A DNA stretch of 64,000 nt, taken from the NCBI GenBank assembly GCA_001244265.2, contig CDLV01000009.1, positions 620,001-684,000 on the forward strand, written 5' to 3'. The stretch comes from Microbotryum violaceum (taxonomy: Eukaryota). Each line of letters begins with the position of its first letter. Positions within the stretch are counted from its first letter, which is position 1. Shown here piece after piece: positions 1 through 64,000 of the stretch. Below the pieces are notes generated by a model. That model did no database searches and was not told the DNA's origin. It was given only the letters and a program-made list of their open reading frames with translations. A program made the position numbers and the translations under genes.

Positions 1-1239
1 CCTTGCTCAAGGTCCTCGCCGACTCGTTCGGTAAAGCCTACGTCGAAACCGCTCTCGACACGGCGACGCACCAACTCTCGTCGTACGACGCCAAGACCGA
101 ACCGGACCTCGGCCCCATGTCCGTCTGTCGCTTGGCCGACATGATCATGCACCTCTGGCAACGCTACATCGCAACGGCGTTGGTACCTCTTGCGGGGACG
201 AGTGTGACCGTTCGCCGTGAGATGAATATTTTCAACAATCATGTCTCGGTGAGGATCGAGCAAAAGATCAATACGATCGTGCAGCGCACGACGGACGGTA
301 AGAACTTTCCGTCTCGGTGTGGCAGAGACGACAAAACTGATGATCTGTCTGCGAACACCGATCAGGTATCGTCTCGTGGTTGTCGCACCTACTATCGAAG
401 CAAAAGAAGCTCGATTTCAAACCTCGCAACGACAACGAAGCCTTTTCCAAGATCAACACCGAGCCTTGCTTGCTCGTGTGCGATTTCTTGGTCAAGGTTC
501 GTGAGGCCGCTGTGGCGAGTCTGAGCGGGCGCAATTGCGAGGTGTTCTTGACAGAGGTTGGGGTGACGTTCCATACGTGAGGATCACTTGATGATGCCGT
601 CTCAATGGCATGTCGTAGCTGACACATGGCGTCTATCGGTTGTGACGCAGATTACTCCTCGAACATCTCAAAAAATTTCCCATCTCCGCGACCGGTGGAC
701 TGATGCTCACCAAGGATTTGGCCCTGTACCAAGACACCATTACCAGTTTCTCCCTCACACCGCTGAACGACCGCTTCGAGATGCTGCGTCAACTCGGCAA
801 CGTCTTCATCGTTCAACCCGAGATCCTCAAATCCTACCTCAATGAATCCTACCTCGCACGCATCGAAAATCGTCTCCTGCGGCCCTTCGTCATGATGCGC
901 ACCGACTTTGGCGACTTCAAGAAGGCGTTCTGGGACAACATCTTTGGGGTCGACGAGAATGCACCGGGTCCTTCGGGAGGGACTGTGTCGATCGAAGCGC
1001 ATAGTGGTCCGACTTCATTCCCAGGGACGAGTGGATCCGGTCTGGCGGCGCCTAATTCGATGGGATGGGTTGGAGCGGGGTCGGCAACGAACAGCTCGTT
1101 GAGTGGGAAGGGCGGGGACGACGTCTTGGGCGCCTTGAAGATGTCAGACTTTGATCTCGGGTTGGATCAAGCTTCTGATGCTACCGCGTCCCACACCGGA
1201 GGCTCAGGTGGACCACCACCTCCTCTGCCACCGAGATGA
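1..1239 (+). CDS. SEC10: Exocyst complex component Sec10, 3' part (multi-exon, truncated at window start)
   Basis: Exons give 'HLLSKQKKLDFKP', 'FLTEVG', 'GGLMLTKDLALYQD' and 'FEMLRQLGNVFIVQPE', typical of the Sec10 C-terminus; GT-AG introns lie between the ORF pieces. Confidence 0.9.
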
Positions 1240-2580
1240 TCGTGCGGTGTCGGTCGGTCGAAAGGTCACTTATTCTGCGAGCTTCTATTCTTTTCTTACC
1301 CATAGTCTGGTGCCTCACTTGTTGTAATGGATTTTCGTGGTTTTGGAACTCTTAGGTTGACCCGCCTGTTTCAAGGGGAGGGAGAGAACTTTCGTGCAGT
1401 CGAGACCAGAATCTCCCCGCTATGAGTAACCGTCTGAGCTTCATCCGACAGAGTGCAGTGGTAAGTACCTGACTGCCATCTCCTTGAGCTTTTCTGCCTA
1501 GGTAGGAAGTTCCTTGCCAAAGCGAAACTCAAGTGAAGGACTCGTGTCTACGGGAAGAGGTTTGAAAATGCCTCATTCTCGCGGTTTGCCGTCTCCGAAG
1601 CGAGCCAGGCCACCCGTGGACGCGCGGCTTCTTTCGGCCGACCGTGAGCAGGAGAAGTGTGTTACGAAGGACTCCATAGGAGCGAGCGAACGAACGACGT
1701 GTAAGTAATCAAGAACCCGATTGAAATCTCTAGCTGCAGAGCCTGGCAGAGCTTGCCTTATCGAGGGTGGGGACCCGCAAAGTTTCGGCTAGAAACGTCA
1801 ACTTGAGCCAGCCGGCGAAGTGGTAAATTGTCACCGGCTTACCGCGTGGAACCCGGGTCACTAGAAGGTGATTCATTGAGCTTTCGCTGTTCCAGCGGGG
1901 TCGTATTAAAGAACGGCTCCGATCGCGCTCCGTGGTGCAGCAGGCAGGGCGGAATGACGCAAACGAGTCGGGAACCGGGGTCCAAAAACAGACCTCGCCC
2001 TACGACTTGCGATCCAAATTCGGGCACCACTTCCTCAGTGCCCAACAAAGTCACGTGTGGGCCACAAATTCAACTTCCGAGGCGCTGACATGTTGAAGCA
2101 CGGCCAGCTCGGATGTCCTACTAGTACGGGCGCCGGACGCTGTACGACCATCTAGGAGGTACAGAGAGGAGTGGTACATAGTGGTTACGTATGAGGTAGT
2201 GCTCTACCGCTATGTACCAGAAACAGAAGACCGTAGCGGAAGTTGCCGTGTAGCGGAAGTTGTCGATAGTGGTCAGGAGCTGCTCCTACGAGCCCTACCT
2301 GCGACGAGGCCCAGACTCACTGAAGAGGAGCGTTCAAATCAAGCGCTTTCCCGAATTAGTAAGCACGTGTGCATGCGGTCGCCAATCGCCAACGCCGAAC
2401 TCGAGGTTACAGTATACGCTAAATGTTTTCCCTGGTCTGTAAGCTCGTTCCGTACAACCGGACTGATTGAAGTGGATAAGCAAACCACTTTCCCCCACGA
2501 GTTCCTGTCCTCTTGCCTCTCATATCTCTCCCCCTCTCCAGCGTCCACGTACTTCAACCCAAACTCACGAAGTTCACGAC

Positions 2581-4791
2581 ATGTCGGTTGGAAAGCACAC
2601 CATCGATGACAAGAGTCACTCTATCGGCGAAAAAAAAAACGACGTCGACTTCTCCAACCGATTGGTTGCTGGCCCCATGGACTCGCAACCTGTTTCACTC
2701 GTCGAGTACATCCACTGGGCCAAGATCCAGCGAGAGATCGAGGCGCATGACACGACGTAAGTGGGCTCGATTTAAGCGGTTCCGATCAACACGAGAGGCG
2801 ACTCTTGGCCCTGACTGGTGGATCTGGCTCGCCAAAATATCTTGAAACTGACCATCTTTTCGAAACACTCATCCATAGTCAGGTCAAGACCGGCGGCTTG
2901 GGTCCCTTGGGGAAGATGATTGCGCAAAAGATGGACAAGACCGGCGGGAAGGGAATGACTGTCAGTGCTGAGGTTCAGCAGCGCATGGAGGCCGAGCTAG
3001 AGCAGATGCAAGGCTTCTCACCTCATCATCAGGTATGATGAACATCGCAGGTCACCTGGATAATGGCTCTGGGCATCATCGCGCTGACACAAGCGCCCCT
3101 ATTCTTTTTGCGCGTTCGGCCTTCAGGAGCTCTCGAACGCGCGTCGCATGCTGCGTCAAGCCGGATGGGCCACCGTTTTCTTCCTGATCACGACCGATAT
3201 CCTTGGTCCTTACAACTCAGCTTATGCGATTAGTACAGTTGGACTGGTTCCCGGTGTCTGTCTGTGTGAGTATGGTGGACAACGGCGAAGAAGATCGAGA
3301 GGAAGCGGACCCCATGCGCGTTGTTTCCGAGCGGCCCGCGCTGAGCTTGTCCTGGTTGTGGTGGCTTCGCAGATGCATTGTTTGGTGCAGCAGCTGGTTT
3401 CACCGGATACATGATCTGGAAGATGTTTTGCCAACTCGACTCGGTGCGATTCCCCGTTCGACACTATGGCGATTTGGCCGAGCGCATTTACGGCGCCTGG
3501 GCTCGTCACGTGTGCAGTATCCTCGTCACCTTCCAACTCTTGTTTAACTGCGGTATCGTCATCCTCGGAAATGGACAAGCTCTAACTCAAATCGTCAAGG
3601 GCAACATTTGCTTTACCGTCTCGATCGTCATTTGGGCCGTGGTGGGAGCGGTGGTTAGTTTCGTCCGCGAGTTACACGCCTTTTCGGTCTTCGCCAACTT
3701 CTCGGTCTGGCTGAACATCTTGATCATGATCTTGTCGATGGCTTTTGTCGCCCACTCGCCTCCCAACATCGCTGGTGCGATCGCGGCGTATGGCGATTCG
3801 ATCGGCACCGGTCCCGTTGTGATCAAGGCATTCGTCGGCGGTAGCCTGTTCAATCAAGTGAACGGCGCGTTCAACATGGTCTTCGCCTACGGCGGCGGCA
3901 TGATCTTCCCCGAGATTATCGCCGAGATGCGACGACCCTACGACGCCATAAAGGGTATTGCGTGCGCCCAAATCTTCATCTTCACCGTCTACCTCTTCTA
4001 CGGAGTCTTCATCTACTGCTTCCAGGGCCAATATACTTTGCCGCTTGCCTACCAAGGTGTGTCCAAGTACGCTTGGCAATGCATCGGCAACGGCATCTCG
4101 CTCCTTACCGTCACTGTCGCCGCGGGTCTCTATGCCAACGTCGGTCTCAAGATCATCTACACCAACATTGTCGAGAGCGTGTTCAAAGGGCCTTCGCTCA
4201 TGTCAAGGAAGGGTCAAATGATTTGGCTTCCTATGGTCATCATTTGGTGGGTGGTCGCCTGGGTCATCGGAACTGGTCTCCCCGGTTTGGGTGCCCTCAC
4301 CGGCCTCGTCGGAGCCGTCGCCATCTTCCAGCTCTCCTACACGTTCCCGCCTTTCCTCATGCTGGGCCTCACCGTGGGTATGGACGCCTCGCTCGCCGAT
4401 GAGCCCTTTACCACTCCCGGTGTCGCCCCCAAGCGTATCGACACGTGGCGCGACTTCGTAAGTTGCCTGGTTCTCTTGTGCTCAAGCATTTCAAGTGAGC
4501 CCCTCGCTGAGAGCTCATCTGCTTCGCAGTCGCGCTGGAAGCGTGGTTTCGCGGCCGGGGGAAGCAAGCGTCTCGCATACAAGTAAGTCGAACATGTAGG
4601 ACTCATCACCGAAGCTCGTACTTGAGCTCATCCTGCCTTCGATCCGCACGCACTGCAGGATCTTCAACGTGTTCTTCTTCATCGGTGCTCTCGCCATCGG
4701 GGGTCTTGGCATGTGGGGGACGGGAACGGCTCTTGCTCAGACAATCAAGGCCGGAGCAGCTTCTTCTTTCGGGTGTGCCGCACCCGTCTAA
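2581..4791 (+). CDS. Transmembrane amino-acid transporter (Aa_trans/AAAP family), copy 1, apparently intact, multi-exon
   Basis: Many hydrophobic segments; motifs 'LRQAGWATVFFLITTDILGP', 'YGDLAERIYG', 'MVFAYGGGMIFPEIIAEMRRP'; ATG at 2581, TAA at 4789-4791. Confidence 0.9.
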
Positions 4792-5459
4792 GGATGGGGT
4801 TACCGACACCTGCAACCCGCAAATTTTGATGGAGGCGGTATGACTTTGCTGAATCTACTATACTGATCAATCGTTTTTCGATTTACGAGTATATTTCATT
4901 GTGCTATATAATGATTCTGCTTCACCGTGTCCGGCGACCATACTCAGCCCCACACAGCGGTCGAGAGCTAGAGAAGGTACAGGCGGTGGAGCAAAAAGGT
5001 ATCTAACATTAACCTTATCCGCGATAGTAAGTATCAAAGTAGGACCCCACGGCCCCACGACTCGGAGCGTCCATCGTGGACCGGCGGCCGTCGAGAGGCC
5101 GATTTTCCGGTGGGGTGCGCCGGCTCATTTGCTAGTCACGTGAACTGGTCATACGAGTCCAGCAACCGGCCAGTTCCGGTCGCCAAAGTGAGCTCGTAAG
5201 TGTCCATCATGAAGCTCAATGTTACATGTTACTAGTGAGGGTGGGGCCAGGTTCCGGCCAATCCCTGGACCCTAGTCTACTTGTAGTTATTAAAAGCAAT
5301 GTCCCGTCTTACGTCGGTGGGTACACTGGAATGGTTCGCAAGATAATTGTTACAGCGTACGGTGACGGTGTTTGACCGGGCTCTTGCAGGGGCGCTTCTT
5401 ATCGCGAGCGGAAATGGGCAAAAGAAAGGCACGCACACATAACCGCTCTACTCGCTTGT

Positions 5460-5875
5460 CACTTTGGGCTCACATAAGGTCGGCTTTTGGGCCCACGTCG
5501 GAGGCACTCTGGTCCCACGTCGGAGGCACTCTGGTCCCACATCGGAGGCGACTCTGGTCCCACACCGGAGGCGACTCTGGTCCCACATCGGAGGCGACTT
5601 TGGGATCACATCGGAACGGACTTTGGGATCACATCGATGCGGACGTTGGGATCACATCCGAGGTCATTCTTGTACCACGTTCATGGGGACTTTGGTACCA
5701 CATAGTATAGACGCCTGTATCTCTTGCAATGTGTGATGTATCACTCTGGGAACAGTAGTTTGATGCATGTATAGGTCTATAGTACTTCTGGCGGGTGAGA
5801 CGAGGCGGATAATGCAGTAGTTGCTACATCGGGGTTCTTCCCCGCTGTGCCGCTCCGCGCCCGTGTCAGCGGTTA
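5460..5875 (+). repeat. Left inverted repeat: ~20-21-bp tandem units (GACTCTGGTCCCACATCGGAGGC-like) plus a unique inner part
   Basis: About 10 variably degenerate units at ~5460-5700, then sequence matching the reverse complement of 15278-15480. Confidence 0.9.
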
Positions 5876-6218
5876 AACCTTACGCCGATCGTCACGAGGC
5901 AGCAAGCGTAGCTTGCAATAATATCATAGGGTGGAGCAAACGTTTTTTTCTTGCTGACTAGAATACTTATGCGGTAATGGCATAATCACTACATGGGTGA
6001 GCTGTAGTGTTCCTTAGGCCTGCAATCGTTAGCACCCTTATTCGAGAAAATTCAAACATTCGGCGAAAGCCTCGGGGCCGCGCCAAAACTCGCAGGCGCT
6101 CGTCGTTTGACGGGCTACACCGGCAAACTCACGAATGCCCCTGAAAGCAGCTCCTTTCCTCAGAGCTTCACACGCTCACTGGTCTTTCCCCCCACTCTCT
6201 CTTTCTTCTTACACATAA

Positions 6219-8030
6219 CCAGTGGGAACCCGTTAAATTAACGGGAGGACGTAATTCAAAAAATAGCAGGATAATCGAACAGTCTACATGATATCAGCGC
6301 AGAGGTTAAGAAAACACAACACGAAGTACAGCAAAGAAACAAAATCCATTCATCTTACATTCATCGCCGAAACAGCCTGCATGTCGCTTGTTGCCGGACT
6401 TGGCTTCGAACACTCGTGCAATGAGATCCGGACGGTTGCATGCTTTATCGGCCCCGGTGCAGCCTTAATTTCCGGTGAGTCGGGGTCGTACGTCATCGTG
6501 ATCAGCAGCGGAGGCTTTCCATGTTTGACAACGCACGCCATCGCATCCTGGTATCGCTGCGTGATGTCGCGCGGTCTATTCTTGAACGTCGAGCCCAAGG
6601 TCATTGAACGTCCAATTGGGTTCGGGGCCAAGCCGTTGATGCCTTGGGTCGTGGTGAGGTGTAGGTTCTCTTGATGCAACCGGATGTGTAGAGTCGATCG
6701 GTCTCGACTTGGAGTATATCCATAAATCACAGACTCCAGGAAGGGACCGTGGGTGCAATGCGGGATTGAGAAGTACTCGTCGCGTTTGGCAAGTAGTGCA
6801 CAAAGAATGGTGAACGCGAGACTCGCCACCTCGACCCCTTTACTTGACCTTCGTCCTAGGTGTTCAAAAGTTCAGTGTCAGTCTGTGCTTGCGCCTTAGA
6901 CAGAATGGAACATCAGAGAAAGAGCCGAAGACGCGTACGTTCGCCATCACCATCCTCTTCGTCCCCTTCCTCGCGGTCTTCATCCTCATCATCGCGGTCT
7001 TTGTCCTCCTCGTTCGTCATCCAGACCGAGACCGGAAGTACCTCGCGCAATTGGACACCATTGTCGATCTGCTCTCAGTTTCTGGCGATGGGCGGCCCGG
7101 CTTGGTGGAACCCGCAAAGAGGAGTGTTGAGGTGGGAGCTATTTTCCTCTGCGGCGAAGAGTGTTGGGTACCGGAGAGGCATCGCAGACGGATGGAGCGA
7201 GCTGACGACTTGGTACTTGGGTCGACCATCGGGACATCGATGACTGCGCACCTGAACAATAAGTTCTTGCGGTCCACGATCTCCCGTGTTGGTGTCGGAA
7301 TCGCAGATAAGCATCGTCATTTCCGTGCTCGGCGGAGGAAGGTTGTGGGTGCGTCGGTCTCGGCCTGGTGGTAGACAGAGGCGCAGGACCCACTCTTTGG
7401 CCGTATCCCCAGCCTGCGCAAGCTTTGGCCGATGCAAACTCCTTCACAAAGCGGTTTCCGGTCCGCGGACTCGAGCTTGGTCAAAGTAGGCCTTTGTATG
7501 CGACTGCCTGCGCCGTTGAGTCCAAGTCGAGTGTCGGTGGCGGCTGGGTCGATCAGCTACGTTTGAGCAAAGGCTGAGCGTTGATTGACGACAGGGATCT
7601 GGACGCCGAGTCGAGGAGTAAAGCCGATCAAGCACGCGAAACACGCGGGGTCTAGAATGCCCAGTCGAGTCTGGTCAAAGTGAGCAGCGAGCAGAGTCAA
7701 CGACAACGCGTTGTTGTACGACCGGGCGTTCTCGCGCAATGCTATAGCTTCTGTGTGCGTGGGAACATTCTTGCACAGTTCAGCATGTGGGTCTACTGCA
7801 GACGACGGTTGTTGGACGGAGCAACTGACCGCTATCCGAGCCTTCACGTAGCTGTCGACACTCGGGATTGTGCCGGAGAGGGGGAGGTAGCTGCACCTTG
7901 CCCTGCGAAAACGTGGGGCTTGAGGGGTTCGAGCGCGATTCGAGGCCTGCGCGTTCGCCTTTGCGCGCCTTTGCGCGCCTTTGCGCAGGAGGATGTGGTG
8001 GTGGGGTGAGCTCAACGTGCTGCCCATTCT
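6219..8030 (-). mobile_element. Internally deleted, degenerate Helitron nested in the MULE
   Basis: Minus-strand ORF fragments 'LRENARSYNNALSLT' and 'RYQDAMACVVKHGKPPLLITMTYDPDSPEI' resemble the RepHel N-terminus and Rep motif 1. Candidate 3' terminus: hairpin CCCGTTA/TAACGGG (6229-6245), then CTGG|T at 6222-6218. The 5' end was not located. Confidence 0.75.
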
Positions 8031-8701
8031 ACAAAGCTGTACGGGGGGCGCTCATTCGGGTCGCAACACCAAGATCGGTTGAGTTGTTGTTAATCACGCG
8101 CGGGAGCTGATTCTGTTGATCGGAGCGGGACGAAGAGGAGAGTCGAGCAGCGGGGCGCGAGTGTAGCTCGCGCCCGAGACTTACTGACACAGACTCACAC
8201 CGCCAGCGCGCCGCATCACGTGACAGACGACACAGACGTCAGACGTCAGATCGTCAGACACCAGCCCTCGCGTCGCGCGTCAGGCGGAGTTCTGCTGTAG
8301 AAGCAATATCATGCAAAGCCACGCGCTTGCGGTTCATTAAATGCAATATGAGTGGAAGCATTGGTTTATGTCAGCGAAGAAAAGAAAGAAAATACTGGGA
8401 GCGCTGTAGCTTCGTTGGAACGGCGCTGAAAATACAAAAGTCACCATAGGGCTTGTACATGACTTCTGATCCGAACCCCAACACCACACGCAGGTGCGGC
8501 AGACACAACAGTATGCTGGTACATCCACCACAGGCGGCCACCTAGTTAAAGAGCGATTTTAGGTACATTCCTTAACTCACACTTTTTTTTTACTAGTTAG
8601 GGTAAAGTCCTCACGTAAACACTCCTCCCCATCTTAGTCGCGCGGAAATACTATGCATCTCGAGCAAACGACGCCCAGTGAAGGGTTTACCTTCAAGGTA
8701 G

Positions 8702-11700
8702 ATGGCGCCAGTCGCACTCATCATGTCGACAGGAGAAATGAGCCAACTGCTCCAAAACAAAGGGGGCCGACCACCCATCGCGTTGCAGGAACAAAGCTCC
8801 CCAGAGGGATACGCATCGGAAGTTGACTCGGAAGTGGATGAGGATGAGGACAGTCTGCAAGTCTTGGCAGCTTTGGTCCCGGTTCCCTCAAAGTCCTCGA
8901 TATCTAGCCCCTCCGCAGTCTCGGGGCTTTTAATCTCTCCAAAGAGCCGTTCGAGAGACTCCGACGAGGATTCGGCAGACGAGGGTTACTACGGAGTCGA
9001 CGACGACAATTCGGACGAGAAATCAATTGACAACATCTTCTTGTCGTTCCGAGCCAGGAGTAGTGCCGAGAAGATCCTTGACCGGCACACGTACGAGCCC
9101 TCTCGACAGGACAAAGAGTTATTGAACACGACGCGCGAGGCAATTTTCTCAAACATGATCCTCACGACTGCAGAGCACAACGAGCTCCGTCTCAGGCCGC
9201 TTGTTCTCAATTGTCGCAAGCCGAGGTCCGAATGGGAATTTGTACGCAAACTTCCTGTCCTGGAGCTCCCAAAGTTCATGGCTACAGAGGTATGTTGAAG
9301 CTGCATGCTGCGCTGCGTTTTGTTTCGTCCTGTGAACGACTTAACTTTCATTGGTGCGATCTATTAACAGAAGCATGACTGGGCTCCACGCAAATATGAA
9401 CGCTGTCTCGCTGTCGTCGAGCGACCTTACGGTGACGCGCCCTCGTCTACTCATCATCAACATCCGTCGGAGGTGGCAGTGGGGATCGAATGGCGTCCGG
9501 AAGTGCCTATCACCCTTCGAGAAGCTTGGAGTCAACCCGGCGAAGGTCGACCTGTTGCGGAGGTTCTACGGGTTACACATCGTTGCTCGGGGGCCTGTAA
9601 AAGAGTTCGAGTGAAGGATGGCAAACTTGGGTACAAGAAACGAGACAATGACAAGGACCCCGGGAAAACATGCTCTACTCAACTCAAGGTGATCATCCCG
9701 GATAGGAAATCAAAGGAGCTTGGGTTGGGTGGCTGATAAGACTCTCTGTTACCTTCTTCGTCCCTTGTGTAGATCCTCGTTCAGGCCGACGATCTTTCAT
9801 CGGCGCTGGTGTACACCCTCGGCAACCACGAAGGACGCCAACCACCGCCGAACGTCCGACGTCCAGCCCCTTTCATTCGTGCGTTGACGCATCAGGAAGT
9901 CTTTCGGCAGGCCAACACGCCCACGCTTGCATTTCAAAGTGAGTGTGTGCTCCAAGTTTGCACAAGAAGTTTTCACTTCTCAAGACTGACCATCAGTTCC
10001 TTTCTCGATGATGGACTCGATCGTTTCACAGATATGAACCAGCGGATGTCGGTTTGGGAGAAACAGAACGAGATAATTCTCCCGCATTACAGGAAAGTCG
10101 GCGCAAAGCAGCTGCGCAATATGTTCAGGGCAAAAGGTCGACAGAACGCGCAGCATGGATCCGCCTTGTACTCGCTAGCTCGCACGGCTGAGCTGAGACC
10201 GTTCACCCTTCAAAATGCTACGGAGCCCAAGACAAGCCGAGTGGCCTAGTGAGTGATCACGATCTAAGCTGCTTGCCGATCTGATGAGCTAACAAGCGGC
10301 GGAGGTATTTACCCTTGTCAGCTTTCAGCTTTTTAATGAGAAAACGAAGCAGCCGTTGATCTGCGTCCTTGCCTCCCTCCATTCCATCGACGTGTTGATT
10401 TCCTTCGCCACAGTTGGGAACGATTCAGGCGATTGGTCGCGGTTTGTTGGACTTGACTCAAGCTGGCGATACCTAAACGAGAACCGCGCCCCCCTCACCG
10501 CCCTCGTCGCGACTGGCTTGAAAGACAAACTTGCGCTAGGTGAGAGCCCGGGAAGCACTTGAAAGGAAGGTCCGGACGAGTACAAAGACTCATTTCCTCG
10601 CTTATGTAGTGTCTTCTTCAGGTCCTATGCTTCTCTCCAGTGATGTGAAGGCAGATACTCTCGTCATCTACTTGGACACGGTAAAGAGGCTGGTCGAGGA
10701 GCGCGCCGCGATCCTTGTAAGGAGTGCGTTGTAAGATGGGTTGACCAGGGTGTGCTGCGCGTCACGACAGTTTTGAGAGGAGTCGCTCACGCCCTTCTGT
10801 ACCGTCGACGATTTGCATGCGTACTTCAGAAGCTCGTGAGAATGGGCCCAATCTACCCGGCTCGTCCCCCAGGTTGCCAAATCTTCTCCAAAATGCCGAA
10901 TTCATCTTGGAAAATCAGTGGCAACCACCAAATTTCATGATCGACAAATGTCGGACTGAGCTCAACGCCTTGACACTATGTAAGCGCCGCTGCTTGCTAG
11001 GGCTACTATATGAGATGTGCAGACTGCTCTCACGATTTTGAATTCCTGATGATCGTCGTCTTCTGCATCTACGTTACTATAGGGAAAGAAAAGCACAACC
11101 TCAACTTTCACATACGCCTTTGCCAATTCCACGTGGTTCAGGCCATTATTCGGTGGTCGAGTGACAGGAATGACGGCGAAAGGGGCAACACCCTCAAGCC
11201 TTCTCGGATTGCTCGCAAGACGTTGATCAACATTTTGTACGAATTTCGATCCATCATCCAGCGCTTTCGTTTCATACGCACCGAGCATGAAACAGATGCC
11301 GAGGCGACAGCTCGGCGCTCGGCTGAGATCGAAGGGAAGAAGCGGGCGTTCTTTGAAAAATCGGACGCATGGATCGACAAAGAGTTCCGAAGTCGTCGCA
11401 AGCCAGCAGCAAACAAATCAGACGTCACCAGGAAGTCGGAACTGGGTTGCAACAGCCGAGAAGAAGAACAATTACAAGCAAAGAAGGATAACTTTCGGGC
11501 GTATTTCAATGTCAACTGGTTCGTACAAGAGTGGATCGGTGAGTCTTACTCATTCCTTCTTTACGTGTTCTCTCACAGTTTTTTTGGCTCACGCATTTCC
11601 ACAATTCTGAAGAAACATACACAGATGATGGTTTACCCTTGGCGTTTCACGGGAAACCATCAACACCAACAATGTGACTGAACGAGCCTTCAAGACCATC

Positions 11701-14060
11701 CAGCAAGAGCATCTCCACGGCCGAGCCAACAAGAGGTATTGCGTAGCGTCGGACTCAAGGAGCGAATCTCGACGGAAGAGCTGACAATTCTGCTTGCGCT
11801 CTGCACCTGCTAGGATCGACAATATCGTTGTGGTCTTACCCGACAATGCTCTAGTTTATGACATTTGGAAGGACGTATCGAATGCAAAACCGGATCATGT
11901 TCTTCGAGATACTCTGGCAAATTCGATGGACATCTGGGAGCTTGGACAGTTCCGCCCTACCGAAAAGGAGGGCCAGTGGGTGCTTAGTTTACGGTGAGGT
12001 TTTACGGGTACCAGTGCCTCGGCTACCAAGCCCTTACTGAGGCGAGAATGCTTCGGATTTCAAACTCAGATCCATGGATTCATCAATCACTCTCGATACT
12101 CGCGCGCCTTATTGTCCTTGTCGCGCATTCAAGCAAACAGGAAATAAATGCGCTCATCTTTGGGCGTGCGATCTGCTGGTTCACAATGGCGACTACCACA
12201 CAGCGATGAGTGCGTCCGAAGGCTTTGATCACCCTCGTAGCGGCTTCGCAAGCCTACAATCTGACAATTGGTGTGGGATTTCTCTTGCAGACCGCATCAT
12301 GGCAGCAGCAGCAGCGGCAAAAGCAATGTCGGACATGCGGGACGGAACAAAATCAAGCAAGCTCCATGACGCCTCCGTCGAAGCTTTGGTCGACAAAGTA
12401 TTGGACTCTAAAATGCCATCGGCTTTGGAGGACGACAACGAGCCAGACGAGCCCTTGTCAGAGGACGAACTCGACGAACGCGACGAGGTGGATTCGGACG
12501 TCGAGGACGAGGACGAACGCGCTGCCGATATAGCCGATGTTGCTGAATTTCAGCCCAACTGATCAACTGTCAAAGGTGAGCAATGTCTGAACGCCTTGCC
12601 GGAAGGGAGACTTCCGTTCCAATCTGGTCTTGTTCTGTCACACAGGCAGATCAGCCAGGAATCGGCCATTGCAACCCCATCGTAGCAAGAAGACAGCCAA
12701 ACCGAAACTCTCAAAATCGAAGTCAAATTCAGGGGTCACGCTCGAGCACTCGGAGAGAGTCGATGGCAAAGCAACGGCAGCAATTAGACGTTTGATACGC
12801 GACAAGCTCAATCCTGATCAACTTCGTCCAAAAACTTCCAAACACACCATCTTTGAGAACGGAACCACTCAGTTTGGGAAGACCCGTGGACGCCCACGTG
12901 AGACGAAATTTTCCAACAGCTTATCCTCGACCAAAGATCACGCGGCTGCCAAGCGAATGGCGGCCATTCCCGAGGTCATAGACATCGAAGAACTGAGCGA
13001 CGACGAGAGGCCACCATGCCAGCTCGCGCCGTTACAAGAAGGACGTCTTCCACTCGACACCTACGATACAGTTCAGCCGGAGGAGCGCCGAAGCAATGTT
13101 TCCGCCGTCAAGGACATCATCAAGTGTATTCCCAACGAGGTTCAGAAGGTTGATTGGGACGTATTCCTCGACATTCACGCCAGCGACCACGCACCAGGCC
13201 TGAACTTGAGCTCCTTGCGCGAAATGGCCAACGCCAATTTGTGGTTGAGGGCTTCGCACATCGATGCTTTCAGCAGCGCTATCAATCGGTTCCAAGGCCA
13301 ATTGCCTTTCAATGGTCGGTCAAAAGAGGTCCTTGAACTTGAACCAACATGCTACGCACTCTATCTCGAAGGAGGAAAGTGCGCCAAGGGAATTGGAGGC
13401 ACTCGACCAACCGAGCGGCAGCAGGGGGTGAGTTCGGATGGGAGTTCGCGAGCATATCTTTCTATCATTATTGACAGGAGGCCTGCCTCTTTGTTTGCGC
13501 TGCCCCTTTACCAGATTATCCTTTCTCGAACACCAGTTCTACTCTTCCCAACTCATGTCACCAATCATTGAATACTTGTCGAGGCACGCCTTTCGGATTG
13601 TAGATTTCGGGTGTACGACTCTCTTTTTGGCAGGGAGAACATGCGCAAGGAGGCAAACGAAAGTCTCGATGTGAGTTCATCCCCATGACCATCACAAAGC
13701 ACTTTCAAAGGCGCTCAAACTCTGCGCAGCTGCTGACGTCATTCGCCCTTTCTGCCTGCCAGTCAATCAGCACTTTCTTGGAACTCGTGCAGAAGGACCG
13801 ATAGAACGCATCACTGGAGGCATCGATCGACCGACGGTCCCGTACAGAAACTGGAAGCGATTGATTGTCAAAGCGGCGAAGGCCGGCGATCAGCCTCAAC
13901 CGGATAGATATCCTCAACAGACTGATGACAACGCGTGTGGGGCGTTCGTGTGCCGAGCGATGGAAACCCTGGTATGCGCAGCAGTCGCCAAAATGGAACC
14001 CCATTGGAGCTGGGGCCCACAGGTTGAGCCGGGAAGATTTTATTCGGAGCTTTGAGACTA
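8702..14060 (+). pseudogene. Multi-exon MULE transposase + SWIM zinc finger + Ulp1/C48 SUMO-protease domain; nonsense codon in the protease domain
   Basis: DDE motifs 'LDSSW' (D at 10455), 'FMIDK' (D at 10943), 'RLCQFH' (11121), 'NTNNVTE' (E at 11680); SWIM 'CPCRAFKQTGNKCAH' (12113-12156); Ulp1-like 'NH*ILV' (TGA at 13569 where Trp is expected), 'VYDSL', 'PQQTDDNACGAFVC'. Confidence 0.8.
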
Positions 14061-14526
14061 TATGTTGGGTGTCACCCTGCACTCTCGTCTACGATGCGAC
14101 ATGAGCTCGTCTTGGTTTTCGGGCTCGCCGGAGTCTCCAACCGTCTCGTGTGCTACTCGTGATCCAGACAACACAATGGATAGCAGGAAGCCTCATGGCG
14201 ATACACAGCCTGGAGATCACGTCGGTGAGTTCGAATAGGATATTGAAGCTCCTGCATGCTCTATTGTCCTAAGGAGCTCTGCTCTTCTCCTCCTCCTCAT
14301 GTCCCTTGTTGTTTCGGAATGACTCACCCCTGATCTCATCACCCGGCCATTGTTTCGTGCGCAGGCTACAGCAGTGACGACGCGGAAGAAGTCTCACAAC
14401 ATCACAGTAAGTTCCAGGACAGAAAAAGCAACTTCTTAGCTTTGCTCGTGCCCTTGATTCCAGATTGTCACTCAATGATCCTTCCTCTCTTCGTGTCTGC
14501 TCTGCGCCGCTCTAGTTTCCACCCCT

Positions 14527-15041
14527 GTGTCTACGAGATCCGTAACTTTCGAGGGGTCGAGACTTGCAAGGAATGTTTCGTCCTCTGCTGGCACAGTCAT
14601 TATCCAGCACCCACAACCTGGCGGTTTGTCACACGTGGGATCTGTACAAGGAAACAACATGTCGACAGCACGAACTCGTCTTGCATCGGACCAATCCGAT
14701 TCGCCCCTAAACCGACCAACGCTCGCCTTTCCTTCATTTTCGCCAGTATTCGCCACGCGCGATATCGAACACCTACCAAAGAAATGCAAGTACTCTGAGG
14801 TTCCTCAAGAGAGTAGCCCTTCCGCTGTTGTTACTCCCAGCAAGCGGCGTCATTCGGCTGCGGAAAGCGTGACCCCGAGCTCCAGTCGGCGGAAAGCTTG
14901 CTCGCAATGTCGAGACCGAAAGTTGAAGTGTGATCTAGGTCATCCATGCTCGAAGTAGGTACAGTCTAGTATTTCATCATACCAAGAAAGAGCTGACAAC
15001 TGGTTTGTTCATTTTGAGCAGCTGCACTAAGAAAAGGAGAG
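14527..15041 (+). CDS. Zn(II)2Cys6 (Gal4-type) cluster-encoding exons inside the MULE; possibly the C-terminus of the transposase/protease gene
   Basis: 'RRKACSQCRDRKLKCDLGHPCS' + intron (14955-15020) + 'NCTKKRR'; five of the six cysteines are visible. Confidence 0.7.
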
Positions 15042-15277
15042 GTAAAGCGAGCCAGGTTTTTACATGTGAATACGTTTAAATATCGTTCAACTGCAATGAT
15101 CATACAAGCAAAAGTCCGCCGATGTCGAAGCGTGACTTATTAGAATCTGTATCTTCGCTCGATCTCTATAAACTGTTCTTCATGGATGAGAGAAGCGAGG
15201 GACCGGTGCCAATTCTGGTCTAATCCGAGTCGGCGCAATCACGTTCGGGAGTGTCGGCCTTGGCGGTTCGGGCGCCG

Positions 15278-15603
15278 GACCGCTGACACCACGGGCGCGG
15301 AGAGGCCAGGCGGGGCAGAATATCGATGTAGTAGCTACTGCTTCGTCCGCTTCGTCTCACCGGCCAGAAGTACTATAGACCTATACATGCATCAAACTAC
15401 TGTTCCCAGAGTGATACATCACACATTGCAAGAGATACAGACGTCTATACTATGTGGTACCAAAGTCCCCATGAACGTGGTACAAGAATGACCTCGGATG
15501 TGATCCCAAAGTCCGCTCCGATGTGATCCCAAAGTCGCCTCCGATGTGGGACCAGAGTCGCCTCCGATGTAGGACCACAGTTGCCATCTTCGGGACCAAA
15601 GTG
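15278..15603 (-). repeat. Right inverted repeat of the MULE (fewer tandem units than the left)
   Basis: Reverse complement of 5460-5875. Confidence 0.9.
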
Positions 15604-15984
15604 CCCTGCTATTCGCGGGATTAACCTAATTCCGAAAAGAAACGGGCCGGCGCGCTCACATCGTGCGCGATCGACTTCTCTGGCTGGCAATCTTCGACGA
15701 TCCTAGCGTTCTCTCCACACTTTTCTTCAAGGTGACTCGGTACATGAGTGGATGAGACGGATTTCTAGTGACCGATCTATAGCTATCTATAGGCGCGTAC
15801 CCACGTGAAACCCACTTATCTGTTGTCTTCTAGTACCAAAGCCCACCTCCGATTGCCCCTTACTCTCCTTCTCGGTCGCCCCTTTCACCATCAGACTTTA
15901 GGCTTGCTTTGCTCGACTCATCATCACCCCTCGCCTGTTCTTCTTCCTCGTTATTCAATCTCCACTCAAGGAGCACTTCACACC

Positions 15985-18363
15985 ATGCACGAGAAATCCG
16001 ACAACGGCTCAATGGACGAAAAAAATGTCACGGTGAATGCCTACATCGCCGCCCCCGCCGACGCGCACCCTGTCTCACTCGTTGAATACCTCCACTGGGC
16101 CAAACTCCAACGCGAGATCGAAGCTGAGGATACGACGTGAGTATACTTCTGTATCTTGAAACTTCCTTTCACCGGGCTGGTAGGCGTACCAAACCCGTCA
16201 TGCCTACTAGTCAGGGCAGCCCGGGCTTGCGATTCGCGCGGCAAACGGCGCGCTGTGCCGTATGTCGGGGATATCGCGAGCGCGACTCGGCTCGGGATTC
16301 GTTAGGTTTACAAATGCCGCTTTGCTGACCGGGCCATGATCTACTCGACTACACCCTCAAATTCATTTATCCCGGTCAAGACTGGTGGTCTCGGACCTCT
16401 AGGAAAAGTCATCGCCAAGCAAATGGAAAAGAAGGGTGACGCACCAGGAATCGATGACGAGGCGCATCGCCGAATGGAAGGCGAATTGGAACAAATGCAA
16501 GGCCTCTCTGACCATCAAACCGTGAGTAAATACACTGTCTACTATGCATTTGATCCTGGTGTTTACACTGGCGCCATTAGGCTAGATTGCTAACGCTAGC
16601 GACTCTCGGATCCCCATCGCGCGTGCGATCAAAATAGGAGCTCTCAAACGCACGTCGTTTGCTGCGACAAGCAGGATGGGCCACCGGTTTCTTTGTCATT
16701 ACAGCGGACATACTTGGACCCTTCAATGCACCTTTTGCGATTAGTACAATTGGTCTGGCTCCCGGAATCTGTCTCTGTGAGTAACAAGGGAAAGAGGTCG
16801 AGAATGAGGAGATGTTCAACTGCGCAATAGTGTTCCACCGGCGGCGTTGCTGATTCTGAGTTGGCTGGGAACCTCGCAGATACGCTTTTCGGTCTTGCAG
16901 CTGGCTTTACTGGGTTCATGATCTGGAAGATCTTCTGCCAGCTCGATTCTGTGCGATTCCCGGTGAAAAGCACACCGTGAGTCTTTCCGTTGCCGCGGTC
17001 TCACCCGTCTATAACAAACTCCTGAAGATTCCTCACCTTCACTCAGTACGGTCCCTGAGCTCGCCATGTCTGTAACGTGCTTGTTACCGTCCAACTTCTT
17101 TTCAGCTGCGCCATTGTCATTCTCGGTAACGGAGGCGGCCTGTCCCAAATCGTTCAAGGAAAGCTCTGCTTCACGATCACAGTTTTGATCTGGGCTGTTG
17201 TCGGTGCTGCCATCAGCATGGTCCGAGAACTGCACATGTTCTCGGTGTTTGCAGACTTTTCCATGTGGCTCAACGTCCTGATCATGATCTTGTCGATGGC
17301 CTTTGTCGCGCACTCGCCTCCCAACATCGCTGGTGCGATCGCGGCGTACGGCGATTCGATCGGCACCGGACCCGTCGCTATCAAGGCCATCGTAGGTGGC
17401 TCCCTCTTCAACCAGAACAACGGCGCGTTCAACATGGTCTTCCTATGGAGGTAGCATGATTTTCCCTGAAATCATCGCCGAGATGCGACGACCCTACGAC
17501 GCCATCAAAGGTATTGCGTGCGCCCAAATCTTCGTCTTCACCGTCTATCTCTTCTACGGAATCTTCATCCACTGCTTCCAGGGCCAATATACCTTGCCGC
17601 TTGCCTACCAAGGTGCTGCCAAGTACGCTTGGCAATGCGTCGGAAATGGAATCGCACTCGCCACCGTAACCGTTGCCGCTGGACTTTACGCAAATGTCGG
17701 TCTCAAGGTCGTCTATTCCAACATCGTCGAGGGTCTCTTCAAGGGTTCTTCGCTCATGACGAGGAAGGGCCAAATGATTTATCCCCATGCTCATCGTTTG
17801 GTGGACCTTGGCTTGTGTAATCGGAACGGGATTGCCGGGTCTCGGCGCCCTGACTGGTCTCGTCGGTGCCGTCGCGATCTTCCATTTTACGTACACGTTC
17901 CCTCCGCTCCTAATCCTCGGTCTCACGATGGGTATCGACGTCTCTCTGGCTGATGAGCCTTTCACGACTCCTGGCGTTGCCCCCAAGCGCATCGACAGCT
18001 GGAGCAACTTTGTGAGTTTTCCAAACCGTCGCAAGCAAAGCTCTGCTCATTTATGAAGAGTACTGGACCGACATTGCTTGGCATCTCTCTCTCTCTCTAC
18101 AGTCTCGCTGGAAGCGTGGTTTGCTCGCCGGTGGCAACAAGCGTCTCATCTTCAAGTGAGCCTCACAATCAGTGATTCCTTTTCCTTCGACCCCAGGCTT
18201 AGAGACTGATCGACGCCGCATCGCGCCAAACAGACTTTTCAACCTCGTCTTCTTCATTGGAGCCCTCGGAACCGGAGGTCTCAGCATGTGGGGTACGGGA
18301 ACGGCTCTTGCTCAAACGATCAAGGCCGGTGCAGCTTCCTCGTTCGGATGTGCTGCTCCCGTG
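15985..18363 (+). pseudogene. Amino-acid transporter copy 2 (tandem paralogue of 2581-4791), disrupted
   Basis: Same exon layout as copy 1, but with frameshifts near 17444 and 17780, a rearranged segment plus TGG>TGA near 16965-17060, and loss of the copy-1 stop codon. Confidence 0.85.
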
Positions 18364-18654
18364 TTCGCTTTGGTCTCACTGCGCGATCTGTTGTCAACAT
18401 TTAGATCAAAATTTAGGTCATCTCATAGCTTTTCATTTCCTCTCGAATTTTTCACGCCTTTATTTGGGTTATGCTTGTCATGAACACCGCTTCTGTTCTT
18501 CTACTAAAGTTTATCGCTAATCGCCGAGCGATCAGACTGGCTCGAGAGCGATCGTCGATCGAGCCAGTCTGAGCCGCGCAAGCCTCAGGTCACTTTCTAC
18601 GACTAGGCTTCGCAAAGACTGCATCCGTGGATTGACGCACAGAAAGCAGAAGAA

Positions 18655-19449
18655 ATGGCATCTACAACAGTTCCACCAGCAGCCACCTCATCGCACCCCA
18701 TCCCTTTCCCGAGTTCAGCCAAGACGAACCTGTCTTACCTCGTTCGAGGTCCGCAAGCGGGTGGAGCTCGTCCGGCGAGTTTGACGCTGCGAACGGCGCT
18801 TCGATCTACTCGATATGTCGTCAAGTTCGTTTTCTGGAGAATCTTAAGATACTGTGAGCTAAGGGTTCCCCACTTGAGAAGATACACCGTCGGGCCGGGC
18901 GATACCTTCTTGTTGTTTCCGATCGCGACGGAGGCCGATGACGTCGTTTCACCCCACGACTCCAGCTGACCGTGGAATGACTTACCCAACCACACAGTCA
19001 AGTACACTCTGATAGCTGCGGGAACAGCAGCATTGGCCGGAACAGCGATCGGGTCCATAGTTCCCGTTGCTGGTGCGCTGCTTGTACCGAGCATCCCTGT
19101 CGGTCAGTCTGAGAGGGAGAGGTCGACTTCTTCGACGTGAGTGAGAGGGGACGAGGCCCGCTGATAGGGTATTGCATTCGTCGTTCAATAGCTGCCGCGA
19201 TCGGACTAGGAACGGCCGTTCTTAAGGTAAGTTGGAAAGCAAATGCGAGCGTCGGACTTCCCTCGGGTTTTTGGACTTTGAGCTGATCCCCCGAATGAGG
19301 TTCCTCCTCGGCAGTTTGGCTGGAGACACCGCGGCAATCACTTCCGGCAAGGGTGGCTCGGAGGAGAAGGGAGAGATGCCCGAGCCGACGAAAGAAACGA
19401 TGCCGAGGAAGCTCAAGCGAGCAAGGCATGGACATCCGAAAGCTTTTAG
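18655..19449 (+). CDS. Small multi-exon hypothetical membrane protein
   Basis: Four exons splice to 'MASTT...FWRILRY/VKYTLIAAGTAALAGTAIG...PV/AAAIGLGTAVLK/FGWRHRG...ESF*' with hydrophobic Gly/Ala-rich segments. Confidence 0.65.
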
Positions 19450-19567
19450 CTTGCGCGGCTGCGTGTATGCGGGCTAAGAGGCGGGAACCTCTGGAGAATC
19501 ATATAGCAAGGGTCTAAGGATGTACACTATTCCATACACAATGGCATGACAATCAAAACTAGAAAAG

Positions 19568-20838
19568 CTAGGCGTTGAGACCGCAGATTGAAAGCTCTCG
19601 CATTTCCTGCAAACACCCTTCGACCTGTTGGATTGAAATGGACGCGAGAGCGGGGTCAACACACACACATTCCGGCGGGCCTGAGGAGTAGGATTATATG
19701 TGAAATGCTGACCTGTGCGTCCAATTGACCAGAGGCATAGTCGTCTCGCACGGTGTCGGCAAAATATCGCTGCACGCCCCCGAGCTTCTCATAACCGTCC
19801 GACGCAAAGTGAGCTTGCACTCGAACCTGTGTCATCGAGATCGAATACATTAGCGAAATCGAAGATGAATGAACATGCTACATCTCAATCTCAACCCACC
19901 ATGCATTCGAAAGACGGATCGAGGTAAGGCACACGCAGATCAAGAAGCTGGGGCAGATCGTTTCGAACCTGTTGGTCAAGCACCTCGAAAATCTCTTTTG
20001 CTGTCTCGGCTTCCTGCTCGGCCTGCGGAAAGTGGAGAAAAGCAATGAGTCAATGGCTGTACACTCGACGCGCACAGAGCGCATGCCTAGGTTCGCCCGA
20101 ACGTACAATTCGCAACTTTGTCGGATCATCCGATGGCTTGTTGGAGAGTTTCTTGGCTTTTGACCTCGCAGCGTCATAGTCAATCAACTGTGACGAGTCG
20201 ATTGAGCCGAACAAACACTGTCAGTGCTACACTCCACTGGTAATGGGGACCATGCTCGACTCGAGACTCGATCCTGACCTTCTTGTTCCGCTTCTCGATC
20301 GTCTTGTTCACCTCGGGCCAATGGGAGCACAGTTTGCCTATCGGGTCCATCACGGTCGCGCGGTACGGTGCATCAATCTCCCTCGCGACGGCTCCCTCCA
20401 TTTCTTCCGTGGCCCTCTTGTACGCGTTGGCGGACATGGCGGATTCTCCCGCATCCGAGCCGAAGAAGAGGTCGAGCGTGCCGGCGATTCGGGTCGACGA
20501 GGCGGAGACCTGTCGTACGCTGTCGAGGTAGGCCTTGGCTTCCTTTTGCAATGCGTTCGAGTTCTTTTCCAGTCTGTGGATGGCATGCAGCGGGTCTGGT
20601 TAGTATGCCGGGCCTCGCAGTCAGGCGCAGCAATGCCCCCCGGGGATGCCGACGCTCATTCTCCCAAAACGATAAGCCCAGTCCGCTTAACCCCACGACC
20701 AAAGACGTTGGCTCACGTGCGATACATCTGATCCTCCCTCTGGAACTCGGCGTCGTTCGTCTTCTCGACCTGGCCGGTCTTCATCATGACCGAGGTCGTG
20801 GCCCGAGCGGTGGCCTTCTTCAATCCTGCCCACGACAT
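19568..20838 (-). CDS. RVS161: N-BAR amphiphysin-like protein Hob3/Rvs161
   Basis: N-terminus 'MSWAGLKKATARATTSVMMKTGQVEKTND', 'QKEAKAYLDSVR', C-terminus 'LDAQVEGCLQEMRELSICG'. Confidence 0.9.
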
Positions 20839-21733
20839 GATGTGCTAAAGCTTCCTTGGGCGGTGTGATGCGGAGGGTCTATGACTACAGATTGTACGGG
20901 TCGCCGCTCACGGTTGTCGTGTATGGGATGGTGAGTAGAGCGAGGCCGAATTCCAAAAGAGGCGGTGGTGAGGCAGTGCGGGGGGGCGCCCAACGTCAGC
21001 CTCACTTGCAGCAACTGCAACGCATGCTCTGGACGCCAGAGCTACACAAAAGGACCTACGTGTATTTCCAATGGATTGAGATCCTCACGGAGACTATGGA
21101 GAGGGTGCTTGTTCTGGCGTTGGAGCTGTAAAGGTCCAACGGAGGTGATCAGCGCTCCGAGTCCCGTACAGAAGGGTACAGCAGGTGACGCCGCTGCCGC
21201 TGATCTAGCGCTGATCCTTTGTCTCGCCAAGTCAGTGTCCGGTGAGCCATGCAGCCCCAGACGTCTCGTACGAGCCATCGGGTCGATCTGCACGGTTGAG
21301 GTAGAGATCACAGGGTCTGGCTCACCTGGTGCGAGCGGGTAGTCGGCTACGTGTTGGCGATGGGATGAAACTGTTGAGAGCGGGAGGATGACGAGCGCAG
21401 CACCGTTCACTCGGCGTGACAGAGACCGTGCCGACCGTCAGCGCCTGTTAGCGCGTCAGCCTGCGTCAGCAGTCGCCAGCGCAGCCCGGACAGAATTAGT
21501 GAGGACAAGAAAGCCCGAGTTCGATCGTTTGGAGCTTCTCTGCCTGGGAGCATTCGCTCTTTTTTATTTTTTTATTTGATAGACTTCATTAACAGCATAA
21601 TTATATTAATACCTAGAAATCTTCGGAAAAGTCGGAGGGAATGCTGTTACGCACACTGGCAGAAGCCAGTAGTGTAGGAATCATTGACCTTGAACCAGGA
21701 TCAACCATACCCACTAAAACCCCCTTTGGTGTC

Positions 21734-24700
21734 TTACAGAGACACTAGGCGACCCTTGGACTCCTGGATAGAGGCTCGAAGCCCCTCGAACTCCGTTTCG
21801 GTGATCGGTTCCAAAAGATCCGACGAGAATCGACGACGGCGACAGAGCTTCCAGATCGAGTGAAAGAAGAGGACTCGTAGTTCGACAAGTCGACGTTCCG
21901 AGCGAGACACGACCGGGCATACAAAGTCCACAAAGACTGGGTGGGGGGTCGGGGACAGAGCAGACCAGAGGCGCCGGGCAAATGGGCAGCCGACCGCGAG
22001 GTGAACCAGGCACTCGGGTGCTTCCGAGAGGCACATCACACAGGAGGTAGATCGATTGTTGCGATGTGGGCTGGTTGGGGAGGCGACTTGGCTTCCCGGA
22101 TGGAGGGACCCCAGGGAGAGAAGGTGGCCGGTATCCTCGGCGTCCGAGTGAACCCGGCGAACCTTGCGCAAAGCCTTCCACCAAGCGTTCCAGCGTTGCT
22201 CAGGCAGATCGAATACCTTCTGGTGTCCCTTGGGGAAGATAGGGGGGAAGATGAAGACTTGGTGGCGTTTGGACGCGTTCACAAACGAAGACGGGGTCAT
22301 CACCTCGCCATCGGGCCCTCGAAAAAGCGTCGGGTTTACCGAGAGTTGTATCCCGTGGCCCGCTGGGAAATAGAGTACGTGCGTCGCCCATTGCTCGAAG
22401 TTCTGGCTCTTGGAGAGTTCCGGGGGATTGAGCGTGGTCACCAACGCCCAGGCTTCGAAGTATCGGACCCAACGAGCAGGAAGAAGTTTTGTCGTCTTTC
22501 TCACCGCATGGTCCCACTTTGGGGGAGGATGGCAAAAGTATGCCCACCGGATCCAAATCCAAGGCAACGATGCTGGTTGGGGGCCGGTCTGGACAAGGTG
22601 AAAGGGGTTGGTTCGTTTGGTGCCTGGAGGCGGATGCGGATGTCGAAGAGGTGGTGTGTGAAGCAGCCGTCCGGGGCCCGGAGCTGGAAGACCCACTTCG
22701 CGTGATCGATTGCTAGACGCCGAGGCAGATCAATCAAACCGAAGCCGCCGTGATCAAGAGGGGTGCAGAGGCGCGACCGGGAGACCTTCGGACGTCGCTG
22801 AGTACCATCCGAAGCTCGACCGTGAATGGCGAGCATGGCGGCCTCCTCGATCTCCTTGACAACGCTCTTGGGGGCGGGAAGAAATCGGCTGTAGTACAAG
22901 ATCTTTGTGTAGCAGTAGATATTGATGATCGAACACTTGGCTGCATATGGGAGATCGTACATCGGAATCGAGCGTATCCGAGCGATGGTCGAGGCCTTGA
23001 CATCTTCCCAGCCCGCATCCTCGGCGATCTCCACCCCGACCTGAATACCAAGGTAGCGAAACTGCGAATCGCTGAGACGCCAGGTCCCGAGATCTGGGGC
23101 GATCGACCGATCCCGAAAAGCTCCAAGGGGGTAGAGGAAAGATTTGACGTTGCTGAGCTTGCTGGCACTTGCCCGTTCGTAAAGCTCGATCGCCCGATTG
23201 AGGTGGTCGAGGTCCGAGAGGTTGTGGAGTGCGCAGCAAGCGTCGTCGGCAAAAAGGAGTTCGCGAACGTTTTGGAGGCCCGCAATATCGACGCCCTTGA
23301 CTCTCAATCGAATCTGACAGGCAAAACCTTCGATCGCCAGGACGAAGAGAAACGGAGCCAAAGGATCACCTTGCTGAACGCCCGACAGGATGTCGAAAGT
23401 GGCAGAGAGCCAACCGTTGAGGAAGATCGAGGCAGATTGGTTGGTGTAGGTCGCTCGGTACCATTGGCGGGCTTTGGGGCCGAGGCCAACGGCGCAGAGG
23501 ACTGCATCAAGGTACGGGTGGGAAAGACGATCGTAAGCCTTTTCAAAGTCCATCACCGCTAGCATGTCAGAGAGCCCGGAAGTCCAGGGTCCATGAGACA
23601 TTGGACCTCAGCGATGTTCGTGCCGATCCAACGATTCGGAACAAAGCCACGTTGGGTTGGGCCGATCAGGGACTCGAGCAAGGGAGCGAGGCGCTGGTTG
23701 TGGGCTTGCGAGATGATGCGCTCGTCCGCATTGATGAGCGATATGGGGCGTTTGTTCGAAAGCTGATCCCTCTCGCCGCGTTTGTGGATGAGATGGATGT
23801 GGGTGGTGTTGCGGGGAAGAGGTCCAGGCTGACGGGCCTCGGTGGGGATCGAGTTGATGACGTCTCGAAGAATCGGGCCAGTGGCCGGCCACGTAGCGCG
23901 ATAAAACTCAACCGGGAGGCCGTCAGGCCCTGGCGAAGAGTTCGACTTACACGCCGCTTGAGCCTTTGTCATCTCCTCCAACGGGTACGCTTCCTCGAGC
24001 TTGAGTGAGTCCGCGGGGGAGAGGCGAGTTGAAGCGAGGCCGTCGATGATCGCCTTCAGGGCCGCGTCATCGATGGGGCGGTCCTCATAGACCCGCTCGA
24101 AGTAGTCGCTGGCCGCTCCAAGCATCGAATCAGGGTCGGAATGAAAAACATCGTTGACCGTGAGCGAAGGGATCAGGTCGGATGCTCGCACTTTGCGCAG
24201 GCGGATGAAGATGGAAGAGGGACCCGCCAGAGATGGGTCGAGGCGGGACCGCAGGGCCGCGCCGTAGCGCGAGTGGTCAGCGAAAGTCCGGGCCAGAGCC
24301 TGCAGCTCGGGCAGCAGGCGGTCTTTGGTGGACGTCCAAGCTGCTGGTGGATCGTTGGGCGTCTGGAGGAGGGCTTTGTTGTAAAGGGTGCGGACAATGG
24401 AGGTGAGGTACTTGCAGGTCGCGTCGCCCTCGATCACGTGCAAACCCAGCTTGAATTTGCCCGGACCGATGTCGATTGCGCCCGGCACTTGGAACCGCGC
24501 CACCACCATCGAGTGCGTCGATTTGAGGACAGGAGCCCAAATTTTGTGATCATGGAAGAGGTCGACCCAATCAGGCGAGAGATAGATGCGGTCAAGGCGA
24601 CGGCACGTGCCGGGCGCTGAGCGATTCGTCATGGCTCGTCCTTTGGGATGATGGAGCCGATAGGCCTCGAAAAGATTGTTGGCCGTGGCAAGGTCGCGCA

Positions 24701-25240
24701 TCTCCTGACCCCCATAATTCGTTCCGTTTTGGTTCTCCGAATCGAGGGGCTGGGACTCAACACAATTCCAGTCCCCCCCGACTAGGAGCGCAGGCGGGAG
24801 GGTTCGTCACGTACAACTTGTCGGAGGGCGGTGCTGAGGTGTGAGAGGAAGCGTTTTTTGTCTGGCTTGTCGGAGGAAGGCGCGTATATTGATACAACCC
24901 GGACTTTTGAACCACCCACACAAAAGGTGGCGTCGGTGACTCGGTCCGGGAAAGAGAAAGAGGCACGAAGAGTGTTTGGAGGCGACTCGGGATCAAAAGT
25001 AATGACCACGGAGTCGCTCTTCCAAAGTATGGCAGTGTTGTTGAAAGGAGTGAAAAGAGCGGAGAGCTTTAAGTCTTGGCACTCCTGAGTCCACTGGGCC
25101 ACCCTTTCGGGGGAAGGTCGGCCAGTTTCGCTCAGGAGAAAGACGTCGGCGTTATGGGAGCGGAGATTGGAGAAAAGAGGCACGCTTACGGTCTTCATTG
25201 ATTGACTGCACGTTGGCAGCAACAAAAGACACGTTTGGGA
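21734..25240 (-). pseudogene. LINE ORF2 (APE endonuclease - reverse transcriptase - zinc finger)
   Basis: 'NVQS', 'LSET', 'SIYAP', 'GGDWNC', 'RLDRIY'; RT 'RPISLIN', 'DFEKAYD', 'GVQQGDPL', 'LLFADD', 'YLGI'; 'CVMC...HLAVGC'. Frameshifts near 24795, 23580 and 22600-22700. Confidence 0.9.
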
Positions 25241-25242
25241 TT

Positions 25243-26673
25243 TTAGTTGTGCTCATCATCTTGGTCCATAGCGTCTTCCACGTCCTTAGGAGGTGCTTCT
25301 TGGTCTTCGGCTTCTTCGTCGGCCTCGTCGTCGGTGTCGGCGTCATCGGGTCGGGCTTTGGGCGCGGCTGAGGGCAACGGCGTGGGCGAAGACGGCTCGG
25401 GGCTCGGCTCGGAGGCTTCGAGGGCAGGCGCAGTGGGAGGGGCTTCACGAGTGGCTGGCTTGGAGAGGGCGGCAATCGACTTGGATCGAGTTATGATCGG
25501 CTTTGGCGTGGCCGGAGGAGGGCTTGGGGATGGAGAGGTGGTCTCTGAGCTGGGGGACTCGGAGGATTTTTCAACGAGGGAGTAGGCAATTCCCTGATTG
25601 GAGGCAGGCTGGGGGCAGGAGGAGTGGCAGTTTTGCAAGGGAAATTGAAGGAGAACTCGGGGCGGGCATTCTTCGACAGAGAATCGGGCTGAGCTCTGTT
25701 GGACAGATCTTCAGTCTGGGCTGCCAGATCCTGTTCCACTCGACGTTTTTTGGTCGTGCGGTCGTGGGCGGAGGCCGGGGAGATCGACTTGGACACGGCG
25801 GCGGGGCGGCGGTGGTAATGGTGGAGGCTTGCGGGGCACGTGACGTGGGGGTCCCTGGGGGCTCGACGCATGACGGGCCGGGCAGTGCTGGGTGGCGTGC
25901 GAGGTGCTCGCGCAGGACTTGCACGCCGGGGCGACGGGGCAATCCTTACGGACGTGAGCCGCGGAACGGCAGAAGACGCAGTGGCGCATGCCACCGGTGA
26001 TCCTCAGTGGGATTCGCTCAGTGACACCGTCACGAGCAATAGAAAGTGAGGCAGGGGGCAAAACATCTACATCCTTAAGGGCAAGGATAAAGTCGTACAC
26101 CCCAGAGATGTGTTTCGTCTTTCCAATGTACTGGATGCGACGACGGAGGACCGTGCCATAGGCAGCGATCTGCTCATCGAATAGGCAGAGGCCCTCGGGG
26201 TCGGAGAAAAAGCCCGTAAGGGTGCATTGTACAACACCTCCTCTAGTAGAGCTGTACAGCTTCTCGACTTTGCACAGAGTCTTGCCAACAGTGAGGCCGT
26301 TGGCCACCAGGGTGTCGAGATCGGCGGCCTTGGGAAAGCGGAGGCCGCGCTGACCCTTGATGACGCATGGCATTGCGCCGGTAAGGCCAGGGTAGTATTT
26401 GTCAAGCGCGAGGAGGACTTGCTCGACCGAGGTTGAGGGTGGGGTGTTGATGATGACACAATTCTCGATGTTGTGCATCAGTGGATGGGCGGCGACGGCA
26501 GTCGAGGCGTTGGCGGTGGCGTTTCCGTGCTTCGCAGCGGAGCGGGCGCCGACCGCGGCGGAGTATGATTTGGTGGTGGTGGCGGGGGCTTGGCCGGGGG
26601 GATCGGGAGGGTCAGGGCGAAGAGGTGGTATAGCAGCATGGCTGGCGTTGTTGGTGTTGTTGTTGTTGTCCAT
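25243..26673 (-). pseudogene. LINE ORF1 (gag-like)
   Basis: 'CVFCRSAAHVRKDC' and 'CKSCASTSHATQHC' knuckles; the Pro/acidic tail is split across frames. Confidence 0.85.
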
Positions 26674-27125
26674 CCAATAGGAGTTTCCTTTTTCAAGTCG
26701 GCCAAATCACGGTGATTTTGAAATGAAAAAATTAAGTCACCCCGAAGAGGGGGAGAGGGAAAGGAGAAAGATTTGGACTAAGAGCGTTGGCGTGCATCAA
26801 CAACGGCAATTTTAAGTAAAAGGCGTAAGATTGATTCTGTGGTCGATACACCGCTCAGTGCTCACTCAGTCCGCTTGCAAAACAGGCAAACAAGCAAGTA
26901 AACAAAAATCAAGAAGAGTCTTGTTCAAGTACTAATCCGAAGGAAATTTCGCCGACCAAGTCAGCCCGAGAAACTGTGTGTACTACATGCGCGAGCGAAA
27001 AGAATGCGAAACACATCTCGAAGGACCCCCAACTGATAGCAACGTGGATAACGGCACAGATATGAAAGGCGGAAGGAAAACCGGATACACGGGGTTACAA
27101 ACGCGTGGCAGAACTATACGAGACT

Positions 27126-30100
27126 TCAATCGAGTGAGATCGGTTCGTTGTCCGGATCAAGGCTGGAAGCCACGGCCTCACTACCGCCATCATGACGTGT
27201 TTCGGGTGCCCATCCGTGGAACGGGATCCCAAGCGACAGCAAATAATCCGCAGGCGGTTCAACCAAAGCTCGGCGCCAGAACACCTCTTCGCCCGACGAG
27301 TCGCCGTCCGAGTCACTACCTTGGCGACGCATCCTAAACCGCGGGAACCGCACCTGTGACGACGGCAAGTGCGTCACAATGCGTTCCTCCAAAACCCTAG
27401 TCGTATGCAAAGGTTTTGGTGGAGCACTACTTGTTGGCCGCGACGGCAAGAGCGAGGCAAGGGAAGCGATGACCGCGCGTGCGTGACGCAGTTGCGGCCG
27501 AGGAGTGACCGATGGATCGCAGACCAACTCCGACTTGATACGGATAGTAAAGTGGTCCATAGACACGACGTTAGTCATTCCCGATAGCGATAGAGAGGGC
27601 AGTCCCGACGTCTCGCTCTCCACGTCCATCTGCGAGAACGTCTCGGTTTCCCAAGCCGGCCACACCAACGCTTTCCACGTCGTGTCGCTCAATTCGACGA
27701 CTTGCCCCGAGGCTTCGGACGGGGGGGATGGCGTGGAAACGAAGATAGATGCGTTCGGAGAGTGGACATCACCGTCGTCTTCGCCATCGCTACGAGAGAT
27801 GCGCGCGCGGTCGACAGCGTCCGAGTCGGCCGAAGGGGATCTCTCGAGCCGATGCCGGACATGGGCGTTGCCTGCAAGGTCCGAACAGAAGACGTCGGAC
27901 CGGAAAAAGACGAGGCCGCCATCGGGTGCACCATGCCGCCTTCTGCGCTTGCGAGCAGGTGCTCTGCCTCTTGCCTCCGTCGAATGCGCGCCGCCCTCTG
28001 TCGAGTGTAGGATCGAATCCTCACCGTGGCCGCTCGACGACTCGTCATCGGATCGGGCAAAGTAATCGCTTTCGTCATCCTCGAACTGACGTTTAGCAAA
28101 CATCGGCCTATAAGGTGCCACGGATGGGTTGCGACGCGTAATGTCCTCTGTATCTGTGCCCGTGGAGTCGTCGTCGCCACCCAAAGGGGCCACAGAGATG
28201 GTTCCGTCATGCAGCGTATAGTCCGGCACGCCCCTCGCATCCAACAGCTCCTTTTGCAAGGCTTTACGCAGCGCGTCCGAGGGCTGGCTATTGGTAAGAC
28301 TGTTCGTCGCCGTGCCGCTGATGCTCGCCCGGCTGACACCCGACCGCGTCGATCGACCCGACTCGTCGCGCAAGCTGTTACTGTCGTTCTTGGACCGGCC
28401 CGAGCCCGAACCACCGGTTGGAATTGAGGTTGCACCGGTCGAGTTTGAGTTCTTCGAGTTGGTATTCGAATTCTTGATCGAAGACAGGGTAGGGGGCACC
28501 GAGCCGCTCTGCATGTCGTCCTCGGTGGCAGCAACGCGCCGCAGGCGACTGTCGGACGAGGTAGTGTCGGCTTCCCGCGGCAGGTAGATATTAGAGTCGG
28601 AGGCCGGGGCGCGCAGGCTTGTCGACACGGCGAGGTTGTTGGTCTGGCGGCGTTGCTCGACGGCTTCGACTGCGCCATCGTCCATCGTCGCATCGTTGGC
28701 GTCAACGCCCTCCGCCCTGGCAATGGCCGATTCGACCTCGTTGCGCTTGCGTGCCTCTCCGCGCCACCGCACCTTGCTCCCATCCTTGCTCACCTCAACG
28801 CGGTGACTGCGGCGCTTGAGCGACCAGCGAAGGAAATCGATACTCAGGTTGAGTCGATGGACTCCTGCCATGGTGAGGATCAGGTTCAGATAGACCCAAC
28901 CGCCACCTCGCTTGGTCTCGTCCGAGTCGAGCATCGTTCGAAGATACCGTGTGTTGCTCGACGAAGTCGGCGGAAGCGGCGACGGCTCGGATAGGAGCGG
29001 GTTGAGCAACGGGTCATCCACCGGCGAGCTCGACCAAGCGCCAGCAAACAGCCGCTCTACGAGTTCGACCACAATCTTGGCCAAAGGCTCGGCAGTCGTG
29101 AGTGATGTCGTCATCTCGTCTGAGCCGGAATCATCTGAGCCTGCAGTACCGACGTTGTGCGGTGGCGGAGACTCCTCCGACTCTTCCGCCGAGCTCTCGC
29201 CCTTGACTTCCTCTGCAGCGTTGGCGGCAGCGATCGCGGAATGCGACTGTCGCCGTGAGATGGACGGGAAAGGGATTTTTGCGACTGGTCTGTTGCGTGC
29301 TTCGCGTCGCTGGGGGTTCGAAATACGCATCCCCGTTCCGGTTCCGCTCGCAGATTGAGGCTCGATACCAGAGAACGAAGGCGCTGCGAGCCAATTCTGC
29401 TCGCCGTCGTACGGGTGGACGACGTCCTGAGCTTCGGCGGATGGTTCCCCTTGCGGCGCTTCGACCATGGTGCGTTCGTGCGAGCCTTCGCGGACCTTAG
29501 CGGGGAGGGACGGAGGACCAGCGATGACAGATTCCGACTTGACGCGTTCGACGTTCTCAGTCGACAAGGGCGGTGGACCGCTCTCCCTGGAAAGACGGTC
29601 AGCGCTCCCGCTGCCACTCCCGCTACCACTGCCCTCCTCGGGCCCGCCCGCGTTCAATCGCTTGCTCAGCTCTTCTTTTTCGGACGAGCGCAGGGACCGA
29701 AGCGTCACACCGATCGAAGAAGTCGTGTCGGTTCCCAATGTTGCGGATTCTTGATCGGCTCGAGGAGCGCGAGAAGGCTTCGCGCCGCTCGTCATTGGCG
29801 GTGGGCCCTGGAACCCTTCGCCATCTTCGGATTGAATTTGCTGCACATAGTGTGTGAGGAACGACTCGATTTCTTGCCGTCTCGAACTTTGTAGAATATA
29901 GAATGAATTAGAGGTCCTGTCAGCCACGTTTTTCGGATTACTCATTGTGAAAGCAGTCTGCGTGACACTACTTACGGAGGAAAACCGTCAAAGAATCGAA
30001 CTTCGAATAAGCGGTCCTGTTCCATACTTGCAGGTACGCTCGATGCCTCGAATCGTCGCAATCGACCCTTCAGTTTCCGATCTGTGCAGCCGGACCGCAA

Positions 30101-30867
30101 TCGAAGTCAGTCGCAATGGAGGTCAACTCTCAAATTTTCACTCGGACGCACTCTCGATGGTCAAGTCATCGACCTGTACACGAAGGAGGATAGTGTGAGC
30201 GGGGGTATCGGACACTGGTCGACACCATCAGTAGTCCGTACACGTACAATGTCCCGGAAGCTTCCTTCGGACAGTGCCGAGTTGGCTCCGGCATGGGATA
30301 ATCGTTCCTGCTCCTTTCCTATCGCGCTCATGGCTTGCTTGCCGCTATATGCCGAGCCGGGGGTCAAATGGTTCACTTCTTGAAGTCTCATAGTACCGTC
30401 GTGGCCATGATCGGGAGTCACTCGAGGTGGAAGCCCAGGGGAGGCCAGATTGACGAGTACGGACCCGAGGTCGGAACGAGTTGAGGGGCGTGAGTGGAGC
30501 TCGGCATCATCATCGGCAAAGTCCTCGTCATCCGAAAGAGGAATCCCAAGCGCGCCTACACGTAGGAGGTGTGATTTCGTGATGGATACCAGCGACTCGC
30601 GAGAGGCCGAAGATGCTGAGGCCGGCGATCCCGGGCTCGTCTGCTGGCACGGGTGGACGACGGAGGCGAGTGAGAATGCGGTGGACAGATCGGCCGTCAG
30701 CATCGGCTACATGGAATGCACACGCGGTTGGTTCCTCTTCTTGCTGAACTCACATCTAATGGTATAGCGGGGTCATCGTAGACGTCTATGGCTTGTTGCT
30801 TGCCTCCACCGTTGAGCGCTTGGCCACCCCCGACGACGACTCGGCCGCCACCGTTCGTCTCGCTCAT
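27126..30867 (-). CDS. frq: FREQUENCY (FRQ) circadian clock protein homologue, multi-exon
   Basis: Spliced N-terminal coiled coil 'SFRDI/VDDLTIE/NRKLKGRLRRFE...DRLFEVRFFDGFP/PSRRQEIESFLTHY'; then 'IVVELVERLFAG', 'GWVYLNLILTMAGVHRLN...VSKDGSKVRWRG', 'YRPMF', 'GGLVFFRSDVFCSDLAG', 'SGMTNVVSMDHF'. These are collinear with the conserved blocks of Neurospora FRQ as I recall them. Start codon tentative. Confidence 0.88.
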
Positions 30868-31582
30868 TGCGGGCCCTCCACCGAGTCGATGCACGCAAGC
30901 CTGGTCCAGAGTATGTGCAATGTATCGCCCCGTGAAGGACGACGAGGTGATTGCCCCTGTCGTGGGAGGCTAGCGGTCCTCGTTCCGCTCGCAATGGCCT
31001 CGAGTCGATGTCAGGACGAGGCTTCCAACGATCTCGCGATCTAGGCCCTACGAATTGATGGATTTTAGGGTTGAGACCTCCCCAATTTTCAACAGGAAAC
31101 CTCCAGCTCCAGAGAGCTTCGGATAATTTGAGCAAAATAAATTATATCGCTACCTTCACTCAGTCCACCAATACCCGTCGTAGAGCACATTTTGAGGTGG
31201 TACGACATTCGCCGGTGGTAAAAAGCAGGCTCAGCTAATCGCCACCGACAGGCATTGAGGGATAGTAGTGGTCGCGTGGCTCGCCCAAGTTTCCAGATAT
31301 ACACGGAGTAGTACGGACGTTCTATAAAGAGACGCGTGTCGCTTCGAGATCAGAGCGCCGCTGGAGCGAATTACCCGTAGCTCCACCAATTTCCCCCTCG
31401 GCCCGGGCTGCCTTTGCTTTTTGACACTTCGTCATCTGCACTAGAGATTAGAGATTCGGCGAGCAGTGTCGAATCTTCCTCGGCTCGGTAAGACTCGGTA
31501 AACCCGACGTTTCGCGCTCCACAACTCACTTTCACCACCCTCGTCTGACCTTCCGAGGTCTCCATCCGACTTCGACAAGGCC

Positions 31583-32107
31583 ATGACATTGCGATCCTCA
31601 GCCGTCTCTCTCGCCCGAGGTTTAGCTTCGTCCTCATCGTCATCGTCCTCGCTCCCGTTTCGGTGGACCTCGATACAAAATGTCACCTTCCAGCCACGCC
31701 ACTTCAGCACATCTCACGCCCCACCCAACTCCTTCTCAAGGCCGTCCCCCCCCCTTCTTCCAAGAGCGGACCAAAAGGAATTTGAGGACCTACAACGTCG
31801 AGTCAACGCTCCCGCATCTCAACAAGCCCAACAGGACCTGGAAGCTCAAGCTGAACTCGCGAAAACGGTCACGGGCACAGAGAAGGATTTGACGATGCAT
31901 CCTGATTATCGGAAGACACCGGAACCGACATTCCAAGGCGATACCAACCCCGAGACGGGCGAGGTTGGGGGGCCTAAGCGAGAGCCTTTGGTGCATGGTC
32001 AGTAGATGCAATGTGCCCGAGTGTTCCTACATTCCACCATTAACACGTTCACCTCTCTTCGTACCTCAGGCGATTGGTCGTATGGAGGCCGTGCGACCGA
32101 CTTTTGA
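31583..32107 (+). CDS. SDH8: Succinate dehydrogenase assembly factor 4 (Sdh8/SDHAF4)
   Basis: Mitochondrial-presequence-like N-terminus; C-terminal 'NPETGEVGGPKREPLVHG/DWSYGGRATDF*'. Confidence 0.9.
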
Positions 32108-32397
32108 AGAACGCTTGTGGCGCTCCTCATCGTCTCGTTCCCTATATCAACCCCATCGCATCTTGCAAAAGGGGTGTTATTGTCGTGTTATTAAAATGAA
32201 GTATTAAACAAATCATCCCATGCCAACCATGCAGGTGCCCTGCTAGTGGTTGTCGCATAGTTCGCCACTCGGGACGCGTGAAATCCTCGCGTCAAAACCG
32301 TGCTTGCAAAACGAGAGACGATGATATAACAAATGCAACAAGTGGACACAAAACGAGAGTATGCAAAGGAGAACAAACGTCATCTCCCCCGCCCTCT

Positions 32398-34680
32398 TCA
32401 CCTCCCACACAACTCTCTACTCCACTTCCTCCTCAAAGGAGGCCGCCTTTCCTCCCTCCCCCCGAACAAAACCCCAATGAACTGCCTCGGTCCCACATCA
32501 TCCTCCTGATCGGATTGTTCTTCACCACTCTCATCTTGAATCTCCACTCCATTCCGATCCAACTTGATCGGGAAAGCTCTTCTCGTTGCCCTTCCTGTAT
32601 TGCTCGCCTGTGTACCTCTCGTCAGGGGTGAGCGTTGCGAGGGCATTCTCCACCTCGTGAGCAAGGAAGGGTTCATCGGTGCGGGTGCGGGTCCAGGCGT
32701 TATGGCCGCGATCTCCGTGGCTGTTCGGGGTGGGTTCTGCTCTTGTGCGAGCGTCGACGTTGTGGGAACGAACTGCCATTCGGGTCGCGCCCTTCGCGCT
32801 TCTTCCCACGAAGGGAATTCCTGAGAAGCTGAAGCGGGCATCAAAGTCGGAGCATTTCCGCTCGATGATCCAGGCTGCATTTGCTGTTGCACGTATCGAT
32901 CTTGTTGATCTCGGATGCGAGACATGGAATCGAGCGTCATCTGCGCGTGTCGAAGCCTCGAGCGAGCGAGCTCTAATCGGCTATCGATATTATCGGAACT
33001 TGAGCTCGCCAATGTCCTCGTATCACCGGTGGGCGCAAGACTGGATACGGAAGTCGAGGAGGTAGAAGGAGACGTATTGTAATGGTGGTAGAAGCGAGCT
33101 CGATGCTCCTCCGGCGAGACTTCGGCGCCGACGTTGAATGCGTCTGATGGTGAAGGCGACGCTTCGTCGTGAGCAGCAGCACGAACGAAATCAGGGAATT
33201 CCTGCAATAAAATGTCGATCCTCAGCGATGCAACTCGAAGCTGGACGATGGACCTTTGCAATGACAACATTGCCGATGGCGCCATGATGCTACTAGAACG
33301 CAAGCTGGTGGTCGTGGTTGGGGCACCATCCGAGAGTCGGCGTGCTGGTGTCCATCGGTCGGTCCGTGTTGTCGGTAACTCGGGTCCACCGATATAACCA
33401 TGCTGATCGGCGGACGAGATGCTTTGAGCCACTTGCTCGAGTCTGGTTCGTGTGCAACAATAGCTCGAGATGATCAGCGATGCCCGTGCGCAAATACCTT
33501 GAGTTTCTGAGACCTACCGCTCGGCAAAAGCTACCGCTGTTCTGAGTGCTTGCTGTGCACCTCTGAGGACCCTCTGCGTGTCACTGAGGCGAGAGGTATC
33601 CATTGTCGATGTCCCCGTTTCGTTGTGGCCTGCGAGCCTCGCACTGAATGGGTCGGAAGTATTGGCAGGCCGACCGATCGTGGTCAAAGGCTCGACCGCC
33701 TCCCTCGCGCTGTGAACGGACGAACGAAACGCCGAGAACTCTCGCCAGGGCGTGACCGTGGACATCAAGAGCTCTGACGAGTCGTAATGCGTTGACGGCG
33801 TTGCGGCCGTATTGCCGAGGTTGAAGAGCAGCTCGTCTCCCGTCGAAGTGGTAGGCATCGGTAATGCCGGCGTAGGCGCTCGTCGGAGCAGGGTGACGGA
33901 GGACGGAATTGCATTGGGCTCCTCATTGGTGAACACGGTATTTCCAGATATACTCGGATAGATCGCGGGACCGTCGGAAGATCGGCCGCTTGGGTGCATA
34001 GAGGAGGACCGAGCAACTCGGGGGTCGATGGTTTCATCAGCGTCCGTTGAACTCGCAATTTGCGATGACAGGGAACGCAAAGGTCGAGCATCGAGGTGAA
34101 GGGGCCGTAGCGAAGGAGTCTCGAGCGTTCTCATACGAGGGCCTGACCACCGAGATGAAGACGGCTCCGTGCCCGGTGTATAGGTGGGTTCGAGAGCGAA
34201 CGCATGGGACGTCTCGGAGATACGTGAAACGGCCCCGGTGGTTAGACTCATCTCGGGCAGACGGGGCAAACTGCCACTCTCGGCGAGGTTGGCGTTTCCA
34301 TTATCGTCGAATAGTGCGGATGCAAATGCAGATACGGTGGGCATTGCTGGTCGAGGACGAGGTGCGGGCCTCGGTGAGGCCGGAGATCGCAGTTGTGGCT
34401 CCGGCTGCAGCAGGCTCGCTTCGGAGTTGGCTGACGGCGGCGGTCGGAGATCGACGGCTGGCACTGGAGAGGCCTGGGATGGTTAGCATCCACCGAGGCG
34501 CAGGCGAGATTTTTCCTCGGGATTGAAGCTCACCATCAACAGGTATTGGACGGCCCCTGTAGATAGAGAGACGAAGTCATTGGCGGTGCGAGTCAAGGGC
34601 GGGATCATCGTGGGATCAGCCTCCGAGCCAGCGTGGGGGGCTGCGACCGCAAGACTAGCCATTGTCTCGAGGGTAGGCAT
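32398..34680 (-). CDS. Hypothetical Ser/Pro/Thr-rich low-complexity protein, ~3 exons
   Basis: Consecutive long minus-strand ORFs (34483-34680, 33514-34464, 32398-33432) separated by intron-sized gaps; no domain recognised. Confidence 0.6.
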
Positions 34681-36389
34681 GCTTACATCACGGCCAAGTC
34701 CTGGCTTCAGACTGAACTGTTATTCCCGAAGGTGCCGTTCACTCGTCCTGGGCAAGACGGAGGCAGCGGGAGAGTGGAAGGTGAGACGTGAACACGTGCG
34801 CCCCACGCGATTCGGCAGGCTGATGACGCGGGAGGCTACGTAGAGGCTAATGATCCGGTCCTTCAAGCTTCAAGCTTCAAGACGGACGTATGTTCGCGAG
34901 TGAGGGAGGCAGCAAGCAGGAGGGGCTGAGGAATGGACGGCAACACGTGGGGAACGAAGGCCGTCAGACTTGATACTGACGAGGACGATATGATCGGCGG
35001 CAGTGCTACAAAGCGAGTATGCTTGTGTAGCGTCGTCGGTCGACTCGAGCGAGCCCGGAGCAGAGAAGGCAAGGCAGGGGTTGGCTGGACGAGGCCGGAC
35101 GTGCCGCATTGAATCAGGAAATGGCACCCTCGGACACGGACCAGCACGGACTAGGGGGGTCCCACTTTTGATAGAATGGATGTGAGCTTCAGCTCCCTAG
35201 TTTCTGAGCATGACATAGGTGGCAGCTCAGATGATGACCCCTGTTGATTCAGCGCATTTCGGAGTTCGACTGCAACCATGCGCCCGCGCAGTGCCTTTAA
35301 TCCGGGACGCATTAGTCGAGGAACGGTAGTGGTGTGAGAGTCAAAGTATTTGTTTGCGTGAATCAAATCTTGGTGTCGAAGGTATGTGGTCGAGGTTTGA
35401 TCGCGTCCATTGGGAGCCGATGAAAACTTCTCGGTGGAGCTGAGTGCAGCGGTTCCTTAGCAGAGCGTAGCTTATAGCAAGTTGCTTCCTCGCCGAGGTC
35501 CGAACCCATCCAAGGCAGATTTTTGGACATTCTCTCTAGTTTGTGCACCTGAAGCCGAAGGTCTGTATGGGGAATCTTCACCGGACCAAGTTCCGTGCGC
35601 TCGGGGACGGGGAAACTCAAGAGGCAGCGGACTTGCTGGGTTTCGGGGAGCGCGGTTGTACGGGCGCGACAGCACTGCGACAGCTGTGTCGTCACGTAAT
35701 GAGTAAATCCCAGATCGTCGCCGGCGCGCTGGCGCCCGAGACCGTGTAGCCAGGTCTGGCCCGAGTCTCTCGCCTCGCCGCTAGTCTGCTTCCGAGTGCC
35801 TTTCGGCCTCGTCTTTGTTTGATTCTGCGCACGTTGACTTGGCCCTCGACCCCACGGGCTACCGAGCCGTCAGACAGTATCAGCCTCCACTCTCCCCTCC
35901 CAACTATCTCGTGTCACGCCCGCAGCAGAGAATCACTCCCGTCCGAGTTCGAAGCGTCCCTCAAGGCCGCGACTAGCGACGGCCTGACTCAGCCTTGCGT
36001 GCTCAGTCTCTCAGTCTCCCACCAGGAAAAGGTGAGTTTTGTACAACTATCCTCTGTTGATGCACTTGCGCCGGTGTGATGGACATGACATGCGTCGCAA
36101 GCCTTTGATACTGCCCTTCGCCAAAAGCTCGGCCTCGCGACGGCCGGTCCGTTAATCTGGCACGGTTAGAAACCGAAACAAAGCCCGTGCCACTCTCCGT
36201 GCATCCCAGATGAAGTTTCTTTTTCATTCCTAGAGAGTTCTAGGCTGACTTGACCACGTGCTACATATTCTATGCGACACGCCTCCCTCGCAGACAAGAC
36301 CGACCTCGCGCTCCCCACCACCGCGACCTTCCACTCGCACGTGGTCGTGCATCGTCGCGCTCCAGTCATCTCAAGACCTGGGTCCGAGC

Positions 36390-39300
36390 ATGTCCGCCGA
36401 CAACTCCCCCTTCTCCAAGGCGTTCGCTTCCTTATCGGTCGCATCGCCCACCCCCGCCTTGGACTTGGGCGACAATACCACCTCGGCCTCCGACGCGCCC
36501 ACCCCACAAGGCTCGACCAAGACCGAGACCGGCAGCAAACGATCCGACTCAGCCGCCCCGTCCGACGAGAGACTGGCCGCGTCCTCACCCGGTCTCTCCG
36601 GAAGAGATAGGGGCCCCGGTCGTTTTGGTGGTATGGCCCAGATGGGCTTCCGTTCAGACGACGATGAAGAGACTTCCCCCACGTTCGCTTCCCACCGCGC
36701 CCGGAGTCAGAGTGTCTTTGAGAGCAGGAGCCGTAGTCACACCATTCGAGGCGATCCGAACGCCACTCTGGCCCAGTACGTCCATCCGATGAGCCGGATT
36801 GTGAGAGCGCAGCGCAGCGACTGACACGCGGCGTTGGACCGCCGACTGTCACTACAGGATGATTAACGCCTTGGCAGTCGACGAGCAGGATATGTCCTCC
36901 GACGAGGCTACATCCGATGGAGGATCGTCCTTGCAACACCCCGGCTTGATCGACCAACATTCGATCGAAGAATCGACCTCGGAAGAAAGCGCCTCCGAAG
37001 ACGATAAAAACCATCCCGAGGGCGAGGCGGGCCCTCAACTTTACAACGATCGACGAGCCAGCGATGCTTCGAGAAGGACGGCCATCGCCAGCAAAGTTGC
37101 GGACACGTCTGCTTCGCCCGAACGCGATCCGTCAGATGAGGACCCTACCTCGTCATTCTTGTCCGTCGCGAACGCCCGGGAGAGGAGGCCGACCATCACA
37201 CGCGGCGCAGACGAGAACATGACATCCTCGATCTACGCCATCCACCGACCCATCGCTGCTCAGCGACGCACCTTCAATGGCGAAGCCGGCGAGGCTATCA
37301 AAGATGGCCTGTACGCTCAACAGGGCGAGGAGTCGGAACCCATTCCAGAAGATCATTCTGACGAAGAACACGACGAGCATCCGTCGAAATTGGACCAAGG
37401 GGGTGCCCTCCTCAAGACGAGGAGCAGCCGCAGCAGCACGGTCGTTAGCGGCAGGAGCGTCGCCCGTAAGAAGCAACTTGCCGATAAGCTGACCGATATC
37501 TTCGGGCTGCTCGACTCTGAGGAGGTTATTGCCGGTGAGTGCACGCGTTTTCTCATCAGTCTGCAACCGCCTGTGCGCCTCGCTAACGCCGCTTCTCTTC
37601 TCCAAAACTACAGAGTACCCTTGCTGGCTGTTCCGTTCGGTTCTATTGCAAGGCTTCCTCTACCTTACTTCGGGCCATATCTGCTTCTATGCGTACCTCC
37701 AGGCTAAAGAGGGTGCCGTCGTTCGTTCCGGAGGCTTATCGGTCCGCACCGCTCGCACGCGCCGATATTATAGACACTGGTTCATCCTCAAGGATTCGGT
37801 CCTGAGTTGGTACCCAAGCTCTACCGACCCGTTCTTCCCTGATGGACATATCGACCTGCACTACTGCACCTCCGTCGAGTCGTCAAAGCACGCCGAGCAC
37901 TTCAAGGTCGCTACGGCCGAGAAGAGGTGGCATTTTAGCGCCGATAGCGAGGCCTCGCGTGACGAGTGGGTCAAGACGATCAAGAAGGCTGTGTTCCGCT
38001 GCCAGAACGAAGGCGAGAGCGTCAAGATCTGTATTCCTTTGGAGACGGTCGTCGACCTCGAGTTTTCAAACAACCTCGAGTTCGCCGAAACGATCCGCGT
38101 CCGAGTGTACGACTCGAACGAGGGCTATGCGCTCGACGACTATTGGCTGGCGTACTTTTCTGATATCCACCTCGCGCTCGACGAGATGAAGGAGGTTTTG
38201 GAAACGTTTCGCAAGGCACACCCCGAACGATTGCTACACGGTGAACCCCAGTCGATTGCCGATACCACCGTCGAAGCCGCCGCTGCGGCTACTGGAGACA
38301 AGCCGGAGGAGCAGACGACGAACGCCAGCGGTTTGAGCCGCATTTCGTCGCAACACAGGCAAGGCAGCTGGTCGACGATACGGAGCTCTCGTTTACGATT
38401 GTTCCCCTCGTCGAACCATTCGGATCGACCCTCTCCTTCACCATTGTCGCCCGCCGACAGCAGAGGCAGTCAGACCTCGGCGCGCACAACTGTGTCGCCA
38501 ACCCGAGGGCTGAGCTCCGAGAGCAGTGATAGCGACCACAGATACCCCCCCTATTCGTCGCTCAACCATTCGGTCGAGTCTGCCAAGTCGCCGCACAACT
38601 GGTCGTTGCCTTCGCTCTCGTCCGTGTCGTCATGGGTCAAGGCTCCGCCTCGGCTTCTCCTCCAGGCGGCCACCTCCCCCTCCTTGCGCAATGCGAGCAA
38701 CACCAAGAACCCGTGCCGCAAGATTGTAGAGACGATCTCGCGTGGACCTAAGTCAGCCAGCTCGCTCGGGCCCGAGACCGATTATAGTCTGGGGCTGGAG
38801 CACCAAGAGACGGAGGATGCATCGAATGCTGACGAGGACGACGAGGACGAAAAACGCGACGAGAGGGTGCGCAAGGCCTTTGGACTATCCGAGAAGGAAC
38901 ACACATTGGCTCACTTCTCCGGGTTCCTCTACCGAGGAGTCCCGATCTACGGCAAGATGTACATCACAACCTCGTTCTTGTGCTTCCGGTCAATCAGCTT
39001 GCTGGCCCATGCGAATATGTGCTTGCCGCTGGCCGAGGTCATCGGGGTCTCGCACCATCGGTCGTACCGCATCGGCTATTCTGGTATGGTTGTCACCATC
39101 AAGGGCCACGAGGAGCTCTTCTTTGAGCTGCACACCTCGAAGCGCCGAGATACGTGCATGCAAGCGATCGAACACCAAGTCGAGTTCATTCACAAGGAGC
39201 TCTCGGAGGGCAAGACACCCGGCGATACGCTCGCGTACCAGGAGCACCGGACACTGATGGACCTGGCGGCCTCAAAAGCTTCCGACTCGAGTGAACCTCG

Positions 39301-41226
39301 GCCCCAATCCGAGTCCAAGGAAGGACAACCTCCCGTCATGTTCAACTCGACTACGTCCGACTTTGTCACGTTCAAACCGGAGAAGTCACTTAAGTTCACC
39401 TGCATGACGATCGGGAGTCGAGGCGACGTTCAGCCTTACATCGCTTTGTGCAAAGGTCTCAAGGCCGAAGGCCATAAGGTCAAGATTGCGACCCATGGCG
39501 AGTTCAAAAAATGGGTCGAAGGGCACGGCATCGAGCACGAGGAGATTGGTGGTGATCCCGCCGAGTTGATGCAGCTCATGATTGCGCACGATTTTTTCAC
39601 AATCGCTTTCATGAAGGAAGCGGTCGGAAAATTCCGAGGTTGGCTCGACGACCTGCTCGAGACGGCTTGGAAAGCTTGCCAAGGAGCCGATGTCCTGATC
39701 GAGTCGCCGAGCACTTTCGCGGGTTATCATGTAGCAGAGGCTCTGCGCATTCCTTACTATCGGTGCGTCTTCGAATATGCTTGATTCGTGTTGATGCATC
39801 CGAGTGACTGACCTTTCGGGCCCCTTCGGCGTACAGAGCATTCACGATGCCGTGGTCAAGGACACGAGCCTATCCTCACGCCTTTGCGGTGCCCGACCGC
39901 AAGATGGGTGGCAGTTACAACTACATGGTAAGCGGTTTATCTTGTTGGTTTATTATAACTGGCTTCAGACTGACATAGGTTGCATCTGCATACCTTGCAT
40001 ACACATTTCAGACCTACACAATGTTTGACCAAATTTTCTGGAGAGCCACGGCGTCGCAGATTAACCGCTGGCGACGGAAGACGCTCAAGCTCGGTCCAAC
40101 CAGCCTCGAAGCGATGCAACAACACAAAATCCCCTTCTTGTATAACAACAGTCCCGTCATTATGCCGCCTCCCCTCGATTGGCGTGAGAACATTCACGTG
40201 ACAGGCTATTGGATCCTCGACAATCCTGACGATTCAAGCTCCTCGCGCTGGGAACCGCCCCAAGACCTGCTGAACTTTATGAATGAGGCCAAGGAGAAGA
40301 ACAAGAAGGTTGTGTTCGTCGGCTTCGGTTCGATCATCATCCCCGATCCGGAAGGGATGACGCGCACGATTACAGCCGCGGTCGAGAAGGCTGGGGTGTA
40401 CGGGATCGTCGCCAAAGGATGGTCCGAGCGTGCGGCGAGCAAACACGATAGCGAGGAGGAGAAGCAGCGGCTCAAGGAGCAGGAGAAGAAGCAGGCCGAG
40501 GTCCTTAAGAAGCCTTTCATCTACAACATCAAGTCGATTCCGCACGACTGGCTGTTTCCCAAGATCCACGCGGCCGTGCACCACGGTGGTGCGGGCACGA
40601 CAGGAGCGTCCCTCCGCGCTGGGTTGCCCACGATCATCAAGCCCTGGTTCGGAGACCAGCACTTTTACGCCGATCGTGTTCAGACCTTGGGCGTGGGAAC
40701 GGCGGTCCGACACCTCACGGTCGAAACCCTCGCCAGTGCGATTCACAAGGCCGTCACCGACGAAAAGCAGATCGACCGGGCCAAGTTGGCGGGCCAGCAG
40801 ATCCGCAAGGAGGACGGTGTCGGAACCGCCATCGAGTGCATCTACCGCGATCTCGAGTACGCCAAATCTCTTATCCCACCTCCTCCCCACGTGTTGAAGC
40901 GCAAGTCGACCGACTCTGCGGGTCACCAAGATGTCATAGCGAAACAGGCCGACCAGACGGCCAAGTCGTCGCCGATCAACCCTTCCTCGAGCGATGAAGC
41001 CAGCTGGGATGTCGTTTCGGGTGGAGGATCCGGTTCCGCCAGCGGTCGTGGTGAGCGATGGGACGATGACGAGATGAGCGAACTTGGGTCGACGCCGACC
41101 AAGTCGCGTGGAGCCAGCGAGACGAGGCATCCGTCGGATCAAGGTTCGGTCCCGGCGCCGATCGCTCTTACGACCAAGGTGTTGGAATCCTTGGGCGTCA
41201 CGAGTGGTGGATCGAGTCCAAAGTAG
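36390..41226 (+). CDS. ATG26: Sterol 3-beta-glucosyltransferase (GRAM-PH-GRAM-glycosyltransferase)
   Basis: '[18 protein letters not shown]' (GRAM), a PH domain, '[18 protein letters not shown]', '[28 protein letters not shown]'. Confidence 0.96.
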
Positions 41227-41800
41227 AACTATCTATCCCCAGGTTGTGCTCGCCCCTGTACATACCTATCGACCGCTCTTTTTGCCTCTTTGTCAGGCTA
41301 GAGGCTGTCGCCGGCACGGGCCGGACCCTAATATCATTGTTTATGCGTTACTTTTGTTTTATCTCTCTCTCTAATTCTGCTTACTTTTTGTATTTCTACA
41401 TTGTACTCCTTCAATTCTGCCATTGCTTCCCGTTTGAGAGTGCGAAGTTGGGTCAAGGTCTGCCAAGTGACGGTTTCCTAACAAGCAATCGCTCCTCTCG
41501 GACGGAACCTACGAATCACTCTGGTCCGGGCTCTGGTCGATGCCGAGCTGGCTCGCTTATCCGGAGTTTCAATCCACCCGGCTTACATTGGGCAGTTGTC
41601 TTCTGTCCTTCTTTCACGGTCAAGAACACTCTTTCCTCTCGATCCATCGGGGTGAATGGAAGGTACGAGAAGACCCCACCACTTCTCCACGCCCCACACA
41701 AGTCACGAACAACACAAAAGCAAAGATAAAATAACCCAAAAACCACATTCACGAACACAATACAGCAAAAAAACCAAAAACCCACTCAAACGACTAGCGC

Positions 41801-44010
41801 TCAATCAACCAAAGCATGATACTTGTCCCAATGTTCACAAGCCTTGGCCAAGATTCCACTCGGTGAAGCCTTTGACCCCGCCCATTCGCCCATCCTTCTC
41901 GTCTTCCCAGGGGCCAGCTCCTTGCCTTCGCATTGACGGCAGACCCATTTACCCTTCTTCGGGGTAGGGGTCGATGTCGTCGAAGGGTCGGGGATAAAGC
42001 GGATGATGTCCTCGAATGTTGGTCGATCGGTCGAGCTGGACGTCGTTGAGGGGCGAGCATAAGGATTCGCTACGGTGGAGGTTGTTTTTGTTGTCGTTGT
42101 TGAGGCGGGTCGTACAGGACCTATGCTGGATGTTGTAGTGCTTGCAGATGTTGATTGAAATAAAGACACGGCTTGGCGTTTGACGAGCTCTTCTAAGAGT
42201 TGCGTTTCGGTAAAGGAGGACAAGATGAGTAATGCTGGGGGTGAAAGGTCGGGGGAATGGGATGAAAGCGTAGTGGATGTTGTGGACGGTGAAGGGTCGG
42301 AGAAGGGCGACAAGGTGAAGGTGGTGGATGTATCGCTGAGAGAGAGACTGGGTTCGAGTTCTGGCAGCACGACTTGGACATAGCTGGTAATGGTCGTGCA
42401 AACGATGTGTCAACCCATACACTCTTCGCAGCCGAGGATAGGCTCCGTTCCGCTTACTTTGAAGGAATTGAGAGACTTGGTCCGACGGCTCCTGTGAGTG
42501 TCAGTCCGATGAGCTCGTGTCGTCGAAACTACGTCGTTAAAAATCTGTGACGAACCGGATCGGCCTTTCCACCATCCGCTCTCCTACATGAACAAACACG
42601 ACCAGAGCGACCAGGTATTAGCACATCGCCTTGAGAGAAGTCGAGCTAAAGAGCCATTTACCTCCACGGCCGTCACTTGCAGCACATCCCCCGCCCCAAA
42701 GCTCAGATCCCCCACCACCCCGCTCGAATACTCGTATAAAGCCTTGACTGAAGCACCAGCGAACGCCCAAACACAACCGGAACGATCGAGTGCGTGTACA
42801 TTGAAGAGTATGAAGACATACGACTCAGCTCGTGAAGGCACGACGTCGGAGCAATGCATAAGGGGGCTTATGACCGACCGCTGAACAAGGCTTGTTCTCT
42901 CGACTGCTGCTGCTGCTGTTCGAGCGCCGGCCCACTTGCGGGCAGCGGAGGTGAGAGCTGGGGTAGCGCGGCGGATGACGTTTTGACTGATGCGGTTGAG
43001 ATGCCGTAATCCAACAAAGATGTAGGGGCAGGTGCCGGCGTTTCATAAGCGCTCGGTGCAGCGCCTCCGACGGCGCCAAAGACAGCAGGACTCGGTATCG
43101 CTGGTGACACTGCCGCAGGGGGCAGTGAAATCGATGCTCCACTGCCAGGGTATACCCGCCGACTTGCACGCATCCTCGAAGCCGTGTTGCGAGCTGCAGC
43201 TGCGGTCCGAGGCGCCACTCCATCCAATTCGGGGGCGTCGTTCCATCCTTGGTCTGGCCCGATGACGGCGTACGACCTCGCTCCTCCGGGTGGCTGCGGT
43301 GCCAAGGGTGAGGATCCTGTTGCCGAAGATGCTGCTCGTAGCGGTGGTGGTGCTCCAGCTCCCAATCCGGGTGCAGGTGAGCGCAGAAGGGCCGGGTTCG
43401 ACGAAGCTGGGGGAGGGGGTGGCACCGAGTATAATTTTGCAGCCGACATCGGTGGAGGTGGAGGCAGTTTCGCGATTGGCTTCCTCGCCGTCACCATCGG
43501 AGGTGGCGGCGGTGAGATCTGTTTGGGTGCACTTGCATCTCGGTCGACCGAGAGCGAGCGTGCTTCTGTCGAATCTGTCGACGTCAATGCTATGGTGGAC
43601 GAAGGGCTTGCGGGCGGAGGGAACGGCGAGTTAAGTCCTGATTCATTCTTAAGTGGTGTCGCGGGCGGATCGACCGAGGCCGGCAAAGGAGGAAGAGGTC
43701 GAACGGTAGCCCCAGAAAGTTGTAAGGGTTGGCTTGGCTCTTGAGCAGTCTGCAGTAGGAGAGTATGATAACAGTGGAACGTCAGGGCGACGGCCACATC
43801 GGCAGGGCTCGCTTAGCTGGTGGGGACAGTGTGCGATGGGCTTACCTCCTCGACAGTTGTTTTAGATGAAGCATGTTGTTGGATCGATAAATCGAACAAC
43901 TTGCCACTCAAGGCCGAGGCATCCTGTTGAATCCTCGGGCTGGTTTCGTTCAACGTTGATCGACGAGTCGCGTCGTCGCCTTGGGCCGGAGCTTCAAAAT
44001 CTGCCGACAT
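41801..44010 (-). CDS. Proline-rich protein with an SH3 domain and a C-terminal Cys/His motif, multi-exon
   Basis: SH3 assembled from small exons: 'VKALYEYSSGVVGDLSFGAGDVLQVTAVE/ESGWWKGRS/GAVG...IPS/NYVQV'; poly-Pro N-terminal half. Confidence 0.75.
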
Positions 44011-44360
44011 GGTCTGAAAGGCTGAAGTTTGTGTTGGCAACAGATCCCTTGACGAAGAGAGAACAGAGTAGAGCGCGGTATGGACGATCGCGACAGAGGG
44101 ACTGGAGCCAAGGATGAGACAAAACGCCTCCGCATTGGGAAACCACGTCACCAGCCCTCGCCTGAAGTCGCCTGACGCGCAAGTGGGCAGCGCAAATGGG
44201 CATTAGTACCGTGTGTGGTTTCAAGGCCGTGACCGGCTGTGACCGGCCAACTAGCGGCCAACTAGCGGCCAATAAGCGCCATGTTAGGCCACGCTTGAAT
44301 AACGCGACACGCCTCGGTTCGGCTCTCGTTTCATCGCCAGATCTCGTCGTGTCGAGCAGA

Positions 44361-45130
44361 ATGTACGGAGCGGAAAGGTGAGTGTGCTCGGAAGTCAGAG
44401 GTCTCGGCTCACATGCCGCGTACTGCAAGCTGACCGCCGATCATATCTCACCACGTCATCCGACAGACAAGGTCTCTCGCACCGAGAGAACCGAGCCGCG
44501 TTGCTCGCGTCGTCGAACCCGTCCTCGCGGTCGCACTCGCCATTGCCGACACACTACCCCAAGCATCTCCAAGGGCCATACGCGAATGCGAGTCGCACGG
44601 CCGATGACCTCGAGTCGCAGAACGAGGACAACCTCCAGGGATTGAGCGCAAAGGTCAAATTGCTCAAGGACGTACGTTCCCCCTCTCCACACCCGAATCC
44701 TCATGGGGTTGTCTGTAGCACCCTGGCTCACCCTCATGCGACCCTTCCGACCGCAGATCACGATCAACATTGGAAACGAAGTGAGGGACTCGACAAAACT
44801 ACTTTCCAACATGGCAAGTCGCGGCAATGTAACCCCCCCTGGCTAGGCCAAAGTTCTCACCGCGCTGACGTGCTAACACCCCACTCCTCACCACCCCAGA
44901 ACGATCAATACGCAGAAACAGGTGGTTTCCTGAGTGGAACCATGGGCAAAATGGGCAGGATGGCAAAACGACAGGGCGGTCAATGGTGTCTCTGTGCGTG
45001 ATGATGAAACGACTTCAATCCCTCGGTGGTCTCAATCCGTCACTGACTTTTTTTCGTTTTCGCCACAGGGATGATGTTCCTCTTGTTGATCGGTACCATC
45101 TTCTTCTGGACATGGTTATTGCGAAGGTGA
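44361..45130 (+). CDS. BET1: ER-Golgi Qc-SNARE, Bet1-like
   Basis: 'DDLESQNEDNLQGLSAKVKLLKD/ITINIGNEVRDS' SNARE motif and C-terminal TM 'WMMFLLLIGTIFFWTWLLRR*'. Confidence 0.88.
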
Positions 45131-45986
45131 AAATGTGTGTCCAGTACAGCTGTTCCGATGCGGTCACATCCTGAACATCCCTCCTTCCCCTGCAAATCCG
45201 ATCAGATGAACCCGCCGCACCTCAGAACGTCGAATGTCACCGCACGTTTGCCTCGCATCGTAATCTCTTTCGTTTGGTTCGTTTCTTTCGTTCTTCCACT
45301 TGGGTTTGCTTTTATAGCTTTGTGTATCAAATGTCGTTTTCCTCGCAATTCAAAATCTCCTTCAGCATTGATCGGTGACCGAAACTCGATCGAGGCAGTT
45401 TCATCGGTCAGGCGCTGGGCCGCGGGGCCCTGTCGAGCCGCGACACCGCTGCCAAACTCGCCGCGCACCCCCAGGCGCTATAGCCTATTGTCGCTCGTCG
45501 AGCGTCTCGTGTCGGCCAAGTTATACGACGAGCAGTCTCCGACCGAACGACGTTTGTGCCGAGCTTCATCGATGAATTTGATTAGTGATATAACAAATGA
45601 CTTTGGTTTGCGCTTGGGGACGAAAACCCCCAAGTCGATACGGCCCCGCGAAGAAACCGGCGGGGCAGCGCAAGCAAGGGGAGGCAAACCGGGAGGCGGC
45701 CGGGAAAGCAAAAAAATCTGAAGTTTCGAACGAGCAACAGCCGATGTTGCGAGCAAAAATAGTCACTTCTAGCAAGAGGGAGTGATTCACACCGCACTCG
45801 CCTTTCGACTCACTCGGGGCGCCCATTGGTCGCCTCTTGGCAATTTGGCAACCGGCCATTTCCGCCACGCCAGCTAGGAGCGTTCGCTTCTTCGCCCCTT
45901 TCCTCTCGCTCCCTCATGCAAGTCGCCACGCCGCCTCGTTCGCACCCCTGGGGGAGGTGAACAGCATTCTTAAATCACTTTCATCA

Positions 45987-46313
45987 ATGTCGTCCCGCAA
46001 CTCCGAGACCATCGACTGGCGTGGTTGTGCTGAGCAAGCCGAGGGAGCCTTGGAACTACAACAACTCGAGGCCGAGCGCGATCTTGCCTGCGCGCAGCGT
46101 GATCTGCTTCAAGCACGAGTTGCTGCGCTCGAGATCGCAAACGAGGACATGAGAGGAAGGATTAAGGATCTCGAACACCGCGATGGCGTCAAGGTAGAAG
46201 ATGGCATGCAGTACCAGCTCGTCCCCAAGGTTGATCCTGTGTCGGCCGGAGCTAGCACGGGCCGCTTTAGACCTTCCGCTGCGAGGCCCAGGCTGTGCTA
46301 CGATGGAGTCTAA
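45987..46313 (+). CDS. Possible short coiled-coil ORF or gene relic
   Basis: Heptad-like 'LQQLEAERDLACAQRDLLQARVAALEIANEDMRGRIKDLE'; no family recognised. Confidence 0.3.
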   Translation: MSSRNSETIDWRGCAEQAEGALELQQLEAERDLACAQRDLLQARVAALEIANEDMRGRIKDLEHRDGVKVEDGMQYQLVPKVDPVSAGASTGRFRPSAARPRLCYDGV

Positions 46314-46701
46314 CCTCGCAAAGCCCTCGCAAAGCCCCTTGGAACACTCACTGAATCGTTTTTTAAACCTCGTCGAAAAACCGATTTAAACTGCAGATAT
46401 CAAGTCATCAATGTCGGAAGCTAGTCGTCACAAGCGTGTGCTCAACACAACGCAGCCTTCAAACAACGAGCACCTCACCACCTCTACCTCAAGCTCCAAA
46501 ACGAGCTGCAAGGGTATGGACGACAGGAAGCAATCGAGGAGCACCTACACTTGATGAAACTGGAAGACGGCATGGACGATCCCGAGGTCAACGTCAAGAC
46601 AACGGCGCTGCGTGCGTGAAGTCAAGATCGAGGGGGCCCACGTGGCCATCGCCAAGATTGAGCAGCGCAGCAACAGAGCGGTCAAAGCTCGCATGGCCCA
46701 C

Positions 46702-47280
46702 CGTGACTACTACCGTCGCCGAAGTCGCAGCCTCTAGCATCTTCGAGCCCGGCGTTGGGTTTGGCTCGCAGCACAACGTCAAGGTTCAGCTCAATTCGCT
46801 GTCGATGTCATCAAATTGAGTACTCCGCTCTGCTGATGTGGCCTGCTACTTTGCTCGTCGTCAAGCAACTTCTCGCCACCAAAATGGCGAATGTGGCGAA
46901 AGTTCCTCCACCCGCGCCACCAAACGTTGCAAAAGCTTGAAGCACAACGTCGCTGCGAGTCATTATGCGAGTCTTGGTGCCATCAACTACGACCTCGAAG
47001 CTTTTGGTGCTCGCAGAATCACTCGCAGTGACGTTGTCGTTCAAGCCTTTGCGACGTTTGGTGGCGCGGGTGGAGGAACTTTTCGCCACATTCGCCATTT
47101 TGGTGGCGAGAAGTTGCTTGACGACGAGTAAAGTAGCAGGCCACATCAGCAGAGCGGAGTACTCAATTTGATGACATTGACAGCGAATTGAGCTGAACCC
47201 TGACGTTGTGCTGCGAGCCAAACCCAGCGCCGGGCTCGAAGATGCTAGAGGCTGCGACTTCGGCGACGGTAGTAGTCACG
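46702..47280. repeat. Long fold-back inverted repeat (270/271-bp arms, 38-nt spacer)
   Basis: 46702-46971 is the reverse complement of 47010-47280, with about 12 differences by manual count. Confidence 0.97.
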
Positions 47281-48652
47281 ACGAGGAGCGCCGCGATGCC
47301 TCCACCTTCGGGGTTGGCTTCGTTGCCCGAGGGCTGAGGCGGTCAGGGTTATGAATCACTCGCAGCGAAGTTGTCCTTCAAGCCTTTAGCTGCTCGCACG
47401 ACGAAGGATGCCGGCGCCTCGAGGGTGCATGCATCGGCAGTCACGTTTGCTCGGATAACGAGATGGGAAACACGCAAGGCACTGTCAACTGCAAGACGGC
47501 TAGATATGTGCGTGTGAGTACCACTAATTCAACACATCACATCTGATATCAGCGGAGAGCTTCTTGACAACGGTTCTGGGATCCACAGATGTCGATGGAG
47601 GCCGACAATTCACAGCGCGCTGGCGAAGTTGTGTCTTGTGTCGAGCTAGGTGAATCGACGCTGGTGGAGAAGCGATTGCTTGCGGTGGTCGATGTCTCCC
47701 AGTTGCCATTCACATCCGGGGGTTGTACGAGAGATTCGATGTTGATGAGCTTCGCACCCCGACACATATGCGATATCTGTGTTTCCACATTCAACAGTGA
47801 CCCCTCTGCGCCGAGTCGACGCCTGGCACTGACACGAGGCAGTGCAATGGGCTCTCTCCATTCGGTCGGCCGGGAGATACAGGGGTGCTGTTTTTCCAAT
47901 TGCTCATTAGCTTCAATCCTTCAGAAACCTTGTCTCCAAGACCGCCACATCTTTGAATCTGGAGATGTTGCACATATAGAGCACCACTTGAGACTATAGC
48001 ACGAGTTGTTTGCTGCACTAGGTAAGGTCTTAGTAAGGTCCCAAAGCCATGCTGTCCTCGCTTAGCCTTCGAGCTAACTGAGAATTGCAGGGCGTAATGG
48101 AGCATTCCCTAGTTGGCGACCTCGTGCAGTTGCAACCGCAGTGGCGACCTCGAGCGACCGCGGGCACCGACCCGCCTGACCGCGGTCGACTTCGGCGCCA
48201 TCGTCGCTGCGGTCGCGCGAACTTCCCGTACGGCGCGCTGGGCGCCCACGGCTGATCAGTGCCCTGTTGGTAAGGAAAGGCTCAAATACCAAGAGTACCC
48301 AATCGAGGTCCTGTTAGAAGCGAGACGAGGAAAAGTGTGTCATGTTCTTTGCTCGTCATTCTAAACGAAGAGGAATATAGTGTCAATGATGCGGTGATTA
48401 AGTTTGTCGTGGCAGAGGGAAGTAAAACAAGAGCGACACGTCACTGCGACCAATTCAGGGAAACACAAGATGCAATAAGAAAGACATGGACGGTAAGTCG
48501 GGCAAGGCGCGTGTATGGCGCGTGTAGTGGAACAAGATGGGTGTCTCCCGGAAAAGCCAGCACGTCGGAAACGGAGTCAAGACCGGCAGAGGCAGGAGGG
48601 CGTCCGTGGTGATTGGCGTCTATGTCACCAAACGCCCTTCTTCAAACAGCTT

Positions 48653-51424
48653 CTATGAGGTGAAGGAGACGAAGGTGCTGGGCCGCCCGAGCCCAATCGA
48701 GACTGAGGGAACGCCGTGCGCATTGCGCGGTTGAACCGGCGACGGCGTCGAGGGGAGGAAATCCAATGTGAGCGCGTCGAGCGATCCAGCACCGATCGAC
48801 TGCCCCCCGACATGCGTTGGTCGGGTCGGCGTGAGATTGACAAGACTGTTGGTGCGTTGGTAACCCGGGCGTGGTGGAGTACCCTGCCCCATTGTCGGTA
48901 GGGTCGGGTTGGGCACTGGCACAGGTGTGATCTTGAACGCCATGCCGGACGAAGCCGCAGGTGGTGGCGGGCCTCGGTTTGAGTTATGTGGCGCCATTAA
49001 GCCTGCAATGTTTCCCGGCATCGAGCTTCTTCGCGGCGATGTGTCGACGCTCAATTCGCTGCCATTGGTGAATCCGGAAGTCGGCAGAGTCGGCCGTCGC
49101 GGGGTTGGACTGGAGTGACCCATGCCGGTAGATTGTGTTATCGGCGCCACCCCTGTCGATCCTACGGCCGCCATACTGAAACCGAACCCTTCATCTGTCG
49201 TGTGTCGACGAGGTCCTAGCCGTCCAGGGCCGGATGCAAGCGTCGCGTTGCTGCTGGGTGGTCCCGCGTTGCGTGAAAGCTTTGGTGGCGATCGTGCAGC
49301 GGACGCCGTGGTGAAGGGGTTGACGTTGAAATTCGGCCCGAGCAACGATGACGCGAGGGGCGAGTTTTGCGGCGAGCCTGGGGCCGAGCGAGAGTACAGA
49401 TTCCGTTCACGATCGCCCACCATGGCAGCGGGTCCGCTGACACTGCGTTGTCCTTGCGAACTTGCGCCCGGTGGCTGAATCCATCCCGTGCCGAGTGACG
49501 CCATGACCGGGCTCGCGGATTCGAGCTTAGGGGTCGATCGAGCGTGAGACAGCGGCTTTGTATCGTGCGCAACTTCGCCGAGGGTCGATTTGCGGCCGGT
49601 TTTCACGGCATGGGCGTTTTTTGATCGACGATCCCTCTGTGGTACGAACCCGAGCAAGCACGAGATGAGCGTCTTGAGGAACGTTGTACCGCCGCTCTGC
49701 TCCAATAACACAGGTGACGGGGGTCGAGATTGAACGGGTGAGGCTGGGCTCGATGCATCGCCTTTCGAAGGCAGAACGTTATCGTTCGCAGAAAGTGACA
49801 AGAAGAGGAAGACTGATTCCGCGGTGATGGGGAGCGAACGAGAACAAGCCTGGTCAGCTCTTCGAGCGTGGTGACAAATAGTGCTGAATATGACTTACAA
49901 GGGCAAAGCCAGACGCAGACGCCAAAATAGGTCGCCACATCGAGGAACGTCTCTTTGTGATTGCTGGCATGCGACAGGTGTGCCGAGCTCCATCGGCTGC
50001 CCGTGTTGGCGCCCCGTCCTCCGTGGCGGTAGGGCTGGTATCCAGTTGATCGCGCCCGTTCCGAAAAGTAGTTGAGCGAGATGAAGTGGTTCGCGATGAC
50101 GAGCACACAGGACAAAATAAATGCCGGCGACATGAGCGAGATTCTCGGCCATGATCGCGAGAAGTTTTGTAGACTGCCAAGATGTGGTTTTAAGGCCCTC
50201 GTCAGCTCCACCCCTCCGACAACCCAGAGGGTACCAAAAAATCAAATCAACTCACTAGACGAGGTGGCAGAATATACCCAGAGCAGCAATGTATCTGGAA
50301 ACGCATTAGTGGTAGTCGCCAAAGTTAGCGTCGCATTAAGGTTCCATTTGGACAACGCTCGGTGGATTCCAAGAGTCCAAGAAGAGCGCCAGCTTACAGT
50401 GGCAAAGCGTCAACCAAGTGTATTGTTGCTAGCAAGGCGATAACCAGCTTCTCGAGGTACGTGGAAGAAGACCAAAATTGTCAGCACTCAAGTAAGTCAT
50501 GGTCTAAACTCAGGATAATGCAAAGCCTGTAGCATTTGTGGAAATGGGGCTGCCGCAGACGCGTCTCTTGAGGCCTATTCCGGCTTTGAGCGCGGTCCAC
50601 GTCTTCGAGAAGACTGCGGCCGCCGCCGAGCCGCGGTTGAGGGGCGGCAAGGGCCCACGTGTGATGCCGTCACCAAGCAGGCCGCATCGAAGAGGATGCA
50701 AGTACAGTGGAGAAACGATGAATGTAGGCCTGTGTACTCTGGGTTTGGAGGTCTGGTCACCTGCAGTGGTGCCGGGCAAGTTTTGCCCAGCCAGCTCAGC
50801 TGGGGTCGGCCTTGGCGGTCAGGGACGACGACGTGATGGCCAGAGCGGGCGCCGATCCGTGCCTATCACCCTGAGAACACGCGCGTCGTGCCTGACCGGC
50901 CTGACCGCCTGACACCTGACGCGCCTGACGCGCCCAGCCCCCCCCCCCCCTCCCACCTAGCCGCCCTCAGTAGCTCAGCCGACAGCGCTTTTGCGCATTG
51001 GTGCATTGACGAGCGCCGAGTCGACGACGATTCGTGCGGAGCACGCAAGGCGAGCGCGATCGCACCAGTCGACCACCACAACAGCAAACACTGCGTGGGG
51101 GCCGGCACTCACCCAGACCATACGTTGGCCCATGACCTTGGCTTGAGCTGCATGTTCTTCAATCACTTCGGCGAGATAGAGCAGACCACTCGCTGTGAGA
51201 CACCATAAACGGAGAACATGATCAGCACAACTCATAAACGGAGACCATGATCAGCACAACTCAATTCTGAAATGTGAGAACTGTGAGCTAGCTGCTCCGG
51301 GCCCCGGACGCCGCTTGCGCGCGTGCGTGATCGAGACAAGGTCAAACTCACCGAACGACAGCAGCACGACTAGGAAGGCGCCCGAGCCTGCAACGTAGGA
51401 CAAGAGGTGCAGAGCCGTCGGCAT
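48653..51424 (-). CDS. SVP26: Svp26/Erv26/TEX261-family ER cargo adaptor with a long disordered C-tail
   Basis: 'LLSF/ASGLLYLAEVIEEHAAQAKVMGQRMVW', 'WPRISLMSPAFILSCVLVIANHF', 'YFGVCVWLCP', 'LSLSANDNVLP'. Confidence 0.88.
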
Positions 51425-52631
51425 AACTGACGCAGAAAGCCGGAAAGGCGACAATCACGACGTTGAGAGCGACCACTGCAAGATGTGAGGTGAGAACTAG
51501 ATAGCAGCGTCCAAGGTGCACCGAGCGCTACCTTCTACCGAGCGGCGATGAGCGACTATGAGCGAGCGCATAGACTCGCGTGCGAATTCCTGGCTATCTA
51601 GGCCGAGTCGGGCAGGTGCCGCCGTGCATCCGTGCATCGGTGGCGGCATGATGGCTGACGGGCTGACAGCGGCCAGACGGCCACGCGCGCGAAAGCGAGT
51701 GCGAGAGTCGGCGAGGCATTATTCTCAGAGCGGAATTAGGTTAATCCGCGCATCGCACGAAATTTTGGCGTCGTCAGCTGGCTTTCGGTCCCACATCTGA
51801 GGGGACTGTGCGACTGTGAGCTCACGTTCGAGGCGACGTTGGTCTCCCATTCGTGGACGGGCCCACGCCGGAGGGCGCTTTGGGCTCATGTTATGCTAAC
51901 GGGAGTTTCTGGCTGCGATACCTCATGTATCAATCCCCCATGACGGCAATCCGACGAGTCTGTAGCTTCAAAATTCGTCCTATACGGAGCTTGAGCTCTT
52001 ACCTGTAGTATTTAATGCAGCCAAGTTTGCTTCCATCTGAGCCCTCGCTCTGCGATCGGAAGTTGAAACCTCGCCTGCGGATCCGGATATCCGGATCCCA
52101 ACATTCACCGTGGCTATTGGGTATAGGTAGGTCGCTAGTACATCCCGACTACTGCTACCTGCCTACCTATGTACGGTCCAATCATAGACAATCAGGCAAA
52201 TTCTCCGCGTTGACACCTTGACCGCTTAGTCTCGACAGTTTTTGCCAAAGGGACGCGCTTTGACTTCAGACGGACAAATTGTTCGAATTGGCGATGAAGG
52301 GAACACGAGGTCCGAGCGCGTCGTTTAGCCGCCGGCGACCAGAAGTCGGCGCCCACATCGAGCCGCGTCCATCGTCGCTACAACATCTGCGTACGTCAAC
52401 GCTACCTGAGCTCTTTCATCCGGATCCATCGCCGAATCCGGTAGGCTCGAAATTACTCCAAGGATCTAAATAGGCACCACTGCGTAAGACGTCCAGCGTG
52501 CCATCGCGCGAAGGCTACGTGGCAGCCGACCCGAGTTCGTACTGAGCTGTGCCTTGCTTCCCACTCAACTCCCAGATCTCCGACGACGCCCTATACTACT
52601 AGAGAGTGAAAACCTCCGGGTTATTTCGCCA

Positions 52632-54058
52632 ATGGCACCTTTGCCCAAGTTCCCGCCGGTCGTGCAACTGCTCGTCTGCGCCGGGGGCATCTACGTCAGC
52701 TTCATGGTCTGGGCATTGGTGAGCAATGCTACCTCGGTCTTGGGCTGAGAGCTGTTATCTGACGGATCTCGTGGGCTTTCTTTCCTTCAGTGCCAAGAAC
52801 GGCGTGAGTGACAAACCTCCCGCTCAGTCTCGAGCTCTGCTCTCGCAGCGCTGACGGGGTGCTGACCCCTATTACGCTCTCCCTTCGCCAACGCATCGCA
52901 GTGTCGACCACACCTTACGAGCACCGGTCAATACCTGGTCGATCCGACAAATTCCGAGCTGTTGTCTTCCTCAACACTGTTCAATCCGTCTTTTCGACCA
53001 TCTCGGCGCTCGTATTCCTCTACCTGACAAAGTACAAGGCGGGACAGTCATTCCGTTCGCTCGTCGGGCTTCCACCCCCGCGGCCTAAGACCGCCACTGC
53101 GAGGTTACCCCAACGACGGACATCGATTGATACGCGTGGAGCTCCGATTTCGACGTCATCACCCCCTGCCTCGTCGCTACTCAAGACCTACGCCTTCATT
53201 TCGCTTGTGTCGTCGCTCGCCTCGCCGTTCGGATTCTTGTCTCTCTCGCACATCTCATTCCCGACCCTGCTCTTGGGCAAGTCGTGCAAGCTGGTCCCGG
53301 TGATGCTCATGAACATAATACTCTACCGACGCAAATTCCCTTTGCACAAGTACGCGCTCGTCGGTCTGGTCACGGCCGGGATCTGGGCTTTCATGGCGTT
53401 CAAACCTCAGAGCAAACCCGCCAAAGGACCGGCGACGTCGTCCTTGCTCGGCATGGTCTTGCTCGGCATCAACCTCGTCCTCGATGGCGTCGTCAACGCG
53501 ACGCAGGACCACGTCTTCGCCACTTATCGTCCCTTGGATGGACCGCAAATGATGTTCTTCATGAACCTGTTTTCGACCGCGCTCACGATCGTCGCTTTGC
53601 TGTTCCCGACCTCGCTCACGCCCACGTTGCTCGCGCCGAGTGTCGCTCGCCACGAATTCCACGTCTTGCCCGTCGACGACCTCGCTCCAAGCGTACCTTT
53701 CAACGCCCTTTCTTCGGCCTTGAACTTCATATCGACCCACCCCAAAGCCAAATTCGACATCTTCCTCTTTGGTCTGACGGGCGCGATCGGACAATTGTTT
53801 ATTTTTGCGACCTTGTCCCTGTACGGTTCTTTGACGTTGGTAACCATCACCGTCACGCGCAAGATGGCAACCATGCTCTTGAGCGTCTTCGTCTTCAACC
53901 ATCAGTTGACGAGGGGTCAATGGCTCGGTGTGATGTTGGTCTTTGGCGCTGTAGCGATGGAAGCTTTGGTGGCGATGAAGGAGAAGAAGGGTAAAAAGAA
54001 AATTGTGAGCGTCGGTGGGAGGAATGGGCATGATCTTAGATCGAAAAAGGAAGGCTAG
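52632..54058 (+). CDS. HUT1: UAA-family nucleotide-sugar transporter (Hut1/SLC35B1-like)
   Basis: 'ISFPTLLLGKSCKLVPVM', 'LDGVVNATQD', 'GAIGQLFIF', 'TITVTRKMATMLLS'; dilysine-like C-terminus KKEG. Confidence 0.9.
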
Positions 54059-54217
54059 TAGACGTGTCCCAAAAAGGTTGCAGCGTCTTAGACAAGGGTT
54101 TCTTGTTTTCTCTTGCAATATAGTATACCCCTCCCCCCTCCCCCTGGTGAGATGGAAATCAATTTGGGAATGCAAAATACAGTCCCGAGTGATCTCCTCT
54201 ACGCAAGGATATCTCAT

Positions 54218-56972
54218 TCAACCCGCAACGGGCTCCCCAGCTCCAATAGCGATAGCAGCTCCTTCTGAATCAGCCTGCTCACCACCCAATTCCTCTGCCG
54301 TCTCCTTGCCATGCCCGACAGGTTGTCCCGCAAACTTGGCTCGCAAAGCCTTAAACCTCTTCCTCTGCGTCACACTAACACTAGGGTTCGTCCTCCCCAA
54401 AGCGACGAGGAAATGCCTCATCTCCACTGTGATTTGTGGCGTACCTTTCGAGAACAGAGGTACGTTCGAGGCCAAGTTGGAAGGATTTTCGTCTTGAAAA
54501 TCGACGCGATCAAAGACGTCCCTTAAGGCCATTACCGCCGCTTCCCTGACCAAAGCACTGAGATCGGCTCCGGAGAATCCATCGCATCGCGAATCCAAAG
54601 CGATCGACGCCAAATCGACGTCCGGACCCAAAGGTGTGTTGTTCGTTTGTGCGCGCAGGACGTCGATGCGTTCTTCTTGGGTCGGTAAATCGACGTAGAG
54701 CAATTTATCGAGGCGACCGGGTCGAACCATCGCGGGATCCAAGATGTCCGGTCGGTTCGTGGCTCCGATAACGAAAACTTGTTTCCGAGGTTCCAATCCG
54801 TCCAATTCGGTCAACAACGTATTCACGACCCGTGCTGAGGACTCGGATAAAGAATCATCACGACGAGGGACGAGCGCGTCCAATTCGTCGAAAAAGATGA
54901 TGCAAGGGGAGGAAGCTCGAGCACGGGCAAAGACTTGTCGAACGGCTCGTTCGGATTCACCGACGTACTTGTTAAGCAATTCGGGCCCTTTGATGCTGAT
55001 AAAGTTGGCGCGGGATTCGTTCGCCACCGCTTTGGCGAGGAGGGTTTTCCCGCAACCTGGGGGACCCCAGAGGAGGACACCGCAGGGGGCTTGAATGCCT
55101 AATGAGGCGAAAACTTCGGGTCGACGGATGGGCCGAACGATCGCCATACGCATCTCTTCCCTGATTTGTTGGAGGGCACCGAGGTCGGCCCAGGTGACGT
55201 TGGGTACGGTTGTGAAACCCTCGCGTTGAGATGAAGGTTGTACAATCGACAGAGCGGCGGTGAAGTCTTCGTTCGTGAGGCAGAGCGACGACAGTTCGTC
55301 TTCGGTTAGAGCGGAGGGGTGGGCTTGGAGGAACGAGGCAATGGGCAGCGCGGCAAGTGACGGTGGTAAGGATGAGAAAGGCGGGATCGTCAAGGAGGTG
55401 TCTTTACCACTGCCTTCGACCGCAGCCTGTGGGTTCGGCGTCGTCGTTCCTGACGGTGGTTCCGAAATTGGCGCTTCGCTGTCGATCATCATTTCCTCCC
55501 CCATCGACTCCATCATTTCACCCTGCCCTTCACCCTCCGCAACTGAAACCGTCCCCAGGATCCTCGGTGCATCCTGTCCGAATCGTTCAAAGATCCTCTT
55601 GACCGCAATCACCCCCGCCGCCCCCGTCAAAGCACTCAAATCCGCGCCGACGTAACCCGGAGTCGACTTGGCCAAAAATGCATAATCAAAGTCACCCGAG
55701 AGTCGGAGTTTGGCCATGAGTACCCTTAGGATACGTTCACGTCCTGCTTCGTCGGGAACGCCCATGGTGATTTCGGCATCGAATCGACCAGCTCGTCGTA
55801 AAGCTGGGTCGAGGGAGTCGGGTCGATTGGTTGCTCCGAGGATCATGACGGGTTTGTTATCGGTCTTGTCCCATGCAAGGTCTGATAGGTAGATTCTCGT
55901 GATATGAGCTTGGAAGTCGCGATAATGGTGAACGATGGATGCAGACTCACCATCCATGCAGGTCAAAAGCTGAGCAACGATCCTTCTCTCCATTTCTCGC
56001 TGCGCCGTCTCTCGCTTGGGCGTGATGGCATCAATCTCGTCGATGAACAGAATACACGGTGCGAGTTTCTGTAGTCGCCAAATCCAAGTCAGCGTTGCAC
56101 GTAATTAGCACGCGTTGAGCCTGAATTCCGGAGACTCACTGCCGCTTCCTCGAACGTTTCCCGTAATGTTTTTTCGGATTCTCCCGACATGCCCGAAACG
56201 ATCGAAGGTGCCGAGATGGAAATGAAGGGGACGGCCAATTCCTGAAAATGGCCCAGGGCCAGCTCTAAAATCAGTTCAAACTCCAGAGCAGAGAAAGATC
56301 GAGTCTTGCCACCACTCACTCCGGCAATCGCGCCGGCCAACATGGTCTTTCCGCACCCTGGAGGACCAACCAGCAGCACACCCCTAGGTGGTCTAACGCC
56401 GGTGTGCAGATACACCTCGGGATGGCACAGAGGCAAAGCGACGAGTTCCAACATGGATTCGATGCACTTGTCGACGCCGCCGAGGTCGCTCAGTCGGGTC
56501 GTCGGAGGGAGATGGGCTTGAGCGATCCCGGCTGAGGCGGACGGTTTGAGTCGCTTCGGGGTCGAGGTTGGATCGTTCGAGGTTCGGGCTAATCTGAGCT
56601 TGCGTTTGGTTGTGGATGAGGAGGAGGTAGGAGTGGCTGGGCCCGAGGAGGATGAAGGGGCCAAGGTAGAGGGAGAGGCTGAAGTGGAGGCTACGGGAGC
56701 TTTCAAAGTTTCTACAGCCGAAAGGGCCGAGGTCGAAGCGACACCCGTGGCTCCAGAGGTGGAAACATCGTCGTTACCCGAAGTGCTCGTGCTACTGGCC
56801 AGGGGCGAGGACGGGGCGGGCGAAGGCGAGTTGAGCGACAAAGTGTTTGTCCGGCGATACATGCCCGACAGTTTTTGGTTCATTAGCCTGATCGCCTGCT
56901 GGGTAGAGCTAATACTTAGCGGACATATCCCAAACCATAACTCGGGTGAATGCTGACCTGATCAGAACTCAT
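54218..56972 (-). CDS. RIX7: Type II AAA ATPase Rix7/NVL (60S biogenesis)
   Basis: Two AAA modules ('GVLLVGPPGCGKT', 'GVLLWGPPGCGKT'), 'SIVSGMSGESEK', 'REMERRIVAQLLTCMD', 'VQPSSQREGF'. Start at a putative micro-exon MSSDQ is tentative. Confidence 0.93.
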
Positions 56973-57260
56973 GTTCGATCACTCGGCGTGAATGAATGCG
57001 GAGAGCGCGAGCTGCGAACTCGAGCGCGACAGGCCGACGTTCGTTGCGAAGTCCCGAAACGGCCAGAGCGGAGACAAATTGCGCCGAGCGGAGCCAGCCC
57101 GGAGAGTGACTTGGATCTCTACACCTCACCAACTCATTCCGTACACCAACATAATCGGTCTTGGATCCTCACCGTCGCAACACACCCACTCCTGGCCGCG
57201 AACGGCTTGAGCTCCTCATCTTACCCCCTGTCCTCAACAGGCTCACGCTCGGTCTCGGGG

Positions 57261-58380
57261 ATGGCCTCCTCTGCCTCTGAACAGCTATGCTACATCGACT
57301 TTGCCGCCGGTAACGTCTCCCTCCACAAACAGCAAAAGAAGCAGTACGATGATCTTGTAGGTTGGCTCGTCAAGAATGGCTCCAACTATGGTCTCGAGCC
57401 TGAGCTGGAGCGATTGGACGATGTGGGGCGAGAGAGTTTGGCTTCCATTTACGAGGGGCCCGGGGCGACCCAGGTATGTCTTGGATTCTAGCCACGATGA
57501 AATTAAAAGTTGAACGGAGCTTAAATACTGAATTTGTAACACCCTTATCGATTCCTTTCAACCCAGATCACCCTCAGCGACCCGAGATCTTTCACCCCAC
57601 CGCCCTCGCTTCTGCTCCCTCGCCTTCACCTCAGTATCAATACCACCTCGGCCCTCAAGAAAACGTCCGACAAATTTCTCACCCTTTTGACGAACGAAAA
57701 GGGTTTAATCAGCAAGAAAGTGCCGGGCAGACCGTTGAAGTATCAAGGCTCGGTCGTGCATCGGATCGAACAGGGGTTCATTGCTCAAGGTGGGGACTTG
57801 ACGAGAGGGGACGGAAGCGGTGGCGAGTCAATATGTGAGTGGGGCCAAGTGTTCGCTCCCTACATATCCCGGAGTATTATGGCTAGATCATTCATCTGGG
57901 TCTGTAGACGGTGGGACCTTCAACGACGACAAGGAAGGGCTCAAAACGGGGTTTCACTACGGCACGATTGCCATGGCCAACTCGGGAAAGAATTGTGCGT
58001 CTCCAGCATCCGAGAAGAACTGGAATAGAGATTTTTTTTTCGGTTCAGCTCGCTGACCGTTTCGAATCGATTGCAGCCAACTCGTCCCAAGTCAGTCTTA
58101 GAGTGGCGCGCAAAATTTGACTGACTACCTACGCGGTGTGCTCGGACTCTTGTACTGACACGTTGGGGCCTGTCAACAGTTCTTTCTAACTTTGACTTCC
58201 GAACCTGCGCGACTCAAGAAACTGACAGGTAAATACGTCGCTTTCGGACGATCGCTCGTCCAAGGGGAAGGTCCGACCGCGAGGGAATCCCGAGCTTGTC
58301 TTGAGGCATTGGATGCGTTAGGGGACGGTAAAGGTGGGACGACGGAGAGCGTTTGGATAGATAATTGCGGTTTGTTGTAA
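57261..58380 (+). CDS. Cyclophilin-type peptidyl-prolyl isomerase with N-terminal extension
   Basis: 'YQGSVVHRIEQGFIAQGGDLTRGDGSGGESI', 'AMANSGKN', 'QFFLT', 'LTGKYVAFG', 'WIDNCG'. Confidence 0.92.
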
Positions 58381-58576
58381 TCAAACGCGAGTCGGGAACT
58401 TTTGTGCGGGTGGGAACTGTTCGCGAGTCGGGCCCAATTTTTCGGGGTCGTGACTCGATCCAACTTGATCCTACTTGATCGAAGCGGGAGCGATGCTGAC
58501 GTCGATCGAGGGGAAAGTGACGGCGAGGTTGGCCTTCGCAATCCCACATTCTACTCCGAGTTCAGCGCCAGTAGCA

Positions 58577-61500
58577 ATGGCAACCGGACTAACCAGCGTT
58601 CCATCCAGTCACACAAGAAATCTGTGCATTGTGGCGCATGTAGAGTGAGTCGTCCAAGGTCCTACACGATGGTGCAGCTCATGTAGCCAGAGTCACGCTG
58701 CGAAATGGCCGAGTCGGATGCTGACCTCATCGCACTCATCTTGGCCGGTCGACTTCTCCTGCTCGACTGTAGTCATGGAAAGGCGAGTCAAGGCCAGATA
58801 TAAGCTCCACTGGTGCTTCACATGCTAATTCAGCTTCGTGGTGTCTGCTGCACAGTCATCATTCGCGGACTCGCTGCTCGCCTCGAACGGGATCATCTCG
58901 TCTCGTCTGGCCGGGACAATACGTTACCTCGATTCGAGGGAGGATGAACAAGAAAGAGGCATCACCATGGAATCATCGGCCGTCTCATTAGGGTGGAGGA
59001 TACCGAGTCAACCTGCGGACGGTGAGCAGATGACCCTCCTTCGCTCTTTCGGATCGGACGAATCGCTGATGGTGTGTGGGGGAATGCTCCCTACGACGGA
59101 TCGACTAGGTTCTGCGTCCGTGTTGGAAGAGTACAGGATCAACTTGATCGATACACCTGGCCATGTTGACTTTTCGAGTGAGGTCTCGACCGCTTCGAGG
59201 TTGTGCGATGGCGCTCTGGTACTCGTCGATGCCGTCGAGGGTGTCTGCACTCAGGTGAGCTTTCGCCGAATACGTCGGGCACCACGCAATGGATTCATTT
59301 ACGTTCCTTTGTTCTCTAGACCATCACCGTCCTTCGTCAAACCCATCTATCCTATCTCCGACCCTTGTTGGTCATCAACAAGATCGACCGACTCGTGACC
59401 GAGCTCAAGCTCTCCCCGTCGGAAGCGTACCACCACCTCTCGCGCATCATCGAAGACGTCAACGCCATCGTGGGTTCCTTCTACGCCGGCGAAAGGATGG
59501 AGGATGATTGGAGATGGAGGGAAAGACGCGAAGCCGCTGCTGCTGCCCGGTTTGGAGCGGAATCGATTGGGGACGTCGTTGATGAGGAGTACGAAGAGAG
59601 GGACGATTCGAACCTCTACTTCGATCCTTCGAACGGGACCGTGCTCTTCTCCTCTGCCATGGACGGATGGGCGTTCAGGATCTCCCGGTTTGCTCAACTG
59701 TACGCTGTCAAGTTGGGCATGAGTGAAGCCAATCTCAATCGATGCCTGTGGGGCGATTGGTACCTCGATCCCAAGACGAAGCGAGTGATCAATCGCAAGA
59801 AGATGGAGGCGAGTGGCAAGAAGCTCAAGCCATTGTTCGTGCAATTCGTCCTCGAGGCCATTTGGAATGTGTACGACTCGGTCGTGTCGAATAAGTCAGT
59901 TAATGAAACATCTGCGTGGTTGATGTGCACGGCTGACCCCATTCCATCTCTCCCCTCCAGCAACCCGCCCAAGATCGACAAGATCATCTCCTCGCTCAAC
60001 ATCAAAGTCCGACCGCAGGACCTTCGAGCCAAAGATACGCGCAACCTCCTCCTCTCCATATTTTCCCAATTTCTTCCCTTGGCGCCTTCGACCTTCCGAG
60101 CCGTGATCGACAAGGTACCTTCCCCACCCATTGCGCAGTCCACGCGAATGCCCAAGATGTTACACCCCGACTTGGGGCGATCAATCCATGAAGTCGCACC
60201 AACGAATCGACTTGAGGAGCATCTGTATTCGGGCGAAGAAGGTGTGGATAAGATCAAGGCCGCTTACGTGAGCAAGATGTTCGCGATCAAGAGCGAGGAT
60301 TTGCCGCAGAACCAGAGGAAGCAATTGACAGCTGATGAGATGAGGGCCCGTGGGAAAGCCGCGAAGGAAGCAAGGGATCGTAGGAAGAAGGCTTTGGAGG
60401 AAGGGGTCGAGGTCGGAGAATCGGAGGAGAACAATAGGGAAGAGGAGGAGGAGGCGATTTTGGATAAGGATCGGGAGGAGTTGATTGGGTTCGCGAGGTT
60501 GTATTCTGGCACGATCAAGGTCGGTCAGGGGATGTATGCCGTCTTGCCCAAATACAATGCCGCGCTCGGACCGAATCATGTTTCGAATGCGAAGCATTTG
60601 CAAGCCGTCAAGATTGAGCAGCTGTATATGATGATGGGCAGGGAATTGGTTGCTGTCGAGCAAGTTACTGCGGGGAACCTGTTCGCCGTCGGAGGCTTGG
60701 AGGGCGTCGTCGGTCGGAATGCGACACTGTGCGCGATGCCAGGAGACGGTGAGGCCAAGCAAGGTGCCGACCGAGAAGAGGACAGGGAATGCCTCGTCAA
60801 CCTTGCGGGGTTGACATTGACCGTGAGTTGGATCGTATTGTATCCGCTATGACAATGGAGCTTACGTCACGTCGCATGACCTGCAGTCGGCACCCATCGT
60901 TCGAGTCGCGCTGGAGCCCAAGGAACCGTCGCAAATGGACAAGCTCGTCGAGGGGCTCAGACTGCTTAATCAAGCCGACCCCTGCGTCGAGACTTTGGTC
61001 CAAGAGACGGGAGAGCACGTCATTCTGACGGCTGGTGAACTGCACCTCGAGGTCAGTGTGGAGGCCTTTCTGCGGTACGACGACTCGCGAACTGATCAAG
61101 ATCGGATTTCTCTCAAGCAGCGCTGCTTGAAAGATCTGCGAGATCGTTTCGCAAGGATCGAGATTACCGTCTCGCCTCCCATCGTCCCTTTCCGAGAGAC
61201 AGCGATCTCTGTCCCAGGTCAGTATCATCTCTGGCTCTCATGTTCCCCACCTCCGTTCTAACATCATGGCTCGTCGCGCAGAAATGGCGCCACCCAAAGT
61301 CGCAGATCGACCGCGCGGCACGTTCCTCGGGTCCAATCAATCCAATTTTGTCACCTTCACAGTTCGAGCCGTGCCATTACCGGAAGCAATCACGGCGTTC
61401 CTCGTCGCCAATATGTCGACTCTGAAACGGCTTCAGCGTGATCGGCGAGCCGGCAAATCGGTAGAGGAGGATGCCGTCGTCGAATCAAGAGACGAGACCT

Positions 61501-62739
61501 TCGAGGGGGTCGAGCCCGTTAAGCCGGAGGATTTCTGGACCGAGTTGGAGGCCTTATTCAAGAAGGCTGGCAGGGATTGGGTCGGACTTGCCGATCAGGT
61601 TTGGGCCTTTGGGCCCAAGCGAGTCGGACCGAACATCTTGGTCGATCGGACGTCAGGACATGCGCGGTCGTAAGTGACCATATCGGTCTCTGGGCTGATC
61701 GTCCAGGCGATACTGACTGTCTGTGCAAATCTGAGGTATTGCCAGGCTTCGGAAACGACTTGAGCGACAAAGCCCACTCATTTCCACGAACGGGACAGCA
61801 CTTGCTACGCCCGCACCCGGTTCACCCTCTCTGAAACCCTCAGCCGGCGAAGCCAGCCTCGACAGCGACGAACTGGCTGCTCAACTCGAGGACAGCACCA
61901 TCGCCGATGATCAATTCATCTCCCTGCCAGATGTGCGAGAGTTGGACGAGAATTTTGACAGTGCTTTTCAACTCGCGACGAACCGAGGTCCGATGTGCGG
62001 TGAACCAGTCATTGGGATGGCATTCTTCCTCGAAGCAATCGAGCTCAACGGAGCCGAGCTCACGGCTTCCCAAAGTAGGTCAAGCCCGTCATTGACGTTA
62101 ATCACTCGTGAAGAATACACTGACGCTTTTGATCCTCCATAGTCCGGTCCAAGTGGTCGCTCGCGCGAGGCCAGATCATCTCAACAGGTCGAGAAGCCTT
62201 CCACGCCGGTCTTCTCGACTGGTCCCCGCGTCTCCAACTTGCCATGTATTCTTGCGATATCCAAGCCACTGGCGAAGTGCTAGGCAAAGTCTACGGCGTC
62301 GTATCGAAACGGAAAGGTCGGATCGTCTCGGAAGAGATGAAGGAAGGCACTGCGTTCTTCACTATTCAAGCTTTATTGCCCGTGGTGGAGTCGTTCGGGT
62401 TCGCGGATGAGATTCGAACGCGGACTTCTGGCGCTGCGAGTCCGCAATTGGTCTTCCATGGGTTCGAGATCTTGGATCAAGATCCGTTCTGGGTTCCGAC
62501 GACGGAAGAGGAGCTGGAGGACTTGGGGGAGAAAGCTGATCGGGAGAACATTGCGAGGAGATATATGGATGCAGTAAGGAGGCGTAAAGTACGTTTCTAG
62601 GTCTCGAAGGGAGGGTGTGGATTGATTGCAGAACTGAACTGACAAGGAAAGGCCTGTTCGGACGATTATACAGGGTATGGCCGTCGAACGCAAAGTGGTA
62701 GAACACGCGGAGAAACAAAAGACGCTCAAGTCGGTATAG
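58577..62739 (+). CDS. RIA1: Elongation factor-like GTPase EFL1/Ria1
   Basis: '[13 protein letters not shown]', '[18 protein letters not shown]', '[24 protein letters not shown]', '[20 protein letters not shown]', '[11 protein letters not shown]'. Confidence 0.96.
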
Positions 62740-62756
62740 ACTAGAGTAGACCCCTG

Positions 62757-64000
62757 TCAGTTGATGGCTGCCAAGTCAATCCCGGCGTCGATGTACTTTT
62801 GACGCCAGTGCGAGTACTCTCGCTCGTGAGGCTCAAGCTGGAGATGGGAGCGAGTCATAATTAGATGTGAATCTTGACTAAGATGGGAGCACATGATGAG
62901 GGCTTACGTAAGGTACGCCCAGCAAGTCAAAGATCTCTCGCTCGTTCGTCACGATACGCATGGTCCCAGGCCGGAAGCCATTCGGGTTCTGCGAGCGAGC
63001 TTCGAATCAGTAGGCGCAGCAGCGCGGCGAGGAAGAGCTTTCCTAGACCTACCTGATCTTCTCTCTCAAACTATGCGTGAAGGCCGAGGAATAACTCCAC
63101 GTCAGCGTCTCTTCCTCCCGTCCGGAGAGGAGTGACTGACAGGTCTAGTACCCGAGCTCACCTTGTCCCCCATCCCGTACTCGTTCAAGCACATCCCGCG
63201 AGCTTTGGCGCGGTGTCGCATCAGTTTCATCAGCAACGCGTCACCTGATCCACCGAGGAGCATGTAAGGGTACGAGTCGTATGGACCAAGTCGGATGTCA
63301 ATGCGTCGGTAGTGCTGCCCATTTTTCAGCTTGATCAGACCCTGGAGTGACCAAAAACAGAGGCTGATAAGGGATTAGCGGACCGATCACCAAAATCTAC
63401 CGGCTTCCCCGAGTTTATCTCAGGAAAGTTGACGCACTATATACCTCTTATCGCCATGAGCGAGCCTGTATTGATTCGCCAACAGCCCGCTCGCTTCCAG
63501 TGCTTCCACAATCTGATCGAGCAATCTTCTCGCCTTTTCTTTGTCCTCACTGTCCGTGAAAGAGGGGTGGCGAACTGCAAGATCCAAGTCGGAGGCAAAG
63601 TCTAGACCGCGACGGTAGGAGCCGAGAAGCTCCGTCTCGAAGAGCTTTTCGTCGCCCGTAACGATTGACTTGAGACGAACTTCGATTTCGGCCTTGAGTT
63701 CGTCCATCTCCGAGCGGGAAATGAGACGCTCAAAGTCCTGTACGAAGGAAAGAAACCAAAGAGCTCTTCAGTTTTTCGCCTCATCTCGAAGCGGAACCTA
63801 TTCTTCCCCCTCACATCAAGAAACTTGCTGCCGATGATCTGCGATTCTTGCAACTTGATGGTCCCTAACTCATTAAGCTTGAGCAAGTCCTCGAGCGTGC
63901 GCGCGCCGGCGGCGTAGAACTGCTTTGCTCGAGCACGTCCAATGCTGTTGAAAACAGGATGCATTACGGTGTTGTGAACCTATCAACTGTCGGAGACTGG
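62757..64000 (-). CDS. Family X DNA polymerase (Pol beta/lambda-like), 3' part
   Basis: HhH 'SIGRARAKQFY', 'LGSYRRG...DLDL', 'RRIDIRL', 'RAKARGMCLNEYG', 'LEPHER'. Confidence 0.92.

Follow-up and report, generated by a model that had tools for sequence, protein, structure and literature searches.

A probable defective Mutator-superfamily transposon of a Microbotryum-type basidiomycete, with a predicted single-protein fusion of transposase, SWIM finger, Ulp1-type protease and Zn2Cys6 finger

In the window, a 64,000-nucleotide stretch of Microbotryum violaceum DNA, we find what is very probably a defective copy of a Mutator-superfamily (MULE) element, an autonomous DNA transposon of the cut-and-paste kind, resident in a Microbotryum-type basidiomycete; intact members of the family encode a single multidomain protein. 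This spliced protein of ~1620 residues would begin at the N-terminus with a Cys/His finger and continue with a DDE core of the RNase-H type that includes CxxH, a SWIM finger, an acidic/basic linker, a SUMO/ubiquitin-like protease of the Ulp1 type and, at the C-terminus, a Zn2Cys6 finger of the Gal4 type. The order transposase-SWIM-Ulp1-Zn2Cys6 had been proposed in an earlier note on this DNA, and all of the domains it listed are indeed present, co-oriented and in that order. Its bounds, 8702-15041, have to be widened: inverted-repeat alignment and contig junctions place the whole element at 5428-15634, and the reading frame that was taken to end at 15041 actually ends at 15079. The features of the element are as follows.

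5420..5427, no strand: candidate left target-site duplication AAAAGAAA (same 8-mer at the other end)
5428..5873, + strand: left terminal inverted repeat (inverted match to the right end, unit alignment), laid out as a 34-nt terminus, 11 tandem units of 22-23 bp (5462-5712) and an inner conserved part
6216..8602, - strand: nested unrelated high-copy repeat with a Helitron-like Rep fragment (contigs bridging it, Pfam)
8702..15079, + strand: transposase gene, 18 exons and 17 introns, aligned to P0002
9042..9068, no strand: defect, in-frame 27-bp micro-inversion between 7-bp inverted repeats (9035-9041, 9069-9075)
9590..9840, + strand: Cys/His-rich N-terminal segment (C.G.C ... C ... H; 30-sequence alignment consensus)
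10455..11682, + strand: MULE catalytic core (D1 10455-10457, D2 10943-10945, CQFH 11121-11132, E 11680-11682)
11639..11642, + strand: defect, one base lost between DDGLPL and GVSRET, just upstream of the catalytic Glu
12113..12157, + strand: SWIM zinc finger CPCRAFKQTGNKCAH (CxCx9CxH motif)
12560..12562, + strand: defect, in-frame TGA within an RNA-supported exon
13515..14224, + strand: Ulp1/C48 cysteine protease core (Pfam in other copies, catalytic residues, fold match)
13569..13571, + strand: defect, in-frame stop following THVTNH, in place of the Trp after the catalytic His
13763..13785, + strand: defect, one base lost at the start of exon 15 (X19 contigs)
14053..14055, + strand: defect, in-frame stop between YSEL and DYML (exon model)
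14899..15067, + strand: C-terminal Zn2Cys6 finger CSQCRDRKLKCDLGHPCS / NCTKKRRGKASQVFTC (Pfam Zn_clus, motif)
15279..15634, - strand: right terminal inverted repeat (inverted match, units)
15635..15642, no strand: candidate right target-site duplication AAAAGAAA (same 8-mer at the left end)

Read through its defects, the transposase gene has 1623 codons, and all 17 introns are of the GT..AG type and 67-140 nt long. When each of the two lost bases is replaced by N and each stop by X, residues 1-1623 of the exon model align with 1-1648 of P0002 at 92.7%. Spliced contigs of run X19 back seven introns (10980-11082, 12210-12290, 12576-12645, 13428-13514, 13671-13762, 14225-14364 and 14407-14515), and the same seven joints have depth 0 in X10, X17 and X18. 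Since these GT..AG joints are missing from the DNA run X10, X19 looks like RNA, the label that the index gives it as a guess. Two X19 joints, 14216>14360 and 14406>14516, connect the exons of the protease in frame with that of the Zn2Cys6 finger; with X19 taken as RNA, the protease-Zn2Cys6 fusion exists at the transcript level.

The assignment to Mutator rests on transitive homology and motifs, because the family's own proteins have no Pfam MULE match at E<=0.01. The core motifs of the window copy, DSSWR (D1, at 10455), MIDK (D2, 10937), CQFH (11121) and NTNNVTE (E, 11662), recur as DSSWR..NENRAP, MIDK, RLCQFH and NTNN.TE.AFK in P0022, P0026, P0032, P0046, P0158 and P0053. The first five of these proteins pass Pfam MULE (PF10551), and P0053 scores 26.4 bits, below the cut-off. 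Across 30 aligned sequences, residues D215, K216, F242, H243 and E385 (numbered as in P0007) are invariant, and the consensus of this alignment also conserves the N-terminal Cys/His pattern, which has no Pfam match and which we take to be a possible DNA-binding finger of the WRKY/FAR1 type. On the window ORF Pfam SWIM gives 14.1 bits, short of the 19.6 cut-off, but it is above threshold in 6 of 31 long relatives.

Downstream of an acidic/basic linker lies the protease, with His 13566-13568, Asp 13617-13619, Gln 13918-13920 and Cys 13936-13938 at spacings of 17 (His to Asp) and 6 (Gln to Cys). In the window ORF, where this part carries two stops and one 1-base loss, Pfam Peptidase_C48 reaches 17 bits, below the cut-off of 20.7; fuller copies score 24-31 bits, above it (28-31 in P0001-P0003). 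A structural model of the sister protein P0007 matches yeast Ulp1 (2hl9, E 1.4e-6, TM 0.64) as well as SENP1/2/5.

The Zn2Cys6 finger is split by the intron 14955-15021 between CSQCRDRKLKCDLGHPCS and NCTKKRRGKASQVFTC, and the stop codon follows at 15077-15079. A joint across this intron, whose removal Cys5 and Cys6 require, is not among the X19 joints listed. The window ORF reaches 22 bits with Pfam Zn_clus (cut-off 21) and P0002 reaches 27.1 bits, with only profile positions 1-27 of 39 aligned. Cys5 and Cys6 are spaced by 13, more than the 6-8 that is usual, and among solved structures the zinc cluster of CBF3 subunit B (7k7g_M) matches best, though weakly (E 0.13).

Five long annotated copies, along with fragments, are present in three named Microbotryum species at 79-95% identity to the window ORF; the long copies align end to end with the window, and four copies lie on separate contigs of one species. 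A Pfam scan of the five long models shows that other family copies keep both the Ulp1 and the Zn2Cys6 parts: C48 is found at E<=0.01 in four (the exception is P0006), and Zn_clus is reached in P0002, P0003 and P0006, with P0005 at 15.7 bits, below threshold, and the P0001 model ending upstream of the Zn2Cys6 exon. The findings that the earlier note had said would undo its reading, namely copies lacking the extra domains, lack of a C48 or MULE HMM match, or domains belonging to unrelated nested insertions, did not materialise. A HMMER search returned 177 relatives at E<=0.001. Among 31 long relatives scanned, Pfam MULE is found in 5 (4 above the cut-off), SWIM in 6, C48 in 19 and KDZ PF18758 in none, so MULE-SWIM-C48 fusions are common in distant basidiomycete relatives; the Exidia protein P0158 carries both MULE and C48. 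The Atlas neighbours are MULE/SWIM clusters, with scores of 0.91-0.94.

The terminal inverted repeats are ~350 bp long and contain tandem units of 22-23 bp, not 21 bp as first described. An inverted match of 307 bp at 89.6% (E 5e-115) pairs positions 5570-5873 with 15585-15279. The right end has five clean 23-bp units, starting at 15557-15465 on the reverse strand, and what look like two further, degenerate outer units. At the left, a single-copy flank contig of the DNA run X10 ends at 5457; at the right, X19 contigs depart from the window sequence at 15633/15634 and enter two or more different flanks. The 8-mer AAAAGAAA lies directly outside both ends as a candidate 8-bp target duplication, and when 5000 random pairs of 30-mers were drawn from the window, 40 shared a word of at least 8. 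Some features of the ends count against our reading: they match poorly over the outermost ~30 nt, with arms only 89.6% alike, and the 8-mer is A-rich and, at 8 bp, short for Mutator elements, whose target duplications are usually 9-11 bp.

Contrary to the suggestion that every terminal unit contains CGG(A), the motif occurs in 8 of 11 left and 2 of 5 clean right units. Since the invariant part of the unit is TGG..CAC and CGG/CCG is no denser at the ends (44 and 34 per kb) than in the window (38.7 per kb), binding of the Zn2Cys6 finger to the element's own terminal units finds no support in these sequences.

On either side of the element lies an amino-acid-transporter gene of the Microbotryum-type host, the two forming a tandem pair. 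Within it lies the nested 2.4-kb repeat, with TAA at both junctions and an ORF, 6350-6871(-), that matches Pfam Helitron_like_N (E 3.5e-10). X17 and X10 contigs connect 6215 to 8603, leaving out these 2387 bp; word depth in X10 is 1567-3699 in the repeat and 123 in the MULE body, and the insert is missing from other element copies. Judged from its reading frame, with three in-frame stops and two 1-base losses, the window copy is dead. The frame shifts within an exon at 11639-11642 relative to all five long copies; at 12560-12562 P0003 reads PICSTVKG where the window has PN, a stop and STVKG; and at 13763-13785 two X19 contigs have one extra letter, the frame being regained only with a placeholder. 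At 9042-9068 other copies have SALLLARNDKK, which is the translated minus strand of the window.

Could the Zn2Cys6 exons be no part of the transposase, but a 5' fragment transduplicated from a host gene for a transcription factor, carried in Pack-MULE style in the stretch that separates the transposase gene from the right end and co-transcribed by read-through without element function? We consider this rather unlikely. The segment does resemble the N-terminus of a zinc-cluster factor (a Met, an S/P-rich stretch of ~90 residues, then RRKACSQCR), the protein ends 3 residues past Cys6 without a linker or dimerisation region, the Cys5-Cys6 spacing is atypical, and the models of the sister Microbotryum family (P0007, P0157) show no Zn motif. 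However, no host protein with such an N-terminus was found, all 5 matches being element copies, and splicing joins the Zn2Cys6 exon in frame with those of the protease. Furthermore, P0010, P0011 and P0016, which share 26-28% identity with the window family and 58-72% among themselves, have the C-terminus AC.PCRKSK..C....PC, ending two residues past Cys4, so that the half-cluster is cut at the position of the window-gene intron; in P0011 and P0016 Zn_clus scores 15 bits at the extreme C-terminus. Because three relatives this distant end in half a Zn2Cys6 with the same cut, the sequences argue for an old, conserved module, and recent pickup from a host gene, as implied when the domain was called captured, is unlikely.

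A place in the Zisupton/KDZ group instead of Mutator is very improbable. Zisupton elements are multi-exonic, make 8-bp duplications and occur in fungi, and their transposases are associated with SWIM and SUMO-protease parts; the candidate 8-bp duplication and the multi-exon gene of >1400 residues in a basidiomycete would fit. In their available text, published accounts likewise give 8-bp target duplications (PMC12730594), multi-exonic genes with proteins of up to 1400 aa, and the transposase domain PF18758 as defining KDZ elements (PMC9297572). Yet PF18758 is found in none of 6 family proteins, 31 long relatives or 6 further proteins (P0018, P0156-P0160), whereas 6 relatives match Pfam MULE and the Atlas neighbours are MULE clusters. 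The window family shares with Zisupton a large multi-exon fungal transposase and the candidate duplication length, but its core motifs and relatives are MULE-type. Scarcely credible is an immobile, domesticated FHY3/FAR1-like transcription factor with an added Zn2Cys6. FAR1-type factors have a DNA-binding finger, then a MULE core, then SWIM, the order seen here, and gene models are annotated in three species; against this stand the inverted ends, their subterminal repeats and the 8-bp repeat on either side, the four copies on separate contigs, the contigs running from the ends into different flanks, the stops and frameshifts of the window copy, and deletion derivatives (X17 joint 9609>15072; protein P0018).

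The pairing of MULE with Ulp1 is not new: besides the C48 domains of our relatives, the available text of PMC2836005 describes it for hydra, lancelet, Arabidopsis, maize, rice and melon, citing Hoen 2006 and van Leeuwen 2007 for Ulp1-bearing Mutator elements. As described there, Kaonashi/KI-MULE (Arabidopsis), CUMULE (melon) and the hydra/lancelet MuDR elements likewise combine a Mutator transposase and C48/Ulp1 with long inverted ends; the window element differs in its basidiomycete host, in having one 18-exon ORF with a SWIM finger, and in adding the C-terminal Zn2Cys6 finger. Proteins of Exidia glandulosa (EXIGLDRAFT_837845), Mycena metata and Lentinus brumalis are ~30% identical over the core. 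Such basidiomycete MULE-SWIM-C48 proteins, of 1500-2200 residues, share the order of core, SWIM and C48, but unlike the window family their models have no Zn2Cys6 motif. Their annotations go no further than hypothetical, SWIM-type-domain or ubiquitin-like-protease protein. With Gal4-type factors the window finger shares the Cys6 pattern with basic residues (RRKAC..CR.RK.KCD), passing Pfam Zn_clus, but it lies at the very C-terminal end of a transposase, without linker, coiled coil or middle homology region, and has a Cys5-Cys6 loop of 13 residues. A Zn2Cys6 tail on a MULE-protease transposase looks new; no report of a Zn2Cys6 finger in a natural transposase was found in the literature searched. 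The available text of PMC3413120 describes an engineered Gal4-piggyBac chimera in which a zinc binuclear cluster domain is fused to a transposase to direct insertion; that chimera was built artificially and belongs to a different superfamily, whereas the fusion described here is natural and its role putative.

Under the Mutator reading, the transposase would bind the subterminal repeats, cut at the element ends and insert with an 8-bp duplication. The protease may target the SUMO-like conjugates of host factors that act in silencing or repair, and the Zn2Cys6 finger may serve as a conserved extra DNA-binding module that aids end recognition or target choice.

The Mutator-like (MULE) transposon is larger than the interval 8702–15041 proposed for it in the earlier note, as its inverted ends and the contig breaks around it give 5428–15634. 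In a self-comparison, 15279–15585 matches 5873–5570 in inverted orientation (89.6% identity over 307 bp, E 5e-115), and the element has, as MULEs do, long inverted ends (arms of ~350–450 bp), here with the subterminal repeats that are frequent in MULEs. The outer parts of the arms are tandem arrays of units that measure 22–23 bp, not 21 bp as first described, with 11 units on the left (5462–5712); the right arm has five clean units, and two further stretches there look like degenerate outer ones. We compared window positions 4800–16300 with contigs of four public sequencing runs (X10, X17, X18 and X19), X18 giving sparse coverage. A single-copy flank contig of the DNA run X10 ends at 5457, and X19 contigs depart from the window at 15633/15634, beyond which they follow at least two different sequences. 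The ends were fixed by these contig breaks and loose ends, independently of the 8-bp repeat: the identical 8-mer AAAAGAAA, a candidate target-site duplication, lies immediately outside 5428 and 15634 in the one copy of the element where this can be read. Mutator target-site duplications are ~8–11 bp long; a shared word of 8-mer length was seen in 40 of 5000 random 30-mer pairs drawn from the window. At their outermost 30 nt the two ends are only loosely alike, and no contig spanning an empty site was found among the contigs of the four runs. We take the element to be 5428–15634, with the ends read from one copy.

Within it, a chain of open frames starts at 8702 on the plus strand, in a window whose composition is that of a fungal genome (GC 49–61% per kb). 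The 226-residue frame at 11001–11681 matches, at 48–95% identity, six annotated proteins that come from three named Microbotryum species; five of the six are 1268–1700 residues long. In tblastn, P0002 and P0003, two annotated proteins of the element's own family, cover 8702–15076 in order and without gaps. Our exon model has 18 exons, all 17 introns being GT..AG and 67–140 nt long; with placeholders at the defects it runs to 1623 codons and can be aligned end to end with P0002 at 92.7%. The description of the gene as one co-oriented, intron-rich unit was thus correct, its end at 15041 was not: the open reading frame ends at 15079. Judged against the other family copies and the X19 contigs, the window copy is dead, with the following defects.

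Defects of the window copy (gene on the plus strand)
9042–9068: micro-inversion of 27 bp, in frame, relative to other copies
near 11641: loss of one base, just upstream of the catalytic Glu
12560–12562: TGA, in-frame stop
13569–13571: stop in place of the Trp after the catalytic His
near 13784: loss of one base
14053–14055: stop

The inversion lies between 7-bp inverted repeats, ATCTTCT and AGAAGAT (9035–9075), alters ~10 residues and differs from all other copies.

Family copies were studied as proteins and as contigs of the public runs. Four family models lie on four contigs within one species, so several copies occupy different loci, as expected of a mobile MULE family. X10 word depth, a rough measure only, is ~123 in the element body and ~19–24 in the flanks. 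In the public models P0001–P0006 introns are left in, as happens between D2 and CxxH and within the protease, and several of the models terminate within the zinc cluster, so that both the MULE and the Zn_clus domains are masked by automatic annotation. Internal-deletion derivatives of the family also occur: an X17 contig has a 9609/15072 joint, and P0018 is a 167-residue gene model in which an N-terminal piece is fused to a decayed Zn2Cys6 exon. An X19 contig that joins the inner left repeat at 5842 to 9046, with non-canonical ends, may stem either from a copy with a deletion or from the way the contig aligns at the micro-inversion.

In contigs of X17 and X10, 6215 is followed directly by 8603, and thus other copies exist without 6216–8602. 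This 2387-bp segment has TAA at both junctions, lies ~100 bp 5' of the start codon and contains, on the minus strand, a Helitron_like_N fragment (6350–6871). With an X10 word depth ~13–30 times as high as in the element around it, the segment is another repeat that has inserted into the transposon; canonical Helitron ends (5'-TC and CTRR-3') were looked for in it and no pair could be placed. As to the surroundings, the transposon sits in the spacer between two same-strand paralogous amino-acid transporter genes (~2600–4600 and ~15986–18100; 72–81% nucleotide identity in matched pieces), ~350 bp upstream of the likely ATG of the right gene; the left gene matches Pfam Aa_trans.

Assignment to the superfamily could not be read off a single profile match. 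Of the domain set claimed in the earlier note, HMM scans confirmed C48 and Zn_clus in the copies and MULE by way of relatives, while a direct MULE match was lacking: Pfam PF10551 gave none on the family proteins at E ≤ 0.01, and the window open frames alone yielded no MULE match, with SWIM and C48 only below threshold. The missing match is partly explained by the gene models, which wrongly keep, between D2 and CxxH, the 20-odd residues cut out by the RNA-supported intron 10980–11082. A 691-residue part of P0002, used as an HMMER query, detects 177 relatives at E ≤ 0.001, those named including Exidia, Mycena and Lentinus proteins at ~30% identity, and an Exidia protein carries both MULE and C48. 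Across 31 of the long relatives, Pfam detected C48 in 19, SWIM in six and MULE in five (four above the curated cut-off), and neither Zn_clus nor KDZ in any. Five relatives score 44 (P0022), 46 (P0032), 35.5 (P0026), 34.6 (P0046) and 32.3 bits (P0158) against PF10551; the D2-CxxH block of the family aligns column for column with the relatives that pass, and phmmer E-values to PF10551-positive relatives range from 2e-27 to 8e-20. A MAFFT alignment shows DSSWR..NENRAP, MIDK, RLCQFH, NTNN.TE.AFK and the SWIM motif CxC...CxH to be common to the family and the Pfam-positive proteins, with D, K, F, H and E in these blocks invariant across 30 sequences, in which the D, D and E of the core show no or almost no variation. 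In the Atlas, residues 330–900 of P0002 adjoin MULE, SWIM and ZSWIM1-3 RNaseH-like clusters with scores of 0.91–0.94. By alignment, then, the family has the predicted DDE core with C/DxxH of a MULE, homologous to PF10551. The AlphaFold model of P0007, a protein of a sister Microbotryum family, has a mean pLDDT of 57.5 (mostly 65–95 in the core blocks) and matches the P-element and Hermes transposases weakly (E ~1e-3); no solved transposase of the Mutator superfamily is among the matches listed for it.

Zisupton elements have SWIM and Ulp1 features, and because of these and the 8-bp repeat we considered a Zisupton/KDZ origin. The KDZ group is defined by PF18758, according to the available portion of its description (PMC9297572), and this profile matches none of 43 proteins (6 + 31 + 6 scanned, at E ≤ 0.01 or 0.001); Zisupton/KDZ was rejected in favour of the MULE assignment.

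For the protease, with a PF02902 (Peptidase_C48) cut-off of 20.7 bits, P0001, P0002, P0003, P0005 and P0156 all pass, with 28.4, 31.0, 29.7, 24.1 and 29.9 bits, and the window fragment alone reaches 17. P0001–P0005 share an HW motif with an Asp 17 residues later and QQTDGNAC with a Gln-Cys spacing of 6 (Gln-x5-Cys); the 30-sequence consensus keeps HW, YDS and PQQ.D...CG. By comparison with the Ulp1 residue numbering, the order and spacing of the catalytic residues, His, Asp, the oxyanion Gln and Cys, are those canonical for C48. For the fold, the protein compared was P0007 of the sister family rather than one of the element's own family. In Foldseek its modelled protease domain (pLDDT of the blocks mostly 63–86) matches yeast Ulp1 (2hl9; E 1.4e-6, TM 0.64), human SENP5 (TM 0.70), SENP2 and SENP1, and also SENP7 and NEDP1; it has 36 matches at E ≤ 0.001 and, among those listed, most are SUMO or NEDD8 proteases. 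The model is thus that of an Ulp1 fold, as far as P0007 represents the element. In good agreement with the earlier note, which mentions Ulp1-bearing MULEs in plants, the accessible part of one report places Ulp1 domains in Mutator elements of Arabidopsis, maize, rice and melon, as well as hydra and lancelet (PMC2836005). A survey of fungal cut-and-paste elements uses 'C48 protease' as an accessory-domain filter, in the part available (PMC5751038), and the Ginger paper goes no further than suggesting a tie of the protease to repair or to the ubiquitin/SUMO pathway. Since Ulp1 in Mutator elements is already in print, the MULE-Ulp1 part of the architecture is known.

The C-terminal tail is another matter. 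Zn2Cys6 clusters have the spacing CX2CX6CX5-12CX2CX6-8C. The last two exons of the element encode CSQCRDRKLKCDLGHPCS and, across the junction, NCTKKRRGKASQVFTC, then three residues and the stop. Against a PF00172 (Zn_clus) cut-off of 21 bits, the window exon scores 22.0, P0002 27.1 and P0006 27.3, with Pfam aligning profile positions 1–27 of 39. Both extra domains are kept by other family copies: C48 is detected by Pfam in four of the five long Microbotryum proteins, and the Zn_clus profile matches P0002, P0003 and P0006. Two X19 joints, 14216>14360 and 14406>14516, correspond to introns 14225–14364 and 14407–14515, so that the protease is followed in frame by a mini-exon of 42 nt and then by the Zn2Cys6 exon. 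Five more X19 joints fall at predicted introns, and since all seven have depth 0 in the DNA run X10, in X17 and in X18, we infer that X19 (listed as 'RNA?') is RNA. The six cysteines, with a last loop of 13 residues, need splicing of intron 14955–15021; its joint is absent among the 15 of 48 joints listed, and the six-Cys form is therefore a prediction. In a PDB sequence search the zinc-cluster match, to 7k7g_M, was no more than weak (E 0.13).

A sequence search with the Zn2Cys6 exon for a host parent returned copies of the element only, which is weak evidence on its origin, and an Atlas search with the protease-to-Zn2Cys6 part gave no usable match. Among 160 proteins, the pattern C..C.{6}C occurs at the C-terminal end of four family members and of three distant relatives, P0010, P0011 and P0016, which are 58–72% identical among themselves and 26–28% identical to P0002; P0011 also carries C48. 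The models of P0011 and P0016 stop two residues after Cys4, where that of P0010 runs into apparent intron sequence instead, and the family models P0003 and P0005 stop at that same point because the intron is read through. P0011, P0016 and P0005 have sub-threshold Zn_clus matches (15 bits for P0011 and P0016) at their last residues, covering profile positions 1–22. From the same stop point in distant relatives we infer a shared intron position, and hence that the tail of P0010, P0011 and P0016 probably has a common origin with that of the family. In the sister family, P0007 and P0157, the motif was not found in the gene models, which may reflect loss or mis-annotation.

The earlier note suggested that the finger might recognise the element's own ends, each terminal unit containing CGG; unit by unit, CGG is found in only 8 of 11 left and 2 of 5 clean right units, and the positions common to all are TGG..CAC. 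CGG/CCG density is 44 and 34 per kb at the two ends versus 38.7 per kb in the window, that is, without enrichment, a result that by sequence neither supports nor excludes binding by the finger. The N-terminal Cys/His segment is conserved and is an equally good candidate for the end binder. Zinc-cluster-guided insertion has an engineered precedent, as given in the available part of that study (PMC3413120). A tentative reading, to which we give slightly less than even weight, is that in a deep basidiomycete clade of Mutator elements the fungal-specific Zn2Cys6 finger is a permanent C-terminal transposase module beside the SUMO protease, steering the enzyme to CGG-type sites, be they its own ends or promoter-like targets.

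In this study the element is an ordinary dead MULE-Ulp1 copy, of a family that, together with at least one distant lineage, has an undescribed C-terminal zinc cluster. We found no report of a natural transposase with Zn2Cys6 in the literature searched, which leaves out Repbase Reports and the bulk of subscription journals, so that absence is not proven. DNA-binding domains of transcription factors have time and again come from transposases or been taken up by them, as with WRKY/GCM1, BED and THAP, and the zinc-cluster factors form the largest such family in fungi. If true, the reading of a permanent Zn2Cys6 module that steers the enzyme would give the first link in nature between a transposase and that family, a natural parallel to engineered Gal4-transposase targeting. 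As for annotation, basidiomycete 'hypothetical proteins' of 1500–2200 residues with C48 or Zn_clus, whose gene models keep introns and end within the zinc cluster, are transposon genes and not host SUMO proteases or regulators. Finally, a MULE-Ulp1 transposase with a conserved Zn2Cys6 tail would offer a testable case of a mobile element gaining a host-type DNA reader, and would bear on whether such a reader serves end recognition or the choice of insertion site.

What the first reader, a model, noticed from the sequence alone, without database searches (positions are those of the whole stretch)
27126..30867. A complete-looking frq clock gene in an apparent basidiomycete, partly hidden by micro-exons
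Seen: splicing three short introns at ~29.9-30.25 kb rebuilds 'SFRDIVDDLTIENRKLKGRLRRFEASSVPASMEQDRLFEVRFFDGFPPSRRQEIESFLTHY'. The 939-aa ORF then carries 'VVELVERLFAG', 'TRYLRTM', 'GWVYLNL...VRWRG', 'YRPMF', 'VFCSDLAG' and 'VVSMDHF' in long Ser/Thr-rich disordered linkers. Known: these correspond in order to the Neurospora FRQ coiled coil (YRSVIDDLTVEN..LFEIKVHGLP), the CK1-binding FCD1/FCD2 elements, the GWVYLNLL block and the FRH-binding region (FCTDLSG); frq is mainly characterised in filamentous ascomycetes. Inference: this fungus may have an FRQ-based oscillator not yet characterised in its lineage.
Basis: partly seen in the sequence, partly recalled or inferred. Interest (0 to 1): 0.88.

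Follow-up and report, generated by a model that had tools for sequence, protein, structure and literature searches.

The report
FRQ clock-gene homologue in anther smut
The window carries an intact, five-exon homologue of the Neurospora clock gene frequency in the basidiomycete Microbotryum lychnidis-dioicae; the gene is already in public databases but its function has never been studied, so it offers a testable lead to a possible FRQ-type clock outside the ascomycetes.

Summary
On the minus strand, 30867-27126, lies a five-exon gene whose spliced product (1131 aa) is identical to the deposited MVLG_03865 of Microbotryum lychnidis-dioicae. The protein scores 84 bits against Pfam FRQ (cut-off 26.6). 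A profile comparison with ascomycete FRQs gives 100% probability. The coiled coil, the CK1-binding FCD2 helix and core, and the FRH-critical DHF triplet are conserved. FCD1 is only a plausible amphipathic helix. About 78% of the protein is predicted disordered.

The family is not new. Every named basidiomycete hit is a Microbotryomycete, mostly with two old paralogues, and some are already named 'frequency clock protein'. No paper found here studies them. Clock function and vertical versus horizontal origin remain open. Verdict: new member of a known kind, moderate interest.

The parts
30754..30867 (-). Exon 1 (ATG at 30867-30865; codons 1-38)
   Evidence: a contig of the relative covers 30754-30979, so the 5' UTR is at least about 112 nt
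30641..30753 (-). Intron 1, 113 nt, GTGAGT..CAG; it holds an ATG at 30703 in frame with exon 2
   Evidence: Skipped in contigs of X19 and X20; the frame can be seen
30248..30640 (-). Exon 2 (codons 39-169), ending ...SFRDI
30174..30247 (-). Intron 2, 74 nt, GTACGT..CAG
   Evidence: (joint with cut +2)
30152..30173 (-). Exon 3, a 22-nt micro-exon (VDDLTIE + 1 nt) in the middle of the coiled coil
30082..30151 (-). Intron 3, 70 nt, GTGCGT..CAG
29976..30081 (-). Exon 4, 106 nt (NRKLKGRL...FFDGFPP)
29887..29975 (-). Intron 4, 89 nt, GTAAGT..AAG
27126..29886 (-). Exon 5, 2761 nt including the stop codon at 27128-27126; contigs of the relative end near 27042
30044..30268 (-). Coiled-coil helix, aa 163-189, spread over exons 2-4; a/d core F166 V170 L173 N177 L180 L184 F187
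   Evidence: AF2 helix with pLDDT 82-92; heptad register; L180 and L184 invariant in 48 of 48 sequences; coordinates
29865..30028 (-). Block aligned to the N. crassa NLS region (aa 195-219, SMEQDRLFEVRFFDGFPPSRRQEIE)
   Evidence: the N. crassa NLS string is printed in PMC7493669
29034..29093 (-). Amphipathic helix aa 477-496 holding VVELVERLFAG: the candidate FCD1 equivalent
   Evidence: AF2 helix, pLDDT up to 95; hydrophobic moment at the 98.8th percentile; only a weak alternative hhalign match, E 0.07
28752..28964 (-). Ordered core aa 520-590 (YLRTM...GWVYLNL...KVRWRG); the FCD2 equivalent LILTMAGV, aa 547-554, lies at 28860-28883
   Evidence: Asco-only HMM domain of 64 bits; pLDDT 88-95; Y544 L545 N546 H555 R585 W586 G588 invariant in 48 of 48
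28098..28112 (-). YRPMF motif (aa 804-808), aligned to Y-K/T-P-L-F of ascomycete FRQs
27870..27920 (-). GGLVFFRSDVFCSDLAG block (aa 868-884); function not mapped in the sources read
   Evidence: F878 and D881 invariant in 48 of 48
27531..27584 (-). SGMTNVVSMDHFTIRIKS (aa 980-997), with DHF at 27549-27557: the equivalent of the N. crassa 6B2/FFD site for FRH
   Evidence: D989 and F991 invariant in 48 of 48; strand 991-1001 with pLDDT about 82; 6B2 defined in PMC12796302

Best explanation
This is the frequency (frq) orthologue of the anther-smut basidiomycete Microbotryum lychnidis-dioicae (deposited as hypothetical protein MVLG_03865). It is an intact five-exon gene for an 1131-aa, mostly disordered, Ser/Thr-rich protein. 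Shown here: the homology to FRQ, the gene model, splicing and transcription in a close relative, and the conservation of the short ordered islands that carry FRQ's known interactions in Neurospora. Inferred from Neurospora: the protein dimerises through the N-terminal coiled coil. It anchors casein kinase 1 through the helix in the YLNL core (the FCD2 equivalent), probably helped by the amphipathic helix 477-496 (an FCD1-like element). It binds the Mtr4-type helicase FRH through the C-terminal DHF strand, and CK1 slowly phosphorylates its long disordered linkers. The most likely role is as the negative, phosphorylation-timed element of a feedback loop on the White Collar complex, that is, a FRQ-type oscillator or at least a light- and time-gated repressor. 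The window's gene belongs to paralogue clade A of a family found throughout the class Microbotryomycetes.
For: Identity and gene model: 100% match to MVLG_03865. The spliced CDS equals the deposited protein. Four GT..AG introns are skipped in contigs of X19 and X20 from a ~93%-alike relative.

Homology: Pfam FRQ 84.2 bits, E 8.3e-24, cut-off 26.6. An HMM built only from 16 non-Microbotryomycetes FRQs gives 164 bits in three collinear significant blocks. hhalign gives probability 100, E 1.2e-41, over 658 aligned columns.

Conserved functional residues: L180 and L184 (spacing as for N. crassa L165 and L169), Y544-L545-N546, H555, R585-W586, G588, F878, D881, D989 and F991 are invariant in 48 of 48 sequences. 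DHF is the triplet whose AAA substitution abolishes FRH binding in N. crassa.

Architecture: 878 of 1131 residues have pLDDT below 50, and the confident islands sit exactly on the conserved blocks. N. crassa FRQ is described as 85% disordered. S+T is 229 of 1131, against 219 of 999 in Xylaria FRQ.

FCD1-like helix: pLDDT up to 95; hydrophobic moment 0.571 (98.8th percentile), against 0.500 for the Xylaria FCD1.

Maintained by selection: 83-93% identity among three Microbotryum species, and about 30% but motif-conserving across the class.
Against: No functional datum exists. Rhythmic or light-induced expression, CK1, FRH or WCC binding, and even the presence of wc-1, wc-2, frh and ck-1a in this genome could not be tested, because no genome was held.

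FCD1 is not supported statistically. A mini-profile of the ascomycete FCD1 gave no significant hit in 35 Microbotryomycetes proteins (best 0.2 bits; 21 of 35 gave no hit). The main hhalign path pairs FCD1 with a different, disordered block.

The residue equivalent to Q494 of FCD2 is G553 here.

The basic N-terminal / acidic C-terminal charge split seen in the Sordariomycete FRQs (pI 9.5/4.8 and 9.1/4.7) is absent: pI 4.9/5.7.

The 1.5 kb upstream holds no GATCGA on either strand.

A conserved frq does not guarantee a clock: the V. dahliae homologue directs no circadian programme, going by the title of PMC7493669 and the passages seen.

The transcript evidence comes from one study of a relative, not from this strain. 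Contigs of X18 from near-identical DNA or RNA are unspliced.
Confidence: 0.55

Rival explanations
1. A true FRQ homologue that does not run a circadian oscillator. It would keep the CK1/FRH scaffold but serve light, developmental or infection-related regulation without self-sustained rhythm, as reported for some ascomycetes.
For: V. dahliae keeps frq with conserved domains, yet no circadian programme was found (PMC7493669 title and passages). Here the charge asymmetry of the Sordariomycete FRQs is lost, FCD1 is uncertain, and no GATCGA-type site lies upstream. Clade-specific conserved blocks with no ascomycete counterpart (aa 61-78, 263-288, 373-406, 1050-1065, 1096-1107) suggest lineage-specific partners.
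Against: The modules needed for the timing mechanism (coiled coil, FCD2 core, DHF, long S/T-rich disordered linkers) are the very ones conserved over the whole class. Nothing here separates 'clock' from 'non-clock' use of them.
Confidence: 0.3
2. Origin by ancient horizontal transfer from an ascomycete into the ancestor of Microbotryomycetes, rather than vertical descent from the common ancestor of Ascomycota and Basidiomycota with losses elsewhere. This rival concerns origin, not function, and is compatible with either reading above.
For: All named basidiomycete hits in three word-indexed searches and in the named part of the exhaustive search are Microbotryomycetes. AU tests do not reject the basidiomycete clade as sister to the Sordariomycete clade (p 0.364) or to the Dothideomycete-containing clade (p 0.486).
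Against: In the ML tree the 24 basidiomycete rows form one clade (SH-aLRT 100). It joins the other 42 rows at their base, beside the Orbiliomycete, and is not nested in a class. The A/B duplication predates the split of Sporidiobolales, Phenoliferia and the JL strains. Identity to ascomycete FRQs is only 19-23%. The gene has host-like introns and GC content. Only 150 of 591 representative hits were listed and 14 of those named, so other basidiomycete or early-diverging lineages may be hidden.
Confidence: 0.25
3. A decaying or mis-modelled relic: an open frame with chance FRQ-like motifs, or a pseudogene.
For: The protein is deposited as 'hypothetical protein'. The first three-quarters of the coiled coil depends on correct splicing of a 22-nt exon. 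X18 contigs are unspliced.
Against: The frame is intact across five exons with canonical splice sites. Spliced contigs at depth 14 and 171 exist in a relative. Orthologues in three Microbotryum species are 83-93% identical. Profile statistics are far beyond chance.
Confidence: 0.02

Closest known systems
Neurospora crassa FREQUENCY (FRQ), the negative element of the FRQ-WCC oscillator
   Same: Same Pfam family. The collinear order is the same: coiled coil, NLS-region block, an amphipathic helix, the YLNL/FCD2 core, Y-x-P-x-F, FC[ST]DL[AS]G, and SG..DHF. The two coiled-coil leucines and the D-x-F of the FRH site are invariant. It is similarly long, about 20% Ser/Thr and mostly disordered.
   Different: Only 19-23% identical to the ascomycete FRQs in hand. 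FCD1 is not recoverable by profile. Gly replaces the Gln of FCD2 (Q494). There is no basic N-terminal half. Five conserved blocks are specific to Microbotryomycetes. The intron layout differs, with a micro-exon inside the coiled coil. The N. crassa sequence itself was not in hand, so coordinates were mapped through Xylaria FRQ P0035.
FRQ homologues of other ascomycetes with tested function (Botrytis cinerea, Pyronema confluens, Verticillium dahliae)
   Same: Conservation confined to short islands in a divergent disordered protein. As with P. confluens, some mapped domains are well kept and others only partly.
   Different: Those are all Pezizomycotina. B. cinerea has a frq-dependent clock, while V. 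dahliae shows none. Which case applies here is unknown.
'Frequency clock protein' entries of Rhodotorula toruloides, R. graminis and R. taiwanensis (automatic names)
   Same: Same class, same family. R. toruloides P0017/P0025 falls in the same clade A as the window's gene.
   Different: The red yeasts and Phenoliferia also carry a clade-B paralogue. No clade-B protein of Microbotryum was seen, but that search missed 4 of its own 7 query sequences.
Animal PERIOD with CK1 delta/epsilon (analogue, not homologue)
   Same: A disordered clock repressor that anchors CK1 through two amphipathic helices and is slowly hyperphosphorylated. PMC8892514 draws this parallel for FRQ.
   Different: No sequence relationship. 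It is cited only for the mechanism.

Membership tests
FRQ (Pfam PF09421, Frequency clock protein) | Score above the curated gathering threshold of the family HMM | tested here: met
   84.2 bits, E 8.3e-24, against a cut-off of 26.6 for the full protein. Exon 5 alone gives 46 bits. Six of 6 other Microbotryomycetes proteins tested score 87-99 bits.
FRQ (Pfam PF09421, Frequency clock protein) | Collinear full-length relationship to ascomycete FRQs, not a single shared motif | tested here: met
   hhalign probability 100, E 1.2e-41, P0001 161-1077 against Xylaria FRQ 144-896. The asco-only HMM gives three significant domains in order.
FRQ (Pfam PF09421, Frequency clock protein) | N-terminal coiled coil with the two leucines needed for FRQ-FRQ interaction (N. 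crassa L165, L169) | tested here: met
   AF2 helix 163-189, pLDDT 82-92. The heptad core is F166 V170 L173 N177 L180 L184 F187. L180 and L184 are invariant in 48 of 48. Dimerisation itself was not shown.
FRQ (Pfam PF09421, Frequency clock protein) | FCD1, an amphipathic helix for CK1a (N. crassa aa 319-326) | tested here: inconclusive
   The mini-profile of the ascomycete FCD1 gave no significant hit in 35 proteins. hhalign's main path pairs FCD1 with the disordered block at about 356-370. VVELVERLFAG appears only as an alternative (E 0.07, probability 0.8). VVELVERLFAG nevertheless lies in a confident helix (pLDDT 95) with a high hydrophobic moment.
FRQ (Pfam PF09421, Frequency clock protein) | FCD2, an amphipathic helix for CK1a (N. 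crassa aa 488-495, L488, Q494) | tested here: met
   Mapped through Xylaria LLGNLAQL (494-501) to P0001 L547-V554, LILTMAGV. The flanking Y544 L545 N546 and H555 are invariant and A552 is at least 90% conserved. The helix is 545-551 with pLDDT about 90. The Gln is replaced by Gly553. The mapping rests on residue identity and spacing, not on the N. crassa sequence.
FRQ (Pfam PF09421, Frequency clock protein) | FFD/6B2 site for FRH: DHF (N. crassa 774-776) | tested here: met
   D989-H990-F991. D and F are invariant in 48 of 48 and H is present in at least 90% of the 12 sequences in A1. The adjacent strand 991-1001 has pLDDT about 82. FRH binding itself was not tested.
FRQ (Pfam PF09421, Frequency clock protein) | Largely intrinsically disordered, Ser/Thr-rich substrate for multisite phosphorylation | tested here: met
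   878 of 1131 residues have pLDDT below 50. There are 229 Ser+Thr (20%). Phosphorylation was not tested.
FRQ (Pfam PF09421, Frequency clock protein) | Basic N-terminal part and acidic C-terminal part (a feature recalled from the literature; values for ascomycete FRQs were computed here) | tested here: not met
   Split at YLNL, P0001 has pI 4.94 and 5.73. Xylaria has 9.46 and 4.80; Podospora has 9.09 and 4.70. The feature is also weak in Melanomma (6.42 and 4.76), so it does not define the whole family.
FRQ-WCC oscillator (functional system) | WC-1/WC-2, FRH, CK1a and FWD-1 present in the same genome | not testable with these tools
   No genome is held for this window. Papers say WC proteins are widespread in basidiomycetes (passage; abstract start of bioRxiv 2024.02.13.580115), but this was not checked for Microbotryum.
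FRQ-WCC oscillator (functional system) | Light-induced and rhythmic frq expression; progressive phosphorylation; loss of rhythm in a null mutant | not testable with these tools
   The only evidence is presence of spliced contigs in two runs of a relative. No listed holder of the stretch is on record as RNA.
FRQ-WCC oscillator (functional system) | WCC-type binding sites (GATCGA-like; motif recalled, not taken from a call) in the promoter | tested here: not met
   There is no GATCGA or TCGATC in 30868-32400, against 1.00 and 0.64 per kb in the window. The only related feature is a pair of GATCG 8 nt apart at 31029 and 31037. The test is weak because the basidiomycete WCC site is unknown.

The most novel reading that the evidence does not exclude
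FRQ is older than the Ascomycota-Basidiomycota split. The Microbotryomycetes, including this plant-castrating anther smut and the tractable red yeast Rhodotorula toruloides, run a working FRQ-CK1-FRH-WCC oscillator built on two ancient FRQ paralogues. That would be the first molecular circadian clock described in a basidiomycete, and it would use a variant CK1-docking arrangement (an acidic FCD1-like helix, Gly in place of the FCD2 Gln, no basic N-terminal half).
Probability: 0.3. Interest if true: 0.8.

Novelty: new member of a known kind. Interest (0 to 1): 0.5.

Why it matters
The usual account places frq only in Pezizomycotina: a 2024 paper still says frq genes have been observed only in Ascomycota. 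No basidiomycete clock has a known molecular basis, as far as I recall. This locus shows that a whole basidiomycete class keeps FRQ with exactly the islands that carry dimerisation, CK1 docking and FRH binding, while everything between them has diverged. That gives three things. First, a natural mutagenesis series showing which FRQ features are indispensable. Second, a testable candidate for timekeeping in a pathogen whose spores are carried by flower visitors, and in an industrial yeast with genetic tools. Third, a constraint on when FRQ arose. It is not a discovery of a new kind of system. The gene is already deposited and its relatives are auto-named, so the value lies in pointing experimenters at it and in the corrected motif map.

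Tried and rejected
1. Whole-genome search for further copies and for clock partners: no genome is held for this window.

2. RNA evidence in this strain: no RNA holder is listed. X4 holds the whole stretch unspliced in one 18.6-kb piece and is most likely DNA. X18 ('RNA?', low depth) is unspliced.

3. Homodimer prediction for residues 150-245 in two copies: no answer (score 0.05, mark 0.32; the alignment was not used). This is no evidence either way.

4. Solved structures: the Xylaria FRQ has no relative in the PDB at E 0.01 or better.

5. FCD1 mini-profile: no significant hit.

6. Promoter scan for GATCGA-type sites: none found, so uninformative.

7. First tree run with the mixture model on 681 columns did not finish. 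It was replaced by LG+G4 on 343 columns.

8. AU tests meant to exclude transfer from a derived ascomycete class did not reject it.

9. Clade-B profile search for a second Microbotryum copy: inconclusive, because 4 of the 7 query sequences were not recovered.

10. Earlier notes of this scan: none for this genome.

11. Literature. The searches frq + Pucciniomycotina (2 papers, unrelated by title), frq + Microbotryum (5 held, 3 listed, unrelated by title), frq + Rhodotorula + clock (0) and 'frequency clock protein' (16, none on a basidiomycete by title) found no study of a basidiomycete FRQ. The first loose search and the white-collar search returned taxonomy papers. One search returned nothing. 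Subscription journals are not covered. Supplementary tables (for example Table S1 and Figs S1-S3 of PMC9508176, which may list the basidiomycete FRQs used there) could not be seen.

12. The pseudogene or chance-ORF reading was rejected.


Full report
**What is there.** The window has 53-60% G+C. On the minus strand a stop-to-stop frame of 953 aa covers 27126-29987. Its translation alone already passes Pfam's FRQ model (46 bits, cut-off 26.6). A word-indexed search of that product found 35 proteins with E of 0.001 or better among 7988 scored candidates, and all 35 carry PF09421. The best is a 100%-identical, 1131-aa 'hypothetical protein MVLG_03865' of Microbotryum lychnidis-dioicae p1A1 Lamole.

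**Gene model.** Reading the minus strand and joining exons 30867-30754, 30640-30248, 30173-30152, 30081-29976 and 29886-27126 gives a 3396-nt CDS. Its product is identical to MVLG_03865. The four introns (113, 74, 70 and 89 nt) have GT..AG ends.

Of 24 public runs listed for the stretch, none is on record as RNA. Four were laid.
- X19 and X20 belong to one study, are labelled 'RNA?' and are 90-95% alike, so they come from a relative. Their contigs (depth 14 and 171) skip exactly these four stretches. That is direct evidence for transcription and for the junctions, including the 22-nt micro-exon, in a sister species.
- X4 holds the stretch unspliced in one long piece and is probably DNA.
- X18 holds seven contigs, at least 99% alike and at depth of about 3-4, that run unspliced through intron 4 and through intron 2 plus the micro-exon. 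This could be DNA or pre-mRNA and is not informative.

The '939-aa ORF' figure is slightly off, and a fourth intron near the start was not mentioned.

**Is it FRQ?** Yes.
- The full protein scores 84.2 bits (E 8.3e-24) against PF09421, and six other Microbotryomycetes proteins score 87-99 bits.
- An HMM built only from 16 non-Microbotryomycetes FRQs scores it at 164 bits in three significant, collinear domains: aa 151-243, 536-633 and 705-1076. Ten of the 16 are named ascomycetes. Six are unnamed and were taken to be ascomycete from the tree.
- A profile-profile comparison of 32 clade-A proteins with those 16 gives probability 100, E 1.2e-41, over 658 columns, P0001 161-1077 against Xylaria FRQ 144-896.

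**Map of the functional elements.** From passages of papers:
- FCD1 is aa 319-326 and FCD2 is aa 488-495 of N. crassa FRQ. Both are amphipathic helices, with mutants V320I, L488V and Q494N (PMC6761100).
- 6B2 is DHF 774-776; its AAA substitution abolishes FRH binding (PMC12796302).
- L165 and L169 matter for FRQ-FRQ interaction (PMC4592989).
- The NLS region is printed in PMC7493669.

I did not have the N. crassa sequence. I mapped these through the Xylaria FRQ P0035, using residue identities and spacing: L and Q six apart at 494 and 500, VV at 311-312, DHF at 775-777. The results are as follows.
- The coiled coil is helix 163-189 with a/d core F166 V170 L173 N177 L180 L184 F187. L180 and L184 are invariant in 48 of 48 aligned FRQs.
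- The block that follows aligns with the N. crassa NLS region but keeps only 'SRRQE' of the basic patch.
It sits in an ordered core, aa 520-600, with pLDDT 88-95. The Gln is replaced by Gly.
- The FRH determinant corresponds to D989-H990-F991 in 'VVSMDHF'; D and F are invariant in 48 of 48.
- FCSDLAG (877-884) is strongly conserved, but it lies about 105 residues upstream of DHF, and no source I read assigns it a function.

**FCD1.** This element is unresolved. A mini-profile of the very conserved ascomycete FCD1 found nothing significant in 35 Microbotryomycetes proteins. Twenty-one gave no hit, the best score was 0.2 bits, and in 8 the best (insignificant) hit fell on the [LI]VVE[LM]xERLF block.

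hhalign's main path pairs FCD1 with a different block ('LLRRPxDIF' in red yeasts, 'DVVHPYDGE' here, at about aa 356-370). It offers VVELVERLFAG only as an alternative (E 0.07, probability 0.8).

It lies in a confident helix, 477-496 (pLDDT up to 95), with a helical hydrophobic moment of 0.571 (98.8th percentile of the protein). The Xylaria FCD1 scores 0.500. The other block contains proline, has a low moment here and is predicted disordered.

**Overall architecture.** 878 of 1131 residues have pLDDT below 50, and the mean pLDDT is 47. Ser+Thr make up 20%. This matches the description of FRQ as about 85% disordered.

Two differences from the ascomycete proteins stand out.
- The basic N-terminal / acidic C-terminal split of the Sordariomycete FRQs is absent (pI 4.9 and 5.7, against 9.5 and 4.8).
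- Five blocks are conserved only within Microbotryomycetes: aa 61-78, 263-288, 373-406, 1050-1065 and 1096-1107.

**Distribution and origin.** An exhaustive profile search of 1.84 billion representatives found 591 clusters at E of 0.001 or better, 429 of them at 1e-30 or better. Only the best 150 are listed.

I asked for names for 20 of them, and 14 carry one. Six are Microbotryomycetes and eight are ascomycetes.

All named basidiomycete hits in every search are Microbotryomycetes: Microbotryum, Rhodotorula, Rhodosporidiobolus, Sporobolomyces, Phenoliferia, Meredithblackwellia and unnamed 'Microbotryomycetes sp.' strains. Several are already auto-named 'frequency clock protein'.

A tree of 66 rows on 343 columns (LG+G4, quick search, SH-aLRT only) puts the 24 basidiomycete rows in one clade (100). 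That clade is split into clade A (17 rows, support 98, including the window's gene) and clade B (7 rows, support 98). R. toruloides, Rhodosporidiobolus and Phenoliferia have both paralogues. The other 42 rows form the opposite side (100), with the Orbiliomycete and a Lecanoromycete at its base.

The tree used 33 of the 133 unnamed representatives, every fourth one. The rest, and the 441 unlisted hits, were left out.

AU tests do not reject the basidiomycete clade as sister to the Sordariomycete clade (p 0.364) or to the Dothideomycete-containing clade (p 0.486). The duplication is therefore old and the clade is not nested in a sampled class, but vertical descent and ancient transfer cannot be told apart here.

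A clade-B profile found Microbotryum only through its clade-A genes. It also missed 4 of its own 7 queries, so a second Microbotryum copy is not excluded.

**Surroundings.** About 1.5 kb separates the start codon from the next upstream frame (32398-33513, no Pfam hit). That stretch holds no GATCGA-type site and only one pair of GATCG. Immediately 3' of the gene lies a retroelement on the same strand (RVT_1, 53 bits). Further out are ordinary genes.

[quoted passage not shown] Its main text names no such species, and its supplements were closed. PMC11105155 (passages seen) still says frq has been observed only in Ascomycota. The main text of the Microbotryum genome paper mentions no clock, circadian term or MVLG_03865. 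Searches for frq with Pucciniomycotina, Microbotryum or Rhodotorula, and for 'frequency clock protein', found no study of a basidiomycete FRQ.

**Verdict.** The gene is a new, unstudied member of a known family that public databases already record.

Noticed in passing
window 21734-26706 (-): A retroelement lies directly 3' of the frq gene on the same strand. Frames at 22501-23607 and 23559-24806 match reverse transcriptase RVT_1 (53 and 21 bits). The frame at 25711-26706 has no Pfam hit but shows two Cys-His knuckle-like motifs and Pro-rich tails in its translation. It starts about 420 nt beyond the frq stop codon.
   Followed up: partly
window 30641-30753 (-), intron 1: Intron 1 holds an ATG (30703) that is in frame with exon 2, and if the intron is retained the exon-1 frame ends in a stop inside it. 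Retention could therefore switch between a long and a shorter N-terminus, which recalls the splice-dependent long and short FRQ forms of Neurospora (recalled). Only the spliced form was seen in the relative's contigs.
   Followed up: no
P0002 (Microbotryum saponariae deposited protein), residues about 170-195: The deposited M. saponariae model reads through the equivalent of intron 2. It inserts about 24 residues between SFRDIV and DDLTIEN and so breaks the coiled coil, and it has a repeat at the N-terminus. It is probably an annotation error, given the junctions.
   Followed up: no
P0001 aa 61-78, 263-288, 373-406, 1050-1065, 1096-1107 (exons 2 and 5): Five blocks are conserved across clade-A Microbotryomycetes FRQs and have no counterpart in the ascomycete proteins (for example LGALGIPLSDDED, TSSIGVTLRSLRSSEKE, LAAPSFSGIEP..GTGTGMRIS, HLPSSQVRFPRF, SLGIPFHGWAPE). 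Their function is unknown, and they are candidates for lineage-specific partners.
   Followed up: partly
window 30877-30892 and 30996-31012 (-); 31029-31041: A 10-nt direct repeat, CATCGACTCG, occurs twice in the 5' UTR and promoter-proximal region. A GATCG-N3-GATCG pair lies about 165 nt upstream of the ATG. Neither was tested for significance beyond.
   Followed up: partly
   Followed up: partly
Phenoliferia, Rhodotorula and Rhodosporidiobolus proteins P0053, P0056, P0107, P0125, P0174, P0180, P0187: A second, old FRQ paralogue (clade B) exists in several Microbotryomycetes. It keeps the coiled coil, the YLNL core, FCSDL and D-x-F, but replaces H of DHF in the consensus.
   Followed up: partly
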